From: Chloroflexota bacterium
GTDB lineage: Bacteria; Chloroflexota; Dehalococcoidia; Lucifugimonadales; Lucifugimonadaceae
Length of the DNA: 64,000 nt
Assembly: GCA_027623655.1 (NCBI GenBank)
Contig: JAQBVG010000001.1
Coordinates: 9,817-73,816, forward strand
Reading direction: 5' to 3'
Position 1 is the stretch's first letter; every line of letters begins with the position of its first letter. Made by a program: the position numbers and the translations under genes. Positions 1 through 64,000 of this stretch are shown piece after piece. A model generated the notes under the pieces. The model saw nothing but the letters and a program-made list of their open reading frames with translations, had not been told where the DNA came from and ran no database searches.

Positions 1-136
1 GCGGGAATGGATCCCAGTAGATCGAGTTTCGCGTGTCGCCGCCGGGCATGAACCTGGCCGCCTTTTGATGCAGTTCAGCAGACTTCGGATTGGCTGCCCT
101 GTAGGTGGCGATCTCTCTATCCAGTGATGTTGTCAT
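1..136 (-). CDS. Class-III PLP aminotransferase (glutamate-1-semialdehyde aminomutase-like), first 45 codons only; the gene runs off the window edge
   Basis: The reverse complement from the ATG at 136..134 reads MTTSLDREIATYRAANPKSAELHQKAARFMPGGDTRNSIYWDPFP and is open to position 1. The A..FMPGG..R pattern is the usual N-terminus of this aminotransferase class. It is not in the ORF track because it is truncated. Confidence 0.4.
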   Translation of the reverse strand, partial: MTTSLDREIATYRAANPKSAELHQKAARFMPGGDTRNSIYWDPFP

Positions 137-179
137 TTCGGTGCTCTTGTTTTCGTGCGTCTTTTCTCAGATGAACATC

Positions 180-977
180 TTAGGTGTCGGTCAGTGCTTC
201 CAGTAACGCCGGGAGCGCAAGACCTGCCGTTGAGCGCAACGATAACTCACATAATGAGGTTAGTTTCGTTTCGGATGGGTTGATTTCGATCATAGTCGCA
301 CCGGCGGCTTTGGCGATCCACAACAGTCCGCTGGCGGGCCTGACGGTTGCAGACGTGCCGATTGCAATCACGCAGTCTGCACGGTCGATCTCTGCCCTTG
401 CGGATCGCATTACGTCTTCTGGGATGGGCTCTCCGAACATCACGGTGTCGAACTTGACCAGTCCACCGCAAACTCCACACGGGTCCGGGGCGAACAGCGG
501 TACGACATCGGCAAGTAAGACACGATCATTGCAGTCGACGCACCGTAGTTTCTGGCGGTTGCCGTGAATCTCAAAAAGTTTGTCGACACCAGCTTTTTCG
601 TCCAACCCATCAATATTTTGAGTGATAACTGAGTTCAGCGCGCCGATCTGCACCATCCCCGCCAGGGCGAAGTGTCCTGCGTGGGGCCTCGCATTTTTCA
701 GTGCGTCTCGCAGCTCCATTATGTGGGCATCGATCTTCTCGTTGGTTCGACGGTTCCACCAGCCGATCGGATCTTTTCGAAACCGCGAATAGCCGTCCAT
801 CGGAGGTGTTCCATACTTAGTCCATAGCCCGTCAGTGCCACTGAACGGTGGAATGCCGCTTTCGACCGACATTCCGGCACCGGTCATGGCTACGGTGTGA
901 TCGGACTGCCGCAATATCGATGCTATCTCCCCGACCTGGGAGCGTAGATCAGGATTGTGCTCGAATGTGGTGATCAT
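180..977 (-). CDS. cobB: NAD-dependent protein deacylase, Sir2 family
   Basis: 265 aa. Carries GAGMSVESGIPPF..GLW, QNIDGL and HG motifs plus a CxxC...CxxC zinc ribbon (CVDCN ... CGVCGG). TAA stop. Overlaps the recF stop by 4 nt. Confidence 0.9.
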   Translation of the reverse strand: MITTFEHNPDLRSQVGEIASILRQSDHTVAMTGAGMSVESGIPPFSGTDGLWTKYGTPPMDGYSRFRKDPIGWWNRRTNEKIDAHIMELRDALKNARPHAGHFALAGMVQIGALNSVITQNIDGLDEKAGVDKLFEIHGNRQKLRCVDCNDRVLLADVVPLFAPDPCGVCGGLVKFDTVMFGEPIPEDVMRSARAEIDRADCVIAIGTSATVRPASGLLWIAKAAGATMIEINPSETKLTSLCELSLRSTAGLALPALLEALTDT

Positions 978-2188
978 TGCCGCCGGGCGCTGGCAATGGC
1001 GTCCTGTGTGACTCGACCGTTCATCACGGTATAGATATCAGCCCGTTCGAGAAATTCGTCGGGCAAGATTCCCGGCTCTGTTGCCGTGAGGAGCACCTGT
1101 TCATGCTGGGATGCAGCATTGAGGACGAGCTTGCGTCGCTCTGGATCGAGTTCCGAGAGGATATCGTCGAGGGCGAGGACCGGCGTTCGGCCGGTCGAGC
1201 GCGTTACAAAAACTGCTTCTGCAAGTTTCAATGAGAGGGCAATCGTGCGAGATTGTCCACGGGAAGCGAACTGACCGGCCGGATTCCCGTTCAACTGGAT
1301 ATCGAGATCGTCACGGTGCGGACCAATCACAGTCAATCCCTGGGCAATCTCGCGTCTGCGGATCGTCGGAAGGGTCCGACCAATTGCTTGCTCGATCATT
1401 TCTGCCGTCATCGAGCCAACATCTGACCGACCGGCCGCCGACGTTGAGATCCGCGGCCGATAAATAAGCTCAAGATCGTCACCATCCGTGAGATCGCGGT
1501 GCGCAGGAACTGCGTGTGTGTTCAAGCCATCGATCGAACGCCGTCTGGAATTCGTCACGCGGGCGCCCTCGTAGGCGAGTCTCTCGTCCCAAAACGCCAG
1601 TTCGTCTTCTTCCGAGATACCGTCGCGAATTCGCCGCAATAACTGATTCCGCTGATTAACAACCTGGCCATAACGCTGCAGGGTTTTCAAATAGGCCGGA
1701 TCCGACTGAGAAATGAGAATATCGAGGTAGCGTCGGCGTCTTCCGGGTGATCCATGAATTATCTCGAGATCGTTCGCCTCGAAGAAGACGACGTTCAGGT
1801 TCCCGACGAAGTCAACGGCCGATCGCTTAATACCGTTGACCCTGAGTCCCTTGCGGAAGCCGCCTGTGGTAGCGGCCGAATACCCTTCCTGTGAGCTATT
1901 CAGCGCAGTCACATCAACATCGATCTGGGCCTGAGTGGTCGTATCCCCCTGGCGACCTACTCCCAGGATCTGCATGTGACCGCCTGTTTCGCCAAGCGAC
2001 CAGTTGACCAGATCGCGCTCGTTGGACGACCGAGGCGATTTTGCTATGGCCAACATGTAGGCAGCCTCAAGCAGATTGCTCTTGCCCTGGCCATTCCGGC
2101 CCTGGAAGAGGGTCAGACCGGGGCGCAACCCCAACTCTGTATTTGTGTGGTTTCGGAAACCAGTTAGGGAAAGCCTCGATAGGTAAAT
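974..2188 (-). CDS. recF: DNA replication/repair protein RecF; the track ORF starts at TTG 2134 but the conserved N-terminus continues upstream to an ATT at 2188
   Basis: Walker A GRNGQGKSNLLEA and a C-terminal signature/Walker B region (LLLDDILSELD-like: LALDDILSELD). Upstream and in frame, IYLSRLSLTGFRNHTNTEL matches the canonical RecF N-terminus (L..L.l.nFRN). An in-frame TAA lies at 2215..2213, and there is no ATG/GTG/TTG between it and 2134. Confidence 0.85.
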   Translation of the reverse strand: MYLSRLSLTGFRNHTNTELGLRPGLTLFQGRNGQGKSNLLEAAYMLAIAKSPRSSNERDLVNWSLGETGGHMQILGVGRQGDTTTQAQIDVDVTALNSSQEGYSAATTGGFRKGLRVNGIKRSAVDFVGNLNVVFFEANDLEIIHGSPGRRRRYLDILISQSDPAYLKTLQRYGQVVNQRNQLLRRIRDGISEEDELAFWDERLAYEGARVTNSRRRSIDGLNTHAVPAHRDLTDGDDLELIYRPRISTSAAGRSDVGSMTAEMIEQAIGRTLPTIRRREIAQGLTVIGPHRDDLDIQLNGNPAGQFASRGQSRTIALSLKLAEAVFVTRSTGRTPVLALDDILSELDPERRKLVLNAASQHEQVLLTATEPGILPDEFLERADIYTVMNGRVTQDAIASARRQ

Positions 2189-2408
2189 CGGAGTGCCTTT
2201 ACGATGATCGAGTTATCTTGATCAACTTCGAGCGGTCAGTCATTCAGTTTGCGAATTCTAGCATCGCGTCCCGCCGAGAAATCGTAGTGCTGGCAGGCAA
2301 ACACCAAAGTCGAACCTGTCGCACCCAACGTAGTACGGACAAGTTGAGAACCTCGAATTCAGTCGTACGAGGAACCTCGTCCGATTTGTAACATTTGTCT
2401 GCGAGCGG

Positions 2409-3500
2409 TTGATGCACAAAGTTGTGGGACTCGGCCTGATCGTCCTGTTGATCGGATACGTTGCGTGGATTGCAACGGGCGGATCGACGCTCAAATCCGG
2501 GGAGACCGTTTTGGTCGAAGCAGACGACGATTCGACCGCGCCAGGTTCGGATCCTCGCCCGCTGGAAATCGTTACTTTGCTCGGTTTCGACGCAATTCGT
2601 TCAATTGAGAGTCCCCGGTTCGTAGACACGAAAATCGCAGACGAAACTTACGGACAGGACGAACTCGTACTCGGCGTAGACATCGAGGGCGACGTACGCG
2701 CCTATTCAGTCCCTCTGCTCAGCCGTCACGAAATCGTCAACGACGTCGTCGGCGGAAAGCCGATTGCCATAACTTGGTGACCACTTTGCTTCACTGGAAT
2801 CGGGTATTCCAGAGAGATCGGCGGGGTAGTCCACGAGTTCGGAGTGTCTGGCAAGTTGATCATGAATGCTCTCGTAATGTACGACCGAGAGACCGAGTCG
2901 CTCTGGAGCCAGTTTTTATCCAGATCGGTCAAAGGGCAACTAAATGGAGTGCTGCTGGAGACGATCCCTCTCACCCTTACCACCTGGGCGAAGTGGAAAG
3001 AAATCCACCCCGAAACGATCGCATTGCGCAAGGCAAATAAAGGTGGTGATCCGTACCTGGGTTACTACAGCGGCCGATCGGCGGGCGTGATCGGAGAGTC
3101 GAACAAGGATGATCGGCTGCCCACCAAGGAGCTGGTTCTTGGCCTGGGTTTCGACGGCGATCCGGTAGCGTTCCCGCATTCTCAATTGCGTTCACAGAGA
3201 CTGGTCGAGACGCTGCACTCAGGCGCAGCAACGATAATCTTCTTTGATGCACAGACTGACACGGCGCTTGCATTCAGCGCCGTCGTCGGTGGACGAGAAC
3301 TCAGTTTCAAGATTGTCAACAGGAACGGTCGTGAGTGGCTCCAGGACGAACAAACTGGCACGTTGTGGGTCCCGTTTACCGGTCAGGCGGTCGATGGCGA
3401 ACTGGCTGGCAGCGCACTTCCTCGACTACACGCGGTGAATGCATTCTGGTTTTCGTGGAACGACTTCTATCCCGAAACCGCTGTGTGGAGTCCCGGCTAG
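2409..3500 (+). CDS. DUF3179-family protein with N-terminal membrane anchor; single in-frame TGA (2778..2780) read as selenocysteine in a U-P-L-C motif (candidate selenoprotein, 363 codons)
   Basis: - Track ORFs 2409..2780 and 2844..3500 are in the same frame.
- The only stop between them is the TGA at 2778..2780. Codons 2781..2843 are open and read PLCFTGIGYSREIGGVVHEFG.
- The joined sequence ...HEIVNDVVGGKPIAITW-U-PLCFTG...FGVSGKLIMNALVMYDRETESLWSQ matches my memory of the DUF3179 core (tyCPLC ... sG.L..snlvmyDreTeSlWsQ).
- The probable start is ATG 2412 (MHKVVGLGLIVLLIGYVAWIA is a TM helix). Confidence 0.7.
2794..2812 (+). promoter_or_regulatory. Candidate bacterial SECIS hairpin downstream of the DUF3179 UGA
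   Basis: CTGGAAT (2794..2800), loop CGGGT, ATTCCAG (2806..2812): a perfect 7-bp stem. After an A/A mismatch, 3 further pairs are possible (UUC/GAG region). The stem begins 13 nt after the UGA, and the loop contains G and GU as in characterised bacterial SECIS apical loops. Confidence 0.5.
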
Positions 3501-3630
3501 ACCAGAGCATCCACCACCCCCAATCGATGCACGATGTTATTGGCCATCATCGCAAGGAAGATAAACGCGACTCCGCCGAATGCCGTGCCGAAGATAGAAT
3601 GTGGTGCCGTAATTCTTCGTCAAATGGATT

Positions 3631-4164
3631 TTGTTCTGGCGGTGTGTATTGGATCTCAAGTCACTTATCCGCGACGTGCCCGACTATCCCACGCAGGGTG
3701 TGCTGTTCCGCGATATGACACCTCTGATGGCCGATCCAAGGGCGATGTTGCATGTCACGGAGACGCTTTCAGATCACCTGCGATCGAAGAAGGCTGAGGC
3801 CATCGCCGCAATAGACTCGCGTGGATTCATCTTCGGTGCACCCGTTGCAGCAAGGCTCGATATTCCTTTCATCCCGGTAAGAAAGGCAGGCAAGCTCCCT
3901 CCACCGGTGATAGGAGCGGATTACGAGCTCGAATACGGGAACGCCCGGCTCGAAGCGAGCATTTCGGCGGTCAGCGCGGGACAAAACGTTGCCATTGTCG
4001 ACGATCTGCTGGCTACGGGCGGGTCGGCAGGCGCCGCAGCAGAACTCATGGCATCGCTGGGAGCGAACATAGTTTCGATGGCGTTCCTCGTGGAACTCGA
4101 ATTTCTCAACGGTCGATCCAGATTACCTGCCGGTATCGACGTATTTACGATAGTGCAGTACTAG
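3631..4164 (+). CDS. apt: Adenine phosphoribosyltransferase
   Basis: DLKSLIRDVPDYPTQGVLFRDMTPLMADP N-terminus and the PRPP-binding loop VAIVDDLLATGGS. The true start is probably the second TTG at 3649 (LDLKS). Confidence 0.9.
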   Translation: MFWRCVLDLKSLIRDVPDYPTQGVLFRDMTPLMADPRAMLHVTETLSDHLRSKKAEAIAAIDSRGFIFGAPVAARLDIPFIPVRKAGKLPPPVIGADYELEYGNARLEASISAVSAGQNVAIVDDLLATGGSAGAAAELMASLGANIVSMAFLVELEFLNGRSRLPAGIDVFTIVQY

Positions 4165-4166
4165 CC

Positions 4167-4949
4167 GTGGATTTAACCTCTGTTAGTCGGCCTGTTGCCG
4201 TAACGTTCGATCTTTGGCAAACGTTGATATTCGAATTCGATGGCTCTTCAAAATCCGGGACACGTCGAAAGATCAGGGCCGAGTACGGCGAACAGGCGCT
4301 CTCACTGCAGGGAGAGTCGGTGACCCGGGACGCGATTGATCAGTTGTTGCTGGAACTGTCTGAAGAGATCACAGGTGGCCACGACCACGGCAAGGACCGA
4401 CCCTATGAGGACTGGATACGCCTGCTCATAGACAGAATTGACCCGAACCTGGGTTCGCGTCTTGGCAGGAAGGGTCTAGAGGACTTTGGCGCAGTGATCG
4501 ACCAATCGTTCATCGAGTCGCCGCCGCGGTTGATCGATGGTGCGATCGAGTTGCTTGAGAATCTCTCGGGTATGGGGCTAAAGATTGGCCTGATATCAAA
4601 TACCGGGCTGACCAGTCCGGCGACCTACAGAAAGTGGTTTTCGCAAATAGGTCTACTCGAATGGTTTGACTATCTGGCGTTCTCGAACGGTGAGGCTGTC
4701 GCCAAACCGAACAAGAGAATATTCGACGTTACGCTTGGCGCCCTCGATGTCGCACCCGAAAGGACGCTGCATATTGGCGACAACCTTCACACCGATGTCG
4801 GCGGAGCGGCCGCGGCCGGCATGTCTACGGTCTGGGTCCGAGGTGGTATCAAAACGCCTGTTGTGACCGAGGTTAGGCCCGATTACACCATCGATACGGT
4901 GCTTGAACTGGAGCACGTTGTGGAACGCTGGCTTGAGACGCAAATTTAA
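4167..4949 (+). CDS. HAD-superfamily hydrolase
   Basis: 260 aa. Motif I variant FDLWQTLI, SNT (motif II) and a C-terminal GDN..TD motif (HIGDNLHTDVGGA). Confidence 0.7.
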   Translation: MDLTSVSRPVAVTFDLWQTLIFEFDGSSKSGTRRKIRAEYGEQALSLQGESVTRDAIDQLLLELSEEITGGHDHGKDRPYEDWIRLLIDRIDPNLGSRLGRKGLEDFGAVIDQSFIESPPRLIDGAIELLENLSGMGLKIGLISNTGLTSPATYRKWFSQIGLLEWFDYLAFSNGEAVAKPNKRIFDVTLGALDVAPERTLHIGDNLHTDVGGAAAAGMSTVWVRGGIKTPVVTEVRPDYTIDTVLELEHVVERWLETQI

Positions 4950-5710
4950 ACGGCCATCGAAGGTCGAAGGAGCCGGCGGTGTGCAAATCGAACTGCGCCA
5001 AACACTAACCCGAAGTCGACGATCGTCAGCAGCCCAATGAAAATTGTTGCCTCGAAGAAGAACTGCTGGGGGAACATGATGATCAGGTAGTCGTTGTACG
5101 GGTCGAGGAGCCACAGGTCGTTTGCGAAGCTAAGGAAGTGAAACTGGGTGAACACCCATCCGAAGTTAATTGCGGAGGCAGCGCCGAAAACGATCAAGAA
5201 CCCGCCGGTTCCAATTGCCGACCACTTGAGCGATCTCAACAGCAACGCTGGCGCTTCTCGCTTTAAAACGGCACCGAAGCCGATCAGGACCAGAAGAAGA
5301 CCGACTCCTGTCCAGAGTGTCACCGCGAATACACCCTGGACCAGAGCCTTCACGTCGACCATGTGCAGTATTTCTCGTTCTTTGTACAGGGAGATGACAG
5401 TTCCGCCGTAGTTCACACGCAGGTCGAGAAACTCTTCGTCGTTTCCGAAGTACTCCTTGATCTGGTCCGCTCCGCTGTTGAGTTCTTCAACCGGCAGGCC
5501 AGTCCGGTTGGCGATGTCGTTCCGCCACCAGCCGTAGTCGTACAGCCACTCGCTGTTGGTGATGTAGCCAACGTTGAAAAGGATCAGAAATACCGGGAAC
5601 AAAATGGCAAACAGCGCCGCAGAGACGAGCGGCGCGATGTGGCGGGCATGGCGAGTTGACTCAGGGTTGTGCCGATTACGGGTGATTGCGAGAGGCATGA
5701 CGGTTAGCAT
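4946..5710 (-). CDS. Integral membrane protein, TIGR01906/DUF1461 family
   Basis: 254 aa with multiple hydrophobic helices. It carries the characteristic ...KEREILHMVDVKALV... motif (HM.DVK.L) of this family. Confidence 0.6.
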   Translation of the reverse strand: MLTVMPLAITRNRHNPESTRHARHIAPLVSAALFAILFPVFLILFNVGYITNSEWLYDYGWWRNDIANRTGLPVEELNSGADQIKEYFGNDEEFLDLRVNYGGTVISLYKEREILHMVDVKALVQGVFAVTLWTGVGLLLVLIGFGAVLKREAPALLLRSLKWSAIGTGGFLIVFGAASAINFGWVFTQFHFLSFANDLWLLDPYNDYLIIMFPQQFFFEATIFIGLLTIVDFGLVFGAVRFAHRRLLRPSMAV

Positions 5711-5765
5711 ACGTGGCAGTTTGTTGACGAGCGATGGTCAAACACGGAGGTTGCGATTGAGTTCA

Positions 5766-6530
5766 ATGAGTGAGCGGGCCAGGGCGGCCGGAGAGGCGTT
5801 TGCGGAGCTTGTGGGCACTGTGGAGACTTTGAGAGATCCGGGAGGTTGCCCGTGGGACGCCGAACAAACACATATTTCACTGCGATCAAACTTGCTCGAA
5901 GAGACCTACGAGGTGCTTGAGGCCATCGATTCAGGCGATCCGAAAAATCTCGAAGAAGAGTTGGGTGATGTCCTGACCCAGGTCGTTTTTCACGCTGACA
6001 TGGGCACTCGCAGTGAAAGTTTCGATGCCACTTCAGTTTGTGATGCTGTACGCGAAAAGTTGATCAGACGCCATCCACATGTCTTTGGCGGGGAGGCGGC
6101 ACTTTCCGATTCTGAGGATGTTGTTGATCGCTGGGAATCACTTAAGCGTGCTGAATCGGGCGGTAATCGTTCGGTGGTTGCGTCGATACCCTCTGCAATG
6201 CCAGCCCTGGCGTACTCATCTTCAGTTCAGCGGCGCGTGATGCGAGCGGGTCTCCCGTGGCCGGAAAAACACGCAATACCGCTGGTATTTGGCAAGATCG
6301 AGGGTGAATCGCTGGAAGATGGTGAGGAACGGGCAGGCGAGTACTTGATGGGGGTCGCAAGGCAGGTGCACGCAGCCGGAATCGATCCTGAAATAGCGTT
6401 GCGAAAGGCCACGGTGAGATTACGAAACCACGTGCTGCGTTCGGAAGAACTGGCAGGTGACGTACCACTGGCAGAACTGGACGATAGTGAGCGGATTCGC
6501 ATCTGGGATGCAACTGAAATAAACGAGTAG
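5766..6530 (+). CDS. mazG: Nucleoside triphosphate pyrophosphohydrolase MazG
   Basis: LRDPGGCPWDAEQTH...LLEETYEVLEAID...EELGDVL tandem MazG motifs. The ATG at 5766 (MSERARAAG) was chosen because the longer track ORF from 5574 overlaps the upstream minus-strand gene. Confidence 0.85.
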   Translation: MSERARAAGEAFAELVGTVETLRDPGGCPWDAEQTHISLRSNLLEETYEVLEAIDSGDPKNLEEELGDVLTQVVFHADMGTRSESFDATSVCDAVREKLIRRHPHVFGGEAALSDSEDVVDRWESLKRAESGGNRSVVASIPSAMPALAYSSSVQRRVMRAGLPWPEKHAIPLVFGKIEGESLEDGEERAGEYLMGVARQVHAAGIDPEIALRKATVRLRNHVLRSEELAGDVPLAELDDSERIRIWDATEINE

Positions 6531-6565
6531 CCACTTACCGAAGGGGCTACTGACGAGATTGCCCG

Positions 6566-7618
6566 TCAAGACCTGACTGTCACGACGCCCGGAGTACCGC
6601 TGGAAACCTCGCCGATAACTTGACTGTAAAGCGTTCGATTATCAATCAAACTCTTTACAAGATCGTCCGCTCGGTCTCGTCGCACTGAAATTAGCATTCC
6701 CCCTGATGTTTGTGCGTCGGCAAGAATCGTGAATTCAAGATCGGACACCCCGGTTGCGAGCATCACGGAATCTTTCAGACCGTCCATGTTACGAGCGGTC
6801 CCGCCCGATACTGAACCCGATCTTGCCAGTTCGAGCGCTCCCGGTAGTATCGGAACGCTGGACCAACTGACTGTAGCTGTCACTCCGCTGGCGCTCATCA
6901 TCTTTGACAGATGGCCGAGCAAGCCAAAGCCGGTGACGTCTGTGGCTGCGTTCACCCCGACTTCAAGCATGGCGTTGGCTGCACCCCTGTTCAACGCCGC
7001 CATTGATCTCACAGCCTCCTGGATCGACTCGGCGGAAGCGGTACCGGCCTTCCCGGCAGTCGTTATAAGGCCTGAGCCGATCGCCTTCGTCAGCACAAGA
7101 ACGTCACCCGGTTGTGCGTTTGCGTTTGTAATTTGTTCACCCGGCACAACTATCCCCGTTACGGCCAGTCCGTATTTCGGCTCTCTGTCGTCGATCGTGT
7201 GACCGCCGATGATCAGGATTCCCGCCTCCTCAGCCTTTACCTGGCCGCCTTCCAGGATCCGTGCGATTACATCGAACCCGAGGCTGCGTGGGAACGCTGC
7301 TATGTTGAGGGCAGTCAGGGGGGTTCCTCCAACTGCATAGACATCGCTGAGGGCATTTGCAGCGGCGATTCGACCGTAGTCGAAAGGGTCGTCAACAATC
7401 GGCGCAAAGAAATCGGTCGTGAGCACGAGAGCCACGCGATCGTCTATCCGGTAGATGGCAGCGTCATCGCCGGTTTCGAGTCCGACCAGCACATTTGGGT
7501 CAGTGATGGTCGGTTTTGGCAGCTTGCCCAAAACCTGGGCAAGTTCGCTCTGGCTGAGCTTTCCAGCTCAACCGGCGCAGGCTGCCAGTTCGGTTAGTCG
7601 CACGGGTTTATTGCTCAT
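6566..7618 (-). CDS. selD: Selenide, water dikinase (selenophosphate synthetase) containing an in-frame UGA = Sec at codon 17
   Basis: - The track ORF 6566..7531 carries the SelD body (LVGLETGDDAAIYRI...TTDFF.PIVDDPFDYGRIAAANALSDVYA.GG.P).
- Upstream and in frame, ATG 7618..7616 gives MSNKPVRLTELAACAG-TGA-AGKLSQSELAQVLGKLPKP.
- The TGA at 7570..7568 sits exactly where E. coli SelD has its glycine-rich-loop Cys (GCGCK) and where Sec-type SelDs have U.
- Total length is 1053 nt, or 351 codons including the stop. Confidence 0.85.
7523..7572 (-). promoter_or_regulatory. Candidate SECIS region of selD (two hairpins)
   Basis: Minus-strand RNA.
- GGUUGAGC-UGGAAA-GCUCAGCC forms an 8-bp stem that contains the UGA itself.
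- CUUGCCCA-GGUU-UGGGCAAG (7543..7523) forms a perfect 8-bp stem with a GGUU loop, 24 nt after the UGA. Confidence 0.5.
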
Positions 7619-7846
7619 GTGTACTAAATCGTGACATACACCAGGATGAAAATACATGGCGATGCCATCACATTTCGGCATCCATATGCCAGGAAAAGTC
7701 ACCCCACTTGACCCATGCGTACATGTGAAGGGTTATTCCAAATTGACGGGCAGAACCTCGCGAACGACAATTTGTTATTCCGATCCACCACCGGGTCAAT
7801 TAGCATCAAGATTCACCCACAAGAGTCGCGTGCCCAGAATATCCGC

Positions 7847-9172
7847 ATGAGCAATATCCCTGAACAAGAACTTCTCCCGACAACCGCCAGCGTTAGCGAA
7901 GACGACCGATTGTCGATCGGTGGATGTGACGTGCGGGACCTCGTGGAGGAATTCGGAAGCCCACTCTACGTATACGACGAGCAGACATTGCGCGGTATGT
8001 GCCGCGATTTTGTTTCCAGTTTTACGAGTGAGTATCCGCGAACTCGAATCGAGTATTCATCGAAAGCGTTCGCAAACCCAACCGTCGCAAAGATCATCGA
8101 TGAAGAAGGCCTGTACATGGATATCGTTACGGGCGGGGAGTTGGCGGTTGCAATTGCCGCAAACTTTCCAGCCGAGCGGTTGAACTTTCACGGCAACAAC
8201 AAGGGACGCGAAGAACTGGTGGAGGCGGTCAATTATGGCATCGACAGCATCACTATTGACTCGTTCGCCGAAATAGATTTGCTAAGTGAAGTGGCCGTTG
8301 AGCAGGGCGTTCGCCAGAAAGTCATGCTCAGACTTTCACCGAGCATCGACCCGCACACCCATATGCTCACATCAACCGGGATCCTTGATTCCAAGTTTGG
8401 ATTCTCGATTGAGACAGGCGATGCGGAAACTGCGGTCGAACAGGCGTTAGCTAAAGACTCGCTGGAGGTCGAGGGACTTCACTTCCACCTGGGATCGCCG
8501 ATCTTCGAACTCGAACCGTACTCGGAGGCGATCGACTACGTATTGCAATTTGCAGCGAATATGCGCGACAAGTATGGCCTGGTGCTCAAGAGGTTCAGCC
8601 CCGGTGGCGGTTTCGCAATCGGCTATGTGGCGGACACCCTTCCGCCGTCTATGGGAGAGTATGCAAAAGAAATTGCAACGGCAATCCGCTCCGGATGCGA
8701 CAGGTATGGGCTCGACGAACCTGAACTGACTGTTGAACCCGGTCGTGCGATCGTGGGACGCGCCGGTATCGCGGTTTACACGGTAGGCGGGGTAAAGACG
8801 ATCCCGGGAGTTCGTACTTACGTGAGCGTGGACGGCGGCATGGGGGACAATATTCGCCCGGCCCTTTACGGCGCTCGCTATGCGGTAGTCCCGGTCGACC
8901 GTCCCACTGCGCCGCGAACTCGAACGGTCACTGTTGTTGGAAAGTTCTGCGAATCCGGCGACTTCCTCGCCCGCGACGTTGATCTACCGGAACCGGAAAC
9001 CGGTGAATTGCTGGCGCTTCCTGCGTCAGGTGCATACTGCCTGATGATGGCCAGCAACTACAACATGCAAACGCGTCCGGCGGTGGTCCTGGTGAACAAT
9101 GGCAAAGCACGATTGATGCGCCGACGGGAGACATACTCCGATTTGCTCGCAGGGACTCTGAATCTTGACTGA
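7847..9172 (+). CDS. lysA: Diaminopimelate decarboxylase
   Basis: Fold-III PLP decarboxylase motifs: YVYDE, YSSKAF (PLP Lys), HFHLGS, GGG(F)AI, EPGRAIVG and CESGD. The ATG at 7847 (MSNIPEQ) is preferred over the longer ORF from 7715. Confidence 0.9.
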   Translation: MSNIPEQELLPTTASVSEDDRLSIGGCDVRDLVEEFGSPLYVYDEQTLRGMCRDFVSSFTSEYPRTRIEYSSKAFANPTVAKIIDEEGLYMDIVTGGELAVAIAANFPAERLNFHGNNKGREELVEAVNYGIDSITIDSFAEIDLLSEVAVEQGVRQKVMLRLSPSIDPHTHMLTSTGILDSKFGFSIETGDAETAVEQALAKDSLEVEGLHFHLGSPIFELEPYSEAIDYVLQFAANMRDKYGLVLKRFSPGGGFAIGYVADTLPPSMGEYAKEIATAIRSGCDRYGLDEPELTVEPGRAIVGRAGIAVYTVGGVKTIPGVRTYVSVDGGMGDNIRPALYGARYAVVPVDRPTAPRTRTVTVVGKFCESGDFLARDVDLPEPETGELLALPASGAYCLMMASNYNMQTRPAVVLVNNGKARLMRRRETYSDLLAGTLNLD

Positions 9173-10355
9173 GAGCGTTTCCGCGGCTGAATTGGCAGCA
9201 GTACGTCGTCCCCCCACGATCGGTTGGAAGACTTTTGGGCACCCTGGTGCAGTACGGCTCCTGTCCCGATCTGCTGAAATGGGCAGACTGGCGCACGCCT
9301 ACCTGATTACCGGACCGGACAAGGTCGGCAAGCGCACGCTGGCTATTGACTTGGCGTGCATGGTGAACAGTGAGCCTGTGGTCGACATGTTCGGGGAGGC
9401 GCCGAACATCGATCTGCGAACATCACCCCAGGCAGACCGTATACGCCGAGGCATTCACTCCGACGTGCGTGTGATTGACCCGGGCACCGAGATTGAGAAA
9501 GACAGTCGACGAGCGTCTATCAACGAGGACGGCACGGAAAGGGGAAGACAAACAATTTCTATCGATCACATCAAGGATCTTATTCGAGCTTCAGCCACCA
9601 AACCTTTCGAAGGTGCCAAAAAAGTTTTCATTATCGATGGTGCGAACAGGATGGTTGAAGCGGCGTTCAATTCGATGCTGAAAACGCTTGAAGAGCCTTC
9701 GGATGATGTGTTGATCGTGCTCACCGCGCCGACCGCGGAATCACTGCCAGAGACAGTCGTTTCCAGATGCCAGCGGATCGATTTGAGGCCGGTAGATACA
9801 AAAGTAATTGAGCGAGAACTGATCGAACGGTTCAAAGCCGACGAATTGCAGGCGCGATCAATGTCGAGGCTTGCCAGGGGCTGCCCGGGTTGGGCAGTGG
9901 ACGCCATGAACGACCCGACGATCATCGACGCCCATAACCAGGCTGTGTTGCGGTTTGCCGAGATCGTCACCGGTAACATCGAAGAGCGATTTCGGTACGC
10001 ACGCCAAACAGGTGGTCAGTTCTGGCGTGACCGAGAAGGCGTGCTGATCGAAATGCACCGCTGGCTCGAGTGGTGGCGAGACGTGGCGATGATGCGGCAC
10101 AAGTTGGGCGACAACGTCACAAACGTCGAATGGGCTGACCTGTTCAGTCAGATCGCTGGCGAACTGACCGATGTTCAGATCTCTGTCGCGGTGACCGCCG
10201 TCCAGAGCGCAACAGAGGCTCTTCTGGCAAATGCTGTGCCTCAGCTCACCCTGGAAGTTTTGATGCTTGATCTGCCCTGGGTTGATCCCGCCAATGTGGC
10301 ATCTCTCAAGTTCGATGAGCAGGAAACACTCGACGATCAGGAAACGCTGGACTAA
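9165..10355 (+). CDS. holB: DNA polymerase III subunit delta-prime
   Basis: AHAYLITGPDKVGKRTLA (degenerate P-loop), FIIDGANRM...NSMLKTLEEP, and a SRCQ sensor motif. Overlaps the lysA end by 8 nt. Confidence 0.8.
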   Translation: MTESVSAAELAAVRRPPTIGWKTFGHPGAVRLLSRSAEMGRLAHAYLITGPDKVGKRTLAIDLACMVNSEPVVDMFGEAPNIDLRTSPQADRIRRGIHSDVRVIDPGTEIEKDSRRASINEDGTERGRQTISIDHIKDLIRASATKPFEGAKKVFIIDGANRMVEAAFNSMLKTLEEPSDDVLIVLTAPTAESLPETVVSRCQRIDLRPVDTKVIERELIERFKADELQARSMSRLARGCPGWAVDAMNDPTIIDAHNQAVLRFAEIVTGNIEERFRYARQTGGQFWRDREGVLIEMHRWLEWWRDVAMMRHKLGDNVTNVEWADLFSQIAGELTDVQISVAVTAVQSATEALLANAVPQLTLEVLMLDLPWVDPANVASLKFDEQETLDDQETLD

Positions 10356-10918
10356 TCGCCCGCAGCCACGGCGGGTTCGAGATTGCTCGAGGGATTCGTC
10401 TCAGGTACGAGCCATGGCACGAACGGTAACCAGGCTTTATTGAGCAACCCGATTTTCAAAAACGAGTACGGATTCGGCCTTGGCTCGATGGGATCGGTCC
10501 GCAATCGCATACCCGCCTGCTGTGGCGTTCGTCCGGCCTTACGGTGGTTACAAGTCTTGCATGCGGTGACCACGTTGGTCCAGACGTGCTCGCCGCCTTC
10601 ACAACGAGGTAGGACGTGATCGACGGTCATGTCCCTCAACCTGGCGCCACAGTACTGGCATGAATAGCTGTCGCGAGAAAAAATCTCGTTTCGTGACAGC
10701 TTTCGACGCTGCAGGGGACGATTCACCATGTAAATGAGTCGGATCACGTCTGGCCGCTCGAAAATGTCAGAGACGGTGTAGATGAATTTGCCGCTTTCCA
10801 GGACGGTCTGCGCCTTCCCTTTCCCGACGAGTTTTACCGCCCTGCGTGTGTCGCAAATGTTAAGAGGCTGATAGTTCTGATTGAGCACCAGTACCGGTGC
10901 TCGTGTGACGTCGGTCAT
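10352..10918 (-). CDS. HNH endonuclease family protein
   Basis: CQYCG...DHVLPRCEGGEHVWTNVVTACKTCNHRK is an HNH/CxxC motif. The N-terminal VLVLNQNYQPLNI region is typical of stand-alone bacterial HNH proteins. Confidence 0.8.
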   Translation of the reverse strand: MTDVTRAPVLVLNQNYQPLNICDTRRAVKLVGKGKAQTVLESGKFIYTVSDIFERPDVIRLIYMVNRPLQRRKLSRNEIFSRDSYSCQYCGARLRDMTVDHVLPRCEGGEHVWTNVVTACKTCNHRKAGRTPQQAGMRLRTDPIEPRPNPYSFLKIGLLNKAWLPFVPWLVPETNPSSNLEPAVAAGD

Positions 10919-10985
10919 TTTTCGCGGTGTGCGGTCTGGTTCTGTCGACCGCTATTCGCTAATCCCTCGATCTCTAGCCCTTGGC

Positions 10986-11603
10986 TTATGGAACGACAAC
11001 TTCATCGATTCGGGTTTCAAGAATATCCAGCGCAATCCCGAAATCTTCTGGCGCAAATTCAATCACAAACCCTCTCAGGTTGAGCAGCGGCGGTACGATC
11101 TGGGACCCGGTCAACTGCTCGTCCAGTTTCTTTCTGGCACCGTCCTCGACATAATTCTTTGCGGCATTTTGAATCATAGATTCGATCCCGCTCGCTGTCA
11201 GTTCCCCGGTATCTTCTGGAATGACATAGGTATATCGTGCCGCAACGGTCACTACACCGCCTGCTAGCAGGACGCCAGCGACAAGACCAACGACTATCCC
11301 GCCCACGCTGTCGATCCATATCATCATAGTGACCTGCAGCGCTTTCTTGGCCATACTTGCTGCGATCCGACTGGCGAGGAACACAGCGACGAAAATGATC
11401 ACGTACCCGATGGCAGTAGAGAGAGCTTCGCTTTCAACGCCATCCCAGAACAAACCAAGGACCCTGCCCGCGAAAAGACCACTCAAGAAAAGTCCAAGAT
11501 ATATGGCAACGGCGTTGATGACCGATGTAACCAGTCCGGTTTTATATCCCCACAGGGCAGCAAGGGCGAATACCACCACGAGCACCCAATCTAATACATT
11601 CAT
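10986..11603 (-). CDS. CvpA-family membrane protein
   Basis: 205 aa. The N-terminal half has 4 hydrophobic helices beginning MNVLDWVLVVVFALAALWGYKTG, which is the CvpA pattern. Confidence 0.65.
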   Translation of the reverse strand: MNVLDWVLVVVFALAALWGYKTGLVTSVINAVAIYLGLFLSGLFAGRVLGLFWDGVESEALSTAIGYVIIFVAVFLASRIAASMAKKALQVTMMIWIDSVGGIVVGLVAGVLLAGGVVTVAARYTYVIPEDTGELTASGIESMIQNAAKNYVEDGARKKLDEQLTGSQIVPPLLNLRGFVIEFAPEDFGIALDILETRIDEVVVP

Positions 11604-11878
11604 GTCCTACGGTCCCTACTTCCGTCATCGTGAACGGATTGCGTCAGTCTTGCCCTGATCAATCCTTATTATCGGTTCCTATCGCAACTGGATCTGAAAC
11701 TGTATCGGGCATGTTAGCTACTTAGCATTACTGAAATGTTGACACTCCGTACACGCCGAGTGAACGGGATTCTAGCAGTAGCGGAGTTCGTTTACTCGAC
11801 AGAGATTCTTGCACATGTGGTCAAATATAAACATCAGTAAGTAAATTTCACTAGTCGGTTTCGATTATTAGAGCACGA

Positions 11879-12562
11879 TTGTCCCGTTCAAGTACTACGC
11901 GCCCCCCCATCACTATCGACGGACCGGCTGTATCGGGTAAATCGTCGGTAGGCAGCGCGCTTGCGTCGCGCATCGGATACCGTTTTCTCGATACCGGGCT
12001 TATGTACCGTGCAGCGACCTGGAACGCAGTTCAGAATGGCGTAGATGTTGGCGACGCCGAAGCTGTGGCACAGGCGGTCGAGAGAATGGTCTTCTCTGTC
12101 GTTGACAGCGATGACGGCAACAAACTGATCGTGAACGGCAAAGACGTCACCCCTTACCTGCATTCGACAAGTGTCGACGATTCCGTATCTGCAGTCTCGG
12201 CAGTTCCGAAAGTGAGGGAAATCATGGTCGCCGAACAACGTCGACTGGCAGGTGAAGGTGAAATCGTCATGGTTGGTCGGGATATCGGTACGGTCGTGCT
12301 TCCCGGTGCTCCACTGAAGATATACCTGACGGCAACAGCTCGAACACGCGCGATCAGGCGGCATCGCGAGTTTGTTGCTGGAGGCGTCGAAGTCGAGTTT
12401 GAGGATATTCTTCGCTCGATGAAGCAGCGGGACCATCTGGATTCCTCTCGAACGAATTCACCGCTCATACCGGCGAAGGATGCACGCGTTATCGACACCG
12501 ACGACCTTACATTCGCTGAGGTTGTAGAACACCTCGTCGAGCTTGCCGGAGAAATTCTCTGA
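11879..12562 (+). CDS. cmk: Cytidylate kinase
   Basis: ITIDGPAVSGKSSVGSALA...YRFLDTGLMYRA, then GRDIGTVVLP. TTG start. Confidence 0.9.
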   Translation: MSRSSTTRPPITIDGPAVSGKSSVGSALASRIGYRFLDTGLMYRAATWNAVQNGVDVGDAEAVAQAVERMVFSVVDSDDGNKLIVNGKDVTPYLHSTSVDDSVSAVSAVPKVREIMVAEQRRLAGEGEIVMVGRDIGTVVLPGAPLKIYLTATARTRAIRRHREFVAGGVEVEFEDILRSMKQRDHLDSSRTNSPLIPAKDARVIDTDDLTFAEVVEHLVELAGEIL

Positions 12563-13266
12563 TGGGTCAATGGTTGTTTCCGCTGTGCAATATAGGTTTC
12601 AAAACCACACTGAAATTGTTCTCTGATTTCGAGATCAGCGGACAGGAAAACATTCCCAGGTCTGGTCCCGTTCTCGTCGCTTCGAATCACCTGTCGAATC
12701 TTGATCCCGCGATAGTCGCGGCTGCACTCGATCGCCCACCGGTGTTTCTGGCAAAAAAAGAATTGTTCAGGTATCGAGTCGGCGCATTTCTGATGCGGGC
12801 ATACGGCGCATTTCCCGTTGACCGACGCGGCGCGGACATTCGTGCGTTGAAGTGGATAACAAATCAATTGACCGTAAAAAATCGAATCGCTATCGTCTTT
12901 CCTGAAGGGACCCGCAGTAAGTCGGGTGCGCTACTGCACGGGCAGGCAGGATTGGCTCACCTTGCGTCGTCAACGGGCGTTCCAATTGTTCCATTCGGAC
13001 TAACCGGTTCAGAACACTTACAAAATCCGCTGAGGGTAGTTAAACCGTCCGGGGTTATCAGGTTGAATATCGGCAAACCGTTTGTCGTCAGTCGTGGCGC
13101 GGGCCGATCTACTCGAGAGGTAGCCGCGACCCTGACAACGGAAATAATGGTTCGGATCGCCCGGCTCCTTCCTGAGGACAAACGCGGAGAATATGGCGAT
13201 TTGCTCGGTACAGAGATGATAAAAACCGTCGACTTCAACTCACACGCGGTGGGAGAGATCAGTTAA
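12562..13266 (+). CDS. plsC: 1-acyl-sn-glycerol-3-phosphate acyltransferase family
   Basis: NHLSNLD (HX4D) and FPEGTRS motifs. The start abuts the cmk stop. Confidence 0.8.
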   Translation: MGQWLFPLCNIGFKTTLKLFSDFEISGQENIPRSGPVLVASNHLSNLDPAIVAAALDRPPVFLAKKELFRYRVGAFLMRAYGAFPVDRRGADIRALKWITNQLTVKNRIAIVFPEGTRSKSGALLHGQAGLAHLASSTGVPIVPFGLTGSEHLQNPLRVVKPSGVIRLNIGKPFVVSRGAGRSTREVAATLTTEIMVRIARLLPEDKRGEYGDLLGTEMIKTVDFNSHAVGEIS

Positions 13267-15120
13267 ATGTGCGGGATATTTGCGTATGCGGGTGACGAAA
13301 ACGCTGTCCCGTTTCTTATCGAAGGTCTTCGAGCAGTCGAATACCGTGGTTACGACTCGGCCGGAATAGCGGTCGTCGACGAGCACGGCGATATCAGGAC
13401 GGTGAAACGGGGCGATCACAAGGCCAGCCTCGAAAACCTCGCCCAGACGGTCATCGGCGGAGAGCTGTCGGGCAACGTCGGGATCGGGCACACGCGCTGG
13501 GCTACCCATGGAGAGGTCAATCAAAAGAACTCGCACCCTCACACTTCTCACAACTCGTCCGTAGCTATTGCTCACAACGGCATTATCGAAAATTTCCTCC
13601 AGCTGAAAGATGAGTTGATCGAATCAGGCATCGTGTTTCTGTCCGACACTGACTCGGAAGTTCTCGCACACCTCGTTGGTATTGCCGTCGAAAGTGGGGC
13701 CAGCCTGCGGGAGTCGGTTGTTCGAGCAGCAGCTCGAATCAAAGGAAACACCGCGGTAGTGGCCGTTTCTGTCAATGAGCCTGAAAAGGTCGTCGGATTG
13801 AGAGTTGGGAATGCCGGTGGAATCGTTGTGGGTTCAAACGCTCATAGCAGCGTTATGGCGTCCGATACAATCGCGCTTTTGCCGCACACACGCCAGGTCG
13901 TGTATTTAGAGCCCGGAGAGGTTGTCGAGATCGAGGCGGGAGCGGTCCGTTTGTTCGATCTCGATGGCAACGCAATTTATCGACAACCAGTCGAAATAGG
14001 GCGGAATTTTGAAGCGGCGAAAAAAGGCAACTACGCCCACTTTATGTCGAAGGAAATCGCCGAACAGCCCGATGCGATACAGAGTGCCATGCGTGGAAGG
14101 GCAAATTTTGCGACAGGAGCTCTTTCACTGCCGGAAGTTGAACTAACGCAGCATCAAATAAAGTCGATTGACCGAGTCGTGTTGACCGGGATGGGTACTT
14201 CCCTTCACGCCGGTATGTTCGGTGCGTCTGTGATCGAATCGCTCGCCCGCATACCATCTGTCGCCGAAAACTCCTCCGAACTCAGATATCGAGATCCGGT
14301 GCTCGGCCCGAAAACGCTTGTAGTTGCCGTTACACAGTCTGGCGAAACGGCCGACACACTCGCCGCCATGGAGTTTGCCCGTCAAGCAGGCTCACCTCTG
14401 GCTGTGGTCCTCGAAATCGATGGTTCACAGGCGACGCGTGTCGCAGATTTCACTCTCCCTGTACGCGCCGGTCAGGAAATTGGCGTGGCCTCGACAAAGA
14501 CACTCATCGCCAGCATGACCACCCTGTTGCAGCTTGCCGTGTTTCTCGCAAGGGCACGTGGAGCGATTTCGGAGAACCGGGTCGCCGAGATCGTAGGAAT
14601 GCTGGCCGGACTCCCTTCGTACGTATCGGCTGCTCTTGATCTCGACTCGGAAGTATCTTCCCTGGCCGGCCGGTTGTCTGAATTTGCGGACTTGCTGTTC
14701 CTGGGAAGAGGGGCGCAACTACCGGTTGCCCTCGAAGGCGCTCTGAAAATGAAAGAGTTGGCCTATATTCACGCCGAGGGATACCCGGCAGGTGAAATGA
14801 AACATGGCGTCAACGCGCTGCTTGGACCGGACATGGCTACGGTCGTATGTGCTCCGACCAATAATCTCTACGAAAAGATGCTTTCGAACATCAGCGAGGT
14901 CAAGGCCCGTGGTGGAGAGGTCGCGGTAATCGCAACTGTCGGCGATGAGAGTGCACAGCGGGTTGCGGATCACGTGATTTATGTCCCTGAATGCCCGGAA
15001 CTGCTGCAACCGTTCGTCACTGTCGTGCCTTTGCAAATACTCGCCTATCGGACGGCCCTGGTGCTTGGCCGCGATCCCGACAAACCGCGAAATCTGGCGA
15101 AGACTGTCACTGTTGAGTAG
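13267..15120 (+). CDS. glmS: Glutamine--fructose-6-phosphate aminotransferase (isomerising)
   Basis: MCGI N-terminal nucleophile, two SIS domains, and the C-terminal ...DKPRNLAKTVTVE. 617 aa, TAG stop. Confidence 0.95.
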   Translation: MCGIFAYAGDENAVPFLIEGLRAVEYRGYDSAGIAVVDEHGDIRTVKRGDHKASLENLAQTVIGGELSGNVGIGHTRWATHGEVNQKNSHPHTSHNSSVAIAHNGIIENFLQLKDELIESGIVFLSDTDSEVLAHLVGIAVESGASLRESVVRAAARIKGNTAVVAVSVNEPEKVVGLRVGNAGGIVVGSNAHSSVMASDTIALLPHTRQVVYLEPGEVVEIEAGAVRLFDLDGNAIYRQPVEIGRNFEAAKKGNYAHFMSKEIAEQPDAIQSAMRGRANFATGALSLPEVELTQHQIKSIDRVVLTGMGTSLHAGMFGASVIESLARIPSVAENSSELRYRDPVLGPKTLVVAVTQSGETADTLAAMEFARQAGSPLAVVLEIDGSQATRVADFTLPVRAGQEIGVASTKTLIASMTTLLQLAVFLARARGAISENRVAEIVGMLAGLPSYVSAALDLDSEVSSLAGRLSEFADLLFLGRGAQLPVALEGALKMKELAYIHAEGYPAGEMKHGVNALLGPDMATVVCAPTNNLYEKMLSNISEVKARGGEVAVIATVGDESAQRVADHVIYVPECPELLQPFVTVVPLQILAYRTALVLGRDPDKPRNLAKTVTVE

Positions 15121-15221
15121 CTGACTGAGTTCGCGCACGGGGGTGAGCGCACAGCGGCGGGTACGTTCCGGGCGTACCATCATCGTCTTTCACCATAGCG
15201 TTCAGGGCGAAGTGTTCCGTA

Positions 15222-16493
15222 TTGGCAATAACAACTGACCAGCCTATCAAGTTGGGATTTCGAGCCAACCTGGCGACGAAGTTCGGGGCCCTTAGCAACG
15301 CCAGATATCGACGTTACTGGCTTGGCTCGCTTGCCTCCGTTGGCGCCATTCAAATGGCGACAATGGCACAGGGCTGGTTGATCGTCGACGGACTCGGCGG
15401 ATCACCGCTTGCGCTGGGCTTTCTCGGTGCTGCGACAGCCATTCCGACGATCCTCGTTGGAGTTTTTGGTGGGGTACTCGCCGACCGGGTTGACCGCCGC
15501 AAGCTAATCATGTCCGTGTCGGCCGCTTCGGCCCTGCTGCTGCTGCTACTTGCCATTCTCGACTCTACCGGCACCGTCAGGATATGGCACGTCGTCGTCA
15601 TCGCCTCGGTCCAGGGGCTCGTGATGGGCTTCGACGGTCCGGTTCGTAGTTCCTACTTCCCGCTGCTGATAGAACGTAAGCAGATGATGAGCGCAGTGGC
15701 GCTGGGCACGGTCATGTGGCAATTCAGCCGGCTTGTTACACCGATCATCGGTGGATTTCTGATTCGCTACGGCGGAACTGGATCTGTCTTCTACGTTGGC
15801 GTTGTCGGATGGATCAGCATGCTCCTTGTGATGATTTCGCTGCGAATCAGCTCTCCCCCGCCGGACAAAACACGTGACGTGCTCGGAGACCTGGCTGACG
15901 GTGTGCGGTTTATCCTGTCGCGGCGCGACTTTATCCTGTTGATCGGCCTGACCTACTCGACACACTTCTTCGGTATGCAGTATCTGACTCTCATGCCACT
16001 TTTTGCAAAACGATTGGGCCGGGAGTCCGATGGTTTCGGAGTTCTGCTTTCGTTCCTGGGCCTGGGTGCGCTCGCGGGCACCATTATTATGAGCAGGGTG
16101 AGAAAACATCCCCGTGTCGGCTACATAATGCTGATCGGATCGCTGACGTTCACCGCTGCCGTGGCTGCCTTCGCTTACTCGTCGACGTTCTACCTAGCGC
16201 TCGTGTTTCTGTTCATAGGTGGCATGGCGAACACGATCTTCTTCGTCGTTGCGATGACAGTTCTCCAACTGCGGGTGCCTGAAAAAATGCGTGGACGGGT
16301 GATGGGCATATACACGATTACATTCAGTTTCATTCCGTTAGGCGGAATGATGGGTGGCCTGCTGGCTTCGATCTACGACGAACGATTTGCCGTACTTGTC
16401 GGCGTATTGATACTCGCAGCCATATACGTCGTCGTTGGTATTACGCAACCGATCATCAGGACACTGAGCGGTGCGCGGCTTGACGAGGTTTGA
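15222..16493 (+). CDS. MFS transporter
   Basis: 423 aa, about 12 hydrophobic segments, with G.LADR.DRRK between TM2 and TM3. Confidence 0.8.
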   Translation: MAITTDQPIKLGFRANLATKFGALSNARYRRYWLGSLASVGAIQMATMAQGWLIVDGLGGSPLALGFLGAATAIPTILVGVFGGVLADRVDRRKLIMSVSAASALLLLLLAILDSTGTVRIWHVVVIASVQGLVMGFDGPVRSSYFPLLIERKQMMSAVALGTVMWQFSRLVTPIIGGFLIRYGGTGSVFYVGVVGWISMLLVMISLRISSPPPDKTRDVLGDLADGVRFILSRRDFILLIGLTYSTHFFGMQYLTLMPLFAKRLGRESDGFGVLLSFLGLGALAGTIIMSRVRKHPRVGYIMLIGSLTFTAAVAAFAYSSTFYLALVFLFIGGMANTIFFVVAMTVLQLRVPEKMRGRVMGIYTITFSFIPLGGMMGGLLASIYDERFAVLVGVLILAAIYVVVGITQPIIRTLSGARLDEV

Positions 16494-17782
16494 TCCAGGG
16501 CGAACCGCCTCACCATCCGGCTCCGCAGCGAATGCCTGACAACCATGAGGCAGTAAGAGTCCCGAGAGGACGTCCAGGGAGCGCCCTGGCCTACCGTCCG
16601 TTCAGAATCTATTTTGTGGGAACTGTTCTGGCCATGAATGCGTTGCGGTTGGGCGCAGTGGCGCAGTCCCTGCTTATATGGGAGCTCACCGGCTCGACGC
16701 TGAGCCTCGGGATCGTCGCCGCGGCTACGGCGATACCGATGATGATCGTCAACGTTTTTGGCGGGGTTCTGGCGGACCGCTTTGAGTCGAGAAATATTCT
16801 CGGTGCATCCTCACTGATCGGAGCAGGCCTGCTTGTGAGCCTTGGAACTCTCGACCTTACAGGGCAAATCCTGCCCTGGCATGTTTTCTCCTTCGCGGTC
16901 GTTTCAGGGTTCGTAGCGGGCGCCGACCAGCCCTCGAGGCAGGCCTACTTTCCGTCTCTCGTACCGAGTTCTGCCATGAAGAGCGCAGTGACCATCAACG
17001 GCTCCCTGATGGCATCGGCATCTGTGGTTGCTCCAACGTTTGGCGGTCTGTTGATCGCCGCGTTCGGCACGCACGCGGGATTTTTCGTCGCTTCCGCCGG
17101 CTGGATCGCGATGTTCCTCGCAACAACGGTCCTGCCGAAAAGGGGTGCTTCGGCAGCACAGAGAAGCGTAGTTCGAGAACTTGCAACGGGATTCGCCTTC
17201 ATAAGACGTCAGCGGGTGCTGCTGGTGCTCATGATTCTGACCTTTTCAAATATGCTTCTCGGATTCGGATGGATCGGGCTGCTCCCTGCCTACGTCGAGC
17301 AGTTTGGGGGTGGTGCCAGGGAAGTTGGATTTGTATTTTCATCGGCCGGTGTGGGTGCCTTGAGTGGCATTGTGGTTTCTGGCCGTATATCACCTGGCCG
17401 CCACGCCGGTAAACTCATACTTGGTGCTGCCGCTGCATTTTCAGCGACCATGTTGTTCGTGTCGATCTCGCCTGTGCTCTGGCTCGGCATGGTCCTTGCT
17501 ATGGTTGCTCATTTTGGCAACGGCATGTTCAACATTTCTGCGCTGGTAGCAGTTCAGATGCGGATACCGGACGATATCCGCGGTCGAGTGATGGGCGTAT
17601 TTGCAATTTCGCAAAGCGTTGGACTGCTGGGCGGTCTTTGGACAGGGACCCTGGCAGCGGTAATAGGCCTGAGAGCGGGAATGCTGGTTGGCCCGGTAAT
17701 TCTGCTTCTGATGATTGCCACAGTTTTCATTACCCAGAAAAAAGTCAGAGAATTGCGAGAAGATCCGGCGCAAGATGAGTGA
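16490..17782 (+). CDS. MFS transporter (paralogue of the preceding gene)
   Basis: 430 aa with GGVLADRFESR and the same topology as 15222..16493. TTG start overlapping the upstream TGA (TTGA). The true start could be the downstream ATG (MPDNHE). Confidence 0.75.
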   Translation: MIQGEPPHHPAPQRMPDNHEAVRVPRGRPGSALAYRPFRIYFVGTVLAMNALRLGAVAQSLLIWELTGSTLSLGIVAAATAIPMMIVNVFGGVLADRFESRNILGASSLIGAGLLVSLGTLDLTGQILPWHVFSFAVVSGFVAGADQPSRQAYFPSLVPSSAMKSAVTINGSLMASASVVAPTFGGLLIAAFGTHAGFFVASAGWIAMFLATTVLPKRGASAAQRSVVRELATGFAFIRRQRVLLVLMILTFSNMLLGFGWIGLLPAYVEQFGGGAREVGFVFSSAGVGALSGIVVSGRISPGRHAGKLILGAAAAFSATMLFVSISPVLWLGMVLAMVAHFGNGMFNISALVAVQMRIPDDIRGRVMGVFAISQSVGLLGGLWTGTLAAVIGLRAGMLVGPVILLLMIATVFITQKKVRELREDPAQDE

Positions 17783-18915
17783 CCGTATCGAGTACCGCGT
17801 ATAGTCTGAGCCAGGTGCAAAAAATCTCTAAAAACGCAAATATTGACCTGAATTCCGTACGAAGGCGCCTTGAGCAGCGCGAAGAACTGCTTTCACCGTA
17901 CGCGGTCCGCTCGATCGACGCGGTTCGAGTCGTCACGGAGCAGCCGTCGCCGGTACGCACTGCGTTCCAGCGTGACCGGGACCGGGTAGTGCACACGAAC
18001 TCGTTCAGACGGCTCAAGCACAAAAGCCAGGTTTTTGTCGCGCCGGTCGGTGATCACTTCACGACGCGCCTGACACACGTGATAGAGGTTTCACAGGTGG
18101 GCAGGACGATCGCCAGGGGACTGAATCTCAACGAGGACCTGGTAGAGGCAATCGGACTCGGGCATGACCTGGGGCACACGCCGTTCGGCCATATCGGCGA
18201 GGGAGTCCTGAACCAGCTACTCCCCGGGGGATTTCATCACAGTCGCCATTCGGTTCGCCTGGTAACAGTGTTGGAGAAAGATGGCAGAGGTCTGAACCTG
18301 ACAGAGCACGTCGTTGACGGCATCAAGAACCACTCGAAACCTGAAGGCGAGTTTCTGTCGCAAAACGCAGTAGAGAATCTTTCGCTCGAAGCCCAGATAG
18401 TCAGGGTTTCCGACGCCCTGGCCTACCTGGCCCACGATATTCTCGACGCACTCCGCTCTGATTACATCAAGATAACCGATCTTCCAGTTGACGCGGTCGA
18501 GGCTCTCGGTGAGCGTCATTCTCAGCGGGTCAATTCGGTTGTCCAGGACGTGATCGAGTCTTCCTGGGACTGCACCGGTGAAATCGAATCGGAAGATGGC
18601 ATCAAGCCGTGGATTCGAATGTCGGACGAACTCGGCAGGATCGTCACCGATTTACGTGTTTTCATGTTCGAACGCTTCTATCACCCCATCAGTAATTCGG
18701 TTGAGGGTCGGAAGGCCGCGGCGATAGTGGGGGTGCTGTTTGAACACTTCAACCGGAGTCCGGAATTGATCCCGAAACGGTTGTTCGAAATTTCTGGCTC
18801 GGCAGAACTCGCTGCTGCTGACTTCGTTTGCGGTATGACCGATAACTTTGCATTGATGATGGCAGAACAGATCAAACCCGGCCTCAGCAACGGCGTGTTC
18901 CAGGGCCGCATCTAG
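17779..18915 (+). CDS. dGTPase-like HD-domain triphosphohydrolase
   Basis: RTAFQRDRDRVVHTNSFRRLKHKSQVF, TRLTHVIEVSQV and GHDLGHTPFGH motifs. Confidence 0.85.
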   Translation: MTVSSTAYSLSQVQKISKNANIDLNSVRRRLEQREELLSPYAVRSIDAVRVVTEQPSPVRTAFQRDRDRVVHTNSFRRLKHKSQVFVAPVGDHFTTRLTHVIEVSQVGRTIARGLNLNEDLVEAIGLGHDLGHTPFGHIGEGVLNQLLPGGFHHSRHSVRLVTVLEKDGRGLNLTEHVVDGIKNHSKPEGEFLSQNAVENLSLEAQIVRVSDALAYLAHDILDALRSDYIKITDLPVDAVEALGERHSQRVNSVVQDVIESSWDCTGEIESEDGIKPWIRMSDELGRIVTDLRVFMFERFYHPISNSVEGRKAAAIVGVLFEHFNRSPELIPKRLFEISGSAELAAADFVCGMTDNFALMMAEQIKPGLSNGVFQGRI

Positions 18916-19076
18916 AAATAGCCAGAAATCACCACGGCCGGTGGTGCGCGCGAAAAATACTCTCCGTATACTCGCTCCACGGTTATTCTTATCCGATTCC
19001 GTGTGGAGGTGTCGAGCGTGACATCGGCCCCGGACTTCGTGACCGCATCCTTCAGGATGACCAGAGATTCAACGAC

Positions 19077-20900
19077 ATGGCGCTGGTAGACGATGTAAAA
19101 AGCCGGTCAGACATCGTTCAGGTCGTTTCAGATTATGTCGACCTCGATGCTTCGTCGCGCCAACCGAAAGGCCTGTGCCCGTTCCATTCTGAGCGTACGC
19201 CTTCGTTCGTACTCGATCCAGAGTCCGGGAGTTGGCGTTGCTTCGGATCATGTGCAGACGGCGGCGATGTCATCTCCTTCATGATGAAGCGGGAGAATAT
19301 GTCGTTTGTCGAGGCGCTGGAACATCTTGCAAACCGTGCGGGCATCAAGGTTGAAGAGCGCAAAAATGAACCCCGGAAGAAACCGATCACCGGTCTGATC
19401 GAAGCCAACGAAATAGCCGCGGAGTATTTCATTTCAAGGCTCAAGGCACCGGTTGGCGAGAAAACCCGAAACTACCTGTCGGACCGTGGCATCGACACAG
19501 ACGCCTCGGTGCGTCGGGGCGTAGGACTTGCACCAGACGGGATGGAGACCCTGGCGGGACATCTGCGTACGAAGAACGTTCAGGCGAAGACGGCCAGGGA
19601 TGCAGGGCTAATCGCCCGTAACGAAGATGGCTCGTGGCGGGACATGTTCCGCGGGCGATTAACAATCGAAATACGCGATTCCAGAGATCGGATAATCGGC
19701 TTTGGGGCTCGGACCCTGGACGGGTCCGAACCGAAATATTTGAACACCCCTCAGACCGATGCATTCGAAAAATCCTCGGTGCTGTACGGGCTAAACTGGG
19801 CGGCCGATTCGATCCGTGATTCGAACGAAGCGATTGTGGTCGAGGGCTACATGGACGTGATCGCCGCCCACGAGCATGGGTTCACGAACGTTGTTGCCTC
19901 TATGGGAACAGCTGTCACCGGTCGGCAACTTGACTTGCTGGCCAGGCATGCCGGCTCCACGGGCAGCGGAGGATCTGGCGGTAAGACCGGTTCTATCGTG
20001 TTGTGTCTGGACTCGGACGCTGCTGGAGAGGCTGCCACAATGCGCGCCCTCGAAGGGGTGACGGCCGAGCTCAGCGCTGGACGTCGTCGGGGAATCGAAG
20101 TGAAGGTTGCGAGGCCCGACGGCGGAAAAGATCCAGACGAGGCGATTCGATCTGACCCGGACAAGTGGCGCATGTCGCTCAACAAAGCTGTGCCGCTCCT
20201 TGAATATTTGATAATTGCCAAGTCAAAGCTTTACAACCTGGAATCTGGCCAAGGAATCGCCGATTTTGCAAACGACGTAGCGCCGCTGATCTACAACGTC
20301 CCAAACGACTATGACCGAGATCGTCACTGGGCCCGCACGGCGAGTTTGGCCGGGGTAAGCGAGCAAAGGCTGAAAACCATCGTGGACAGGCCCAGGGGAC
20401 GGTCTCGCCGGCCGGGCAGCAGATTCGGGAATCGGCCCGGTTCAAGCATTTCATCGGCGCAGATTGGCGCAGCGCTCGAATCGTCTGCCGGTGACGCCCT
20501 CGAAGAACATCTTCTTGCGCTAATACTGCAACTGGACGACCTGCGCGAGTATGCCGTCGCGATGCCAGCCGAGTTTTTCCATCACTCGGACAATCGAGCA
20601 TTGTTTACGGCATGGCAATCGTCGTCTACACTCGGCGGACTTTCGGAAGGGCTGGGCATCGATTTAACGGAAAAGGTGCACCGACTCGCCGAACGTGTGC
20701 TTCCTCCGTCGAACCAGGCTCGACACGTGGAAGATGTCACCCAGTGTGTGAAGCGGATGAGGGAACGACACTTCAGGCTAATCAAAGAGCTCGAATCCGA
20801 GCAGTTGAAGCAACTGGGTGGTGATGAGGCGAAAGAGCTTCTGGAGCACTCGCTTCTGTCGAACGAAAATCTTCGTAGAGTTATGACAGGACGGCCGTAG
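19077..20900 (+). CDS. dnaG: DNA primase
   Basis: [11 protein letters not shown]...CFGC zinc finger, the EGYMDV TOPRIM motif and DSDAAG. Confidence 0.95.
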
Positions 20901-20902
20901 CG

Positions 20903-22441
20903 ATGGCACGATCCATTGGCCCAACCGAGAACGAAGACCAACTCCAGGACCTTGTAGTTTCGGGAGGTCTCCTGCTGGCGAGCACCAGCAAGGACCTCGA
21001 AGGCGACGAAATCGAAGATGACGACACCGATGAGCGTGTCGCCCCGGCGGTGCTGCGATCGGCTGCCATAGCCGCAAGCGTGTCTGAACTTGAAACCTGG
21101 GATTCGAAGCAATCGGAAGGATTCGCTTCACTTAATTTCAACCCCTCAGTCGAAGATTCAGAAATCTCCGATGACCCTGTCCGAATGTACCTGCGCGAAA
21201 TTGGGCGTGTGGGCTTGCTTACCGCAGAGGACGAACGTTTTCTTGCGAAGGGCATGGAGATGTCGCAGCGACTTGCCGACATCCAGGCAGAATTTGCGGC
21301 CAAAACTGGTCGTACACCTTCCGCTTCTGACACCACCCTCGAACTGCTCAGCCGTGTCGGTGCGCAGCACGAAGTTGTTGCCGCAGTCGCTGGCTTTATA
21401 GGTCTTCCCAGAGACGTGACCCTGGGCACTTTGCTCGGTGTTGCAGACCTGAGAGAGTTGATAGACGGCCCTCACAACGAGGCACTTCTGGCATTCCTTT
21501 CTGACGCGTTCAATTGCGAACTGGAACAGGCGCAGGAGATGGTTAGGGATCTGTCGATCAATTCATCTCTGATCTCCCCGGAAACGCTCGATGCTCTCGA
21601 TGACGATCCACGAATCGATACTCTGGCAACGAAGTCAACCAGTCGAGCGTACCGACAACAACTGATCGTTTACGAATTCCTTCTCGGGGCCTTCTTTTCA
21701 AAAATCAAGAGAGAGGGTGAGAGATCGGAACGTCATCTTGCCGAAGCGAACCTTCGGTTGGTCGTTTCCGTCGCGAAGAAGTACATCGGCCGTGGGATGT
21801 CGTTGCTTGACCTGATCCAGGAAGGCAATATTGGGTTGATCCGCGCGGTTGAGAAGTTCGACTACCGCAAGGGATACAAGTTCAGCACATACGCCACGTG
21901 GTGGATTCGCCAGGCGATTACCCGCTCCATAGCGGATCAGGCAAGGACGATACGAATCCCCGTCCACATGGTTGAGACGATCAACAAACTGCTACGGGTG
22001 AGCCGCCGTCTTGTCCAGGAATATGGTCGTGAACCAACCTCCGAGGAGATTGGCCGGGACATGGAGATGCCGGCAGACCGAGTGGCGGAAATACTCAAAA
22101 TCTCTCAGGAGCCAATCTCTCTGGAAACTCCAATCGGAGAAGAGGAAGACTCTGCACTGGGGGACTTCATCCAGGACAACAACACGCAGGCGCCAGCCGA
22201 CGCAGTTTCGTATCAGCTGTTGAAAGAGCAGGTTGACGATGTGCTCGGCTCGATTAGCCAGAAAGAGCGACGAGTACTGCAACTGCGATTCGGTCTTGAG
22301 GACGGACGGAGTCGCACACTCGAAGAAGTCGGACGCGAGTTCGGAGTCACAAGGGAACGAATCCGGCAGATCGAGGCAAAAGCCCTCCGAAAACTGCGTC
22401 ACCCTACCCGGTCGAAGAAACTTCGAGATTTCCTCGAGTAG
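20903..22441 (+). CDS. rpoD: Primary RNA polymerase sigma factor (sigma-70)
   Basis: Acidic N-terminal region. Region 2 reads [37 protein letters not shown], and region 4 reads [20 protein letters not shown]. It directly follows dnaG (classical operon). Confidence 0.95.
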
Positions 22442-22480
22442 TTCGTTCGGCGTTCGAGAACGTTCGCTGCCAAATCACCC

Positions 22481-23320
22481 ATGCCTGAAGCCCCTGATTT
22501 AGTTGTCATTCGGGAGTACCTGTTGCCGCGCCTGGTCGGCGACGAGATCGTCGGGCCGACGGAGCGAAAACCGCTTGTTTTGCGGAACATGCTCGCTTCG
22601 GCAGCGACCACACCGTTCGAAACCGATATCGCGGACCGACGGGTTGAGTCACTCGAACGCAAGGGCAAACTACTCATTGCCGGATTGTCTGGTGGTCGCG
22701 AACTGGTAATCAGCCCGATGCTTACTGGCGGATTGATGTGGAGCGAACCGTCGACTCGCGTCATGGCGACGACAGTTCTTATCTTCGACATGAAATCGGG
22801 AATGCAATTGAGATACATCGACCAGAAAAAGATGGGCCAGGTCCACTATCTGGCGCCCGATCAGCGGGGCGATATCGTGCGGCTCGAAAACCAGGGTCCC
22901 GACGTGATCGACGAGCCGTTGTCTTTTGAAGAGTTCAAAAATTGTTTGAAGCCATTCAGAGGAGAAGTCAAAGGCGTCCTGACGCGCGGAGGACTCGTGT
23001 CCGGCATCGGCAACGCCTACGCGGACGAGATTCTTCACGAGGCCATGATTTACCCGTTCAAGAAGGCAAGCCGGTTATCGGACGATGAACTCAGCTCGCT
23101 TCACCGGGCTGTCTATTCTGTACCCCTGGCCGCTGTCGAAGTGCTTAGAGATCGGGTGGGAGACCAGATTCACAGGAAAGTGCGGGATTTCCTGAGGGTA
23201 CACGGCAAGCAAGGCCAGTCCTGCCCGAGGTGTGGGAGCCGTATAACAGCGATTACCGCGAACAAACGTGAAACGAACTACTGCCGAAACTGCCAGCCCG
23301 GATTTCTGTTCGATAAATAA
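22481..23320 (+). CDS. Fpg/Nei-family DNA glycosylase / AP lyase
   Basis: N-terminal MPE (catalytic Pro2/Glu3), an H2TH region (GIGNAYADEILH) and a C-terminal CPRCG...CRNCQ zinc finger. Confidence 0.85.
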   Translation: MPEAPDLVVIREYLLPRLVGDEIVGPTERKPLVLRNMLASAATTPFETDIADRRVESLERKGKLLIAGLSGGRELVISPMLTGGLMWSEPSTRVMATTVLIFDMKSGMQLRYIDQKKMGQVHYLAPDQRGDIVRLENQGPDVIDEPLSFEEFKNCLKPFRGEVKGVLTRGGLVSGIGNAYADEILHEAMIYPFKKASRLSDDELSSLHRAVYSVPLAAVEVLRDRVGDQIHRKVRDFLRVHGKQGQSCPRCGSRITAITANKRETNYCRNCQPGFLFDK

Positions 23321-23465
23321 TGGAGTGAATGCATAATAAGTAAATACATATCAATATTGCCCTGTTCTGTCTTGCACTGCTACGATGAAAGAGTTGAGCC
23401 GACTGAATTTTGTCTTCGTCTGACCATTACGACCACGGCTTCAAAGGTGAAAGACCGACCTACCA

Positions 23466-23768
23466 ATGACATCCACCGAGACGATTACACTAATAAAAGA
23501 CATCGCAGTCATCGTTTTTCTGGTGTTCACGACGTTCGTTATCGTATTCGGCTCGCTACTCGGGATCCGGCTCTACTGGCGGGTCGGTCGATTTATGGAC
23601 CGGATGGAACGATTCACCGACGGGTTCGAGGCGGCGTTCGGAAACGTCGCCACAGCACGTAAGGCATTGCGCCCGGTAGTGCGCGGGTTGGGTCTGATGG
23701 GCTTGTCCCGTGGCATCGGCCGATTCTTCGGACACGAATCATCGGACCTGGAAAAAGAGAGACGTTAG
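23466..23768 (+). CDS. Small membrane protein, unknown function
   Basis: 100 aa with one clear TM helix (IAVIVFLVFTTFVIVFGSLLGI). No recognisable family. Confidence 0.4.
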   Translation: MTSTETITLIKDIAVIVFLVFTTFVIVFGSLLGIRLYWRVGRFMDRMERFTDGFEAAFGNVATARKALRPVVRGLGLMGLSRGIGRFFGHESSDLEKERR

Positions 23769-23816
23769 ATCTCATGCGTCTGTACCTGATTTCATGCCGC
23801 ATGCGAGAGGTGTGCA

Positions 23817-24098
23817 ATGGCTGATAGCGAGAAAAGTGGCGGCGGGTTCCTGCTGGGACTGCTGATGGGAGGAATCGGCGGTTTCGTCGCCGGAATGATT
23901 TTGGCGCCGAAATCGGGTGAAGAGACTCGTGCGTTCATACTCGACCAGAGTCGCGAGTGGCGTGATAAGGCTGACGAACTTACTTCGGCTACACGAGAAC
24001 GGCTTGCGAAGGCTGCGGATGAAGGTAGACGAGCAGCATCGGAAATGCGAGACGACGACACCTTCGACGATCTCGATCTTGACGATGAAGATCTTTAG
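23817..24098 (+). CDS. YtxH-domain protein
   Basis: GGFLLGLLMGGIGGFVAGMILAPKSGEETR followed by a charged helical tail. GAGAGG lies upstream of the ATG. Confidence 0.65.
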   Translation: MADSEKSGGGFLLGLLMGGIGGFVAGMILAPKSGEETRAFILDQSREWRDKADELTSATRERLAKAADEGRRAASEMRDDDTFDDLDLDDEDL

Positions 24099-24116
24099 CC
24101 CTGCCAGACAGGGTGA

Positions 24117-24959
24117 CTACCTGACGGACAGGCCCTGTGCGATCGGATAGGTGCCGAGCACTTTGAAGGTCGAAGTGAATTTCTTCAGTTCGGCGATGGC
24201 CTCCCCGACATGTTGTTCATCGACGTGACCTTCGAAATCGAGCAGGAATATGTAGTTGCCCATCCCCTTCCCGGTTGGGCGGGATTCGATTTTCGTAAGG
24301 TTGATCCCCCTGTCGGCAAATGGCCTCAGCGCTCCGTATACCAGGCCGGGAGCATCCGGGCGATCAAAGTCGAACGCTATCGATGTTTTGTCATTGCCGG
24401 TCGGCTTGCTGCCATTCGAGGCGAGGACCGCGAATCTGGTGACGTTGTCCTGACGATCCTGAATACCGTGCGCCAGGATTGGCAACCCTGCGAGCTCGGC
24501 CGATCTGCGCGGCCCGATCGCGGCAGTACGGTCGTCGGCCTCCTTCAGTTCGACGACGGCAAGTGCGGTGCTGGTCGTCGGTATTAGTTCGGCGAACCGT
24601 AACTCTCGAGCCAGGAACTTCCTGCACTGCGTCAGTGCTTCCTGCTTCGACATCACAACCCGAATGTCGCCAAGTTGGACGCCGGGTCTTGTGATCAGGC
24701 AGTGGTCTATTGGAAGTAAGATTTCGCCGTTTATCTGAGCCTTTTTGGACGTGATGAGGAAATCGACAATCTCGATCACAGTGCCGCCGAGTGAATTTTC
24801 AATCGGGACTACGGCCTCGTCGACCTGTCCGGTTTCAAGGGCACTTGTTACGAGAGCGAGTGAGGCAAAAGGAATACGGTCGGCATCGGGCGCATAGAGG
24901 TAGCTGGCCTCATCCGTATAGGTCCCTTCTGGTCCAAGGAAAGCGACAGTCTTGGTCAC
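24117..24959 (-). CDS. pheA: Prephenate dehydratase
   Basis: VAFLGPEGTYT, the IENS..G motif, TRF, and a C-terminal ACT domain (IESRP). GTG 24959 is preferred because it lies 2 nt after the upstream TAG. Confidence 0.9.
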   Translation of the reverse strand: MTKTVAFLGPEGTYTDEASYLYAPDADRIPFASLALVTSALETGQVDEAVVPIENSLGGTVIEIVDFLITSKKAQINGEILLPIDHCLITRPGVQLGDIRVVMSKQEALTQCRKFLARELRFAELIPTTSTALAVVELKEADDRTAAIGPRRSAELAGLPILAHGIQDRQDNVTRFAVLASNGSKPTGNDKTSIAFDFDRPDAPGLVYGALRPFADRGINLTKIESRPTGKGMGNYIFLLDFEGHVDEQHVGEAIAELKKFTSTFKVLGTYPIAQGLSVR

Positions 24960-24961
24960 GG

Positions 24962-25627
24962 CTACCTCAATTCTGTGAGTACTTCCCACAACTCGGCTGT
25001 GGAATTCGTCGGAGAGAGCGCGACTATCTCGTCTTCTCCCTGTATTACAACGTTGCCGTCGGGAATCTTGGCCCGACCGTCCGCGGAAACCACGAGCACA
25101 ACGGTCGTACCGTACGGCAGGGTTATTTCAGATAGCTTTCTTCCGATCATGGCTCCAGCAGTCGGCAGTTTTACCGCCACGAGTTCCTGCGATCGATCGG
25201 CCAGTGGCATCAGTCTGATGAGCGGATGGGCCGGCAGTGCTGTTGCCAGATTGGAGAGCACAAGATCGGTGGCACTGACAACCAGATCAATTCCGACCAG
25301 GTCGAACAACTGTGCATTTTCGGGGGAGTGCGCTACGGCGATCGTACGAGGGACATCGAAGTTATATTTCGCTAATTGACAGGCCGCCAGATTGTCTTCG
25401 TCGGCGTCGGTGACGGCAATGATGGCCCCTGCGCGTGCCGCACCGGCATCCCTCAGCGCCCTGACCGATGTTGCATCGCCAACAGTCGCGATCATACCCA
25501 GTTCACGCTGTAACGCGGACACCTTGTCGGGGTCGCGATCAAGCACGAACACCTCGTGACCTTCATTGATCAGAGACGACGCAAGAGGTGCGCCGACTTT
25601 TCCACCACCGACAATTACCAGGTACAA
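24962..25627 (-). CDS. TrkA/KtrA-type RCK protein (TrkA-N + TrkA-C)
   Basis: VIVGGGKVG Rossmann motif at the N-terminus and a C-terminal TrkA-C-like domain. Confidence 0.8.
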   Translation of the reverse strand: MYLVIVGGGKVGAPLASSLINEGHEVFVLDRDPDKVSALQRELGMIATVGDATSVRALRDAGAARAGAIIAVTDADEDNLAACQLAKYNFDVPRTIAVAHSPENAQLFDLVGIDLVVSATDLVLSNLATALPAHPLIRLMPLADRSQELVAVKLPTAGAMIGRKLSEITLPYGTTVVLVVSADGRAKIPDGNVVIQGEDEIVALSPTNSTAELWEVLTELR

Positions 25628-25634
25628 CTGTTTT

Positions 25635-26051
25635 CTACCGTTTCTCGGTCATCAGTTCTACCAGTTGATCGCTGGCAAGAGCCGCTTTGTTAATGGTCTT
25701 GATCCCAAGTGTGTCGTACAGAGCTCGCGCTCCCTCGTCCTTGACCGCAGTCATCACAAGATCGACCCGGTAGATAACTTTCGCTCTCTGTGCGGCCAGA
25801 CCGTTGAGCGAATCCTTCTCGGTCGCGGCTATGAATACGTCGGCAGAACTAATGCCCGCGGCTACCATCGCGGGCGCGGAAGAGCCGTCACCGTAAATCA
25901 CGGTCATTGCTCCGGAATCGACACGACCGCGCGGGAGCAGCGATACCGCAGCCGAGTTTTTCTCGATCACAGTAATAGCGTGACCCTGATCGCTCAGTTT
26001 GCGTGCGAGCGATGAGCCAAGATTACCGGCTCCTACAATGATGATGTTCAT
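25635..26051 (-). CDS. TrkA-N (NAD-binding) domain protein
   Basis: MNIIIVGAGNLGSSLA Rossmann motif. At 138 aa it contains only the N domain. Confidence 0.7.
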   Translation of the reverse strand: MNIIIVGAGNLGSSLARKLSDQGHAITVIEKNSAAVSLLPRGRVDSGAMTVIYGDGSSAPAMVAAGISSADVFIAATEKDSLNGLAAQRAKVIYRVDLVMTAVKDEGARALYDTLGIKTINKAALASDQLVELMTEKR

Positions 26052-26092
26052 TCAGGTGATTTTCCTGATTGATAGTTGTTCTGGCTGTCGAT

Positions 26093-26572
26093 TCAACTGA
26101 CTCTCGATGCTCGGCCGTTTCTGGCCGTCCGGTTGGCAAGCCGAGCCGTGCCGCTTCGTTCACGCCACAAAATTACATCACAGGGGGCGTGCTCAAGTAT
26201 GTAGGGAACATCGTTGCCAAGCGAAAACGAACCGTACTCGGTACGGTATGACGTTCCTATAACAATAGCGTCAGCATCACGCACTATCGCCTCATGGACG
26301 ACTGCCGGGCCTATTTCACGAGCCTGCAGCAATTGTGAATCGATATTACTTCGAGGAAGCCTGGCGAGACGTTCCGAGCGATGCAGCACCTGCTCACCAC
26401 GTGCGATCTGGTCTTCGATCTCAGCGTCGAGCGGGAGCGACCTCTGGACCTTTATTACATAGATCACGTAGAGATGGCCGTGTTCTTCCCTCACGATGTC
26501 CGCCGCGCGCGAGACCGTGTTGATGTCGGATGGATCGTCGGTGACGACCGCTATAACTCGGTTGAATGGCAT
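26093..26572 (-). CDS. Universal stress protein family
   Basis: 159 aa with the UspA pattern, including a C-terminal G.S.....G....lGn....il....cdVl. Confidence 0.7.
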   Translation of the reverse strand: MPFNRVIAVVTDDPSDINTVSRAADIVREEHGHLYVIYVIKVQRSLPLDAEIEDQIARGEQVLHRSERLARLPRSNIDSQLLQAREIGPAVVHEAIVRDADAIVIGTSYRTEYGSFSLGNDVPYILEHAPCDVILWRERSGTARLANRTARNGRASRVS

Positions 26573-26624
26573 GATTCTAAATTAGAGCCAGTCGGTTCCG
26601 TAACTCGTCGTAACCCTCCACGGG

Positions 26625-27287
26625 TCAACTGGTAATCCGATTGACCAGTTCGTCAGGTCCCGCAAATACGAGGACATCACCGGCTCGCAGGCGCTCTTCT
26701 GAATCAGGGCTTAGCGTTATGTCTTCGCCACGTTTCAGAGCCACGATTGCGATTCCATACTTGTCCCGTGCGCTCGAGAAGCCGGCTTCTTCGAGGGTCA
26801 TATTTGTAAATCGATCCGGGACGGGCAATCGACTGATCCCAAACGCCTCGGCAAGCTCCATGTACTCCTCGACATCGGGGTTGAAAAGGCTATGGGCGAG
26901 CCTTATTCCCATTTCCTCTTCTGCATGGACTACCCGGTGGCACCCGAGTCTCCGGAGGGTATTGCCGTGCAGTTCACTGTGGGCCCGGGCGATGATGAAC
27001 GGGATATTCATGGTCTGGAACAGCACGCTTACCATGATGCTCGCTTCGATATTGGAGCCTATGCCTACGATGCCGATGTCGAAGTTGTGAACTCCAAGTT
27101 CTCGCAACACTGCCTCGTGCGTGGCATCGCCAGCAACCGGGTAGGTCACCTCACCCATGAGGTTTTGAACCCGTTCTTCGTTGATATCCAGTGCCATCAC
27201 ATCGTGGCCGAGTTGGTACAGCGTTCGGGCGACGTTACCGCCAAAACGACCGAGACCAACTACGACAACCTGCTGCTTAGATTTCAT
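26625..27287 (-). CDS. TrkA/KtrA-type RCK protein (TrkA-N + TrkA-C)
   Basis: VVVVGLGRFGGNVA Rossmann motif and a C-terminal TrkA-C domain. The ATG at 27287 (MKSKQQ) is preferred to the track start at 27320. Confidence 0.8.
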   Translation of the reverse strand: MKSKQQVVVVGLGRFGGNVARTLYQLGHDVMALDINEERVQNLMGEVTYPVAGDATHEAVLRELGVHNFDIGIVGIGSNIEASIMVSVLFQTMNIPFIIARAHSELHGNTLRRLGCHRVVHAEEEMGIRLAHSLFNPDVEEYMELAEAFGISRLPVPDRFTNMTLEEAGFSSARDKYGIAIVALKRGEDITLSPDSEERLRAGDVLVFAGPDELVNRITS

Positions 27288-27625
27288 ATTGTTTCGAGGA
27301 CCGCGCTCTCCCCGGTGCAATTCAAATACACGGTAACGTTACACGGAATCGCTATCCGATACCGACGTTAAGCGATCGCCCATCCATTCTACTCGCGGGC
27401 TGACCACCGGACACATAACCCCAGTAACATGGAACAACGTTGTAGCTTCTTGAACCAGTGTCGCGACGGTACTCGTTCGACTCCAAATATCGCTGTCAGC
27501 TGATAATCAGGCTTACCGGCTACCGTGTCGCATTAGGTTGCATGAGCCGATCAAGTTCGTCACAGTAACTATCGGGTTTTGCCTTCGTCCATTTAGAACC
27601 TAGTTCCAGAGGCACAGGAAACAGA

Positions 27626-29236
27626 GTGGAAACCCCCGGAACGACCTCGAAGAACCTCCGCGGCATGTTAGAAGAAACCGACCGCTTCTTGACTGCTGTC
27701 GAGATTGAGACATCTCGCGGGTTGTTGATGGCCGAGGCGTCACGCAAGACTGCAGAAATCGCAAAGGCGCTCTCCGAATTTGAACGCGTCGATTTTGTAT
27801 CTCTGACCGACAATCCCGGCGGCAATCCCCATATTCGTCCTGAAGTGCTCGGACAGGACCTTCTTTTCCGGGGTCGGGACGTAGTGATCAACATGTCCTG
27901 CAAGGACTACAACCGAAACGGAGTGGAGAGTCGATTGTGGGCTCTGGGAAGCCAGGGGTTCTCGAATGTCCTAGCCCTGTCTGGCGACTACCCGGTCGGC
28001 GGGTTTCGGGGACAGGCTCAACCAGTATTTGACATCGATTCGGTGGGGCTTCTTGAACTGATGTCGCAGATGAACGAGGGCTTACCCAGCAAGATGTGGG
28101 GATCGGTCGGCCGAGAATCACGACTGGAGAAGACGAACTTCTTTGCTGGTTGTGCTGTAAGCCCGTTCAAAAAACTTGAAGGGGAGTTGATGACCCAGTA
28201 CTTCAAGCTGGCAATGAAGGTTCGGACCGGTGCGAAGTTTGCCATCAGCCAGATTGGGTACGATTCTCGAAAAGCTGGCGAGTTGGCGTTGTATGTTCGA
28301 TCGAACGGCATCGACGTTCCACTTATCGGTTCAGTGTTCATCCTGACCGCTCCGGCCGGGCGATTCTTCAACAGGTGGGGTGTTCCCGGTGTCTGGGTTT
28401 CTGATGCACTGCGTGACGAGGCCGACAGGCAGGCTAAGTCCAGAGATCGCGGGCGGGCGTTCTTTTCAGAGCTAGCCGCAAAGCAAATAGCGGTACTGAA
28501 GGGTCTGGGCTATCGCGGGGCTTACCTCTCCGGTCGTCCAGAACTTGAGCGGATCCGGCAGATACTGGAGATGTCAGATTCGTTTGGCGAAAACGACTGG
28601 AAAGATTTCGCCAAGGAAATCAACTTTGCTCAGCCCGACGAATTTTACTATTACGACCGGGGAGACAACCCCGGCCTTAGCTCAGACCAGTTGAATCCGG
28701 TTTACGCTGCAGCGAAATCTAAATCCAGAATCGCGCGGGCAAAAAGTCGTGCGACAGTTCCCCTTCAGTACCGGATTGGAAAGTTCGTTCACGATCGTGT
28801 GTTCACCGAAGGAACGTTCGGCTTCAGGGCAGGGAAGGCGATTTACGGGCAGATCGAGAAGAGTAAAAAGCTCTCAGGCGTCGCACATGCTGCAGAACAG
28901 GCGTCGAAAGTGCCGATCTATCACTGCCGAGATTGCGGAGATTGTTCGCTTCCAGATGTCGCTTACCTGTGCCCGGAGTCGCAGTGCGTGAAGAACCAGC
29001 GGAACGGTCCCTGCGGCGGGACCAAAGCCGGTCGATGCGAGGTTTTGGACCAGGAGTGTATCTGGATACGTGCTTATGACCGGCTAAAGCCGTTCGGTGA
29101 CGAAACCAGGATGCTTCAGCGTCCTGTTGTATTTCGCGACGCATCGCTTCGGAACACGTCGGCCTGGGCCAACACCTTCCTTGCACGCGACCATCATGCG
29201 AAACCAACCCCCTCCGATCCCGGTGGTAAGGCATAA
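27626..29236 (+). CDS. Methylenetetrahydrofolate reductase-like protein fused to a Cys-rich MTHFR_C/MetV-like domain
   Basis: The N-terminal about 300 aa resemble MetF (VSLTDNPGGNPH..., SGDYP). The C-terminus reads CRDCGDCSLPDVAYLCPESQCVKNQRNGPCGG, the zinc-ribbon-like MetV-type motif. GTG start with AGGAAA upstream. Confidence 0.65.
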   Translation: METPGTTSKNLRGMLEETDRFLTAVEIETSRGLLMAEASRKTAEIAKALSEFERVDFVSLTDNPGGNPHIRPEVLGQDLLFRGRDVVINMSCKDYNRNGVESRLWALGSQGFSNVLALSGDYPVGGFRGQAQPVFDIDSVGLLELMSQMNEGLPSKMWGSVGRESRLEKTNFFAGCAVSPFKKLEGELMTQYFKLAMKVRTGAKFAISQIGYDSRKAGELALYVRSNGIDVPLIGSVFILTAPAGRFFNRWGVPGVWVSDALRDEADRQAKSRDRGRAFFSELAAKQIAVLKGLGYRGAYLSGRPELERIRQILEMSDSFGENDWKDFAKEINFAQPDEFYYYDRGDNPGLSSDQLNPVYAAAKSKSRIARAKSRATVPLQYRIGKFVHDRVFTEGTFGFRAGKAIYGQIEKSKKLSGVAHAAEQASKVPIYHCRDCGDCSLPDVAYLCPESQCVKNQRNGPCGGTKAGRCEVLDQECIWIRAYDRLKPFGDETRMLQRPVVFRDASLRNTSAWANTFLARDHHAKPTPSDPGGKA

Positions 29237-29292
29237 TCGATAGTTCCGAGATCGTCCGACACCTGAATGTTCCGAACTTTGAGTGATCCGTA

Positions 29293-30330
29293 ATGCCAAG
29301 AGTTATAGATAGTCCAGACCAGTTCACCGTTCTTGGTGAGAACATCCACGCTACCCGTGTCGTCAGGCGAGGTGGGGTTCGTGGGCACGTGTTCGAGAAC
29401 GGCACCGAAGCTATTACGTACACGGTCGGTGGCGCCCGACGTTACGTGCACGTTCCAGAGCACTTCACCACGACTCAGCCGTACGAGCAGGGCAATCTGA
29501 AACATTTCATGATTGCCATGTGGAAGGGGCTGCACGGTGACGCCGACGAATCGGCCGAGGGCTGTGCATACATCAAGTACGAAGTGGATCGGCAAATTAA
29601 TGCCGGTGCCCACTATCTCGATTTGAACGTAGACGAGTCTTCGTATCGGCTTGCCGAACAGAAGGAATCGATGGCGTGGCTGGTCAAGTTTGTCGAGTCG
29701 GTATCATCGGTCCCTCCGAGTGTAGATTCATCAAATACTGAGATTATTGAAATTGGACTCAGTGCATATAGCGGCACCCAGGGACGGCCACTGCTCAATT
29801 CGATAGCGCTTGAGAGGCCTGAGGCCATCGACATGGCGATAAAGCACAATGCCCGCGCCGTAGTGATGGCGTCGAACGAGGTCGGAATGCCAGATGGCGC
29901 CGGTGAGCGAGTGGAGAACGTCGGGCGGATCCTGGAAATGGCTCTGTCGAAAGGAATGGCCAGAGAAGACATATTCGTCGACCCTCTCTATTTTCCGATC
30001 GCCGTAGACGCCAACTATGGCATGCATGCCTTTGATGCGATCGAACAGATCAGGGCTGAGTTCGGAAACGAGATTCACATCGCTGGCGGCATGAGCAACG
30101 TTTCCTTTGGGATTCCGAAACGTAGGCTCGTAAACGATGTGTTCCTCTACCTGGCGATCCAGGCCGGAGCTGATTCAGGGATTATCGACCCGATTACGAC
30201 TTCAGCAGAACGTGCGCTCAATATCGACCTGGAGTCGAAGCCTGTGAAGCTGGCTCTCGATCTGCTCCACGGCAACGACGATTTCGCGATGAATTACATC
30301 ACTGCATTCCGCGCCGGTGATCTCGATTAG
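29293..30330 (+). CDS. Pterin-binding methyltransferase (methyl-THF:corrinoid methyltransferase / MeTr-like)
   Basis: LGENIH, YLDLNVD, SVDSSN, LLNSIA, FVDPLYFPI and GGMSNVSFGIP match the MeTr/AcsE/MetH pterin-binding barrel pattern. Confidence 0.75.
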   Translation: MPRVIDSPDQFTVLGENIHATRVVRRGGVRGHVFENGTEAITYTVGGARRYVHVPEHFTTTQPYEQGNLKHFMIAMWKGLHGDADESAEGCAYIKYEVDRQINAGAHYLDLNVDESSYRLAEQKESMAWLVKFVESVSSVPPSVDSSNTEIIEIGLSAYSGTQGRPLLNSIALERPEAIDMAIKHNARAVVMASNEVGMPDGAGERVENVGRILEMALSKGMAREDIFVDPLYFPIAVDANYGMHAFDAIEQIRAEFGNEIHIAGGMSNVSFGIPKRRLVNDVFLYLAIQAGADSGIIDPITTSAERALNIDLESKPVKLALDLLHGNDDFAMNYITAFRAGDLD

Positions 30331-30451
30331 TTCGAGCACGGGCAACTGAATTCAATTCTGACAGCAATGAACGCAGGAGGAGTTTATGACGTTTCCGGGA
30401 TAGTGCGTCGATTGCACAAATTATCGTCAGAGCCGCACAATAGAGCGTCAT

Positions 30452-31474
30452 ATGCTCCACTTCGCCGCATTTTCATACAGATTTATTGCCAGCAACTTCA
30501 ATGAGTTCCTTGGCAAGAACGGGCTTTACATGTCCGCGGCCATCGCCTTCTATGCTTTCTTTTCGCTGTTTCCGCTGTCGTTGGCCCTGATCACCGTATT
30601 TTCACTTGTCCTGGGTATTCACGGGTTTGAGGACAGGCTCGTCGAGGGGCTCCGAATGCAAATTCCGGTCCTGGCGGAGGCCGACGATGCATTCCTTGGC
30701 AACTTCTTCAAGAGTATTCGTGAGGGCCGTACTGCCGGAGGATTGGTCGCAATTATTGGACTGTTCTGGGTATCTCAGCAGGTGTTCAGCACGATCCGAA
30801 AGAGCATCAACGTCATCTGGGGCATCGATAAAACGCGCTCATTCCTGACAGAGCGGTTGATGGACATTGCGCTAATGTTCGGTGCGGCGACGCTGCTGTT
30901 CGCGTCTGTGTTCACGACCGGCCTGCTGACGTACTTCGAGGAATTGTCGGCGATCTGGTTGCCCGACGCTCCGCTCAGCGATCCCGACTTGTGGCAACAA
31001 TTTGCAGTGTTCATTCCGCTGGTCCTAACGTTCATCGTGTTTCTCACGCTGTACTGGTGGCTCCCGAACGCGAAGTTGCGATTCCGTGAAGTCTGGCCGA
31101 CTGCACTGGCGGGCGCCGCCGCGTTCGAAATATCGAAGGCGATATTTATCTTCTACCTTCGGAACATGAGCGGCGTTGCGACATCGATTTACGGTGGTGT
31201 CAGCATGATCATCGTGCTAATGATCTTTGTTTACGTTTCCGCTATCATCCTGCTCGTTGGGGCCATGCTGACATCCCGCTATGCCTTCTATCTGGCCGAA
31301 AACGAACAGAAGAATCGCAATACCTTGCTCTCCCGGAACCTTGAACGCATCCGAAGTACCTCGTCGCTGCCGGGAATGCCCAATCTGCTACCAGTGGAGA
31401 CCAGCGAACCTCTTTACTCACTGGGGCCGGGCGCAATGCGTCACGACGATCCCGAATCGGTCGCCCGAGACTGA
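30452..31474 (+). CDS. YihY/BrkB-family membrane protein
   Basis: MSAAIAFYAFFSLFPL plus 6 TM segments, typical of the YihY (formerly RNase BN) family. Confidence 0.75.
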   Translation: MLHFAAFSYRFIASNFNEFLGKNGLYMSAAIAFYAFFSLFPLSLALITVFSLVLGIHGFEDRLVEGLRMQIPVLAEADDAFLGNFFKSIREGRTAGGLVAIIGLFWVSQQVFSTIRKSINVIWGIDKTRSFLTERLMDIALMFGAATLLFASVFTTGLLTYFEELSAIWLPDAPLSDPDLWQQFAVFIPLVLTFIVFLTLYWWLPNAKLRFREVWPTALAGAAAFEISKAIFIFYLRNMSGVATSIYGGVSMIIVLMIFVYVSAIILLVGAMLTSRYAFYLAENEQKNRNTLLSRNLERIRSTSSLPGMPNLLPVETSEPLYSLGPGAMRHDDPESVARD

Positions 31475-31597
31475 AGTTGAGGACTTGCTCGCTACTTCTT
31501 CGGCCTGCACAGGGGGCTGGCATGAGCGAGGGATGTTTTGAATGCACACGGTCGACATTTCTGCCCACCTAAATCTCCTCCCCTCCCAGAGGATTCC

Positions 31598-32083
31598 ATG
31601 CCGATCAGACCCGCTGTCGAGTCCGATCTTCCGCAACTCGTAAGTGCCCTGGCTCCCGACCCGGGCCGTGCCCAACTTGCAAACCGGTTCGCTGAGCAGA
31701 GGGTGGGTATCCGTTCGTTGCTCGTAATGGAGCTCGACGGAAAAGTGGTCGGGACCGTTAGCGTTTCACCCGGGGCAGAGCACGACGGGACTACTCGTAG
31801 GCTTTTTGCGCTGGACGTTGGAAGTAAGTATCGGCGGCGCGGATTTGGAGCGTTGCTGATTGCCGAGGTCGAAAGGATCGTGGCAAAAGATGGTCACTCG
31901 GTGGTCCGGCTCGAGGTTTCGGTCGACAATCATGCAGCAATTTCGTTGTATGAGAAGTTCGGATACGAAAAGATCGGACTCCCTCGAAAGTTGGTCTGGA
32001 GCAGAGGGGTGGATGGACACCCGTCAGAGGATGTAGTCGAAATTTCGCACCTGCTGCGAAAGGTGCTGACAGGTAGCCTCTAG
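31598..32083 (+). CDS. GNAT-family N-acetyltransferase
   Basis: MPIRPAVESDL start, and the YRRRGFGALLI (R/Q-x-x-G-x-G/A) acetyl-CoA motif. Confidence 0.8.
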   Translation: MPIRPAVESDLPQLVSALAPDPGRAQLANRFAEQRVGIRSLLVMELDGKVVGTVSVSPGAEHDGTTRRLFALDVGSKYRRRGFGALLIAEVERIVAKDGHSVVRLEVSVDNHAAISLYEKFGYEKIGLPRKLVWSRGVDGHPSEDVVEISHLLRKVLTGSL

Positions 32084-32085
32084 GA

Positions 32086-33402
32086 CTACTCCGCAGGTGC
32101 CGTGGGATCGGTAGCCTCGTCTTCTGGGAGCACTCTGAGCGATCTGACTGCTGGGTGAAGCAGGATCATTCCGGCTGCCAGCCACAGAACCGACCCTGTT
32201 GCAAGCGCTATCCGTAAACCGGCAAATTCGGCAACGACTCCGGCAATTGCGACCCCAATAAGCGCAGCCAGTTTTTCAGATACTTTTAGTGCACTCGCTA
32301 CCCGACCTCGAAGGTGTTCTGGAGTAACTGCCTGTTGAACGCTGACCTCGTTTATGTCGTGCATTATCCAGAATCCATCGCCAAAGATCTGTGGGAGTAC
32401 GAAAAACACCGTGGCAATCCAGATCTGAGCCGGGGCCAGCGGAATCAAGAACCCGACAACGCCGTAAACAAATACACCCAGCGCCATTGTCGGCCCGACG
32501 CCTAGCTTGTTCGTCACTCGTTGTGCATAAAGCGCACCGACGAACGAACTGACTCCGCCTATTCCGTATATCACCCCGAGCGGTCCCGGTTGGAAACCTA
32601 TCTCCGTGAGGGCGAACAACGCGATCATGCCTCCAACGATCCCGCTGGCACCTGCCAGGACTGCCCCACTGATCGCGAGCACGAGCAGGATCTGGTTGCT
32701 GGCAATAAACCGATAACCTTCGACCAGCTCTCGCCGAATGTTGCTGTCGCTTTCTGCTGGCTTCGGCTCTGGCTCCGCCTTGCGGATCGACAATATCAGC
32801 AGTCCAGAGATCGCAAATGTGATTGCCTGGACGACACCGGCGCTAATCGCCGATGCGAGCTGCGCGATAAACCCTCCGACGCTAAAACCGATCTGCTCGA
32901 CGATCGAATCGGTAGCAGCCATCTTGGAGTTTGCTTCGAGCAGGCGATCTCGCTCCACCAGACTGGGCAGGTACGCCTGGTTGGCTACCTCGTTGAATAT
33001 TCCGAGCGAGCCGTTGACGAACGCGACGACGTAAAGATGCTCGATATGCAGCTCAAACGCGTAGTGGGCGATTACGATGCTAGCTATCGCAAGGGCAGGG
33101 CTGAGATCTGTGACCGCCAAAACCAGTCTGCGTCGTGAGCGGTCGATCCAGAGCCCGGCGACCAGTCCGAAGGTGAGCCCCGATGCCGATGCGGCACCGC
33201 CGATAATTGCCATCTGGTACGGCCGGGCCTCCAGTACCAGGATCGCGACGAGAGGGATCACCATCATCAGACGCCCGAGATTAGACGTCGATTGGGCGGT
33301 CCATATTTTCAGGAAGTCTGGATCGCGCCACAGGCTTAGGCGCTGGGGCGTGTACTGAGCGAGTGGGCGTGGGACGGCTTCGGGCATGCAACATGATGGC
33401 AT
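32086..33402 (-). CDS. MFS transporter
   Basis: 438 aa, about 12 TM segments, with GLWIDRSRRR in the TM2-3 loop. Confidence 0.8.
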   Translation of the reverse strand: MPSCCMPEAVPRPLAQYTPQRLSLWRDPDFLKIWTAQSTSNLGRLMMVIPLVAILVLEARPYQMAIIGGAASASGLTFGLVAGLWIDRSRRRLVLAVTDLSPALAIASIVIAHYAFELHIEHLYVVAFVNGSLGIFNEVANQAYLPSLVERDRLLEANSKMAATDSIVEQIGFSVGGFIAQLASAISAGVVQAITFAISGLLILSIRKAEPEPKPAESDSNIRRELVEGYRFIASNQILLVLAISGAVLAGASGIVGGMIALFALTEIGFQPGPLGVIYGIGGVSSFVGALYAQRVTNKLGVGPTMALGVFVYGVVGFLIPLAPAQIWIATVFFVLPQIFGDGFWIMHDINEVSVQQAVTPEHLRGRVASALKVSEKLAALIGVAIAGVVAEFAGLRIALATGSVLWLAAGMILLHPAVRSLRVLPEDEATDPTAPAE

Positions 33403-34305
33403 GTGCCGGCAGCACTGCGGCTAACAGGAATTGGGTGCCATTAGGTGCCAATGGCACGCCTACTGAACGGGGACCGTTACGCGCGAGTTGAAGGGTGTGG
33501 GTCAGTGGGGGGTGATTGGCACGTCGGCGGACTCCTCGCAATGAAAGATGACTGTGGCACGCGGGAAAAACCGTTCTTGCTACTGGACGGTTTAGCGGTT
33601 GATATTTCGTTTGGCACCGGTCGGGCCTACCCCGAGCGGAGACTCGTGTTGACAACCTGCCTCTTGTGCAGCGGACGTCGAACGCGAGTGTCGGCGTGCG
33701 TTCGGGTCCGTGGCGAAGAATTCGCCGGGACACGGTAGCATTGCGAACCGGCACTCGTGATACGTCGCACAGGCGGTGGATGCGTTCCCTGTGCGTATTT
33801 GTTCACCCATCTGCCGGCATCGTCGGTCTGGGGTTGGTAATCTCGCCGCCAAATTCGTGATTCAGCGATCGCTGTTTATTGCACGTTTATTTCAACGCGT
33901 GGGATAGGTCGGGCACGATGCCAGACCGTGGCATGCGCATTTCAGCGCATTTTTACGGCAGATGGCTCGTTGGCGGTCTGCCTGGGATGTCCGACGAGGG
34001 TCGGGGATTATTCGCGGCAGGTGTTTTCTGGCTCCACCGCTGGGAAGACGTTCTACTGCTAGAGGGTTACCCGTGTGCGTTGGAGACTGGCCGTGTCTTT
34101 GTGGCACCTGTTCAGTTTCGGGCATGAAGCGCGATTTTGTCGAGGGGCGGATGGCACATTGTGGGCCATTGACGCGTTTACCCTGGTGGGTCGGTGGTCG
34201 CTGAGTCGGACGTGGGTGCCATTGGCACTTTTACTGCGTTGAGTCGGTGGTGGTTGAGATCCCTCCGCAGGGATCGGGAAGTCGGGCGGGTGCGTTCCCA
34301 CGCGG
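33403..34305. repeat. ORF-poor 0.9-kb spacer enriched in TGGCAC/GTGCCA hexamers and GTCGG pentamers, bounded by two 13-bp palindromes
   Basis: - TGGCAC occurs at 33452, 33527, 33555, 33612, 34102, 34152 and 34223.
- GTGCCA occurs at 33435, 33445 and 34216.
- The palindromes are GTGCCAaTGGCAC (33445..33457) and GTGCCAtTGGCAC (34216..34228).
- No protein-like ORF appears in any frame. Confidence 0.6.
33933..33955 (+). terminator. Intrinsic-terminator-like hairpin inside the spacer (plus strand)
   Basis: ATGCGC-ATTTCA-GCGCAT followed by TTTTA. It is immediately preceded by a second hairpin, ATGCCA-GACCG-TGGCAT (33918..33934), which overlaps it by 2 nt. Confidence 0.3.
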
Positions 34306-37300
34306 CTATGCTTTTTCGAGGGTTGCGGTTACCTCGGCGTCGTCAAGATCGACGGTTTCGGTGTGGGCAACCGCGATGGCGTCGTCGCTGAGTGCGGCAT
34401 TAAACTCGATGCTGGTCGCCAGTGTTTCTTCGGCTATGTAGCCGGAGTGAGTTCGGAGCGAATCGACGACGGTGTCGTTCGAACAGGAAATCCAGAGGTT
34501 GATTCGATCGGAGATTTCGAGCCCCGACGATTTTCTGAGGTTCTGGATTACTCGGACGACCTCACGAGCCGTGCCTTCAGCCTTGAGTTCGTCGGAGACT
34601 ACTGTCAGAACTGCTCCGGCATACCCGGCATCGGTAGCGACCGAGTAGTTTTCCAGGGCGACTCGTTCGATCAACACTTCGTCTGGTTCAAGCACGAATT
34701 TGCCAAGCGTAATGGTTTCTCCGGCTTCCGAGGCGCGTGCGATCTCTTTCGGGTCGGCAGCTGCGATAGCGGAGCGAATATCCCCCATCTGCCTGCCGTA
34801 TTTTGGTCCGAGCTTCGGCAAGTTCGGCTTGATTTCAAATCCGAGAAGTCCGCCTATTTCTGCCGCGTTTCGGACGGCTTTTACGTTCAGTTCTTCTTTC
34901 AGAATCGGTTCGATCTCGGCCAGAGCGAAGTGCTCCCAGTCGTGCCGGACCTCTGCTACGAATTCGCCGAGTGGCTGCCTGACTTTCAGGCGTGCCTGTG
35001 CCCGTGCGGACCTGCCGAGTGAGGCAAGTCGAATGGCAAGCCGGGTCCGGTTCATCACGTCTTGATCAATAAGCGATTCGTTCGCTTTCGGCCACGAAGT
35101 CAGGTGGACGGAATCGGGCGCCTGTTCGCTGTTTTTTAGCACCCGGTCTGCGACCAGGTTTCGGTACATAGTGTCGGCGACGAACGGCGTGAAAGGCGCA
35201 AGCAGACGGGAAAGTGTTGCCAGGCACGTGTAGAGCGTCGAATACGCGGCGTTCTTGTCTCTATCGCCCTCGGTTTTCCAGAAGCGACGCCGCGATCGTC
35301 TGACATACCAGTTGGACAGAGTTTCTACGAACTGTTCGATCGAATCGGCGGCGTAGGCAAGTTGCCAGTTTTCGAGATTTTCAGTCGCCCTATTTACCAG
35401 CTGATTGAGTTCTGACAGGATCCAGCGGTCGAGTTCCGAGAATCCCTCGGATTCTGACGGCATCTCCCACGACTCGTATGCGTTCGTTTCACCGTCTTCG
35501 GTGAACTCGAACGACATCGGGATCGCACTGTCGGCCGGGGTCCATCCATCGAGGTTGGCGTAGGTGGTGAAGAACGAGTAGATGTTCCAGAGGGGGATCA
35601 GGAACTGGCGGCGCACCTCGTCGCCCATCTTGTAGCCGAAGTTGATATTGGACTCAGGGTTGTGACGGCTGAAGGTCCAGCGCATTACATCGACACCCAT
35701 CCTGTTGGCAGCGTCCTCGAACCAGATGGCGTTGCCCTTCGACTTGTGCATCTCTTCGCCGTTTTCGTCACGCATGAGTGCGTACGAAAAAACCTGCCTT
35801 GCGGGCAACGAGTCTTCGAGCACTGCGGCCATGACGATAAGCGAATAGAACCAGTTGCGGAACTGGCCCGGGAAGCTCTCGGAAATCCAGTCTGCCGGGA
35901 ACCATTCCTTCCAGTGCTCGGGGTCGGATTTATAGCCGATTGTGGAGAATGGCACGATACCGGCGTCGAGCCACGCGTTGCCGACGTCCTGGATACGCGA
36001 GACGGTTTCGCCACAGTTGGAGCAGGCGATTTTCACATCGTCGACCCAGGGTCGATGCGGCGACGCTCCGCTCTTTTCGAATTCCAGCCAACCTTCGACG
36101 GCGCGCTCTTTCAGTTCGTCGAGCGAACCGAGCACGTCGAAATGGCCGCAATCGCAGGCGTAGATTGGTAGTGCGAGGCCGTAGTAGCGCTTCTTCGAGA
36201 TCATCCAGTCCTGCATGTTCTTGAGCCAGTCGAGTTCCCGGGCCTTGCCGAACTCTGGGTACCACTCCATTTCGTTCGTGGCCTTCTCCATCTTGGGGCG
36301 AATCTCGTCCATAGCGATGAACCACTCGTCGACGAGGCGGAACACCAACTCGGTGCCGCAGCGCCAGCAGACTGGGTACCGGTGGGTGTACTTGTTGACT
36401 CGAACGAGCAGCCCTTTTTCTTTGAGCGATGCGAAGATCATGTCTTTCACATCGGCCGCTGCCTTGCCGGTTAGATCGCCAAAACCGTCTATGTAAATGC
36501 CATTCTGGTCGAGTGGGGCGATCGGTGTGAGGTCGTTTTCCTTGCCCAGCCTGAAGTCTTCGGCACCGGCTCCGGGTGCGGTGTGGACTATGCCAGTGCC
36601 TTCGTCTTCGCCAACCTCATCCCATGCGAGGACGCGGTGCTGGCCGATTGCTTCGGCCTGGGCCGGGAGTTCGTCGAATGGGCCCCGGTAGCGGAGTCCG
36701 ACCAACTCTGAACCCTTGAGTTCGGAGATTACTCGGGCGTCTTCGGTGAGGACGTGGTCGCGCTTCAATGAATCGAACAGCGATTTACTGAAATAGATGA
36801 CCGCGCCGCGATCTTCGACCTTTACGTAGTTGTTTTCGGGGTTCACGGCAGCGGCGACATTTGCTGCGAGCGTCCACGGCGTGGTTGTCCAGACGAGGAG
36901 CGATTCGCCTTCGTGGCCGTCGTCGATCAGCGGAAATTTCAAGAACGGGCTTTCGTGGGTAATTTCCTGGTAGCCCTCGGTAACGATTTCGTGTTGCGAG
37001 AGGCCCGTTCCGCAGCGGGGACACCACGGCATTACGTCACGGCCTTTGTAGATCCAGCCGTTGTCGGCGCAGGTCTTGAGGAAGTGCCAGATGGTGTAGT
37101 TATTCTCATCTGACTTCGTGTGGTACGAGTTGTCCCAGTCCATGAAGTAGCCGAGGCGCTTCGATTGCTCGGAAATGCGATCTGCGAAGAGGTCGACCCG
37201 CGCCCGGCACTCTTCGACGAACTTGCCGACCCCGTATTCCTCGATGTCGCGTTTCGATTTGAACCCTTTTTCCTTTTCGACCTCGACTTCAATCCACAGC

Positions 37301-37578
37301 CCCTGCCCATCGAATCCGTTCTGGAATCGCTGGCGGTAGCCCTGCATGTTGCGAAATCGCAGGAACAGGTCTTTGTAGGTCCGACCCCAGGCGTGGTGGA
37401 CTCCCATGGGATTGTTGGCAGTGATCGGACCGTCGATGAAAGAGAATTTCTTCCTTTTATCGTCGTTCAACTTTCTGTAGCGGGCAGGGATGTCGTTTTC
37501 GTCCCACCATTTGAGGATCGCTTCCTCGTTAGCTACAAAATCGACTTTAGGGTCTACCTGATCGAAGTGGCTTGCCAC
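34306..37578 (-). CDS. ileS: Isoleucine--tRNA ligase, long (type-2, eukaryote/archaeal-like) form
   Basis: 1090 aa. GPITANNPMGVHHAWGR (HIGH-type), MHKSKGN (KMSKS-type), CPRCGT and CWRCGT zinc knuckles. A T-box leader lies upstream. Confidence 0.95.
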   Translation of the reverse strand: MASHFDQVDPKVDFVANEEAILKWWDENDIPARYRKLNDDKRKKFSFIDGPITANNPMGVHHAWGRTYKDLFLRFRNMQGYRQRFQNGFDGQGLWIEVEVEKEKGFKSKRDIEEYGVGKFVEECRARVDLFADRISEQSKRLGYFMDWDNSYHTKSDENNYTIWHFLKTCADNGWIYKGRDVMPWCPRCGTGLSQHEIVTEGYQEITHESPFLKFPLIDDGHEGESLLVWTTTPWTLAANVAAAVNPENNYVKVEDRGAVIYFSKSLFDSLKRDHVLTEDARVISELKGSELVGLRYRGPFDELPAQAEAIGQHRVLAWDEVGEDEGTGIVHTAPGAGAEDFRLGKENDLTPIAPLDQNGIYIDGFGDLTGKAAADVKDMIFASLKEKGLLVRVNKYTHRYPVCWRCGTELVFRLVDEWFIAMDEIRPKMEKATNEMEWYPEFGKARELDWLKNMQDWMISKKRYYGLALPIYACDCGHFDVLGSLDELKERAVEGWLEFEKSGASPHRPWVDDVKIACSNCGETVSRIQDVGNAWLDAGIVPFSTIGYKSDPEHWKEWFPADWISESFPGQFRNWFYSLIVMAAVLEDSLPARQVFSYALMRDENGEEMHKSKGNAIWFEDAANRMGVDVMRWTFSRHNPESNINFGYKMGDEVRRQFLIPLWNIYSFFTTYANLDGWTPADSAIPMSFEFTEDGETNAYESWEMPSESEGFSELDRWILSELNQLVNRATENLENWQLAYAADSIEQFVETLSNWYVRRSRRRFWKTEGDRDKNAAYSTLYTCLATLSRLLAPFTPFVADTMYRNLVADRVLKNSEQAPDSVHLTSWPKANESLIDQDVMNRTRLAIRLASLGRSARAQARLKVRQPLGEFVAEVRHDWEHFALAEIEPILKEELNVKAVRNAAEIGGLLGFEIKPNLPKLGPKYGRQMGDIRSAIAAADPKEIARASEAGETITLGKFVLEPDEVLIERVALENYSVATDAGYAGAVLTVVSDELKAEGTAREVVRVIQNLRKSSGLEISDRINLWISCSNDTVVDSLRTHSGYIAEETLATSIEFNAALSDDAIAVAHTETVDLDDAEVTATLEKA

Positions 37579-37659
37579 GTTTGTGTTTCCTGGTGTGCCA
37601 GCACGGCACCGTTATTTTTCCTGCGGGTTGTTTTACATGCAGAGAGGGGATGGTTTCTT

Positions 37660-37975
37660 GCAGGTTAAAATAGTCGCCCGCCCCTGACGGATCAGGGACG
37701 GGCGTTTTGAAATAAAACTGTACCGCGGTACCACCCTGGTTTTCCGATGTGATCCGCGGTTTTTACCGGCGGCTAATTCGGAACACTCAGTTGAGCCGAT
37801 GTAACGTTCGGCAGGGACGGTTCAGCCTAGTAGCCGGGAGTCCGTTTGGACTCCGGTGTTCAGTGAACGGTTCGAGAGTGATGATCGAATCCAGCCCCAT
37901 GCCCGCTCTCACCGTACCGGGCTCGCTTATTTTGAGGACGTGAACGGATTCGATCGCGTCTCCGTCATCACCTGT
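37660..37975 (-). promoter_or_regulatory. T-box riboswitch leader of ileS
   Basis: The minus strand reads AACCAGGGUGGUACCGCGGUA (37741..37723), a near-perfect T-box consensus with a UGGU bulge. It is followed by the terminator hairpin at 37704..37675. A tandem AUC AUC lies at 37885..37880 in the upstream stem-I region. Boundaries are approximate. Confidence 0.75.
37675..37704 (-). terminator. T-box attenuator terminator
   Basis: The minus strand reads CGCCCGUCCCUGA-UCCG-UCAGGGGCGGGCG, 13 pairs including one G-U. It is followed by ACUAUUUUAACC. Confidence 0.7.
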
Positions 37976-38119
37976 AACCCCACAATGTTACCTGTTGGTG
38001 GCGCCGACGGCACTTTTGTCGTTTGACACTAATTGGTTAACACGAGCAGTTGCGACGACGAATACATCTTCGCAGGTCACACTGGTTCCAGAACCGCAAG
38101 GAAACACCGGCACACCGAA

Positions 38120-39064
38120 TCAGCCCAGTTCGAAGTTTCCGACCTGCTCGTAGTGCGTACCTTCTTTTTCGTCGAGGTAACTCCGGTACAGGGCTATCGC
38201 CGCAACGGGGATGGTCTTCCCGGTCGAATGCAACGGGGCATGCTGCCAGGAAACGCCGATGTCTTCGGCGAATCGACCTCGAATGCCCGGCCGAGTGCGT
38301 CCAATGGTCACGTGTGGCTTGAACGCACGTTCCTCGGTGTCGAATCCGAGGGCAGCAAGCCCGCCCTCGACTCGACCTTGCAGTTGTTCCAGTCGTCGTA
38401 GCTCACCGGTCACACCCACCCAGCAAATTCGCGGGTCACGAAACGACGGAAAGCAGCCCGTCCTACCAACTTTAATCGAGAACTTGCCGGTCGAAGACGC
38501 GGCCCGTGCCAGAACCGCGCTAATACCGTCAACCTCACTGGTCGGAGTATCGCCAAGGAATTTCAAGGTGAGATGCATCCCATCCTGATCTATCCATCGC
38601 ACGCGTTCGTATTATCGAGGTCTGAAGCTCTGGGCGAGGTCCATGAATTCTCGTTTGAGTGCCCTTGGGATTTCGATCGCGACGAAAAGACGCCATGTAT
38701 CGGCGGGAACCTCAGGAAAGTTTGCTTCGTGCTCTTCGCCCCCAGCGGAACTGGGTGGCATGTAGAGCTTCGGAGCCTGCGGGACGTACCTGGCTTCCGA
38801 ACGCTCCGGAGCGCCAGTCAGTTGAGATGATCTGGTCGAGGAGTAGGCGATAAAGTCCCGCTCGCCAAGTCGAGGACGTGCGAACACAGGCACTGAATCG
38901 GGCAATTTGCGTTCGGGCGTGCGGCGTTCTGGCGTGTCGTTTTCGGAGTCGGGGTCGGCGTTCGAACTTCCATCACCAGGATCGGATTCCGCAGGCGACT
39001 CATTTTTCGGTTCGTCGCTCAATTTATCTGCAAGCCTCGGATCGGGCTCGTTCGGTTTCGTCAC
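38120..39064 (-). pseudogene. thpR: RNA 2',3'-cyclic phosphodiesterase (ThpR/LigT, 2H family) interrupted by an in-frame TAA; carries a ~110-aa acidic/Pro-rich N-terminal extension
   Basis: - Track ORFs 38612..39064 and 38120..38602 are in the same frame.
- ORF 1 ends ...WRLFVAIEIPRALKREFMDLAQSFRPR-TAA (38614..38612).
- The reading then continues YERVRWIDQDGMHLTLKFLGD...HVTIGR.
- Both H-x-T-x motifs lie after the stop, and the first beta-strand (RLFVAIE) lies before it. Confidence 0.7.
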
Positions 39065-39365
39065 TCGTAGTTCCTGATGTTAATTCTGAAGATCAATTTT
39101 CCGATTCGATTAACGATACGTCGAATCTGGCGATTCTGAAGCTTTTCGCCGAATCACGTTGGCAGTCGGAGGTGGTTTTGGCGAAATAACTGGATTCGGG
39201 CCGGGCGTTATGCCGGGCTGATCGAACAGATGGCTATAATCCTGCTGCGCAGGACGACAGAAGAGTTGGAAAATTTCTCGGACGAGGTGAATCACCGGGT
39301 GTTCTGTTGAAATCCATTTCGCGTCATTCCTGGACGCTGACATTCTGGCAATTTGGAGAAATCAC

Positions 39366-40358
39366 GTGGCATTACTGTTGAACCGGACTGACGTACAGAA
39401 ACTATTGCCGATGTCGAAGGCGATCGACGTGGTCGAGGCGGCGTTTGGCGAACTGGCGGCTGGAACGGCGGAAATGCCCAATCGAACTGTGTTCATGGAC
39501 TCCGACGTTGGAGGCTGGATCGCGTACATGCCGGCTTACCTGAAGTCCGGCGGTGCGCTCGGTGTGAAGGCCGTCACGGTCTACAAGGCGAATCCCACGA
39601 AATTCGGATTGCCCACGACAATCGGTACGATCCTGGTCCAGAACAACCAGACCGGAGAAGTAGTTGCGGTGATGGACGGTGGATTTCTTACCGCGGCAAG
39701 GACCGGCGCCGTGAGCGGTGTCGCAACACGGCATTTGGCCCGGCAGGACGCGAAGGTCGCTGGAATTTTCGGTACGGGGGTGCAGGCCCGCCAGCAGGTT
39801 GTCGGGATGGCCGCGGCGAGAGAACTCGACCTGGTCCTGGCGTTCTCGCTCGATCCAAAAGATGCGAGGCAGGCGTTCGCCGACTCACTCCACGAGGCAA
39901 CCGGGGTCGAGGTGCGGCTGGCCTCCAGCGGCGAAGAGTTGTGCCGAGAGTCCGATGTCGTAGCGCTGGCGACTACAGCGTCGAAACCGATCGTGCAGGC
40001 AGACTGGTGGAAGCCGGGTGCCCACATCAACGCGATCGGCTCACATGCGCCCGGGGTTCGAGAGCTTGATACGGCCACCATTCAACGGGCTAAGGTAATT
40101 TGCGACCAGAAGCAGGCATGTTTGAACGAGGCTGGCGATATCCAGATCCCGATCGAGGAGGGTGCGTACTCAGCCGACGATGTCTATGGCGATCTCGGCG
40201 CGGTTGTGAACGGCACGATTGCAGGTCGTGAAAACGATGAAGAGATCACGCTTTTCAAGAGCGTCGGCCTTGCGATCCAGGACATTTCATGTGCGTCCCT
40301 GGTGTACGAGCAGGCAAAGGCGCAGGGTGTGGGCCTGGAGTTCAACTTCGGGGGGTGA
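39366..40358 (+). CDS. Ornithine cyclodeaminase / mu-crystallin family protein
   Basis: 330 aa with LTAARTGAVSGVATRHLAR, GTGVQA (Rossmann) and INAIGS motifs. Confidence 0.85.
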   Translation: MALLLNRTDVQKLLPMSKAIDVVEAAFGELAAGTAEMPNRTVFMDSDVGGWIAYMPAYLKSGGALGVKAVTVYKANPTKFGLPTTIGTILVQNNQTGEVVAVMDGGFLTAARTGAVSGVATRHLARQDAKVAGIFGTGVQARQQVVGMAAARELDLVLAFSLDPKDARQAFADSLHEATGVEVRLASSGEELCRESDVVALATTASKPIVQADWWKPGAHINAIGSHAPGVRELDTATIQRAKVICDQKQACLNEAGDIQIPIEEGAYSADDVYGDLGAVVNGTIAGRENDEEITLFKSVGLAIQDISCASLVYEQAKAQGVGLEFNFGG

Positions 40359-40503
40359 TGCGACAACCGGAACCACGCATTTGGTGGACCGACTTGAACC
40401 TGTCGTGAGCTCGAAGGGTGGTGCGAGTCGAACGGGGTTCCTGCGTTACGGCCGGGGCCGGCGTGGACCCGACCCGGCGTCATGCGCACCCTCTGGCCTG
40501 TGA

Positions 40504-41403
40504 CTACGCAGTGAGTATTTCGGGGCCGTTAGGTCCGAGATATATCGAGTGTTCTTTCCAGCCGACGTGAGCGCCGCTGACCTCGACGAGGGGGGCATAT
40601 TCCCTTGCTACGCCCTGTTTGATCAGTTCTTCCAGTGTCCGTTCAAATGGCTTTTTCGGGAGATGAAGGAAATATCGACGGGCGAAGGGCAGGCCGTGCC
40701 ACGCTTTGATCGCTTCGAGGGAATCGGCATCCAGTTTATTCGACAGTTTTGGGCTGCGTTCCAACCTGAACACCTCGGGTTTGCCTTCGTCGTCGACGCC
40801 GCCACGTCCGGACGTGGCAAAAGGCTCAATCGCGAAGATTGACCCGGCTTCGAGACTGCCGTTGAGGCCAATTCGTGCATTAGGAATCTGTGGCGTGTCG
40901 TGCAGGGTGTATCTGCCGAGTCCATGGCCGGTGAGGTTCAGGATTGGTCGAAACCCCGCGCCGGTAATGACCTCATTTACCCGCTCGCCGATGTCCTCGA
41001 CAGGCAGGTCGGGCTCACACATTTCGATTGCTGCGTCGAGTGCATCGCTGGCTGCGCCAATCATTCCACACCAGCGTTCGTCACTCGATAGATCGGCCGA
41101 AACGCCGGTGTCGACTATCAGGCCGTCGATGTGAGCCCCTACGTCGATTTTCACGAGATCGTTTTCTTCGAACCGGGTGTTGTCCGACGGTGAGGAGCAG
41201 TAGTGGGCGGCGATCTTGTTTCGGCTGGTCTGGGCCGGGAAGGGGGGAAGTGCACCCGCCTCGCGGATCATCGTTTCGATGCCTTCTTGCAGTTCACGCA
41301 GCAGTCCGCCGGGCCTGATCGCCCCGGCCGCCCAGTCTCGAGCTCTGGCGGCGATACGTCCGGCTTCTCGTAAGGTATCGAGTTCTGCTGGCGTCGGTTT
41401 CAC
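40504..41403 (-). CDS. map: Methionine aminopeptidase, type 2 (archaeal-like, ~299 aa)
   Basis: Strong resemblance to archaeal MAP-2: FPAQTSRNKIAAHY, VKIDVGAHIDGLIVDT, NLTGHGL.RY.LH and FAIEPFAT. GTG 41403 is chosen because it overlaps the upstream TGA (GTGA). Confidence 0.8.
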   Translation of the reverse strand: MKPTPAELDTLREAGRIAARARDWAAGAIRPGGLLRELQEGIETMIREAGALPPFPAQTSRNKIAAHYCSSPSDNTRFEENDLVKIDVGAHIDGLIVDTGVSADLSSDERWCGMIGAASDALDAAIEMCEPDLPVEDIGERVNEVITGAGFRPILNLTGHGLGRYTLHDTPQIPNARIGLNGSLEAGSIFAIEPFATSGRGGVDDEGKPEVFRLERSPKLSNKLDADSLEAIKAWHGLPFARRYFLHLPKKPFERTLEELIKQGVAREYAPLVEVSGAHVGWKEHSIYLGPNGPEILTA

Positions 41404-42377
41404 GCGCAGGAGGGATCGTCGGCGTCCCAGCGATTGAATGTTGGTTGTTCGCCCCTGGCAAGGGAGTCCCGCGTGTCTTTCCACATCTGGTACCAGATGT
41501 CGGCGTCATGCAGTTCGGTCTCGGGCCTCGATGCGCTACGTGCAACAAATCCGGGGAAGACGCTTCGGCCGGTCGCTTCGCCGGTCGGCTGGTAGCGCAG
41601 GTCGAAACTCCAGCGGATACGGTCGCTGATGTTTGGCAGTGCTGCATGCACGGTTTTCTTCGTGAGAAGGAGCGCACCGCCTTTTTTGACGGGAACGGGC
41701 ATCGAATCGCCGATATTGAAGAGGTGTTCAGGGATTTGTAAACCCGGACGTTCTTTGTAGCCGGGGCAGTGCGTGAGCAGTTCGCCGCGATGAGAGCCAG
41801 GCACGATCGCGAGGCAGCCGTTCTCTGCGCTGGCGTCCATCAGTGGGAACCAGACCGTCAGGATATTGGTCTCGTCAGCTTCGGGATTGACTACGCCGGC
41901 GTCCTGATGCCATGGGGTGGCGCCGAACATAACATTGCCGTGTTCGTCTCGTGGCGAAACTGCCTCAGGAACCTTGATCCGCACGTGCTGTACCGGGTTC
42001 GAGTAGACCTCGCTGCCGACAATCGATTCGGCGATGTCGAGAACCCCCGGCGCTGTTAGCGCACGGAATACCGCAGGGCCAGCCCAGAATGGGGTATCGG
42101 GTTTCACGCCATTTTGCGGCAGCGAAAAATCGAAATACTGGTTGTGAATCTCTCCCGATTCGCCGTAGATCTTCGTAACCCGGTCGCCAAAGGAAAGTTC
42201 GGAATAGGTCGAAGAGATTTTTTCCTCGCGGAAGAGCTTTTCGGCCAGCGAATCAAGGACGTCGGCGTATTCGGCAACGACAGGGTCGATCTCGTTTTCC
42301 GAATCGAAAACGTCTTCAATCCGGACGAATCCGTATTCGTTGAAGTGTTCTTTCTGTTCGGAGGTTAGTGCTGGCAT
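41400..42377 (-). CDS. Phytanoyl-CoA dioxygenase (PhyH) family Fe(II)/2-oxoglutarate oxygenase
   Basis: MPALTSEQKEHFNEYGFVRIEDVF N-terminus, WHQD (H-x-D), and a later H in SHRGEL. ATG 42377 is preferred to the track start at 42452. Confidence 0.75.
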   Translation of the reverse strand: MPALTSEQKEHFNEYGFVRIEDVFDSENEIDPVVAEYADVLDSLAEKLFREEKISSTYSELSFGDRVTKIYGESGEIHNQYFDFSLPQNGVKPDTPFWAGPAVFRALTAPGVLDIAESIVGSEVYSNPVQHVRIKVPEAVSPRDEHGNVMFGATPWHQDAGVVNPEADETNILTVWFPLMDASAENGCLAIVPGSHRGELLTHCPGYKERPGLQIPEHLFNIGDSMPVPVKKGGALLLTKKTVHAALPNISDRIRWSFDLRYQPTGEATGRSVFPGFVARSASRPETELHDADIWYQMWKDTRDSLARGEQPTFNRWDADDPSCA

Positions 42378-42671
42378 TCCTCTGACCCTCTGAAGGCACA
42401 GATGTTTACACGATTGTGCAGAGTGCGTTTTGAGGCGGAATTTTACTCGCAACTCGTCGACGCTGCATTCAGGCAGGGCCAGGTTTCGCTGTTGTTAGCG
42501 GTGCCGGTGGGTTACTTGCTACGGCCAGCAGTACGCAGAGAGTCGCTCTCAATGGCAAGTCCGTGCGCCGATTCGACTGCTTTTCGAATACCAGCGAGCG
42601 CTACTTTGAAGATATTGATCATTTGCCTGTACTTGTTAGATTCGTGATGAGAGTGGAGGGTGCGAGTAGAA

Positions 42672-42699
42672 ATAAAAAAAACCCTGCTGAGGGCAGGGG
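42672..42699 (-). terminator. Rho-independent terminator
   Basis: The minus strand reads CCCUGC-CCUCA-GCAGGG followed by UUUUUUUUUAUUU. Confidence 0.75.
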
Positions 42700-42732
42700 T
42701 TCGATTCTTTTACTGTCGCTGTGTGACTTAGT

Positions 42733-42816
42733 TCAACAAGTACAACAACACGCAAATCCGCGGCAACCCCTCGCCCTGGCGGGCGTACAGGTACACATAC
42801 AGAGGCAGGCCTGCAT
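42733..42816 (-). CDS. Hypothetical 27-codon Cys-rich small ORF (very tentative)
   Basis: ATG 42816..42814 to TGA 42735..42733 reads MQACLCMCTCTPARARGCRGFACCCTC (9 Cys in 27 residues). It ends about 35 nt before the intrinsic terminator. No convincing Shine-Dalgarno sequence is present. Confidence 0.15.
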   Translation of the reverse strand: MQACLCMCTCTPARARGCRGFACCCTC

Positions 42817-43015
42817 GTCAGCGGGGGCAGAGTTGTGGGTTCAGTGTAAGTTGCTCATCTGATTCAACAGGACAAATATACCGCTGCGTGAGAGTTCGTG
42901 GCAAACAATGGCATAGGTATTTCGTGAACGGTTCACCCGCGATTGAGTTTGCAGCTCGAAATTGAGTATGCCCCGGTACCGGACTGACAGGGCGATACGG
43001 GAGTTCGCCGGTATC

Positions 43016-43909
43016 TCAGAGGTTCAGAAGCTTGGCGGCGTTTGCGCCCCGTATCAGGCGAGATTGATCGGGCCTGAGGCCGGACTGCGCAAACTCGTCC
43101 AGTGCTCGATCTTGAGTGACCAGGGGATAGTCGCTCGCGAAGAGGATTTTCTCTATACCAACGGCTCTTGCCGCGACATCGAATACCTGGGGTCGGTACA
43201 GGAACGGAAACGCCGCTGAGTCGAAGTAGACATTTTTAAGGGCTAGGTTCACTTCGGGCATCAGGCCATAGAACGGCAGGCCACCACCGAAATGGCTGAA
43301 AATGAACTTGTTGTTCGGGTAGGCGGTCACCAGCGCCATCAATAGTTCGGGGGTTACTGTTCCTTTTCCGGGATAGCCGTGCCCAACAGGCTCGGAGGCG
43401 TGGATCAGGACTGGCATACCGAGTTCTCGGGCGGTATCGAGGACCGGAGCGAGCACGGCGAGATCGGCTTCCAGTATCCCCTGCGTATCGGGATGGAGTT
43501 CACCGATTCCCCGTGCACCTGCTTCATAGCAGCGCCGCACCTCTATGACTGCATCGTCGCCCCAGAGGGGGTTCACACTGCAAAACGCCACAATCCTGTC
43601 GGGATTCAGCCGGGCGGACTCGAGGTTGTAGTCGTTAGATTCGCGCGCAACGCCGGGGTCGGTCCAGCCGAATCCCGTACACACCGATATATCGACCCCG
43701 GCGCCTTCCATCGAACTAAGAAGGTCTTCTCTCTGGACAATTTTCGCTCTTGAATCTGTGAAAATGCTCCGGAACGTCGCATCGGATCGAGCGATACGTT
43801 CGCGATCTTGCGCGAACGATGCTGGCAGCAAGTGAACGCAAGAGTCGACGGTTGCGTCGGTCGGCTGGCCCGGGTTGTAAGAGTCGGTTTCGCTTGAATC
43901 GGTCGTCAT
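43016..43909 (-). CDS. Amidohydrolase-2-type TIM-barrel metal-dependent hydrolase
   Basis: VDSCVHLLP (metal-binding H-x-H region), VLIHASEP, FSHFGGG and the ASDYP motif. Confidence 0.7.
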   Translation of the reverse strand: MTTDSSETDSYNPGQPTDATVDSCVHLLPASFAQDRERIARSDATFRSIFTDSRAKIVQREDLLSSMEGAGVDISVCTGFGWTDPGVARESNDYNLESARLNPDRIVAFCSVNPLWGDDAVIEVRRCYEAGARGIGELHPDTQGILEADLAVLAPVLDTARELGMPVLIHASEPVGHGYPGKGTVTPELLMALVTAYPNNKFIFSHFGGGLPFYGLMPEVNLALKNVYFDSAAFPFLYRPQVFDVAARAVGIEKILFASDYPLVTQDRALDEFAQSGLRPDQSRLIRGANAAKLLNL

Positions 43910-44056
43910 GGCATGTTGGTGGAATCAATTGGACGAAAGTTACACTGACAGGGTACTGCGCGGCTGTGCGTTATCGGTAACACGAAACTACTCTTGATGT
44001 GACAACGTCGTATCGGCGGTAAAGACCCGGTATTCGGAAGAGGGCAACAAACACAG

Positions 44057-45199
44057 ATGGTCTCGATGATCAGGGATGAAGGACGAGTACTCACTCAACC
44101 CGATATCCCACATGCCGAACCCAGGCTGGGCAAGGTCGCAGTTATATACACCACGCCCGAGACCGTAATTGCCGACTATGCGCGGCTGCTCGACCTGGCC
44201 GACTATCAGACTGCTCTCATGCCCGACATCGATACCTTTTTGAAGGTGAACATTTCGTGGCAACACTACTACCCTGCCTGTTCGAGTGCTCCCTGGCAGA
44301 TCGATGGCGTAGCCCAGAAATTGCTGGCCGATGGATTCGACCGGCTAACGGCCGCGCATAACGGGACAGTAGTCGTAAATCCTGACGAGGGACGCGAAAA
44401 GAACAAGCACAGGGTGGTCGAGGACAGGCTGGGTCTGGACCACATCACCCTCGACGTGCCACCCGTGAAGTGGGTGCCGTACAGGCCAACCGCCAAAATG
44501 TTGGTGCTGGACGATGTCTACAGGGACGGGTTGTACATTCCGGAGGTGTTCCCGGGCACGAACATCGTTCAGCTGCCAACCGTCAAGACCCATGTGTTCA
44601 CGACAATGACCGGTGCGATGAAGAACGCCTTTGGCGGACTACTTCATCGTTATCGACACTGGACTCATTCGGTAATTCACGAGACGCTCGTTGACCTGCT
44701 CCAGATCCAGAAAGAAATCCACTCCGGCCTGTTCGCCGTTATGGATGGCACTTTTGCCGGTGATGGGCCGGGGCCACGTGCAATGCGGATTCACACCAAG
44801 AATGTGATCCTGGCTTCAGCGGACCAGGTTGCGATCGACGCTGTGGCCGCGAAGATGATGGGCCTCGACCCGATGTCGATCCCGATGATTCGGATCGCCC
44901 ACGAGATGGGCCTCGGGGTCGGTAAGCCTGAAGAGATCGAGGTTGTTGGCGACGATATTGCCGACGTGAACTGGAACTTTTCGGGAAGTGAAAGTACTCT
45001 CGCATCCAGAGGACAGAAGCTTATCTATCACGGACCGCTGAAGCCGCTTGAAAAAGTGCTGCTCAGGTCGCCGATTGCACCGTGGGCTTACTGGGCCTCG
45101 AACGTCTACCACAACAAGTTCTGGTTACCGGTCGTCGGTCGCAAACGGGTCGCGGAGGCGATGAAGACGCCCTGGGGCAGGCTGTTCGAGAGTTATTAG
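44057..45199 (+). CDS. DUF362-domain protein
   Basis: 380 aa. LPTVKTHVFTTMTGAMKNAFGGLL and ASADQVAIDAV are characteristic DUF362 blocks. Confidence 0.6.
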   Translation: MVSMIRDEGRVLTQPDIPHAEPRLGKVAVIYTTPETVIADYARLLDLADYQTALMPDIDTFLKVNISWQHYYPACSSAPWQIDGVAQKLLADGFDRLTAAHNGTVVVNPDEGREKNKHRVVEDRLGLDHITLDVPPVKWVPYRPTAKMLVLDDVYRDGLYIPEVFPGTNIVQLPTVKTHVFTTMTGAMKNAFGGLLHRYRHWTHSVIHETLVDLLQIQKEIHSGLFAVMDGTFAGDGPGPRAMRIHTKNVILASADQVAIDAVAAKMMGLDPMSIPMIRIAHEMGLGVGKPEEIEVVGDDIADVNWNFSGSESTLASRGQKLIYHGPLKPLEKVLLRSPIAPWAYWASNVYHNKFWLPVVGRKRVAEAMKTPWGRLFESY

Positions 45200-45319
45200 C
45201 AGGCCCAGCAGACCGTCAACGTGGCCGTTTAGACGGAGCGAGCCGTTAGCGTGACCGATTGCGTGGCGCAGTTGACGCGAATGGACGTTGGATCCCCTGC
45301 CTCAGTCTGATAGCCCGGA

Positions 45320-45952
45320 TCAACAGTCGGGACTGATGAACGTTTCCGCGGTAAATGTTTTAGCGTAAGTCGGCCATGCCCGGCTGCCGTCGGCGTTTAT
45401 CTCCAGCGGAATCACCGTTCCGCCACCACCGCTGCCGATACTGGGGTCGGAAAACGCCAGCCTGGCAACTGCGGAGTTCCACCGACCGCCGGGGTCCTGG
45501 TGGACGTTCCACATGAACGTTTGCCCGGAGCGACTGAACTCCGCCAGGTAGGTGCCAGTGCCGTCGGCGCACGTGTCGACCACGATCGCTCCATCGTCCA
45601 CGAAGTGCCTGGCATTGGATATCGTTTTGGTCCAGAGGGCTTCGACCTGATCTTCGTCGAGACGTTCGCTGCCGCTCTCAAGTGCGGGCGGAAGTTCGAT
45701 GGGTGTAAGCCCGTTCGATGTGTACTTGATTGCCGGAGCCACGGTTGGCATGAGACTCGTCACAGGTAACGGAGTCGATGACGGAGCGGAAGTCGGCTCG
45801 GCTGGTGTTTTTGCTGTGGCCTGTGCGGTCGATTCTGAAAATTGCTGGGCCGGCGACGAACTGGCAGGGCTGGATCCACAACCGGCTGCAACCGCGGCGA
45901 TCATTGCGAACAATGGTATCAGGAGACTGGATTTGAGTTTCGAGCTGAGCAT
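45320..45952 (-). CDS. Lipoprotein, unknown function
   Basis: ATG 45952 gives MLSSKLKSSLLIPLFAMIAAVAAGC, a signal peptide plus lipobox (AAGC). It is followed by a Ser/Pro/Thr-rich linker and a ~130-aa domain. The longer track ORF to 46300 runs through the tandem repeat and looks non-coding. Confidence 0.55.
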   Translation of the reverse strand: MLSSKLKSSLLIPLFAMIAAVAAGCGSSPASSSPAQQFSESTAQATAKTPAEPTSAPSSTPLPVTSLMPTVAPAIKYTSNGLTPIELPPALESGSERLDEDQVEALWTKTISNARHFVDDGAIVVDTCADGTGTYLAEFSRSGQTFMWNVHQDPGGRWNSAVARLAFSDPSIGSGGGGTVIPLEINADGSRAWPTYAKTFTAETFISPDC

Positions 45953-46168
45953 CTGGAACCGACTTCTGTTTTCGGTGATCATTTCGCACCGGCAGGTAAT
46001 TGCGACCGAATCGAAGTACCGATTGTCGATTTCGAGTCGAAGTGCCGCATCACAGAAATCGAGTAAATTGGGTATCGACATACGAGTTCCAGGGAGACAG
46101 GATTTTCGGCAGTATTGAGAGCGTTTCATCTCAGGAATGTTTATGAGGGTGAATAAAGCAATCTCCTT

Positions 46169-46204
46169 CACCGGCACCGGCACCGGCCCCGGCACCGGCG
46201 CTGG
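46169..46204. repeat. Hexanucleotide tandem repeat (CACCGG)n, about 6 units with two degenerate
   Basis: The sequence reads caccgg caccgg caccgg ccccgg caccgg cgctgg. It lies in the divergent intergenic region between 45952 (minus) and 46345 (plus). Confidence 0.8.
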
Positions 46205-46344
46205 CGCGGAAACTGGCGCTAGCGCTGACACAGGTATCGATCGTGCGACTCTGGTTGATGGGAACCCGGCCTCCCGGTGGGAACGCTTCACAATCGCCAA
46301 TGATCAGTCGCTCCTAATTTGAATAGCAGGCAGTCGACCGAAAC

Positions 46345-47274
46345 GTGATAGTCCCTCCAACATTTTCGTCAGACCAGGAATACGTTTCGCGCCTTCGAGA
46401 CGTGGGGTTCTGGCGGCCGTACGTTGAGGATGTCCTGGGACGCCACGATCTGGTGGAGAGCGGCGAGGAGTTGGTACCCGGGGTTGGCGGTACCTACCCG
46501 ACCTTTGTGCAGGCGGGTGTGGTTGTGAAGCTGCTGGGTTACGTTCGCCCCCCGCGTGACAGCAACGAAGTCGAACTCGCTGCTCTCGAAACACTCGCCG
46601 CCGACCCGGAAATCAAGGCACCGCGTTTACTGGCCCGCGGCCAGGTGTTCGATAATTCTGCCGATCCGTGGTCTTACCTGATCACGACCAGAATGCCCGG
46701 CGTGGCATGGGAATACGCAGGACTGACCTTCGAGCAGAAGCGGTCACTCGCCGCCGAACTGGGTCAGCAGGTACGCCGCGTCCACTCCCTGCATCCCAGG
46801 GGTTTCGCTCCGCACGAGTATCAGTCTGCAGACCGCGTAGCGGCTGCCTGCGTCACCAGTTCATTGCCGTCGCATCTGGTCGCCCAGATCGACGACTACC
46901 TCGCTCGAAGTGGCCAAATGGAGCCGGTGTTCGCACACGGCGACATGATGTACCGCCACATATTCGTCGAGGACGGGTGTCTAACCGGAATCATCGATTG
47001 GGGCGATGCTACGGTAATCGATCGGCACTACGAATTTGGCAAACTCCACCTTGACCTGTTCGAGTGTGATAAGACGCTGTTGCGGGTATTTCTCGAAGCC
47101 AGCGAGTGGCCTGCGACAGAAGATTTTCCACAGATGGCGATGGCTCTGGCACTGCACCGTCAGGCCGAGCGCAAGACCCTGAAGATGGACGTCTTCTATA
47201 CCCTTCCGAATTTACTACCGCTGCAAGATATCGCCACACTTGATGACCTCGCGACCGTACTTTTCGCCGTCTAG
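46345..47274 (+). CDS. Aminoglycoside/choline-kinase-like phosphotransferase (APH family)
   Basis: Brenner/APH motif HGDMMYRHIFVEDGCLTGIIDWGDA. Confidence 0.7.
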   Translation: MIVPPTFSSDQEYVSRLRDVGFWRPYVEDVLGRHDLVESGEELVPGVGGTYPTFVQAGVVVKLLGYVRPPRDSNEVELAALETLAADPEIKAPRLLARGQVFDNSADPWSYLITTRMPGVAWEYAGLTFEQKRSLAAELGQQVRRVHSLHPRGFAPHEYQSADRVAAACVTSSLPSHLVAQIDDYLARSGQMEPVFAHGDMMYRHIFVEDGCLTGIIDWGDATVIDRHYEFGKLHLDLFECDKTLLRVFLEASEWPATEDFPQMAMALALHRQAERKTLKMDVFYTLPNLLPLQDIATLDDLATVLFAV

Positions 47275-47322
47275 TTTGCAGGTGACGAAGTTCGGGTGTC
47301 GATGAGTTGAAGGAAGCCTGAG

Positions 47323-47940
47323 ATGAGTGCACCAAAGGTGATCTTGATCGGTGGCCCGCCGATGGTCGGCAAATCGTCGGTGGCACGTGTCGCGGCGGCG
47401 AAGCTCGGGTACGGGTGTACGTCGACCGATGACATCGGACTGGCAATCAGGACGGTGACTACGGCCCAAACACACCCGTGGTCACACGCCATGGATGGAA
47501 TCGACTACCGGGAATACTACATCGCCCGGTCAGTCGAACAGCTGCTTGCCGACGCAATGGGCATGCATGAAGAAATGTGGCCCGGGATCGAGGCGGGGAT
47601 CAGGGCGCACTCGACCTGGAGTTTTCCGATCGTTTACGAAGGCTGGGCGTTGTGGCCCGAGCGCGTCGTTGAAACAGTAAGGGAGTTGGAAAACGTGTCG
47701 GCCGTGTGGCTTACGGCGAGCGACGAACTAATGGAGGCCCGAGTTCGCAACGCCAGGCGGTTCTACGCTGGAGCGTCGGACGAAGAGATGATGATTTCGA
47801 AGTTCTTGCCGAGAAATATCGAATACAACAACAGGATGCTGGATACCCTCGAGCGGCTGGGCCTGAGCTCGATCGAAATCTTACGGGCAGATTCGATAGA
47901 AACGGTCGTTGAGAAATGTTTTGCAGAGTGGAGTAGCTGA
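47323..47940 (+). CDS. P-loop NTPase / small-molecule kinase-like protein
   Basis: Walker A GGPPMVGKSS at the N-terminus; 205 aa. No firmer family assignment is possible by eye. Confidence 0.5.
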   Translation: MSAPKVILIGGPPMVGKSSVARVAAAKLGYGCTSTDDIGLAIRTVTTAQTHPWSHAMDGIDYREYYIARSVEQLLADAMGMHEEMWPGIEAGIRAHSTWSFPIVYEGWALWPERVVETVRELENVSAVWLTASDELMEARVRNARRFYAGASDEEMMISKFLPRNIEYNNRMLDTLERLGLSSIEILRADSIETVVEKCFAEWSS

Positions 47941-47942
47941 GC

Positions 47943-48950
47943 ATGCGAATAGGTTTCAACTTTGTGAACGGGTTGTTTGATACCACACTCGACGATTTCC
48001 TTGCGTTTTCCGCTCAGTACGGAGCAACGGACGTTGTGCTGCAGTCTTCGACAAGCAAAGACTCGCGCAGCAGGTGGAGCGTCGTACCGGGCGACCATCG
48101 CTGGGAGCTGCCCGATCTTGAATGTCTGAGAAAACAGGTCGAATCGTACGGCCTCCACCTGGAGGCGTTGGAAAATGTGCCGAGCATGTTCTATGACCGG
48201 ATAATGCTTGGTGACCCGGGACGTGACGAGCAGATCGAAAACATGATCTACACCGTGCGAAATATCGCGCGGGCAGGCATTCCCATCTTTGGGTACAACT
48301 GGATGCCGTCGAGCGTCTGGAGGACCTCAACCGAAACGCCGGGAAGGGGTGGTTCAAAAGTGACCAGCTACGATCACTCGAAGCACCTCGGCGCACCATT
48401 TACGCACGGTCGAGAATACTCAGAAGAGGAGATGTGGGAGAACCTTGAATACTGGATCAAGATAATCACCCCGGTCGCTGAAGAAGAGGGCATTCGCCTG
48501 GGCATCCTCCCCGCAGATCCGCCAGTTCCCTCGGTCGGTGGGATTCCGAGGCTGCTTACCGGGTTCGAGGCGTACAGGCGCCTGATAGAGATGGTCGATT
48601 CGCCGTCGAATGCGATCGAGTTTTGCCAGGGAACATTCGCCGAAATGCCAGACGCGGCCGGGGATGGCATTTACGACATGATTCGCTACTTCGGTGAGCG
48701 GAACAGGATCCTGTACGTCCATTTCAGGAACGTATCGAATGCAGGCGATCCATTTCACGAGGAGTTCATCAACACCGGCCACGTCGATATGTATCGAGCG
48801 ATGAAGCTTTACCGTGAGATCGGTTTCGACGGCGTATTTGTGAACGATCATGTGCCGAACACGATCGGCGACACTGACTGGGGCCATCGGGGTCGAGCGT
48901 ACGCCAACGGCTACATCCAGGCGATAATGGACGTGGTTGACAGGCGCTGA
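47943..48950 (+). CDS. uxuA: Mannonate dehydratase (UxuA) family protein
   Basis: GYNWMP, IITPVAEEEGIRLGILPADPP...GIPRL and YVHFRNV blocks parallel E. coli UxuA (YNFMP, [20 protein letters not shown]...GLPRI, THLRS). Confidence 0.7.
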   Translation: MRIGFNFVNGLFDTTLDDFLAFSAQYGATDVVLQSSTSKDSRSRWSVVPGDHRWELPDLECLRKQVESYGLHLEALENVPSMFYDRIMLGDPGRDEQIENMIYTVRNIARAGIPIFGYNWMPSSVWRTSTETPGRGGSKVTSYDHSKHLGAPFTHGREYSEEEMWENLEYWIKIITPVAEEEGIRLGILPADPPVPSVGGIPRLLTGFEAYRRLIEMVDSPSNAIEFCQGTFAEMPDAAGDGIYDMIRYFGERNRILYVHFRNVSNAGDPFHEEFINTGHVDMYRAMKLYREIGFDGVFVNDHVPNTIGDTDWGHRGRAYANGYIQAIMDVVDRR

Positions 48951-49095
48951 CGAGTTCAACGGAGCGGTCTGACGATCATGTGAAATTACCGGGGTTGTGC
49001 GCCATCAGGGGTGAGTGCGGTGTGCCGCGGCTGCGGTTCAGTGGTTCAAAATGCGTAACTACTGCGCTCGCTGACCGTTTTATCATGTCTGGCAA

Positions 49096-50976
49096 ATGCT
49101 TCTCGCCAACCTCAACAAAGTCACCGCCGAATACGCCGGACAGCCCGTCCTGAAGGGCGTTTCTTTCGAAATCTCGGTCGGTGAAAAGCTTGGCTTGATC
49201 GGTGCGAACGGCGCGGGCAAAACTACGCTGCTCCGCATCCTGCTCGGTCAGGAGCCGCCTTCGGGGGGGACCGTAACGCTGGCATCGGGCACCCGCGTCG
49301 GCTACATCCCTCAATACCTCGGCGGCGACGACAACGATCTCGTCACGGATTGGCTGCTCGCCGAATACACGTCGATAACGGATCGGCTTCACGCGTGCGA
49401 GGTACAACTTGCCAGAGCATCGCCCGATGCGATCGATTCTGCGATGAGTTCGTACCAATCAGCACGGGACGACTATGACCGACTCGATGTCGATGGAGCT
49501 CCCGACAGGGCTCAGAAAATTCTCGACTCGTTAGGTCTGATCGGCAAAGAAGACCAGGAGGTTGGCTCACTCTCGGGTGGTGAAAAGAACGTCTTATCAC
49601 TCGCCAGGGCGCTGCTCAATGAGCCTGATTTCCTTGTGCTTGACGAGCCGGGTAACCATCTGGATTTCATGGGACTGGCGTGGCTTGAGGAGTACCTGGT
49701 CAAGTTCACGGGAACGGTATTTATCGTGTCCCACAACCGGCACACGCTGGACCGCGTTGTCCGGGGTATCTTGAGCCTGGAAGACGGCCAGGTGGCTCGC
49801 TACGAAGGCGGTTACTCAACGTATCGGGCCACGAAGCTTCGTGAACTGATAGCCCAGCAGGCTGACTACAGCGCGAATCAAAAACGACTTGCTCAACTGG
49901 AGGCCCTCGTCAAAAGACTCGAGTTGACGGCTCGTGCGCGCCCAAGCACGAAAGCTGGAAAACGGCTGAGGTCCCGCCGATCCCAGCTTGCGCGCGAGGA
50001 ATCGCAGGCTGTCGAGAAACCAACGTCAGGCGTATCAGCGATCGATGCCGAGTTTATGACTGAACGGACGCGCTCAAACATCGTGCTTCAGGTGCGGAAC
50101 TACAGTAAGTCGTTCGACGATTTGTCACTGCTGGAGAATGTCGATTTCGACATCACAAGCGGCGAAAGAGTGGCGATTGTAGGTCCCAACGGTAGCGGCA
50201 AGACCACGCTGCTGAGGGACATTGTCGCGATCGGCGAGTGGGACGACGCCGTGATTCGGATTGGGCCGAGTATAAGGGTTGGATATGCGGCCCAGCAGCA
50301 GGAAATCCTCAATGGAGATCGAACTATTCTCGAGGAGATGATGGCGTCGCCTCCCGAGAGTAACGAGACGGTCGCATTCGCCCTGTTGAGGAACTTTTTG
50401 TTTACAAGGGAAGACCTTCGTAAGCGGGTATCCGAACTTTCTGGTGGCGAGCGGAATCGCCTGCAGCTGGCAGCCCTGATGAAGCTCAAACCTAACTTTT
50501 TGATACTCGATGAACCCACGAACCACCTTGATATTCCGGCTCGAGAGGCGGTAGAAGACGCACTTTCGGAGTACGAGGGATCGATTCTGGTTGTTTCGCA
50601 TGACAGGTATTTTCTGGACAAGATCGTGAATCGCGTTGTTGAGCTTGAGGACCGTGACCTGGTTTCGTTCGATGGCAATTTTTCGGAGTTCTTCGAGACG
50701 AGATACGGGTCGCTCGAGGGTGAATCGGGTCGGGTATCGACGAGAGGGTCAGATCGGAAGCGCGGGCGGGTCGAAAGAACTGAGCAGCGGTCGGACGTCG
50801 CATCGCTGGAACGGCGAATCGAGGAGGCCGAGGAGGAGAAGCTCGAACTGGAGCGACGCGTCGGCCTGGCGTTCGAGAACCGCGACAATCGAGAAGGACG
50901 CAGGTTCAGTCGCGAGCTCGAAAGGGTGAGTGCTTTACTCGCCGATCTGTACGAGCAGTGGGCGGTGAGGGCGTAG
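49096..50976 (+). CDS. ABC-F family ATPase (two ABC domains, no TM domain)
   Basis: Two Walker A motifs (GANGAGKTT, GPNGSGKTT), two LSGGE signatures, two Walker B motifs (LVLDEP, LILDEP), and a charged coiled C-terminal tail. Confidence 0.9.
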   Translation: MLLANLNKVTAEYAGQPVLKGVSFEISVGEKLGLIGANGAGKTTLLRILLGQEPPSGGTVTLASGTRVGYIPQYLGGDDNDLVTDWLLAEYTSITDRLHACEVQLARASPDAIDSAMSSYQSARDDYDRLDVDGAPDRAQKILDSLGLIGKEDQEVGSLSGGEKNVLSLARALLNEPDFLVLDEPGNHLDFMGLAWLEEYLVKFTGTVFIVSHNRHTLDRVVRGILSLEDGQVARYEGGYSTYRATKLRELIAQQADYSANQKRLAQLEALVKRLELTARARPSTKAGKRLRSRRSQLAREESQAVEKPTSGVSAIDAEFMTERTRSNIVLQVRNYSKSFDDLSLLENVDFDITSGERVAIVGPNGSGKTTLLRDIVAIGEWDDAVIRIGPSIRVGYAAQQQEILNGDRTILEEMMASPPESNETVAFALLRNFLFTREDLRKRVSELSGGERNRLQLAALMKLKPNFLILDEPTNHLDIPAREAVEDALSEYEGSILVVSHDRYFLDKIVNRVVELEDRDLVSFDGNFSEFFETRYGSLEGESGRVSTRGSDRKRGRVERTEQRSDVASLERRIEEAEEEKLELERRVGLAFENRDNREGRRFSRELERVSALLADLYEQWAVRA

Positions 50977-51096
50977 AGCGGGTGGGGGTGGTCGTTCGGG
51001 AGCATTGTTATCGCTGCAGTATCACAGGGTCTTGCCCCGCGCTCTCTGCGATACAAACGAAAAGCGCGACGATGGGAGATTTTACGAGGAGGGCGG

Positions 51097-51429
51097 TTAA
51101 GCTCCGGCGGCTGGCGGTGTGCCGTCGCCGTGGCCTTCCTGCAAAGTCGAGTCGTTGTGGGAGAAGACGCCAAGATCACGACCCTGGTGGACGTGCACAA
51201 CAAGGTCGTCTCGCTCGACGCCGATGGCATCTGTGAGTTCCTCGTCGACCATTGACATCAGTTCCTGTATCGCCTCTTGCGTCAGTGATTCGGCCACGAC
51301 TAAAGTTCCGTGGACCATTCCTGGCACGAAGTGCAGGTCGAGTCGGCCGACCGATTTTCCTTCTTCAAGGACCGTGTAACACTCGCCCGTTGGTGTGCGG
51401 ACTTCCCGTTCAAAGTAGAATTGCGACAT
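51097..51429 (-). CDS. Hypothetical protein
   Basis: ATG 51429 (MSQFYFEREV) lies 5 nt after the proA stop. 110 aa with no recognised motif. Confidence 0.4.
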   Translation of the reverse strand: MSQFYFEREVRTPTGECYTVLEEGKSVGRLDLHFVPGMVHGTLVVAESLTQEAIQELMSMVDEELTDAIGVERDDLVVHVHQGRDLGVFSHNDSTLQEGHGDGTPPAAGA

Positions 51430-51434
51430 GGTGT

Positions 51435-52712
51435 TTATTGCCTGATCTGGCCCTGTCCGCGGACCTTCCACTTGTAGCTGGTAATTTCTTTCAGGCCCAT
51501 GGGACCCCGTGCGTGGAGCTTGTTAGTCGAAATCGCGACCTCAGCTCCCAGTCCAAATTCTGCACCGTCATTGAACCGAGTTGAGGTGTTGGCAAAAACG
51601 ACGCCGGCATCTACTTCGGTCAGGAAACGCTCAACCGACTCAACGTTTTCGGAAACGATTGCCTCCGAGTGGCCTGAGCCATATTTAGCGATGTGATCGA
51701 GGGCCTCATCGATCGAGTCGACGATTTTCACCGATGCGATAAGCGCCAGAAACTCGGTGCCAAAATCGTCCGAACGAGCTGGCGTGATCTTCGCACCACC
51801 AGCGATCGCGTCGAGAACGCTCATGGAGCGGCTATCGGCTCGTAGTTCGACGTTGTTGACCCCAAATTCGATCGCAAGCTCTGGCAGGAACTGCCGTGCG
51901 ATCGCCTGGTGGACCAACACGGTGTCGAGTGCGTTGCAAACGGTGGGCCGCTGTACCTTGGCATTCACTACTATCGCCAACGCATCATCGAGTTTTGCAT
52001 CGACATCGATGTATGTATGGCACACACCGACACCGCCCGTGATGGCGGGCATTTTTGCGTTCTGGCCGACGAAATTGACAAGGTCCGCACTACCGCGCGG
52101 GATCATCAGGTCGATCACATCGTCCATTTCGAGCATCTCTTTGACAAGCGCACGGTCGGTGGATTCAACGAACTGGACTGCATCGCGAGGAATGCCGGCG
52201 GTTTCTATCGAGTTTTTCACGATTTCGGCCAAAACCGTGTTTGTGAGGATACACTCCTTGCCTCCACGCAGTACGACAGCGTTGCCGGATTTCAGGCAGA
52301 GCGTGGCGATATCTATTGTGACATTCGGGCGGCTCTCGTAGATAACGCCTATCACACCGAGCGGCACTCGCACCCGTTCAAGATTGAGACCTGAAGCCAG
52401 GTCACGTGACTCGAGGATCTCGCCGATTGGATCATCCAGCGAGGCGATGTTGCGAGCGGCATCCGCCATGTCTTTGACTCGCTCGGCATTGAGGGTCATG
52501 CGATCGAGCATCTGAAAATTCAGACCGTCGCGCCTGGCCGCTACAAGGTCCTTTTCGTTCGCGACCAGGATTTTTTCGCGGTTTGCCTCTATGGCGGTGG
52601 CGATCGCGATAAGCGCCGAGTTTTTCACACCTGCAGGGGTTGCAGCCAGTCGGCGCGACGCCACCCTGGCCGCTAGCGCCTGATCGTGGAGTGTTGTTGC
52701 TGTAGTGGTCAT
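51435..52712 (-). CDS. proA: Glutamate-5-semialdehyde dehydrogenase
   Basis: 425 aa with VIGVIYESRPNVT, LRGGKE, CNA.DT.LVH and GSGHSEAI motifs. Confidence 0.9.
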   Translation of the reverse strand: MTTTATTLHDQALAARVASRRLAATPAGVKNSALIAIATAIEANREKILVANEKDLVAARRDGLNFQMLDRMTLNAERVKDMADAARNIASLDDPIGEILESRDLASGLNLERVRVPLGVIGVIYESRPNVTIDIATLCLKSGNAVVLRGGKECILTNTVLAEIVKNSIETAGIPRDAVQFVESTDRALVKEMLEMDDVIDLMIPRGSADLVNFVGQNAKMPAITGGVGVCHTYIDVDAKLDDALAIVVNAKVQRPTVCNALDTVLVHQAIARQFLPELAIEFGVNNVELRADSRSMSVLDAIAGGAKITPARSDDFGTEFLALIASVKIVDSIDEALDHIAKYGSGHSEAIVSENVESVERFLTEVDAGVVFANTSTRFNDGAEFGLGAEVAISTNKLHARGPMGLKEITSYKWKVRGQGQIRQ

Positions 52713-52777
52713 CTTGCCTGTTTGTCGCCCGCTATTTACTGCCGGTTGCTCCTGTTTCGTGCGTTTGCTCAGTGCGG

Positions 52778-53977
52778 CTAAGGCAACGCCAGGTTGTTTC
52801 GATGGATAACTTCAGCACCGTAGTAGTGGCCCAGCAGTTCTGGCAATGATTTCGAATTTTTACCTTTTATCAGTTCGACGTCTCCGGATGGGTATGAACT
52901 GAGTCCCCACCCAATGGTCGCTCCGTCGATTTCCGTTATTTCAATGATATCGCCTCGTTCGAACGGACCGGCGACCGACACGATCCCGATCGGCAGCAGG
53001 CTATTGCCTCGATTTTTCAATGCGTTTGCAGCTCCGGCATCGACAGAAACACTACCACGGTGCTCAGAACGACCGCTGAGAATCCATCGTTTTCTGCTCT
53101 CACGTCGCGATTCACTCGGCTGGAACAGTGTCCCAATCACTTCACCCCGGCATATCGATCCGATTACGTCGTCCTGGTGACCCGAGGCAATAACCATCGG
53201 GATACCAGAGTCCATCGCCAACCGGGCTGCGTCGAGTTTGCTCGTCATACCACCACGGCCGCGATTGTCGTGTGGCCCGCGGGCGGCTTCTTCGATCCTG
53301 TCGGTGATTTCTGAAACCACGGAAATCAATTCTGCATCGGGGTTGAGGTGGGGATCAGCGGTATGTAGGCCAACCATGTCGCCGAGAAGGATCAGGAGCT
53401 CTGCGTCGACGGTGTTCGCCACCATTGCAGAGAGCCGGTCGTTGTCGCCGTAAACGTCACCGACGAGTTCCTCTACGGCCACGACATCGTTTTCGTTGAG
53501 AATCGGCACCGCGCCGATTGATAGCAAAGCCTCGAGCGTGTTTCGCACGTTCAGATACCGTCGCCGTCTCTGAAGATCGCCGCGGGAGATCAGCGCCTGT
53601 GCGACCTGGACGTTCGATTCAGCGAAAATCTGCTCGAACACAACCATTAACCTTGGTTGCCCCAGTGCGGCCAGGGTCTGGCGGTAGGCTACGGTCCCCT
53701 GCTGGAGTTTGTTTTTGCCCGGCGTTCGGGAGAGCGAATCACGACCGGCGGCCACGGCGCCGGAGGAGACTACCAGCACCTCGATGCCTGATTCTCGCAC
53801 TGCCACAATCTGCTTACAGATTTTTCCGATCACATTGAGGTCGAGCGAATCCTTCCCGCCGGTCAACAGGTTCGTTCCGAGCTTTACGACTATTCGCCGG
53901 GGGCGTTTGATACGCGCTGCACCGGGTTTCCTGGACTCTTGGGACGCCATCAGATAAATGTCTCGTAAATTTGGCAA
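52778..53977 (-). CDS. proB: Glutamate 5-kinase with C-terminal PUA domain
   Basis: IVVKLGTNLLT, VSSGAVAAG, DND.LSA and TGGM-type (RGGMTSKL) motifs. The PUA-like C-terminus reads GDIIEI. Confidence 0.9.
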   Translation of the reverse strand: MPNLRDIYLMASQESRKPGAARIKRPRRIVVKLGTNLLTGGKDSLDLNVIGKICKQIVAVRESGIEVLVVSSGAVAAGRDSLSRTPGKNKLQQGTVAYRQTLAALGQPRLMVVFEQIFAESNVQVAQALISRGDLQRRRRYLNVRNTLEALLSIGAVPILNENDVVAVEELVGDVYGDNDRLSAMVANTVDAELLILLGDMVGLHTADPHLNPDAELISVVSEITDRIEEAARGPHDNRGRGGMTSKLDAARLAMDSGIPMVIASGHQDDVIGSICRGEVIGTLFQPSESRRESRKRWILSGRSEHRGSVSVDAGAANALKNRGNSLLPIGIVSVAGPFERGDIIEITEIDGATIGWGLSSYPSGDVELIKGKNSKSLPELLGHYYGAEVIHRNNLALP

Positions 53978-54158
53978 CAGTCGGCGGAATTGGTTGTGGT
54001 TATTTTGTATCGGAAGGGTGTGCCGGTGCTAGCATCAGAGGACACCAGGATCACCGAATTATTATTCGATGGTCACCTTAGTGTGTTTGCATGGTGTCGG
54101 CTACTTATTGTGGCCGCGTTGGCGCGGAACCCGTTAAAGCGGGTGTTCGGAAAATTGA

Positions 54159-57100
54159 ATGAGTTTGTCGGGGTTGCTGCCTCTGCTCGGCGAAACAGAG
54201 CAGTTCGCGGCGCTACTAAATAGCCTCAGTGCTCCCAGGGCACGGGCCGCTGTTATAGCACCAGGCCCCGCCACCGATTGTACGGTGGCGGCACTCTGGC
54301 GCGAGTCGCACGCGCCTGTTTTCGTATTAACCCCGAACCCTGAATCGGCCAGGAAACTCCACGATTGCCTGTTTACCTGGCTCGGTGACGACGCTCCGGT
54401 GTTTCATTTTTCCGAGTCGGAAGATATTCCGTTCGAGCGCTACGTTCCCGATATGGGAGCGAGTCACCAGCGGTTGCGTGCGCTGTCGGCTTTGCGCGGC
54501 GAAATAAAGAGTGCGAAACAGCCGCTGGTGATTTCATCGGTAACCGCAGCGGCACAGGCAACGCTTGAGCGGTCGGCTTTCGATTCGTCGACACACTCCC
54601 TGAGCGTTAGAGATCGGATTAACCTCGACGCTCAGATCCGTACGTGGATGGACATGGGTTACGTCCACGAGCCAACTGTAGAAATCCCCGGCACAATTTC
54701 ACGGCGCGGCGGTATTCTCGACATATTCCCGGTATCCCGCGACCGACCTGTCCGCATCGAGTTGTTCGACGATGAGATCGAGAGTATTCGCCAGTTCGAT
54801 GCAGACACGCAGCGGTCGGCCGGAAAAATACGAAGCGTAACGATTCCTCCGGCCCACGAAACCCTTCCACGTATCGCCAGCGAAGACCGTGTGCAGGAGC
54901 TTCTCGGCGGTATGGACTTACTTGGCACGTCCGAGGAGGCGCAACGTCGAATTCCGTCGGAGTTGAGCCGTGCCCTCGCTGGCGAACAACTGGATGAGAT
55001 TTCGTTCTACGCGGGCTTTTTCAATCTTGGCAACGTATTCGACTACCTTCCAGCTGAGAGTTTGATGATTGTTGTGAGGCCCGGAGCGGTTGAGCAAACG
55101 TCTCGATCAATGGACGCCCGGCTGGCGAACCTTCGAGAGATGAAAGAGAAGCGTGGCGACGTGCCAGTTGGGTTTGCACAACCGCACATCGAGTGGGGGT
55201 TCATCGCAGACGCGATTCATGCACGGGCAAAGAGCGTAACGCTCTCGCCATGGGGCATCGATTCAGAAATTCCTGGCGGTGCGCTCGCACTTCCTATGAA
55301 ACTCTCGACCCTGTCGGGAGGCGGTGTCGAAAAGGCACTCGAAGTCGTGAAAAACGGGGTTGCTGAACGGAAGCGCACTGTCGTGATCACGAATCACGCG
55401 CAACGGTTCCACGAACTTGCAACCGAACACGGTATCGAAGCCATCCTTGAAAAGACGATCAAGTCGATACCGGAGCCTGGCGAGATCCACATTGTCACCG
55501 GTCATCTTCTAAACGGCTTCTCGATTGATGCTGCAGATGGCACCCAGGTGTCGATCATGAGTGACGCGGAGGTATTCGGCATCCAGAAGGAGCGTCGACG
55601 AGTCCGCAAACGTCCGATGCGGAACGCACCGGCGCTCGAGCAACTGAAACCGGGGTCCTATGTAGTTCACGTCGAGCACGGGGTTGCCAGATTCTCCGGG
55701 ACGCAGGTCATGGGTGACGAGGGGCAGGAATACCTGGTACTCGAGTACGCGGAAGATGACAAGCTCTACGTGCCGACAGAACACCTGGACCGAATCCAGA
55801 TATATCACGGCACCGCCGATGCTGCGCCACGTCTCACGCGACTCGGGACACAGGAATGGAACAAGGCGCGGACAAGAGCGATGCGGGCAACCGAGCAACT
55901 TGCCGGTGAACTGATCGCACTTTACGCGTCGCGGCAAGTGGCTACCGGATTCGCCGCAATTGTCGACACCCCATGGCAGGACGCGCTCGAAGCAAGCTTC
56001 CCGTACGAAGAGACACCCGACCAACTCGTCACTATTGAAGCGGTCAAAAAAGACATGGAGTCGTCGCGGCCGATGGATCGGCTGGTGTGTGGCGACGTTG
56101 GATATGGCAAGACAGAAATCGCGTTGCGAGCAGCCTTTAAGACGGTCGAGTCCGGTCGCCAGGTAGCAATGCTGGTTCCCACGACGGTGCTCGCTCAACA
56201 GCACCTCGATACGTTTACCGAACGGTTGGAGCCATTTCCGTCAACGGTCGATATGTTGTCGCGATTCCGGAGCGATAGTCAACAGAAAGAGATTATCGAC
56301 AAAATTGCGAGTGGTGGAATCGACATCGTAATCGGTACTCACCGGCTGTTGCAGAAAGATGTCAACTTCAAGAACCTTGGCCTTGTGATCATTGACGAAG
56401 AGCACAAGTTTGGCGTTTCACACAAAGAGCGTCTGAAACGACTTCGCACACAGGTCGATATCCTGACGCTGAGCGCCACTCCGATTCCTCGTACGCTGCA
56501 CATGTCGCTTGCCGGCGTTCGCGACATGAGCACGATAGAGACTCCGCCCGAGGAGCGGTTGCCGATAAAGACTTATGTCTCGGAGGAAAGCGACGACCTG
56601 ACCCGTGAGGCGATCCTGCGCGAGTTGGACCGTGGTGGACAGGTGTTTTATCTTCATAACCGGGTCAAAGATATTGAGCTGGTTGCCAGCAAGCTCCAGA
56701 AGCTTGTACCTGAGGCAGACATCCAGATTGGACACGGCCAGATGGCTGAGGACGATCTGGAGCGAGTCATGGCATCGTTCGAACGTGGTGACTTCAACGT
56801 CTTGCTGTGCACCACGATTATTGAATCCGGACTTGATCTTCCAAACGCGAACACGTTGATTGTCGATCGCGCCGACATGTTCGGGCTTTCGCAGCTATAT
56901 CAGCTGCGGGGGAGGATCGGTCGTGGAGCGAACCGGGCCTATGCCTACCTGATGGTCCCACGAGCGAAACAGCTTACCGAACAGGCCGAGCAGCGCCTGA
57001 ATACGATACTTGCGGCCACCGAACTCGGTGCCGGGTTCCAGGTTGCGCTGCGCGATCTAGAAATCCGCGGCATTGGGAACCTGCTTGGTGCCGAACAGTC

Positions 57101-57728
57101 CGGACAGATATCGGCGATCGGGTTCGATCTGTACACCAAGCTTCTTGCTGAGGCAGTACGGCAGCTAAAGGAAGCGGCGAACAACGGCGCCAAACTATCC
57201 GCACCCCCACCGGAGTTCTCGACGGTGCGTATCGACGTAGGAATCGACGCCCGAATTCCGGACAGCTACATCGAAGATCTCGCTCAACGACTGTCGATCT
57301 ACCAGCGGCTGGCGCGGATCAGAGAGGATACCGAGATCCGCGATCTTGACGAGGAGATTCGCGATCGGTTCGGCCCGATGCCCACTCATGTCAAGTTGCT
57401 GATGCAGATGACCCGAATGCGTCTGCTTGCCGAGCAGGCCGGGTTGGAACACGTTAGCGCGAACGAAACCGTTGCGGTGCTACATCTGAAGCAGCCAACT
57501 GGTGGCGCCCGGACACCGCTCCAGAAACAACTTGGTCTCGGCGTCGATGTGGGTCATATGCAGATCAGGGTAGAGTTGGACCGGGACGATCCCGAGTGGC
57601 TCGACGAACTCATGGCCGTCCTCGAGCAGTTGAAAATGTTCCAGGACCGAATGGTCCAGATGCTTGAGATGGCTCTCCGGCCCACTGCAGATCGCCCCCC
57701 GATTCATGGATCGATGCCTGCCGGGTGA
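54159..57728 (+). CDS. mfd: Transcription-repair coupling factor
   Basis: 1189 aa. Contains a UvrB-homology N-terminus, an RNAP-interacting domain (YVVHVEHGVARF), and superfamily-2 helicase motifs (GDVGYGKTE, DEEHKFGV, SATPIPRT, QLRGRIGR). Confidence 0.95.
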   Translation: MSLSGLLPLLGETEQFAALLNSLSAPRARAAVIAPGPATDCTVAALWRESHAPVFVLTPNPESARKLHDCLFTWLGDDAPVFHFSESEDIPFERYVPDMGASHQRLRALSALRGEIKSAKQPLVISSVTAAAQATLERSAFDSSTHSLSVRDRINLDAQIRTWMDMGYVHEPTVEIPGTISRRGGILDIFPVSRDRPVRIELFDDEIESIRQFDADTQRSAGKIRSVTIPPAHETLPRIASEDRVQELLGGMDLLGTSEEAQRRIPSELSRALAGEQLDEISFYAGFFNLGNVFDYLPAESLMIVVRPGAVEQTSRSMDARLANLREMKEKRGDVPVGFAQPHIEWGFIADAIHARAKSVTLSPWGIDSEIPGGALALPMKLSTLSGGGVEKALEVVKNGVAERKRTVVITNHAQRFHELATEHGIEAILEKTIKSIPEPGEIHIVTGHLLNGFSIDAADGTQVSIMSDAEVFGIQKERRRVRKRPMRNAPALEQLKPGSYVVHVEHGVARFSGTQVMGDEGQEYLVLEYAEDDKLYVPTEHLDRIQIYHGTADAAPRLTRLGTQEWNKARTRAMRATEQLAGELIALYASRQVATGFAAIVDTPWQDALEASFPYEETPDQLVTIEAVKKDMESSRPMDRLVCGDVGYGKTEIALRAAFKTVESGRQVAMLVPTTVLAQQHLDTFTERLEPFPSTVDMLSRFRSDSQQKEIIDKIASGGIDIVIGTHRLLQKDVNFKNLGLVIIDEEHKFGVSHKERLKRLRTQVDILTLSATPIPRTLHMSLAGVRDMSTIETPPEERLPIKTYVSEESDDLTREAILRELDRGGQVFYLHNRVKDIELVASKLQKLVPEADIQIGHGQMAEDDLERVMASFERGDFNVLLCTTIIESGLDLPNANTLIVDRADMFGLSQLYQLRGRIGRGANRAYAYLMVPRAKQLTEQAEQRLNTILAATELGAGFQVALRDLEIRGIGNLLGAEQSGQISAIGFDLYTKLLAEAVRQLKEAANNGAKLSAPPPEFSTVRIDVGIDARIPDSYIEDLAQRLSIYQRLARIREDTEIRDLDEEIRDRFGPMPTHVKLLMQMTRMRLLAEQAGLEHVSANETVAVLHLKQPTGGARTPLQKQLGLGVDVGHMQIRVELDRDDPEWLDELMAVLEQLKMFQDRMVQMLEMALRPTADRPPIHGSMPAG

Positions 57729-57965
57729 TACTGGCACTTTTATCGGGACGCAGGATAAATTTGTCCCGAGAGCGAAGCGCAGGCTACTGCGTGAGTTGAT
57801 GGCATCTCCACGTCTTCGATACTGGCGTTGGTGCTGATCGATTGAATAGCGCCATGTGCGCGATTCCAGGATTCTTCCGGGCAAACAGGGTAGCCATGTT
57901 GCCTGCGTGGTCATGTACCCTGCGGCTCGAAATTGCGTTACCCCCTGATCTCGAGCGGAGCCGAT

Positions 57966-58859
57966 ATGGGCGCAAAGAAACCGTTGACCCCCGAAATTAC
58001 GATTATTGGATGCGGAACTCCGACGCCCCTGCCCGATCGATTCGGCTCTTCGTATGTAGTTCAGATCGGCGATGAGAAGCTGCTTTTCGACTGCGGACCT
58101 GCGACTACCTGGAAACTGGCTCGCAACGGCATTTCAACGACCGAGATCGGCAATGTTTTCTTCACGCATCATCACTTCGATCACGACGCCGACTTCCCAA
58201 CGTTTATCCTGACTCGATGGGACCAGATGGTCCCGCGCGATCGAGTGCTTGAGGTCTATGGACCCCGGCTGACCGAAGAGTTCACGAAAGGGATTATCGA
58301 CGAAGACACCGGTCTGTTCGCTCATGACTGGAAGGCGCGCGTGAATCATCCAGCGTCGCAGATCACGTTCGCCGACCGCGGCGGCATTCTTCCTCGAAAG
58401 AAGCCGGAGGTTGACGCCCATAACATGGGGCCGGGCCTCATCAAATCCGGTGCGAACTGGGAAGTCACTGCGGCCCCTGCCGAACATGTGCAGCCGTACC
58501 TGGACTCTCTGGCCTATCGCATCAATACTCCAGACGGCTCTGTTGTCCTGACCGGCGATACGGCTCCGTGTGACACCGTTACCGATCTGGCGCGAGGTGC
58601 CGATGTCCTGATGATGATGTGCTGGGAGTCGCACGACAGGATGGACGGCAACGAACACTCGCAGGCGTCGTCGTCGATACTAGGAGCTGCCGAGACTGCC
58701 GCCGAGGCGGGTGTAAAACAGCTGGTCATGGTGCACATCGGTGCTCGGCTGACGACGGCCGAGATGAAGGGTCCACGTGAGGTCGAGGCGCAGAAGGCCT
58801 GGAACGGCAAACTCATCTGGGGCGACGAAATGATGAAGGTGCCGTGGCCGGAGGATTAG
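57966..58859 (+). CDS. MBL-fold metallo-hydrolase (RNase Z-like)
   Basis: IIGCGTP...FDCG and HHHFDH metal motif, with a later GDT and a C-terminal H. ATG 57966 is preferred. Confidence 0.8.
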   Translation: MGAKKPLTPEITIIGCGTPTPLPDRFGSSYVVQIGDEKLLFDCGPATTWKLARNGISTTEIGNVFFTHHHFDHDADFPTFILTRWDQMVPRDRVLEVYGPRLTEEFTKGIIDEDTGLFAHDWKARVNHPASQITFADRGGILPRKKPEVDAHNMGPGLIKSGANWEVTAAPAEHVQPYLDSLAYRINTPDGSVVLTGDTAPCDTVTDLARGADVLMMMCWESHDRMDGNEHSQASSSILGAAETAAEAGVKQLVMVHIGARLTTAEMKGPREVEAQKAWNGKLIWGDEMMKVPWPED

Positions 58860-59059
58860 GTGGATTAACCAATTTGGTCTTTTTTTGTAAAACTCGCGGA
58901 TTCAAGGAACGAACGGATGGCGCCAACGAACTCGGGTCACGGTCAATTCAAACGAACCAATTGAGTTTCCCCGGCACAACGCGCGGCGGATCGCGTCAAT
59001 GTGCTCCCACCGATATCCAAAATGTCTTGCACCGTTCGAAATTGGGACAAACGCTCGGA

Positions 59060-61775
59060 TTATCGATACTCGAATACCTGAATGCGCTTATTGGTGCTGT
59101 CAGCAACAATAATCCGACCCGAAGAATCAATCGTTATGCCCCAGGGTACGTTGAACTGGCCATCGCCGGCCCCAAAATTGCCCCATGCGGAAATAAACAC
59201 GCCCTCGGAATCGAATTTTTGATCGCGATTATTCGAGACATCCACGACGTATACATCACCGGCAGAGTCAACCGCTATATCGGCTGCGCCCTGAAACTGG
59301 CCGAGGCCTACACCTGGTTCTCCCCAACTCAAAAGGAATTCACCGTTGGATGAGAATTTCTGGACGCGACTTCCACCGTTTGAAGAGATACTCTCGGACA
59401 CATAGATATTTCCATTTGAGTCCGTAGCGACACCAGCCGGACTGTAAAATTCTCCATCTCCGATTCCTGATCCACCCCAAGATTGTATGAACAGGCCGTC
59501 AAGCGTGAAAACCTGTACTCGATTGTTACCCCGATCAGTCACGATCAGCCGATCAAGCGAGTCTATTGCCACCCATGCGGCCGATCGAACTGCCCTCCGG
59601 CCCCTCCAAACATCCCCCAGGACAGTACAAAATTCATGTTTGTATCGAACTTTTGTATACGGTGATTCCACATATCGGCCACAAAAATGTTTCCTGCAGA
59701 GTCGACGGCAATACCGCGGGGGCTGCTTAATCCGAACTAACCGTTCCCACTCCCGGACGTACCCCAGGTCGCGAGGAAATCTCCCTGAGCCGAGAATTTC
59801 AGTATTTTATGATCTGCGTTCGAGGTGACGTAAACGTTACCGGACGAATCCGTCGCTACTCTGGTGGCATTGTCGAACTGGCCGGCACCATCGCCCTCGC
59901 TGCCCCATTTCGTCACGAACGACGGTGCTGCCTCGCTCATCGTTACTTTTGAAGGATTCGGGATGACCTTGATCCATGCGATCGTGATTTCACCCGGCAT
60001 GTTTGCAGCATCCCAACGGAGCACTCCATAGTCCAACTGCTGTGATATTTGTATTTCAATTTCATGCCAGGCTCCATCGGCGATAACTTCACCAGTTGTG
60101 GATTGGTAATTCCCGTGAGAGGGGCCCCAGAATAAATCGTGGTGCCCGCTACTCGCATTGCTTTTCATGCGGATCTTGATCACTGGGTCGATACCGCCAA
60201 TGTTCTGTACTAACGGACTCCATACCCATGGATCGCCTCCGATACTGTCGAAAGCAAGGCCCTCGGTTGTGGAGCGGAGATTCTGTGCCTGGTTGTTTCC
60301 CGTCCATCCGAATGTCCCCTTACTTAAGTCCCACACGATCGAAGCTACATCTGCGGTTGCGACTCCCGAGATTTGTTCGCCGGCGAATGCCGAAGCCCGT
60401 ACCTCATGCCGACCCGCCTCGCCGTTCGCTATGAATTCGCCGTCTCCAGTGATCATCCCACCAGATGAAGTCCAGGCGAATTCGATATTTGTATGCACAT
60501 TCTCGTACCGGTCTTTCGCAGTAGCGGAGAACTGCTGAGTGCCGTTTTTATCGACATCTACCGATTCGGGGAAAATGGCGATTCGTTCGATTGCTCCGGG
60601 CGCCAGAGTGATATCTGCTGATGCAGATATCTTTATTGAACCCTGAACGATTTCAACGGCCAGTCCAGCCGGGTAGTTCCCGGCAGTTGTGCTCGCCTTA
60701 TATTCACCTGTTCCGCTGACCGAACCGACTACAGGGCTGGTAGACCACGCGGAAACAAATTCGGTGACCTGGTTTCCATAGTCGTCCAGGGCTTCGACGG
60801 AGAACAGCTGCGAGCCGGTGACCGCTATCGAGATTAGCGCTGGCGCGAGATTGACTTCGCTGAGCGGGCCGGGAGAGATAACCACGTCTGCTGACGATGT
60901 AATGGGTCCGTTCGGTTCATCAGTGATACTTGCCGTAATAGCTTGAAGATAAGTGCTCGCGATAGTGGAAGGCGTAAACATTCCCTCAGGACTAATGACG
61001 CCGACAGCAGGGTCGACCTCCCAATCGACAGTGTTAGATATGCGGTTGTCGAACTCGTCCATAACAGCTGCTGAAAACAGCGTGGTTCGGCCAACCACTA
61101 TCGGATCATCTGGAGGCAGAATCCGGACGTCAAACGCTGGACCGGGTTCAACTTCGATTGCATCAGCGAGGACGAAGGTGTCACTGCCGCCAGGTCCAGA
61201 TACCGTGAGTTTCACCGAGTGACGGCCAGCTTTGGTGATCTGGGGATCGGTGAATAATCGGTCGAGGTAAGGTCTCCAATCTCCCAGGTAATATCGTTGA
61301 TCTGCCCTGAAGAAGTATTTGCGAGTTCGACTTCCAATGGCGCCTGACCCGACACCGTATCGAGCGTGAATGATGCAATTGGCGGGGCGATCGGCGTCGA
61401 GGCAGGTGCGGGAGTTGGCGGGACTGATGGAGGCGATGCCGTCGCAGTAGGCGCACCTGGCGTGGTTACAGGATTGGGTGTCGCGGCAGACTCGGGGTCC
61501 GAAGCCGGGGTAGCGGTTGTGCCGGGCGGGACCGTTGAAGTGGAAAGATCGGCGGTGGGCGTTGCTATTGCGCTGGGGTCAACCGTCGAGTCTGGCGCCG
61601 GAGTGTCAGATGGGTTGGCTATGGAGGTTGCGGTGACGTTCGGATCGGGTGTCGCGGTGAGCCGGGTGACTTGAAACACGTCACCGTCTTCACACGCGCT
61701 CAACACGAACATCGCCATGAAGACGAAGACCAGGACTTTCGTCCTTGTCGACAGCCATACTTGGTACCGCATCAC
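59060..61775 (-). pseudogene. Large surface lipoprotein (signal peptide/lipobox, Thr/Pro-rich linker, PKD-like, Ig-like repeats, C-terminal NHL beta-propeller) disrupted by two frameshifts and one TAG
   Basis: - Three track ORFs (61212..61775, 59737..61215, 59060..59671) form one continuous domain series.
- Lesion 1: the PKD motif switches frame at the C4 run 61245..61242 (DYSPIP | QITKAGRHSVKLTVSG).
- Lesion 2: an in-frame TAG at 59739..59737 (GSGNG-stop-FGLSSPRGIAVDSAGNIFV) sits where sibling NHL repeats have Q.
- Lesion 3: a 1-nt loss in the G run 59574..59572 (GQFDRPHG | VAIDSLDRLIV).
- The start MMRYQVWLSTRTKVLVFVFMAMFVLSAC carries a lipobox. Confidence 0.7.
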
Positions 61776-61859
61776 CGACCTCCTGTATTTTCGCCTGAGA
61801 GAAATTGTGACGCCCAGACCACGCGCAGTCCTCGCGAGGTTCCAGAGAATGGAATTTAC

Positions 61860-62699
61860 TCAATCTGCTATTCGCCGCAATGGGAGATCGATCTCAAACA
61901 TGGTCCCTGAACCCGGTTTGCTTGAGGCGGTAACGGTACCACCGTGGAGTTCGACCAACAATTTGCAGAGATACAGGCCCATGCCGGTTCCGGAGCGAAC
62001 ACCGGGTTGGTGCTCGCGTGCCCCGGGTCTGAACAGGGTTCGCAGTTGTTCGTCGCTCATACCAGGCCCGGTGTCGCGAATCCTTATGCGGACACGACCG
62101 CTACTATTGTGGAGCTCGGCGGCAACCTCCGAACCGGAACTGCCGTGAACGATGGCGTTTTCAATGATGTTGGAAAACACTTCTCTGAAAGCTGAGGGAT
62201 CGCCTGAGACGATTGGCTGGGGGTCGCCCGTACTTTCTACGACACCACCGAGCACAATCCCTTTTTCGTCGGCAGCGGGCGCGAGGCCCATCATCAGGTC
62301 CTCGATCATTCCGGGAACGTTGATCGGTTCCATTACGAGCGGCTGATCTGTCATACCTATCCTGACAAGCAGGTCGAGCCGTTCAACCATTGCCGTGATC
62401 TGATTGGCCTCATCGAAAATGGTCCGGCGGGCGACACGCCAGCGTTCTGCGTCTGACGGCACCTCGTTTGTGAACCTTCGAAGGTGACCACGGACGATTT
62501 CGCCGGACGACTTGAGGTGGTGGCTCAACCTGCTGAACGCGAGATACAGGTTCGCATCGGTAGCTGGTATCTGCGACGGTGTCGCATTAGAACTGATTCT
62601 TCGTCTGATGAAGTAGCCGAGGATCGCACCAACAATGAGTACGCCGATTATCAGTGCGATGAACGCGGGCAGGCGAGATTGAAAAACCAGGTCTCCCAT
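61860..62699 (-). CDS. Sensor histidine kinase (one TM helix, DHp + HATPase_c)
   Basis: TM helix LPAFIALIIGVLIVGAILGYFI, H-box FSRLSHHLKS, N-box IIENAIVHG, G1 RDTGPGM and G2 GTGMGL. Confidence 0.8.
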   Translation of the reverse strand: MGDLVFQSRLPAFIALIIGVLIVGAILGYFIRRRISSNATPSQIPATDANLYLAFSRLSHHLKSSGEIVRGHLRRFTNEVPSDAERWRVARRTIFDEANQITAMVERLDLLVRIGMTDQPLVMEPINVPGMIEDLMMGLAPAADEKGIVLGGVVESTGDPQPIVSGDPSAFREVFSNIIENAIVHGSSGSEVAAELHNSSGRVRIRIRDTGPGMSDEQLRTLFRPGAREHQPGVRSGTGMGLYLCKLLVELHGGTVTASSKPGSGTMFEIDLPLRRIAD

Positions 62700-63608
62700 T
62701 TATGAATCCGATGTCCTGGTTCCACCAAATCGATAACCGAAACGGTGGTAGGTGATCACGAAGGTCGGATTTCGAGGGTCTGGCTCAATCAATTCCCTGA
62801 GTCGGTAAATGAGGCTCTGGAGTGCTCGGTCGGTGTCGGCATCGGCCTGAGCGCCCCCGGCAGCAGCCAGCAGGGCAGTCTTGGTAACTCCCTTCCCTTC
62901 ATTGATGGCCAGTGTGCGCAGGATTCGAAACTGGGCAGCGGAGAGCTTCACGTCCTTCCAGTCACCGTTCATGCGAACTTGAACACGTTCTGTCTCGAAG
63001 TCGATTTGCAGGCGATCGTCGTATTCAGTAGTCGGGAGCTTCTCGTGGAGGTGGGCCTTGATGCGAGTAATCAACTCGTCGATATCTGACTTTCGTTCGA
63101 GAAACTCGGTCGGTATCAGACCCATGCTTTGCTCAATACGCCGAAGCTCTTCACGCTTTGAGATGTAATCAGTGGCACCGACAGAGAAAGCCTGTCTCAT
63201 CGTGCCGGATTCGTCTGTTCGATCTTTCACCGTCAGGAATATGACCGGGACCTTGTGCCCCGCTTCGCGAATCTTCTTGCAGACGTCGAGGCCGCCAAGT
63301 GCCGGGTCCCCAAGCATGACATCGAGGACGACCATATCGGGACGTTCGGACTCGATCCTGGCGAGGGCCTCGGCGCCGGAACCAGCCGAAACGTAGTTGA
63401 AGCCAGCGGCGCGCAGTTCAGGGCCGACAAACGAGATAACGTTCGGATTGTCGTCGACGTGCAATATTTTCGGAGTGGTTGGATTGCGGTTCAAAGAGTT
63501 TTTCCGATGACATAGATCGAACCGGCCGGTTGGGGAACATCCGATCGTTTGGTCGCCATACTCGGTCTGGAGTGGTGATGGCTGCCAGATTATGGCATCA
63601 GACACCAC
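62700..63608 (-). CDS. Response regulator, REC + OmpR/PhoB-type winged-helix output
   Basis: ILHVDDNP, MVVLDVML, FLTVKD (REC) and C-terminal LIYRLRELIE...ITYHRFGYRF (Trans_reg_C). The real start is probably TTG 63494 (MNRNPTTPKILHVDD). TAA stop abuts the kinase ATG. Confidence 0.8.
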   Translation of the reverse strand: MVSDAIIWQPSPLQTEYGDQTIGCSPTGRFDLCHRKNSLNRNPTTPKILHVDDNPNVISFVGPELRAAGFNYVSAGSGAEALARIESERPDMVVLDVMLGDPALGGLDVCKKIREAGHKVPVIFLTVKDRTDESGTMRQAFSVGATDYISKREELRRIEQSMGLIPTEFLERKSDIDELITRIKAHLHEKLPTTEYDDRLQIDFETERVQVRMNGDWKDVKLSAAQFRILRTLAINEGKGVTKTALLAAAGGAQADADTDRALQSLIYRLRELIEPDPRNPTFVITYHRFGYRFGGTRTSDS

Positions 63609-63724
63609 GCGTGAATCTCGCGAACGACCCAGTATGACTTTCGAATTCGAATACGCAATATCACTGGCGATTCGCTCAATTCAACTCAACCGCGGGCGGG
63701 TGGCGGCGCTAATATGACCCGGCC

Positions 63725-64000
63725 ATGATGACAACCAACAAGAAATACCCGAATCCCAATCCGCTGGAGGTCACCGCTGAGAGCGATCTCGAGATGACCG
63801 CGCGAGATGGAGTGGTTTTACGTGCCGATGTCTACCACCCGAAAGGCGACGGCAAGTATCCCGTTCTTGTGTGTCGCACTCCCTACCAGAAGCTGACTCC
63901 CCGCTACATAGAGACTGCGACCGATCTGGCGCAGCGCGGGTATTGCTTGGTTTTGCAGGACTTCAGGGGTCGCTACGCATCGGACGGCGATTACGAATGG
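63725..64000 (+). CDS. CocE/NonD-family (X-Pro dipeptidyl-peptidase S15-like) hydrolase, N-terminal 92 codons; continues beyond the window
   Basis: ATG 63725 gives MMTTNKKYPNPNPLEVTAESDLEMTARDGVVLRADVYHPKGDGKYPVLVCRTPYQK...FRGRYASDG. The DG..L.adVy.P...g..PvLl.rtPY pattern is typical of this family. The frame is open to position 64000. Confidence 0.6.
   Translation, partial: MMTTNKKYPNPNPLEVTAESDLEMTARDGVVLRADVYHPKGDGKYPVLVCRTPYQKLTPRYIETATDLAQRGYCLVLQDFRGRYASDGDYEW

Follow-up and report, generated by a model that had tools for sequence, protein, structure and literature searches.

A predicted selenoprotein gene of the DUF3179 family lies at positions 2412 to 3500 on the forward strand of the window, that is, the whole 64-kb stretch of DNA analyzed here. 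The gene is complete, with 362 codons followed by a TAG stop, and selenocysteine (Sec) would be residue 123. Translation of positions 2409 to 3500 in a single frame gave one internal stop only, the TGA at positions 2778 to 2780, in the context ...KPIAITW*PLCFTGIGYSREIGGVVHEFGVSGKL...; as the first-pass annotation had stated, the mechanical ORFs at 2409..2780 and 2844..3500 share a frame and are split by this TGA alone. Its reading of the frame and of the TGA stands, but its start at 2409 probably does not: the start codon is likely ATG 2412, rather than the alternative start TTG 2409. With Cys placed at the TGA, the joined protein matched the Pfam DUF3179 profile (PF11376) with an E value of 5e-84 and a score of 282.6 bits, against a gathering cutoff of 27, and covered profile positions 2 to 292 of 292. 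Because the match is one stretch over residues 60 to 356, it runs straight across the stop, and the earlier proposal that the two flanks and the 21 codons between the ORFs make up one uninterrupted DUF3179 domain is borne out. Orthologues also align across the TGA, over residues 1 to 362. The putative Sec codon opens a U-P-L-C motif (residues 123 to 126, forward-strand positions 2778 to 2789), identified by translation and alignment as the UxxC form of the CPLC motif of DUF3179 proteins.

In all 20 full-length Cys homologues of alignment A1, C-P-L-C is invariant and its first Cys falls in the TGA column; A1 also includes one sequence with a deletion there (P0001) and nine fragments that begin after the motif. 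The same column carries TGA in 79 of the 80 closest species-level GTDB genomes, all of them Chloroflexota, with the peptide conserved on both flanks, and in 56 of 80 further metagenome loci, which were fetched with a Cys-form query; 27 Cys-form genes have TGT or TGC there. Identity among the Sec forms ranges from 37 to 78% (median, 49%), and the nearest relatives are Chloroflexota MAGs at 75 to 78% protein identity. The suggestion that the UGA stands in for the first Cys of a conserved CPLC, and the two comparisons proposed for it (an invariant Cys at this column, and TGA at the same column in other genomic and metagenomic homologues), thus gave concordant results. In one syntenic relative, the whole motif has been deleted in frame and the ORF kept; some settings may not require the motif, or this copy may no longer be functional.

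A SECIS-like hairpin lies at forward-strand positions 2794 to 2812, beginning 13 nt after the UGA. It has a perfect 7-bp stem (2794-2800 paired with 2806-2812) and a CGGGU loop (2801-2805), giving CUGGAAU-CGGGU-AUUCCAG, as first described, and sits inside the coding sequence, over codons for T-G-I-G-Y-S-R. Single-sequence folding was uninformative as evidence for a SECIS: taken alone, the 66-nt fold has an ordinary energy (z = -1.1). Perfect 7-bp hairpins with loops of 3 to 8 nt number 41 in the window, and about 0.9% of window positions have one starting 8 to 25 nt downstream. What really supports the hairpin is the comparison among sequences rather than this window. RNAalifold, given 82 Sec-form sequences, picked exactly this 7-bp helix. 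Stem cells were paired at the same offset in 98.2% of cases, versus 22 to 51% in slid controls, and double changes occurred in 73 cells, versus 17 in shuffles. Compensatory changes were found in five of the seven pairs, some of them at synonymous sites. All seven pairs are kept in 112 of 137 Sec forms and six in a further 18, so that 130 of 137 retain six or seven; the 27 Cys-form genes are left with two to five, and the hairpin is absent from them. One Cys form with 66% identity to a Sec form (L121) has likewise lost it. The expectation that the hairpin would be conserved only with TGA is in keeping with these counts.

The covariation reaches into the protein sequence. In pair 24-40, the third-position base of a Thr/Ser codon is matched with the opening base of an Arg codon; 60 sequences have G-C here and 17 have U-A, with no change on one side alone, and pairs 26-38 and 27-37 force a swap between Gly...Ala/Ser and Ala...Gly. 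The loop base at alignment column 31 (G31) is invariant. An extended lower stem seen in the minimum-free-energy fold of the window sequence (columns 20-21 with 43-44) was rejected, as about 61 to 70% of its cells pair and it shows no compensatory change. No Rfam family reached its gathering score anywhere in the window, and permissive Rfam scans of 2740-2880 and 7470-7610 returned chance-level matches only, with no SECIS family among them. The earlier reading of this hairpin as a putative bacterial SECIS is supported.

A second UGA-containing gene lies 3.8 kb away. selD (selenide, water dikinase; positions 6566 to 7618, reverse strand) was identified by TIGR00476 and by the Pfam domains AIRS and AIRS_C; with Cys placed at its TGA, the TIGR00476 equivalog score is 378.7 bits against a cutoff of 125. 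The in-frame TGA, at 7568..7570, has the context ACAG*AGKLS. A candidate SECIS, an 8-bp hairpin with a GGUUU loop, was found by single-sequence folding at 7523..7543 on the reverse strand, 24 nt after the selD UGA; the fold of 7495-7575 on that strand has an energy of -30.7 kcal/mol (z = -3.6), equaled in 0 of 200 shuffles. Neither selA, selB, nor tRNA-Sec (selC) is present within the 64-kb window, where ARAGORN found 0 tRNAs and where no SelA or SelB domain was detected among the 43 long ORFs scanned. Beyond the DUF3179 gene and selD, the window holds no convincing split-ORF selenoprotein candidate. The earlier point that a UGA-containing selD marks the organism as one that uses Sec is supported by this gene; Dehalococcoidia MAGs with 46 to 49 selenoproteins have been described (PMC13326102).

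Taken together, the sequence comparisons show the DUF3179 gene to be intact, with both the UGA and the hairpin under selection. We conclude that the in-frame TGA almost certainly encodes Sec, as the first-pass annotation had proposed.

The protein begins with a hydrophobic helix, VVGLGLIVLLIGYVAWIA (forward-strand positions 2421 to 2474), preceded by K3 and followed by an acidic stretch. We read it from the translation as a signal anchor, in agreement with the N-terminal membrane anchor noted at first; the topology is predicted. In several Cys homologues, the residues aligned with the helix include L-A-(A)-C, which resembles a lipobox and supports an extracytoplasmic location, and the DUF3179 protein is probably extracytoplasmic. 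The DUF3179 domain consists of a beta-rich repeat duplicated in tandem. When the first and second halves of the family alignment were compared with hhalign, they matched over 132 columns with a probability of 99.9% and an E value of 1e-33, and in an AlphaFold2 (AF2) model of P0049, a Cys homologue, the strand pattern of one repeat recurs in the other. Repeat 1 (about residues 73 to 205; 2628..3026, forward strand) carries U-P-L-C; repeat 2 (about residues 229 to 358; 3096..3485, forward strand) has no Cys/Sec motif, the boundaries of both being approximate and transferred by alignment. In P0049, repeat 2 has D-G-E-N where repeat 1 has CPLC.

A Foldseek search of the PDB with the P0049 model gave top matches that are nearly all Rieske ferredoxins, NirD, or the Rieske subunit of arsenite oxidase, each covering about one repeat. 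These matches are weak, with E values from 4e-3 to 0.3 (best, 4.2e-3) and target TM scores of about 0.4 to 0.55. By sequence, Pfam gave no link to Rieske or any other family even at E <= 10, and the family profile had no PDB match. The CxH...CxxH ligands of Rieske proteins are missing from the alignments, in which CPLC alone is conserved and no His is invariant. The modeled resemblance may be taken as a lead on the fold, not as family membership. The predicted fold is not that of thioredoxin, judged by the beta-rich two-repeat model of P0049 and by the lack of any Trx-family or Redoxin Pfam match on the DUF3179 protein.

We consider it highly probable that 2412..3500 is one DUF3179-family selenoprotein gene, in which a SECIS-decoded UGA gives rise to a protein that is predicted to be anchored and extracytoplasmic, with U-P-L-C as its likely redox center. 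As is standard in bacteria, SelB with Sec-tRNA(Sec) would decode the UGA at 2778..2780 as Sec, having been recruited by the 7-bp hairpin 13 nt downstream within the coding sequence. The N-terminal helix would then anchor the protein, placing the two-repeat beta-rich domain outside the cytoplasm, and U123-P-L-C126 in repeat 1 may serve as a selenol/thiol redox center in which Sec would make the attack and which would cycle via a selenenylsulfide. We infer three parts of this reading: the dependence on SelB, the topology, and the redox chemistry.

A selenol/thiol redox center is our best guess for the U-P-L-C, and soft-metal binding is its main rival; redox and metal binding were also the two candidate roles put forward in the first-pass annotation. 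UxxC, UxxS, CxxU, and TxxU have been described as a conserved redox motif of many selenoproteins (PMC1976440), and a Redoxin/Thioredoxin_10 protein is encoded nearby at 10 Sec-form loci, which lends slight weight to a redox role. Against such a role, the fold is not thioredoxin-like, UxxC is tabulated for metal-binding selenoproteins too (PMC13188914), and the neighborhood is poorly conserved. Clustering of the ORFs around the gene at about 160 loci gave no widely conserved neighbor: synteny (RecF and a phosphoribosyltransferase) is limited to close relatives, and an unannotated TM protein lies nearby in 13 Cys-form loci.

The alternative leaves the gene Sec encoding and changes the functional part only: U-P-L-C would be a ligand pair for a soft metal, on a Rieske-like fold that has degenerated; the site might, for example, take Cu(I), Hg(II), or Zn or be of the Fe-S type. 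The sequence C-P-x-C is typical of metal-binding knuckles, Rieske ferredoxins and the Rieske subunit of arsenite oxidase give the best fold matches, and an unprotected dithiol outside the cytoplasm would tend to oxidize. UxxC selenoproteins, moreover, include a cation-transporting ATPase, a CobW-like protein, and metal-binding proteins (PMC9312934, PMC13188914). However, two conserved Cys/Sec residues are all that the alignments offer, with no invariant His or extra Cys to complete a site; the Rieske matches are weak (E >= 4e-3; target TM, about 0.5) and have no counterpart at the sequence level; and metal transport or resistance genes are not conserved beside the gene. We regard metal binding as possible but somewhat doubtful, and the redox assignment of U-P-L-C as preferable. 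A more far-reaching proposal, which we think unlikely, is that DUF3179 is a tandem-duplicated extracytoplasmic domain derived from a Rieske fold, with the ancestral cluster site replaced by a U/C-x-x-C center and with the Sec form not a rare variant but the dominant one throughout Chloroflexota, aerobic marine SAR202-type lineages among them. Only fragments of this proposal are supported, by the duplication, by the weak fold match, and by the prevalence of Sec in the nearest relatives; were it true, it would point to an undescribed selenium-dependent extracytoplasmic activity in redox chemistry or metal(loid) handling.

Readings in which the UGA is not a Sec codon fare far worse. The UGA might terminate translation, yielding a 122-amino-acid anchored fragment and a separate 218-amino-acid protein from GTG 2844, or might specify Trp or Gly under an altered code. 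Both pieces do appear in the mechanical ORF list, and under selenium limitation termination at the UGA would be expected as a by-product. Yet repeat 1 of what is a single domain would be severed by the split, and the 21 codons separating the ORFs show conservation at the protein level. The residue that homologues have in this column is Cys rather than Trp or Gly, and TGA is an ordinary stop here, ending about 24 of the 59 long ORFs in the window. We judge these readings very improbable. That the TGA arose by nonsense mutation or by sequencing or assembly error (leaving a pseudogene, or a codon that is in reality TGC or TGT) is more improbable still and is refuted by the comparative data: a single window could not by itself exclude it, and gene callers do split the gene, about 65 of the best 120 database matches being C-terminal fragments of 208 to 245 amino acids, but the identical TGA recurs with conserved flanks in those 79 genomes and 56 metagenome loci from independent assemblies, in Sec forms as little as 37% identical, and the covarying hairpin accompanies TGA forms only. 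The Cys column, the TGA orthologues, the hairpin, and selD together exclude a pseudogene, a sequencing error, and code reassignment, and leave the reading of the UGA as a Sec codon.

The immediate value of these results is in annotation. NCBIfam has no DUF3179 family model; with the split calls and the C-terminal fragments in the databases, this indicates that Chloroflexota DUF3179 genes are systematically miscalled, and selenoproteome counts of abundant marine and soil Chloroflexota may be underestimated. Known selenoprotein biology is left unchanged.

In bacteria, the SECIS (as in E. coli fdhF and the bSECISearch model) is a SelB-binding hairpin just 3' of the UGA with a G in its apical loop. 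The hairpin described here resembles such elements in lying within the coding sequence with its stem 13 nt and its apical loop 20 nt after the UGA and in having an invariant G at loop position 2; unlike the E. coli fdhF and bSECISearch elements, it has no bulged U, no supported lower stem, and no Rfam match. Sec-containing SelD offers a parallel in the window itself, since selD likewise has UGA at the catalytic Cys/Sec position (ACAG-U-AGK, in the N-terminal glycine-rich loop) and a strong hairpin downstream, but SelD is a different protein from DUF3179 and is relevant only as a sign of Sec decoding. DUF3179 shares with the thioredoxin-fold UxxC and CxxU selenoproteins a Sec in the first position of a CxxC-type motif, and differs from them in its predicted beta-rich two-repeat fold. 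From the Rieske ferredoxin/NirD fold, it differs in having CPLC in one repeat only and in lacking the CxH...CxxH set.

The closest known system is the DUF3179 selenoprotein family itself. The first-pass annotation had called the gene a candidate new selenoprotein; that claim of novelty falls, because reviews from 2022 (PMC9312934) and 2026 (PMC13188914) already list DUF3179 (PF11376; motif, UxxC/T) in their tables of known selenoprotein families of prokaryotes. Both credit Zhang and Gladyshev 2007 (PMC1976440), with the Olavius algarvensis delta-1 symbiont as the source; the name DUF3179 is not used in the 2007 paper, and by elimination from the review tables, the family appears to correspond to OS_HP1 or OS_HP2 there. 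The gene described here is a well-supported but ordinary example of this family. Beyond the review tables, we add a clean covariation-backed SECIS for DUF3179, an RNA hairpin that determines which residues are found together in the protein (Gly...Ala/Ser versus Ala...Gly), and a domain built by internal duplication with the Sec/Cys motif in one repeat only. Likened by domain and motif tables (review representatives, MBW1804167.1 and MDJ0986319.1), the catalogued selenoprotein shares with the present one the Pfam domain, a single Sec, and the position of the UxxC motif; it was first described in a deltaproteobacterial symbiont, whereas the copy described here and the more than 130 relatives found with it are from Chloroflexota.

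The frame at 2409..3500 (+) contains a single internal stop, TGA at 2778..2780 (GGKPIAITW-[TGA]-PLCFTGIGYSREIGGVVHEFGVSGKL), and its same-frame pieces, 2409..2780 and 2844..3500, are two entries in the mechanical ORF list. With Cys at the stop, the 362-residue translation from ATG 2412 matched Pfam DUF3179 (PF11376; E = 5e-84) in one stretch covering profile positions 2-292 of 292; the domain is therefore continuous across the TGA, and the locus is one intact gene. No NCBIfam model matched the protein. The TGA column is Cys, inside an invariant C-P-L-C motif, in 20/20 full-length homologues aligned. When 5.8 billion proteins were searched, ∼65 of the 120 top hits, among them nearly all of the closest, were 208 to 245 aa long and aligned to just 56-65% of the query, at its C-terminal end, the pattern left by gene callers that halt at the same UGA; the family is thus systematically mis-called in public metagenome-assembled genome (MAG) annotations. 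The fragment hits (P0002-P0041 and others) begin just downstream of the UGA.

Among GTDB one-genome-per-species representatives, the 80 best homologous loci were all from Chloroflexota (Dehalococcoidia, Anaerolineae, SAR202, and others); 79 had TGA at exactly the same column, with the peptide kept on both flanks (IVNDxVGGxPxAVTW-[TGA]-PLC[FY][TS][GA]I). A metagenome scan seeded with Cys-form proteins gave 56 Sec-form and 24 Cys-form loci. Pairwise identity across 129 Sec forms falls to 37% (median, 49%), so the UGA has survived deep divergence. TGA is also the ordinary stop for ∼24 of the 59 long ORFs in the window, and together the conserved TGA, its flanks, the divergence, and this normal usage exclude a nonsense pseudogene, a sequencing error, or a reassigned code. 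Several genomes carry tandem DUF3179 paralogues (Sec+Sec, Sec+Cys, or Cys+Cys), found at homologue loci L060 (3331 and 4659), L065 (3223 and 4551), and L109 (597 and 1822), with a mixed pair at L072 (3214, Sec; 4641, Cys) and two Cys forms at L053 (3232 and 4401).

The hairpin 3' of the UGA, CUGGAAU-CGGGU-AUUCCAG at 2794..2812, is by itself, within the window, suggestive rather than significant: a 66-nt fold around it gave z = -1.1, the window holds 41 perfect 7-bp hairpins, and ∼0.9% of positions have one starting 8-25 nt downstream. Across 82 ungapped Sec-form segments, RNAalifold predicted a single helix, pairing columns 23-29 with 35-41; it is this same hairpin, and five of its seven pairs show compensatory changes. 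The helix is coding sequence, which makes its pairs informative. Standard pairing was found in 98.2% of cells versus 80.7% in shuffles, and both-side changes in 73 cells versus 17 (0/500 shuffles reached 73); in a control where the 3' arm was slid by 1-3 columns, 22-51% of cells paired. Pair 24-40 joins the third base of a Thr/Ser codon to the first base of an Arg codon (ACU...AGA versus ACG...CGN); 60 sequences have G-C there and 17 have U-A, and a one-sided change was never seen, a pattern that protein-level selection cannot generate. Pairs 26-38 and 27-37 tie amino acids together (T-G...(S/A)-R versus S-A...G-R), and loop position 2 (G31) is invariant. We conclude that selection, both purifying and compensatory, acts on the UGA and on the 7-bp hairpin.

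The hairpin also dictates protein sequence (window 2793..2815; columns 22-42 of alignment A2), in that residues from the two stem arms co-vary; the Tyr codon is UAU in 77/80 distinct sequences, held there by its pairing with the A in the Ile codon. All seven pairs are kept in 112 of 137 Sec forms and six in a further 18, whereas Cys forms (n = 27) retain only two to five, bearing out the first-pass annotation's proposal that the hairpin would be kept only in TGA orthologues. Three Sec forms with only three standard pairs (TF-U-PLCYTGLVFDRR; L081:1763, L083:348, and L097:1006) have a 6-bp hairpin with an 8-nt loop, shifted in register by one, CCGGUC-UCGUGUUU-GACCGG. The Cys form L121:600 is 66% identical to the Sec form L105, closer to Sec forms than to any other Cys form, and has 2/7 pairs left; it resembles a recent conversion from Sec to Cys in which the SECIS was lost. 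A two-pair lower extension in the window's minimum free energy fold was discarded, as it is not conserved among relatives, and Rfam scans of the window and the local region matched no family to the hairpin.

The gene for SelD, at 6566..7618 (-) (TIGR00476, 378.7 bits; cut-off, 125), has its own in-frame TGA at 7568..7570 (ACAG-[TGA]-AGKLS) and is a selenoprotein gene too (ACAG-U-AGK). At or beyond its UGA are two stable hairpins (fold z = -3.6); the likelier candidate SECIS is the second, at 7523..7543 (8-bp stem, loop GGUUU). The window is free of tRNA genes of every type, and none of the 43 long ORFs scanned has a SelA or SelB domain; its other genes are housekeeping (glmS, dnaG, rpoD, ileS, mfd, proB, and others). 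A database paper (PMC13326102, 2026) reports 46-49 selenoprotein genes in MAGs of Dehalococcoidia, which establishes Sec use in the clade. If decoding follows the known route in bacteria, the hairpin would be bound by SelB carrying GTP and Sec-tRNA(Sec), and Sec would be inserted at the UGA, which lies 13 nt upstream.

P0001 (372 aa), which ranks first among the full-length database hits, is an orthologue in complete synteny (L161:6001-7119; also L162, L163, and L164): its gene order, SIR2-RecF-DUF3179-PRTase-HAD-Lit-MazG-SelD-Orn/Arg decarboxylase-HolB, agrees with that of window 180..10355. An in-frame deletion of 135 nt (window 2694..2828) has cost it 45 codons, and with them the UGA, the UPLC motif, and the SECIS hairpin; the deletion's presence in four separate assemblies (two ENA, two JGI) marks it as a real variant. 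The adjoining selD was called as truncated (308 aa) and so probably retains its UGA. The longest MazG ORF in the window (318 aa; 5574..6530, +) shares about 135 nt with the 5' end of the convergently oriented Lit-family gene (4946..5710, -); MazG of the syntenic relative has 255 aa, which makes a start further downstream probable.

The DUF3179 gene is thus a well-supported selenoprotein gene of an already catalogued family. It had been put forward as a candidate new selenoprotein, a claim that does not hold: family, motif, and Sec position are known, "DUF3179 domain-containing protein, pfam11376, UxxC/T" being listed among known prokaryotic families (example, MBW1804167.1; PMC9312934, 2022) and tabulated again with one Sec (MDJ0986319.1; PMC13188914, 2026). 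Both credit Zhang & Gladyshev 2007 (PMC1976440), where the new families bear other names; the review tables leave OS_HP1 or OS_HP2, by elimination, as the probable DUF3179 family. The covariation-backed SECIS, the internal duplication described below, the natural deletion variant, and the fact that Sec forms predominate in the present sample of Chloroflexota relatives go somewhat beyond those tables, and the practical value of the finding is annotation.

The N-terminus, MHK-VVGLGLIVLLIGYVAWIA-TGG with an acidic linker after it, is taken to be a signal anchor, and several Cys homologues have lipobox-like L-A-(A)-C signals instead; the domain is therefore predicted to be extracytoplasmic. We tentatively favor, at a little under even confidence, a redox-cycling selenenylsulfide centre formed by U123 and C126 on the outer face of the membrane; the main alternative, somewhat less likely, is that the pair ligates a soft metal. 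The gene neighbourhood is conserved among close relatives only. At 10 loci, mostly from soil metagenomes (L042, L052, L104, L107, L114, L127, L129, L131, L132, and L148), a Redoxin/AhpC-TSA plus Thioredoxin_10 protein is encoded no more than about 2 kb from the Sec-form gene, a weak hint of thiol-redox context; at 13 low-GC Cys-form loci, the adjacent gene instead encodes a multi-TM protein that has no annotation and contains a GCCGSW motif.

An AlphaFold2 model of the Cys homologue P0049 is of high confidence across the domain (mean pLDDT, 85; >90 in most domain blocks), and one strand pattern occurs in it twice; hhalign of the first versus the second half of the family alignment gave 99.9% probability (E = 1e-33, 132 columns); DUF3179 is thus an internal tandem duplication. 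The repeat is about 130 aa (window 2628..3026 and 3096..3485; alignment A4). In that alignment, the place of CPLC in repeat 1 is taken in repeat 2 by D-G-E-N, which has no Cys, leaving the Cys/Sec motif only in repeat 1. Profile searches gave no sequence-level link to Rieske proteins. When the P0049 model was compared with the PDB by Foldseek, the matches were all weak but strikingly uniform, falling on Rieske ferredoxins, NirD, and the Rieske subunit of arsenite oxidase (best E = 4e-3; TM on target, about 0.5); DUF3179 is devoid of the Rieske ligand set, and the modelled resemblance to these proteins may serve as a lead on fold only.
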